DNA of 9,319 nucleotides. It comes from Geosiphon pyriformis uo1 (taxonomy: Eukaryota; Fungi; Glomeromycota). Both the position numbers and the translations under genes were made by a program. The stretch covers positions 1 through 9,319 of the forward strand of contig JAAOMT010000033.1 of the NCBI GenBank assembly GCA_016748015.1, read 5' to 3'. This document shows positions 1 through 9,319 of this stretch, piece by piece (within the stretch, counting starts at the first letter, position 1; the number at the start of each line of letters is the position of its first letter). The notes beneath the pieces are model-generated. The model worked only from the letters and a program-made list of their open reading frames with translations. It had not been told where the DNA came from and ran no database searches.

Positions 1-1
1 G

Positions 2-289
2 TTGAAGTTTTTGTTGAATAGTAGCATTTGGTGGAATACTAATAGGAGTGAGCATTAAGTTTTCTCTTAAAGCAAGCTTTAAAAGTTCTGGCAGGTGAAT
101 TCCAGAATAACTTCTTGTGTTCTTTTTATATGGGTGATATTTTCGTGAATTTAGGACTAAATTTGTAACTACTTTTGTTTGAGTATAATTAACGTGGTTT
201 CCAGTAACAGTAATGGATAATTAGAGTATTGTTTTTAAAGCTAACATTAGTTTTTGGGATAATTGTTGAATGTTTTGAGGAATAGTCAT
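2..289 (-). pseudogene. N-terminal part of an additional ORF downstream of integrase, unknown function
   Basis: ATG at 287-289; 96 codons to the window edge with a single TAA (221-223, could be CAA): MTIPQNIQQLSQKLMLALKTIL*LSITVTGNHVNYTQ...RKYHPYKKNTRSYSGIHLPELLKLALRENLML...QQKLQ. Confidence 0.6.
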
Positions 290-411
290 TATAAGAGATT
301 TGAAAATAAAAAAAAATTATTTTTGGTGTATGGGTTTTTATGTTATTTTTGCTTTGTTTTTGTGAGATTGTTTCTAAATTATAAGGAGATAACTATAATA
401 ATAAATTTAAG

Positions 412-1797
412 TTAAGTGTTCAAGTTGGGAGATTGTTCAATGACAACTATTGGTTCTAAATTTCAGGGAATATCTTCGGGATTGATTAAAAGAGAATGTG
501 TACCAATTTGTGGAATTAATGGTTCAGGATTGTGTCTGGAATTATAGTGTTTCAAATGATCTCTATGTACAACTTTTGCTAGGATTTTGTCATCAAGTCT
601 TAGCTTGTATGATTCGTTGCCTAGAATTTCATGGATAAAGAATGGTCCATCCCATTTATTTTTAAATTTTCCACTCTATTGTTTTTCAGCTTTAGTTCTG
701 TGTAAGAGAACTTTGTTTCTGATTTTAAATTTATTGGTAACTGGAGGCAATTTGTTGTCATGCTGTTTTTTTTGTTGAGCTTGGGAGTGTTTAATATGGG
801 TGGCTGCTATTCATCATTTTTTTTCCAATGTGCTAAGCAGAGTATAGGCTCTTCATTGTAGTGTTTCCTAAAAGTTGTCTTTATTAATTGGTTGTACTGG
901 ATATGTTTCCATTGTAAAACTAATTGGTAACATTGCTATCTTTCCATAGGTTAAATCAAATGGTGTGTGTTTTGTGGTATCTTGTTTTAGTGTTATATAT
1001 GCTAGTAACACTGATGGAATAAAGAGATCTCATTCTTGCTCAAAATCAATTGAGACTTTGGTTAATGATTCACACAATGTTCTGTTGAAACGTTCTACAA
1101 GTTCATTTGTTTGTGGATGGTAGGGCAAAGATAATAGTCTCTTGACATTAAATTGTTCACAAATTTTTTGGATTAAATTGTTCACAAAATGTGTTTCTTG
1201 ATCAGATAAAAGTTCTATTGGACATCCATGTCTACAAATGATGTCTTTGTAGATGAAATTTGTTACTGATTTTGCATCTGCTCATTGAATGGCTCTGGCT
1301 TCAGACCATTTGGTGAGATAGTTTATAGCTACTGCAATATAATGGTTTCCTTGGTTTGTGATAGGTAGTGGTCTGACTAAATTAATACCAACTCAGTCAA
1401 AAGGCTGTCCAACTTTGATTCGGTTTAAAGATTCTGTAGGGCGAGTTTCTCCTCTTTTTTGACAACTATTACAAGACTTAATGTATTCATGAATGTCTTT
1501 TTTCATTTGAGGCCAAAAGTAATATTCTAGTGTTCTTTGAGTGGTGCTGTCTTTTTCTAAGTGTGCTGATGAAAGGTTTGAGTGCATGTTATATAAAATG
1601 GTTTTTTTTTCATGTTCTTGTATTAATCTGAGTGGATTGTCTGGATTTCTGAAGTTTTGATAATAAATTATGTTGTTGTATAAGAAGTATTGTTTGGCTT
1701 GTTGTTGTAACTGATGTTTTTTATCTGAGGACCAATCTGTTGGGATTGTTAAAGTCTCTAAATATTGTTTGATATTGTTGTAGTTTTCAGAGTTCAT
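412..1797 (-). pseudogene. Integrase (HHCC, DDE core, GPY/F); no chromodomain seen
   Basis: ATG at 1797. HSNLSSAH...YFWPQM...CNSCQK. Core: VGINL (D>N), LSDQETHF, PYHPQTNELVERFNRTL. TPFDLTYG; KWDGPF near 640-657. TGA at 463-465 is probably a mutated sense codon; TAA at 412-414 ends the frame. Confidence 0.95.
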
Positions 1798-1848
1798 TGT
1801 TTGGTGGCTGTTTCTGTTGTTTGGATTGAGTATTGATTTATTTTTTTA

Positions 1849-3249
1849 ATCTTGTCTCATTCTTAAGAGACAGTCAACATTGGTGTGGAGTTTTCCTGGT
1901 TTGTGGTGTACTATATATCAATAGTTTGCTAGAAATTCTATCCATCGGGTTTGTTTTGCATTAAGTTGGGTGTTTTTGTTTTATAACTATTTGAGTCTAA
2001 TATTATCAGTAATAATATTGAATTCCTTTGGCCAGAGATAAAAGTTGAAATGATGTAAAGCCCATATTACTGCTGCTGTTTCGAGTTCAGTTATAGGGTA
2101 ATTCTTTTCAGCGGGTTTCAATGTTCTGCTAGCATAAGCAATTACTCGCTTATTTCCATTGTCATCCAATTGTGATAAGATAATGTTAAAGGCAGTATAA
2201 GAGGCATTTGTTGCTAATTGGAATTGGTTGCTGAAATCTGGATAGGCGAGAATTAGAGCTGTTGTTAGTTTTTCTTTGAGAATTTCAAATGTGTTTTGGT
2301 ATTCAGCAGTTCATTTGTATTCAACATTTTTGGTAATAAGCTGGTTGAGAGGTTTTGCAATTTCTGAGAATCCTTTGATAAACTTTTGATAGTAGAAGGC
2401 TAACTCTATGAATCCTCTTAGTTCTATAATGTTTCGAGGAGTTTTGAAGTTTTTGACAGTGCTGATTTTTCCAGAGTTCAGTTTGATTCTATCTTTACTA
2501 ACAATATGACCAAGGAAGGCCAAGCTTGTTTTTCCAATGTAGCATTTTTTGATGTTTAGTTTTAATCCTGCTTTCCATAATCATTGAAAAACTTCTCACA
2601 GATGTTTTAAGTATAATTCAAAAGATGGCAAATAAACATCAGTATCATCGAGATAAACAACTATGGACCTCTAAAGGAAGCCTTTGTAAACAACATCCAT
2701 GAGTCTTTGGAATGTTGCTGGTGTATTGCATAATCCAAAAAGCATTACATTGAATTCGTAATTTCCTCCTTGGGTTGTGAAGGCTGTTTTGGGGTGATCT
2801 TTGGGATCCATGGCAACTTGTCAGTATCTACTTTCTAGATCTAGTGTTGAAAAGTATTTGGATTTTCCAAGGGCATCTAACATGTCATTGATTCGGGAAA
2901 GAGAGTAGGCATCTCCAATGGTGATGTTGTTGAGTTGTCGATAATCAACACAAAATCATATCTTTCCATTTTTCTTTTTAACTAAGACCACAGGTGAGAT
3001 CCATGGACTCATTGATAGTTGAATAAGCCCATTGTTAAGCATCCATTGTACTTCTTCTTGGATAAATTGGTGACTTTCTGGAGCAACTCGGTAGGCTTGT
3101 TGTTACCTTGGTTTGGCATTTTCTGTATAGATTTGGTGTTGAACCAAATCAGTTTTTCCTAAGTCATTGTTGTTTTTAGCAAAAATATTGGCAAATTCTG
3201 CAATTAGCTCTTTAAGCTGGCTCTGTTGTTGTGGTTCAAGTTGTCCCAT
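1849..3249 (-). pseudogene. pol: Reverse transcriptase and RNase H domains
   Basis: SPWISPVVLVKKKNGKI*FCVDYRQLN, FSTLDLESRY*Q, KTAF, MLFGLCNTPATFQRLMD, YLDD (2644-2655), AFLGHIV. RNase H: LATNAS (TDAS), VIAYASRTL..AEKNYPITELETAAV, KPGKLHTNVDCLLR. Confidence 0.97.
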
Positions 3250-3687
3250 GTTGATTCAAGATAGTTTTTCCATAACAACATGGTAGTTTTCAGAGCTGGG
3301 GTTTGGGTTGATTTTTGGTAGTGAATGTCCAATGATTTCCAAGAAATTGGGAACTATTTGGAATAGTTCTTATTGAAAGATATTATTGTGAATAACTCCA
3401 ATTTCTAAGTTATTTAATAAAACTATAGGGAAATTGTTGGGATTGTAAAAAGTAACTCGGATTTTCTTTGTTTTTTCTGGAATATAAATGTTTGGGATCA
3501 AAATATTATGTTTCAAATAAATTTGTTCATTGGACTCAAAAATTTGTTGTGTGGTTGTTGGCTTTTCACAAGTGTAAATTTCAGGGTGTTCTCCAAAAAG
3601 TGAAATGGTAATTGGTTGTGGAAGTCATAAAATCTGGTGAGATTCATATTGTTTGTTAAGAGCTATGTTTACCGGAACTGTGAATCG

Positions 3688-4110
3688 TCCAGTTGAACCA
3701 AAACCTTGGGTTCCTCTATCACTTTTTTCTAATTGTTCTCTTTGATTGACTAATTGCAAACCTGAAATGTTGATTAGAGATAGGTAAATAGCTTGGACAA
3801 TTTTTTCAACATGTTCGATCTTGAAAGATTTATTGGTTTCATTTTGGAGTATTACTGTTATATTACCAGTATATCCAGCATCAATTATTCCTCCTCTGAC
3901 ATTGATTTCTTTGCTTGCCAGAGAGAACCAAAAGGCAATTTGAACCATTGCTCCTGTTGGAATTTCAAAGGCAATTTTGAGATTGATTTTTGTGAAAGAT
4001 TTGGGTTTGAGAACAAGAGTATCCTTGTCTGAATATCTTAAGTTATATCCAGCATTAATTTCATGTGCTTTTTTGGGTTTTATTTCTTGTCCATTGTTGT
4101 TGAAGTATTT
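3688..4110 (-). pseudogene. dut: Trimeric dUTPase domain
   Basis: All five motifs in order: I AGYNL (AGYDL, 4039-4053), II FWFSLA (SRSSLA after reverting C>T), III GGIIDAGYTG, IV KIVQ, V RGTQGFGSTG (3688-3717). Confidence 0.93.
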
Positions 4111-4239
4111 GAGTTGTAAGGCAGGCTGATTTTTGATAAGATAGATAGGTGTTGCTTCAATTTCTTTTGTTGCTTCAGGTTCTCCAAATTCAATTTCATT
4201 TTCATCATTTTCACTGGGCAGGAAAATGCTAAGAGCATA

Positions 4240-4860
4240 GCATTTAGGACATCACTGTTCATCACAAGACATAATGCATTTTTCACATAGCCTAATGTTC
4301 ATTTGCTCCAATCATTGAATTTGAGCTTCTTGGATTGGGTAAGTGTGACTTGCAATTTGGTGGTAGACTTCTACTTTATCTTCATAATTGAATCCAGCTA
4401 ATTCTATGGTGTATTCAATGTATTCTGCTTTTTTCATTTGATGGACATCTTTTTTGGTAGCTCTATTAACTAATGCCATTGCTAGGTCGAAAATCATCTC
4501 AGCATCATGGGGGTAGTGATAAAGTTTGTTGAGAGCATTGTTGTATGCTGCATCAAAAGGTGTTCCTCTTTTGACTTTTTCTGAAATTGATAAAGCATAT
4601 TGGCAGGTCTGATTGCAGACTTCTTTTCTCATTGTTACATCAATCCAATTGCATTCTTTTGGTAGCATATCTCCACAAGTCAAACAAAGGGTGTTGTCTC
4701 ATTTTCCGCTTCTTTTTATTAGATGGCCCTATTGTTCTCTGTGACAAGCCTTGCAGTAATAACAAGTATGATTTTTATATTTTTCTTCAGGTAAAATGCA
4801 GGCTCCCATTGATGAGAGTTTCTTGTGGCAATCTTTGCATTTGAGTGGAATGTAAGGGCA
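4240..4860 (-). other. Cys-rich putative multi-zinc-binding domain inside the polyprotein
   Basis: Reading the polyprotein frame through stops gives CKDC, CYYCKAC, CLTC, CNQTC, a ~100-aa non-Cys segment, then CEKCIMSCDEQ*CPKC. Confidence 0.7.
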
Positions 4861-5079
4861 TTGTTTTCATGGTTCTGGTTTTAAATAGGGGACATTCCAT
4901 CTGGTTGTTACTGGTTTTTTTGTTTCAAAAAAATCATTTGTTGAAAAGTACTGTTGTTTAGTTTCATCAGCCCAATTGGAAGTTGATCCAAGTGCCATAA
5001 ATGTTTCAATGATGGGCTTTTTTTCTTCTGGTTCGAATTCAAAAGCCGGGGCTTTTTTGGAGCATTTGTTGAATGTATC

Positions 5080-5445
5080 ACAAGTGGCAGGTACCCAGAC
5101 ATGTTGTCCTTGGTAAGAGATTGTTAACTCTTGTGTCTCCCAATTCAGATTAGCATTGGCTTTTTGAAGCCAATTATTTCCAACGAGAGCTTGGTATTGG
5201 GAAGCATCCATGACTAAAACTTTGACTGGAATGGTAATTCCATCAATTGTGAATGGGAAGTTGTCAATTTCTTTTACTGGAGTCTTTTTCATGCCATCAG
5301 CAGTGACAATGATTGTCTGAGCTGGTCGGTCAACGTTTCTTTTTAGCTGTTGCATCAATTGATATGTGATGATGCTTTCAGCAAATTCACTGTCTAGGAT
5401 CAAGCGAATTGGCTTTTTTTCTACTTCAGCTTCTGTGTACATTGC
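5080..5445 (-). pseudogene. Retropepsin-like aspartic protease domain
   Basis: PIRLILDSEFAESII (DSG>DSE, 5386-5394), flap-like VTADG, and C-terminal ALVGNNWL (LxGxDxL-type). Confidence 0.9.
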
Positions 5446-7473
5446 AATGATGGCTTTTTGTTTGTTAGCCGCTACATTGCTAAGCAAGAATGGTAATTCA
5501 TTTGCTTCAAATTTGAAAGAGAATATATCTGAAAGGTTGGTATTTTTAGCAATTTTGGCTGGTAGGATTGTGGTAGAAGTATAGAAAGGGTTTTGTTGTT
5601 GTGCTGCAGCTCTACCTTCTGAGAGTGCAATATGGCAAAAATCCTGTTCTTCTGGTATTATAAGATAACTAGATTGAATATGATAGTGGTTGGGTCTTGG
5701 TTGAGCTGAATTTTGGGAAACTAATTGGTTGTTCAAATTGATTCTATTGTTGTTTACTTGGTATCGGTTTTGTGGTGTGAATTGATTTTGCAGAATTAAT
5801 CTTCGAGCAGGCACTTGATAATGTTGTGTGAGTGGTTGTTGGTATTGCTGTTGAATTGGCTGTGGAGCAGGCTGATAATAGTTATTTTGGAATTGGAGTC
5901 TTGATAAATAGTAAGCTGGTGGTGGTGGTTGATAATAAGATTGCTGTGGTAGAGGGTAATGTTGATTACTCCTATTTTGTTGGTCTTATTATAGCTTTCT
6001 GCAATCTCTTTTCCAGTGGCCAGGGATTCCACAGTAATGGTAATTCTGAGGCTAGTTATTAGAAAGTAGTGCAAAGTTATTTTGATTTCATTTTTGGAGT
6101 GGTTGATATCTTTGGGGTTGCTGTTGTTGTTGGTTGGTGAAATAGTTTTCAATCTTCTTTGTGAGTTGGTCAATTTTCTTCTTAGCTGTTGAACTGGTTT
6201 CTTCAATTGCCAAATTTACAAGTTTTGTGCAATTGGCCTCTTCTATGGCCATTTCGTATCTTTTTACATGCTGTATGGCAGAGTTTAAATCTTTTGGGGC
6301 ATGTGGGCGAACCTTTTTAATCAGTTTATCCTTTAGACCAGTAATAAATTGATCCAAGATTTGAATGTTTGAGTAATAATCATTGGTTTTTAGTTGACAA
6401 ATCCTTCTGAGAAGTTTGTTAAACTTTTCAAGATAAGTCATAACAGATTTGAAGAATTTTTGTTTGATATTGTGAAACTGATTTCGAAGGGTGATGGAGG
6501 TATTATTGTCAATGAACTGTTTAAAGAAGACTGCTTTGAAAGCATCCCAATCATTGAATGGAGCAGCCAAGTTTTCAAACCATTTTTCTGCTGTTCCTTT
6601 GAAAAAATAGGGGATAATTCTTAACATTCTGACAGCATTCCAACCATTTGCATCTCCTGCTTTAAAGACTTGATCAAGCCATTCTTGAGGACTGGTTTCG
6701 ATGTCCTCTTCTGAAAAGTCAGGGATTTTTGCAATATAAGTAAAGACTATTTCTTCTTCGTTTTCTGAGTCTTCTGTTTCTTGTTCTGATTCGGTTTTTT
6801 CACTTTGATTTTCTGCTAAGTAGTCAATAAGGTTTGTGCTGGTTGATATTGGTTCTTGTTGTTGAATAAGACTTTTGGGTAACTGAAAATCTTCTATTCT
6901 TGAAAATCGAATAAGAGAAGAATTTGGTGTTTGTGGTTGAGCAAGTGAAATTGAAAATGGTATAATAGAAAGTGTCAATTTGACACTGGTTTCTTGTTCA
7001 GGTGTTTGCAAGTGTTTGGCAGTTGTCTTTGTCAGTATTGGAGTGTTTGAAGTGGTTTTTGAGTGTTGTTTTGCTTTTTGTTTGCCTTTGTTGCTTGTTT
7101 TTGTTTTTAATTCAGAGTCAAAAGTGTATTTAGACTGCACTAAATATTTTTCTTTGCAATACTTGATAATGTTATAATTGAGTTCTTGAAAGTAGGTGGC
7201 AAGTGTTTTACTGTTAAGGTCTTCAGTTTCTAATTGTGAATAATACACTAAATTATTGTAGAGATTGCTTCTAACTTCTGAAATGTTGTAATTTCCAAGA
7301 AGATAATTGTTGATACAGTTTTCAATATATAGATAAAGTGTTCTCTTGACAATTTCAGTTCTGTCTGGAATGTTAAATCTTTGCTTGCAATGGATGTAAA
7401 TTGACTGGTAATACTCTAGAGTTGCTGTGTCTGGTGTGGTTGCCACTTTGAATTTTTGTTGTTGCTGTGTTAT
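5446..7473 (-). pseudogene. gag: gag with long N-terminal extension, retrotransposon capsid-like domain, zinc knuckle and Q/P/Y-rich linker
   Basis: ORF 6088..7446 has capsid-like text (IPDFSEED...PQEWLDQV...ANGW...GTAEKWF...FFKQF...LRNQFHNIKQ...SVMTYLEKFNKL...QFITGLK). It continues in frame through stops at 6088 (TGA), 6052 (TAG) and 5989 (TAA) into ORF 4867..5814. The start is inferred as a mutated ATG (ATA at 7471-7473). Confidence 0.9.
6001..6042 (-). other. CCHC zinc knuckle (nucleocapsid), first Cys mutated
   Basis: Reads Y-H-Y-C-G-I-P-G-H-W-K-R-D-C, matching Cx2Cx4Hx4C with TGC>TAC at the first Cys. Confidence 0.9.
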
Positions 7474-7491
7474 TTCCGTGGGAAAGCACCA
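7474..7491 (-). promoter_or_regulatory. tRNA primer-binding site (PBS)
   Basis: TGGTGCTTTCCCACGGAA starts 2 nt after the LTR-terminal CA. Its complement TT-CCGTG-GGAAAGC-A-CCA fits tRNA positions 59-76, with the conserved C61. The isoacceptor is not identified. Confidence 0.85.
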
Positions 7492-7493
7492 AA

Positions 7494-8192
7494 TGTTACC
7501 AAAAGTTTTTGGTCTCTTCTTAGCTCTTGTATGTTTGTTGTAATGCTGTTAATTCATGACTATGGGAAGTGTTTGAACCTCCGATAACTGAATTTTATCT
7601 TCAAATTATTTCCTATAATTTGAACTGCTAGGCTTATAAGTGGAATGGCCAGTTCCGTGCCAGTTGCTTTGTGTAGTTACATTGTAGTAAATGTCAACTC
7701 TTTCTCAGGAATCGCTTGTCTGGAAGCTCACTAAAAATGTGTAGTTACTTTACTATGAAAGTCAACTCTTCTACAGAAATCTCGTTTGTAGGCTACCCTA
7801 ATGATTGTAATAAAAAAAGAAAAGAAAAATAAAAAAAATGTAAAAAAAATAGAATTCTGTCAAGAGAAATGTTTTCTATCCAGACCTGGAGTGACTAACA
7901 GTTTACTGAAATTGGTAGTTAATCAATTTTAAAACATTAGTTGGTTTTTGAGGATTTTCTAAGTACAATAATTAAAGAATTTGGTTTTTCAAATTTATTT
8001 GATTTTTTTTTTTTGTGTGTATAGGAATAATTCTAAGTAATAAATCTCAAGTAAGATATATTTTCTTGAAGAAAAAAGCTCTTTTTTTATACAACTTATT
8101 GTAACACTATTCTATGAACTTGAACTTTGTTCTTTTCTACAATTTCGCTGAACTTAAGATACATTTCGGCGAACTACAAGTTATTTCTGCAA
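7494..8192 (-). repeat. 5' LTR of element A, truncated (699 bp)
   Basis: Aligns with 8193-8898. There are 18 differences, all transitions, in the first 187 bp. It ends (minus strand) in GGTAACA next to the PBS. Confidence 0.92.
7671..7794 (-). repeat. Two 68-bp-period imperfect repeats, each a double hairpin (LTR copy A)
   Basis: gtgtagttac at 7671 and 7739; gtcaactctt at 7693 and 7761; internal inverted repeats. Confidence 0.75.
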
Positions 8193-8369
8193 TGTTATTG
8201 GAGGTTTTTGGTTTCTTTTTAGCTCTTGTATGTTTGTTGTAGTGCTGTTAATTTATGACTATGGAAAGTGTTTGAACCTCCAATAACTGAATTTTATCTT
8301 CAAATTATCTCCTATAATTTGAACTGCTGGGCTTATAAATGGAATGGCCAATTCTGTGTCAGTTGCTTC

Positions 8370-8493
8370 GTGTAGTTACATTGTAGTAAATGTCAACTCT
8401 TTTCCAAGAATTGCTTGTCTGGAAGCTCACTAAAAATGTGTAGTTACTTTGCTGTGAAAGTCAACTCTTCTACAGGAATCTCGTCTGTAGGCT
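8370..8493 (-). repeat. Two 68-bp-period imperfect repeats, each a double hairpin (LTR copy B)
   Basis: Same units at +699: agttacatt-gtagta-aatgtcaact (8374-8398), agttacttt-gctgtg-aaagtcaact (8442-8466), and ctacag-9nt-ctgtag (8470-8490). Confidence 0.75.
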
Positions 8494-8790
8494 ACTCTAA
8501 TGATTATAATAAGAAAATAAAAGAAAGAAAATAAAAAAATGTAAAAGAAATAGAATTCTGTAAAGGGAAACATTTTCTATCCAGGTCTAGAGTTACTAAC
8601 AGTTTACTGAAATTGGTAGCTAATCAATTTTAAAACATTAGTTGGGTTTTTGGAGATTTTCCAAGTGCAATATTTTAAAAAAAATTGGTTTTTTGAATTA
8701 TTTGATATTTTATTTCTTTTTGTGTGTGTAGGAATGATTCTAAATGATAAATCTGAATAAGATACATTTTCTTGAAGAGAGAAGCTTGTC

Positions 8791-8797
8791 TTTTATA
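8791..8797 (-). promoter_or_regulatory. Candidate LTR TATA box (also at 8085-8091)
   Basis: TATAAAA on the minus strand in both LTR copies, about 55 bp downstream of the repeat array. The DNA is AT-rich, so a chance match is possible. Confidence 0.5.
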
Positions 8798-8850
8798 CAA
8801 CTTATCATATCACTATTCTATGAACTTGAACTTTGTTCTTTTTTACAATT

Positions 8851-8960
8851 TTGCTGAACTAAAGATATATTTTGGTGAACTACAAGTTATTTTTGTGAAC
8901 TATTAGATATTTTGGTGAACTATTAATTATTTCGGTGAATTTCTACAAATTTCAGCAAAC
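8851..8960. repeat. About six ~20-bp-period degenerate repeats in U3
   Basis: ttgctgaac (8851), tttggtgaac (8871), ttttgtgaac (8891), tttggtgaac (8911), ttcggtgaat (8931), ttcagcaaac (8951). The other LTR copy has ttcgctgaac and ttcggcgaac. Confidence 0.8.
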
Positions 8961-9145
8961 TTTTGAATGTTACATATTTCAGGGTATTGCATGATTGATC
9001 ATCGCAATTAGGTTATATTTGTGTTATGTACAAATTGGATTATTAATTAAATGATAATTTCAGACATTTTGCTAATGTAATAAGTGATAATTTGAAATGA
9101 TAATATATGCTAATTAATGATAGGAATTATAAAGATAATTTCATG

Positions 9146-9319
9146 CTAAATAATATCTCTAATTTCATCTGGTAACATAACTTTCTCTTCAAGACTAAGC
9201 TCCATCAAAGTCCAAGTACTATCTGTAATTTTCAAATAATAATCCAAAATTATTGAAGAAATTTGGTCTGAAAATTGTTGAATTTTTAGTTCTGTGAGCT
9301 TTCCAATGTATTGAATCTT
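9146..9319 (-). CDS. C-terminal 57 aa of an ORF that reads through the PPT into the LTR (partial)
   Basis: Open from the right edge: KIQYIGKLTELKIQQFSDQISSIILDYYLKITDSTWTLMELSLEEKVMLPDEIRDII*, with TAG at 9146-9148. Confidence 0.5.
   Translation of the reverse strand, partial: KIQYIGKLTELKIQQFSDQISSIILDYYLKITDSTWTLMELSLEEKVMLPDEIRDII
9181..9190 (-). promoter_or_regulatory. Polypurine tract (PPT)
   Basis: GAAGAGAAAG (10 purines), then TTA, then the LTR-initial TG. It may derive from a G-richer tract by G>A decay. Confidence 0.7.

What the first reader, a model, noticed from the sequence alone, without database searches (positions are those of the whole stretch)
412..7473. 7 kb single frame with ~30 stops and no frameshift: transition-only hypermutation
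Seen: my manual count is about 31 in-frame stops, each one transition away from CGA, CAA, CAG or TGG. Catalytic motifs decay the same way (TDAS>TNAS, DSG>DSE, GID>GIN, AGYDL>AGYNL), and 18 of 18 LTR differences over 187 bp are transitions. Both strands are hit, in CG, CA, CC and TC contexts. Established: Neurospora RIP prefers CpA, and methyl-C deamination usually shows at CpG. Inference: this points to a broad-context, RIP-like or deamination-based genome defence, notable if the host is a Glomeromycotina/Mucoromycota fungus.
Basis: partly seen in the sequence, partly recalled or inferred. Interest (0 to 1): 0.7.

Follow-up and report, generated by a model that had tools for sequence, protein, structure and literature searches.

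The report
C-to-T erosion of Geosiphon retrotransposons
A dead jumping gene, likely from the symbiotic fungus Geosiphon, and its sister copies have lost about one in nine cytosines to C-to-T changes on both strands and in every context, about thirty times more often than any single transversion, which is likely the scar of a slow methylation-linked mutator acting on repeats, though its restriction to repeats is untested.

Summary
The window holds a dead Ty3/Gypsy element (gag, protease, dUTPase, RT, RNase H, integrase) in one minus-strand frame with 32 internal stops; the best protein matches in gag-protease and dUTPase are all Geosiphon pyriformis gene models. Against pooled sister copies, 222 of 319 differences are C>T/G>A losses in this copy and 38 are transversions, so it is not transition-only. 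Across 240 gene models, non-CpG C>T is 10.6% per site against 0.37% per transversion type. CpG is 4-6 times hotter, and C after a pyrimidine about 2.6 times hotter than after a purine. Mutations look independent, strand-balanced and unclustered, unlike APOBEC, UV or one RIP episode, and CpA is not preferred. Corrections: the 'LTRs' are a tandem 700-bp duplication that includes the gag 5' end; the stop at 1848 is native; and 'one transition from a sense codon' is true of any stop. Best reading: chronic, methylation-linked C>T mutation of silenced repeats (0.55). A genome-wide bias could not be excluded (0.27). The scan noted similar decay in Endogonales, and the separate integrase elsewhere in this genome.

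The parts
414..7716 (-). Dead Ty3/Gypsy coding region in one frame with no frameshift; 32 internal stops between 465 and 6090
   Evidence: sister gene models match in frame up to 7716
6238..6618 (-). Gag capsid (PF03732, PF19259)
5113..5436 (-). Aspartic protease (PF08284, PF13650); DSG decayed to DSE
   Evidence: G in 71 of 98 sister models at 5388
3688..4077 (-). dUTPase (PF00692)
2330..3105 (-). Reverse transcriptase, broken by several stops; limits approximate
   Evidence: recognised from recalled motifs (YLDD and others) in the translation; the two short RT fragments scanned (2648-2827, 2314-2580) gave no Pfam hit
1990..2310 (-). RNase H (PF17919, PF17917); TDAS decayed to TNAS
1846..1848 (-). 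Native stop after RNase H (TAG in the family, TAA in this copy)
   Evidence: 98% of pooled depth reads TAG
465..1797 (-). Integrase as a separate ORF from the ATG at 1797 (PF17921, PF00665); 3' end approximate
   Evidence: homologue C-termini project to 420-558
7492..8190 (.).
8191..8895 (.). Tandem duplication, copy 2; 66 transitions and 14 transversions against copy 1
8848..8939 (.). 20-bp unit, 4.6 copies, at the outer end of the duplication

Best explanation
This is one of many dead copies of a Ty3/Gypsy family, likely in Geosiphon pyriformis, whose cytosines have changed to thymine independently on both strands, fastest at CpG, next after a pyrimidine and slowest after a purine, likely because host methyltransferases keep the silenced copies methylated in CpG and non-CpG contexts and those cytosines are slowly lost during vegetative growth. 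Shown: the element, the directional spectrum, the context ranking, and the independence and strand balance of the changes. Inferred: that the copies were methylated; that a DNMT1/DNMT5-type enzyme explains the CpG part and a DIM-2-type enzyme the non-CpG part; that the process is confined to repeats; and that it acts as a defence by permanently disabling copies. It works like the Dim2-dependent mitotic C>T mutator of Zymoseptoria tritici, with a different target rule.
For: DNA level: 113 G>A plus 109 C>T losses in this copy against pooled copies, 59 in the reverse sense and 38 transversions, of 319 places. In a fully listed 421-bp stretch, 16 of the 18 C/G losses are outside CpG. Family level (240 gene models; 1020 of 1067 well-covered codons given a parent): C>T 11.3% of observations, T>C 0.9%, transversion classes 0.3-0.6%. 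Non-CpG C>T is 10.6% at 651 sites and seen at 93% of them, against 0.37% and 5.7% for 3285 transversion sites. E>K is 17.6% and K>E 0.09%. CpG hazard is 0.46-0.63 per strand against 0.106 elsewhere, a ranking expected from 5mC. No strand overdispersion (chi2 202 on 240), no clustering, star-like sharing (observed/expected 0.95). Rates run 0.81-1.23 of expectation along 12 bins. Literature passages: the AMF clade has DNMT1, DNMT2, DNMT5, DIM-2 and RID (PMC8298701); R. irregularis TEs are CG-methylated (PMC8647823); the Mucoromycota fungus Phycomyces has DIM2 and shows CG plus CHH methylation on LTR elements (PMC11258239); Dim2 drives over 95% C>T in mitosis (PMC8016269). Unmethylated S. pombe has Ts/Tv 0.72 (PMC4704713), far from about 7 here.
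Against: Restriction to repeats, methylation and the presence of the enzymes in this host were not tested. A 5'-pyrimidine preference is not a described DIM-2 rule (CpT methylation in Neurospora, CpA mutation in Zymoseptoria), and CCG/TCG are hot in S. cerevisiae, which has little or no methylation (PMC4704713). In Zymoseptoria CpG is spared, whereas here it is the hottest context. The gene models are the best-scoring 120 of 441 and 120 of 323 hits, are stop-free by annotation, and some come from the same element, so loads are biased low and the dispersion tests are weakened. CpG columns were hand-picked (7 plus 13).
Confidence: 0.55

Rival explanations
1. A genome-wide C>T mutation bias, such as time-dependent cytosine deamination in long-dormant spores or weak uracil or T:G repair, with ordinary CpG methylation on top. 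Repeats only show it because they are free of selection.
For: Clock-like, independent, strand-balanced changes. The genome is AT-rich, 29.25% GC (PMC9453076, table passage). A CCG/TCG preference exists in yeast with little or no methylation (PMC4704713). The tandem duplication is not hit harder than the rest (11% of C/G per copy).
Against: The measured rates would drive neutral DNA to roughly 5-10% GC (my arithmetic), yet the genome is 29% GC and third codon positions of this element are still 29% GC. This is weak, because nothing need be at equilibrium. Earlier, unchecked notes on Endogonales report that genes and introns are spared there.
Confidence: 0.27
2. True RIP: homology-triggered, RID-dependent mutation in a premeiotic or parasexual stage, applied in many weak rounds so that strand runs are blurred.
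For: Two-strand C>T on a high-copy repeat. RID is listed for the AMF clade (PMC8298701, one passage). Load is overdispersed between copies (chi2 406 on 239).
Against: No CpA preference (8.6% against CpC 11.3% and CpT 8.0%). TpA/ApT is 0.69 and (CpA+TpG)/(ApC+GpT) is 1.52, the opposite of the recalled RIP thresholds. No same-strand runs (0.546 against 0.539 +/- 0.007). The linked tandem duplication is not hit harder. Overdispersion can simply reflect copy age.
Confidence: 0.12
3. A deaminase (APOBEC/AID-like) acting on the element's cDNA, or UV damage at dipyrimidines in this soil-surface fungus.
For: TpC > CpC > purine-C ranking (median 13.2% against 5.0%, 236 and 261 sites). The element carries a dUTPase.
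Against: cDNA editing should be strand-biased and clustered, and neither is seen. UV should give excess CC>TT, but 89 were observed against 99.7 expected at 73 sites. Purine-C sites are still about 18-fold above transversions.
Confidence: 0.06

Closest known systems
Dim2-dependent mitotic C>T mutation of methylated repeats in Zymoseptoria tritici (PMC8016269, passages)
   Same: Overwhelmingly C>T; gradual accumulation; proposed to contribute to TE inactivation without the sexual cycle
   Different: There over 98% of the changes are at CpA and CpG is spared; here all four 3' contexts are hit, CpG most, with a 5'-pyrimidine preference. There the enzyme link is supported by strain comparison and an evolution experiment; here it is inferred.
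Repeat-induced point mutation of Neurospora crassa (RID-dependent)
   Same: C:G to T:A on both strands of repeated DNA, leaving ORFs full of stops without frameshifts
   Different: No CpA preference, RIP indices point the other way, no strand-coordinated runs, and the linked duplication is not hit harder
TpCpG hypermutation of Pucciniomycotina TEs (PMC3318451, passages)
   Same: CpG is hot and a 5' T helps
   Different: There partial matches to TpCpG were not elevated in Microbotryum; here non-CpG cytosines carry most of the changes
Ordinary CpG decay by 5mC deamination in CG-methylated fungal repeats (PMC4352252, passages)
   Same: CpG observed/expected 0.18; 103 of 363 observations at CGY codons are intact
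   Different: Does not account for about 10% loss at non-CpG cytosines
Ty3/Gypsy (Metaviridae) LTR retrotransposons of Glomeromycotina with a stand-alone integrase
   Same: Gag-PR-RT-RH-INT order; integrase homologues in Rhizophagus and metagenomes are separate proteins of about 420 aa
   Different: This copy is dead, carries a dUTPase, has a tandem duplication of its 5' end and shows no LTR pair within the window

Membership tests
RIP (RID-dependent) | C:G to T:A transitions on both strands of repeated DNA, far above other changes | tested here: met
RIP (RID-dependent) | CpA preference, TpA excess | tested here: not met
   CpA 8.6%, CpC 11.3%, CpT 8.0%, CpG highest; TpA/ApT 0.69
RIP (RID-dependent) | Episodic, strand-coordinated mutation; linked duplications hit hardest | tested here: not met
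   no strand overdispersion or runs; duplication 11% per C/G. Many rounds could blur this signal.
RIP (RID-dependent) | Restricted to repeated DNA, triggered by homology | not testable with these tools
   no genome held; no related loci found
RIP (RID-dependent) | Needs RID and a premeiotic stage | not testable with these tools
   host proteome not searchable; RID is listed for the AMF clade only in a passage of PMC8298701
Dim2-type mitotic mutator | Gradual, independent C>T at non-CpG cytosines of TEs | tested here: met
   (inferred from standing copies, not from an evolution experiment)
Dim2-type mitotic mutator | CpA target with CpG spared (Zymoseptoria rule) | tested here: not met
Dim2-type mitotic mutator | Non-CG 5mC on the elements and an intact DIM-2 | not testable with these tools
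   no methylome or host genome available
APOBEC-type cDNA editing | Strand-biased, clustered G>A on the coding strand | tested here: not met
   113 against 109 by strand; no clustering
Ty3/Gypsy LTR retrotransposon | Gag, protease, RT, RNase H, then integrase | tested here: met
   RT by recalled motifs
Ty3/Gypsy LTR retrotransposon | Flanking LTR pair with target-site duplication | tested here: inconclusive
   none within the window; the ends may lie outside it

The most novel reading that the evidence does not exclude
Glomeromycotina have a repeat-directed, sex-independent cytosine mutator with its own target rule (CpG > TpC > CpC > purine-C, both strands) that standard RIP indices cannot see. 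With the similar decay this scan noted in Endogonales, this would mean mutagenic genome defence is ancestral to Mucoromycota plus Dikarya and RIP is a later, CpA-specialised form.
Probability: 0.3. Interest if true: 0.78.

Novelty: new variant of a known kind. Interest (0 to 1): 0.5.

Why it matters
RIP-like mutation is described as restricted to Ascomycota (PMC12543289, abstract and section 9) and as undetected in Gigaspora margarita and Mucoromycotina (PMC8647823, citing Venice 2020, which I did not see). Geosiphon was not found in the 12 of 19 supplementary files of that survey that were searched, which include the species table. If the process is repeat-specific, a largely clonal symbiont lineage has a permanent, sex-independent way to kill transposons, with a target rule that CpA-based indices miss. 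There are also practical consequences. Divergence-based TE landscapes for this genome would overstate ages, because most of the divergence is C>T while transversions are under 1% per site. And hundreds of annotated 'hypothetical proteins' are fragments of dead elements.

Tried and rejected
The whole genome is not held. No related loci were found in viral contigs (4 pattern matches, none confirmed) or metagenome contigs (226 matches, none confirmed). No RNA holder was listed. Runs X2 and X3 laid only 3 and 1 contigs and were not used. The RNase H-integrase search listed no hit named as Geosiphon among the best 120 of 1249, so the family-level spectrum covers gag to the start of RT only. Members of 10 integrase clusters from other fungi and metagenomes were fetched, but their spectrum was not computed, so whether related elements in Rhizophagus or Paraglomus show the same non-CpG excess is open. 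Rejected: the LTR reading of the 700-bp repeats; 'transition-only'; a single gag-pol ORF through 1848; APOBEC-type editing; UV. The missing frameshifts need no special cause: no indel reached 40% share in run X1 over 4.5 kb, and only about 0.8 transversions per 100 bp have accumulated, so few indels are expected. Not-in-print searches: searches found no paper on C>T hypermutation in Geosiphon. The Geosiphon genome paper (Malar 2021), Sorwar 2024 and Venice 2020 were not seen, and any of them or their supplements may bear on novelty.
Full report
What is there. The minus-strand frame read from 7548 has 33 stops between 412 and 7548, against 129-180 in the other five frames. Pfam places gag, aspartic protease, dUTPase, RNase H and both integrase domains in that frame, in Ty3/Gypsy order. 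6 of the 10 fragments scanned had hits; the two short RT fragments had none, and I recognised RT from recalled motifs. All 120 listed hits of 441 for the protease region, and all 120 of 323 for the dUTPase region, are Geosiphon pyriformis gene models, at most 85% identical. The host is therefore likely G. pyriformis, whose genome is 41.2% LTR sequence (PMC11952901, passages) and 29.25% GC (PMC9453076, passages). No genome is held for the window.

The 'LTRs' are adjacent copies of a 700-bp unit (7492-8190 and 8191-8895) that includes gag-homologous sequence, so they are a tandem duplication of the 5' end. They differ by 66 transitions and 14 transversions: 26 of 26 are transitions in the first 300 bp, and many of the transversions sit in A/T runs. 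The stop at 1846-1848 is native, since 98% of pooled depth reads TAG. None of 120 integrase homologues extends upstream of it, and their median start projects onto the ATG at 1797. Every stop codon is one transition from CAA, CAG, CGA or TGG, so that argument is empty.

Spectrum at DNA level. Contigs of run X1 (26,987 laid at 80% likeness) act as a pool of sister copies. At places in 400-4900 where at least 40% of depth differs from the window, the window has A for pooled G 113 times and T for pooled C 109 times. The reverse occurs 59 times and transversions 38 times, of 319 places; only 40 rows were printed. The process is thus directional and strand-balanced, but about 12% of differences are transversions. 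In 1640-2060 all 27 places were printed: 18 are C/G losses in this copy and only 2 of these are at CpG. X1 may be the sample the window came from, so it serves as a source of paralogues, not as independent support.

Spectrum across the family. I aligned the 240 gene models to the frame and gave a parent codon to 1020 of the 1067 columns with 15 or more copies. C>T (either strand) makes up 11.3% of observations at 681 sites, T>C 0.9% at 990, and the four transversion classes 0.3-0.6%. Non-CpG C>T alone is 10.6% at 651 sites, against 0.37% at 3285 transversion sites, about 29-fold. Paired replacements show the direction: E>K 17.6% against K>E 0.09%, G>E 14.6% against E>G 0.3%, C>Y 5.7% against Y>C 0.04%. 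The window copy differs from the majority at 96 of 773 codons, 83 of them C>T/G>A by my hand count. For scale, unmethylated S. pombe has Ts/Tv 0.72 (PMC4704713, passages).

Context. With the 3' neighbour fixed by the protein, CpA is 8.6% (38 sites), CpC 11.3% (190) and CpT 8.0% (58). CpG sites often fail the majority filter, so I took 7 CGY and 13 CGA-type columns by hand. At the CGY columns 103 of 363 observations are intact; per-strand hazards are 0.63 and 0.46, against 0.106 for non-CpG. C after a pyrimidine mutates more than C after a purine (median 13.2% at 236 sites against 5.0% at 261; TpC highest). TpA/ApT is 0.69 and (CpA+TpG)/(ApC+GpT) is 1.52, the wrong way for RIP by the thresholds I recall, so index-based surveys would miss this.

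Dynamics. Per-model load runs from 2.6% to 28.1% (quartiles 9.4-13.6%) and is mildly overdispersed (chi2 406 on 239). There is no strand overdispersion (chi2 202 on 240). Neighbouring mutations lie on the same strand 0.546 of the time, against 0.539 +/- 0.007 simulated. Sharing between copies is 0.95 of the independent expectation, although 131 of 13,030 pairs share over 60%. Tandem CC>TT doubles are 89 against 99.7 expected. The linked duplication lost 11% of C/G per copy, no more than the rest. Limits: the models are the best-scoring hits, are stop-free by annotation and are partly from the same elements; they cover gag to the start of RT only; and site rates in the simulations come from the same data.

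Mechanism. The ranking CpG > TpC > CpC > purine-C, with slow, independent, two-strand loss, fits cytosines kept methylated in silenced copies and lost over vegetative time. The AMF clade is reported to hold DNMT1, DNMT2, DNMT5, DIM-2 and RID (PMC8298701, one passage). R. irregularis TEs are CG-methylated (PMC8647823, passages), and Phycomyces LTR elements carry CG and CHH methylation with DIM2 present (PMC11258239, passages). In Zymoseptoria, Dim2 gives over 95% C>T in mitosis, but at CpA with CpG spared (PMC8016269, passages). I give this reading 0.55. A genome-wide bias gets 0.27 because I could not examine single-copy neutral DNA; the only argument against it is that these rates imply roughly 5-10% equilibrium GC while the genome is 29%, which is weak. 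Classical RIP gets 0.12, and a deaminase or UV 0.06.

Novelty. Eight literature searches found no report of this in Geosiphon. The largest survey restricts RIP-like signatures to Ascomycota (PMC12543289: passages, abstract and section 9). 'Geosiphon' was absent from the 12 of its 19 supplementary files that were searched, including the species table. RIP outside Dikarya has been proposed, with caveats, for Entomophthorales (PMC11105155, passages). TpCpG and CpG signatures are known in basidiomycetes (PMC3318451, PMC4352252, passages), and PMC13297926 (passages) reviews the enzymes. Malar 2021, Sorwar 2024 and Venice 2020 were not seen. Unchecked notes from this scan describe similar transposon C>T decay in Endogonales, with CpT spared in some; here CpT is not spared. 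The comparison with related elements of other mycorrhizal fungi (proteins fetched) remains open. Verdict: a real and strong signal, a new variant of methylation-linked repeat mutation if it proves repeat-specific, and not a member of canonical RIP on the features tested.

Noticed in passing
window 1846-1848 and 1797 (minus strand): Native stop after RNase H and a separate ATG for integrase; homologous integrases in Rhizophagus and metagenomes are stand-alone proteins of about 420 aa (116 of 120 start with M).
   Followed up: yes
window 3688-4077 (minus strand): dUTPase between protease and RT in a Ty3/Gypsy element, preceded by a Cys/His-rich stretch (about 4250-4870) whose one scanned fragment (4315-4698) had no Pfam hit.
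   Followed up: partly
window 7492-8895 and 8848-8939: Tandem 700-bp duplication of the leader and gag start, ending in a 20-bp x 4.6 array; its divergence suggests it is about as old as the insertion.
   Followed up: partly
hits: At least 240 G. pyriformis 'hypothetical protein' gene models in NCBI are fragments of this decayed element family, which inflates the gene count.
   Followed up: partly
clusters 6 and 8 (P0435, P0436, P0470): Integrases labelled as Cytophagaceae or Nitrososphaeraceae MAG proteins fall in clusters of this fungal-type integrase; likely misbinned fungal contigs.
   Followed up: no
window 1803-1846: Pooled depth collapses and contigs run on with other letters in the spacer between the native stop and the integrase start, suggesting subfamily-specific spacers.
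   Followed up: no
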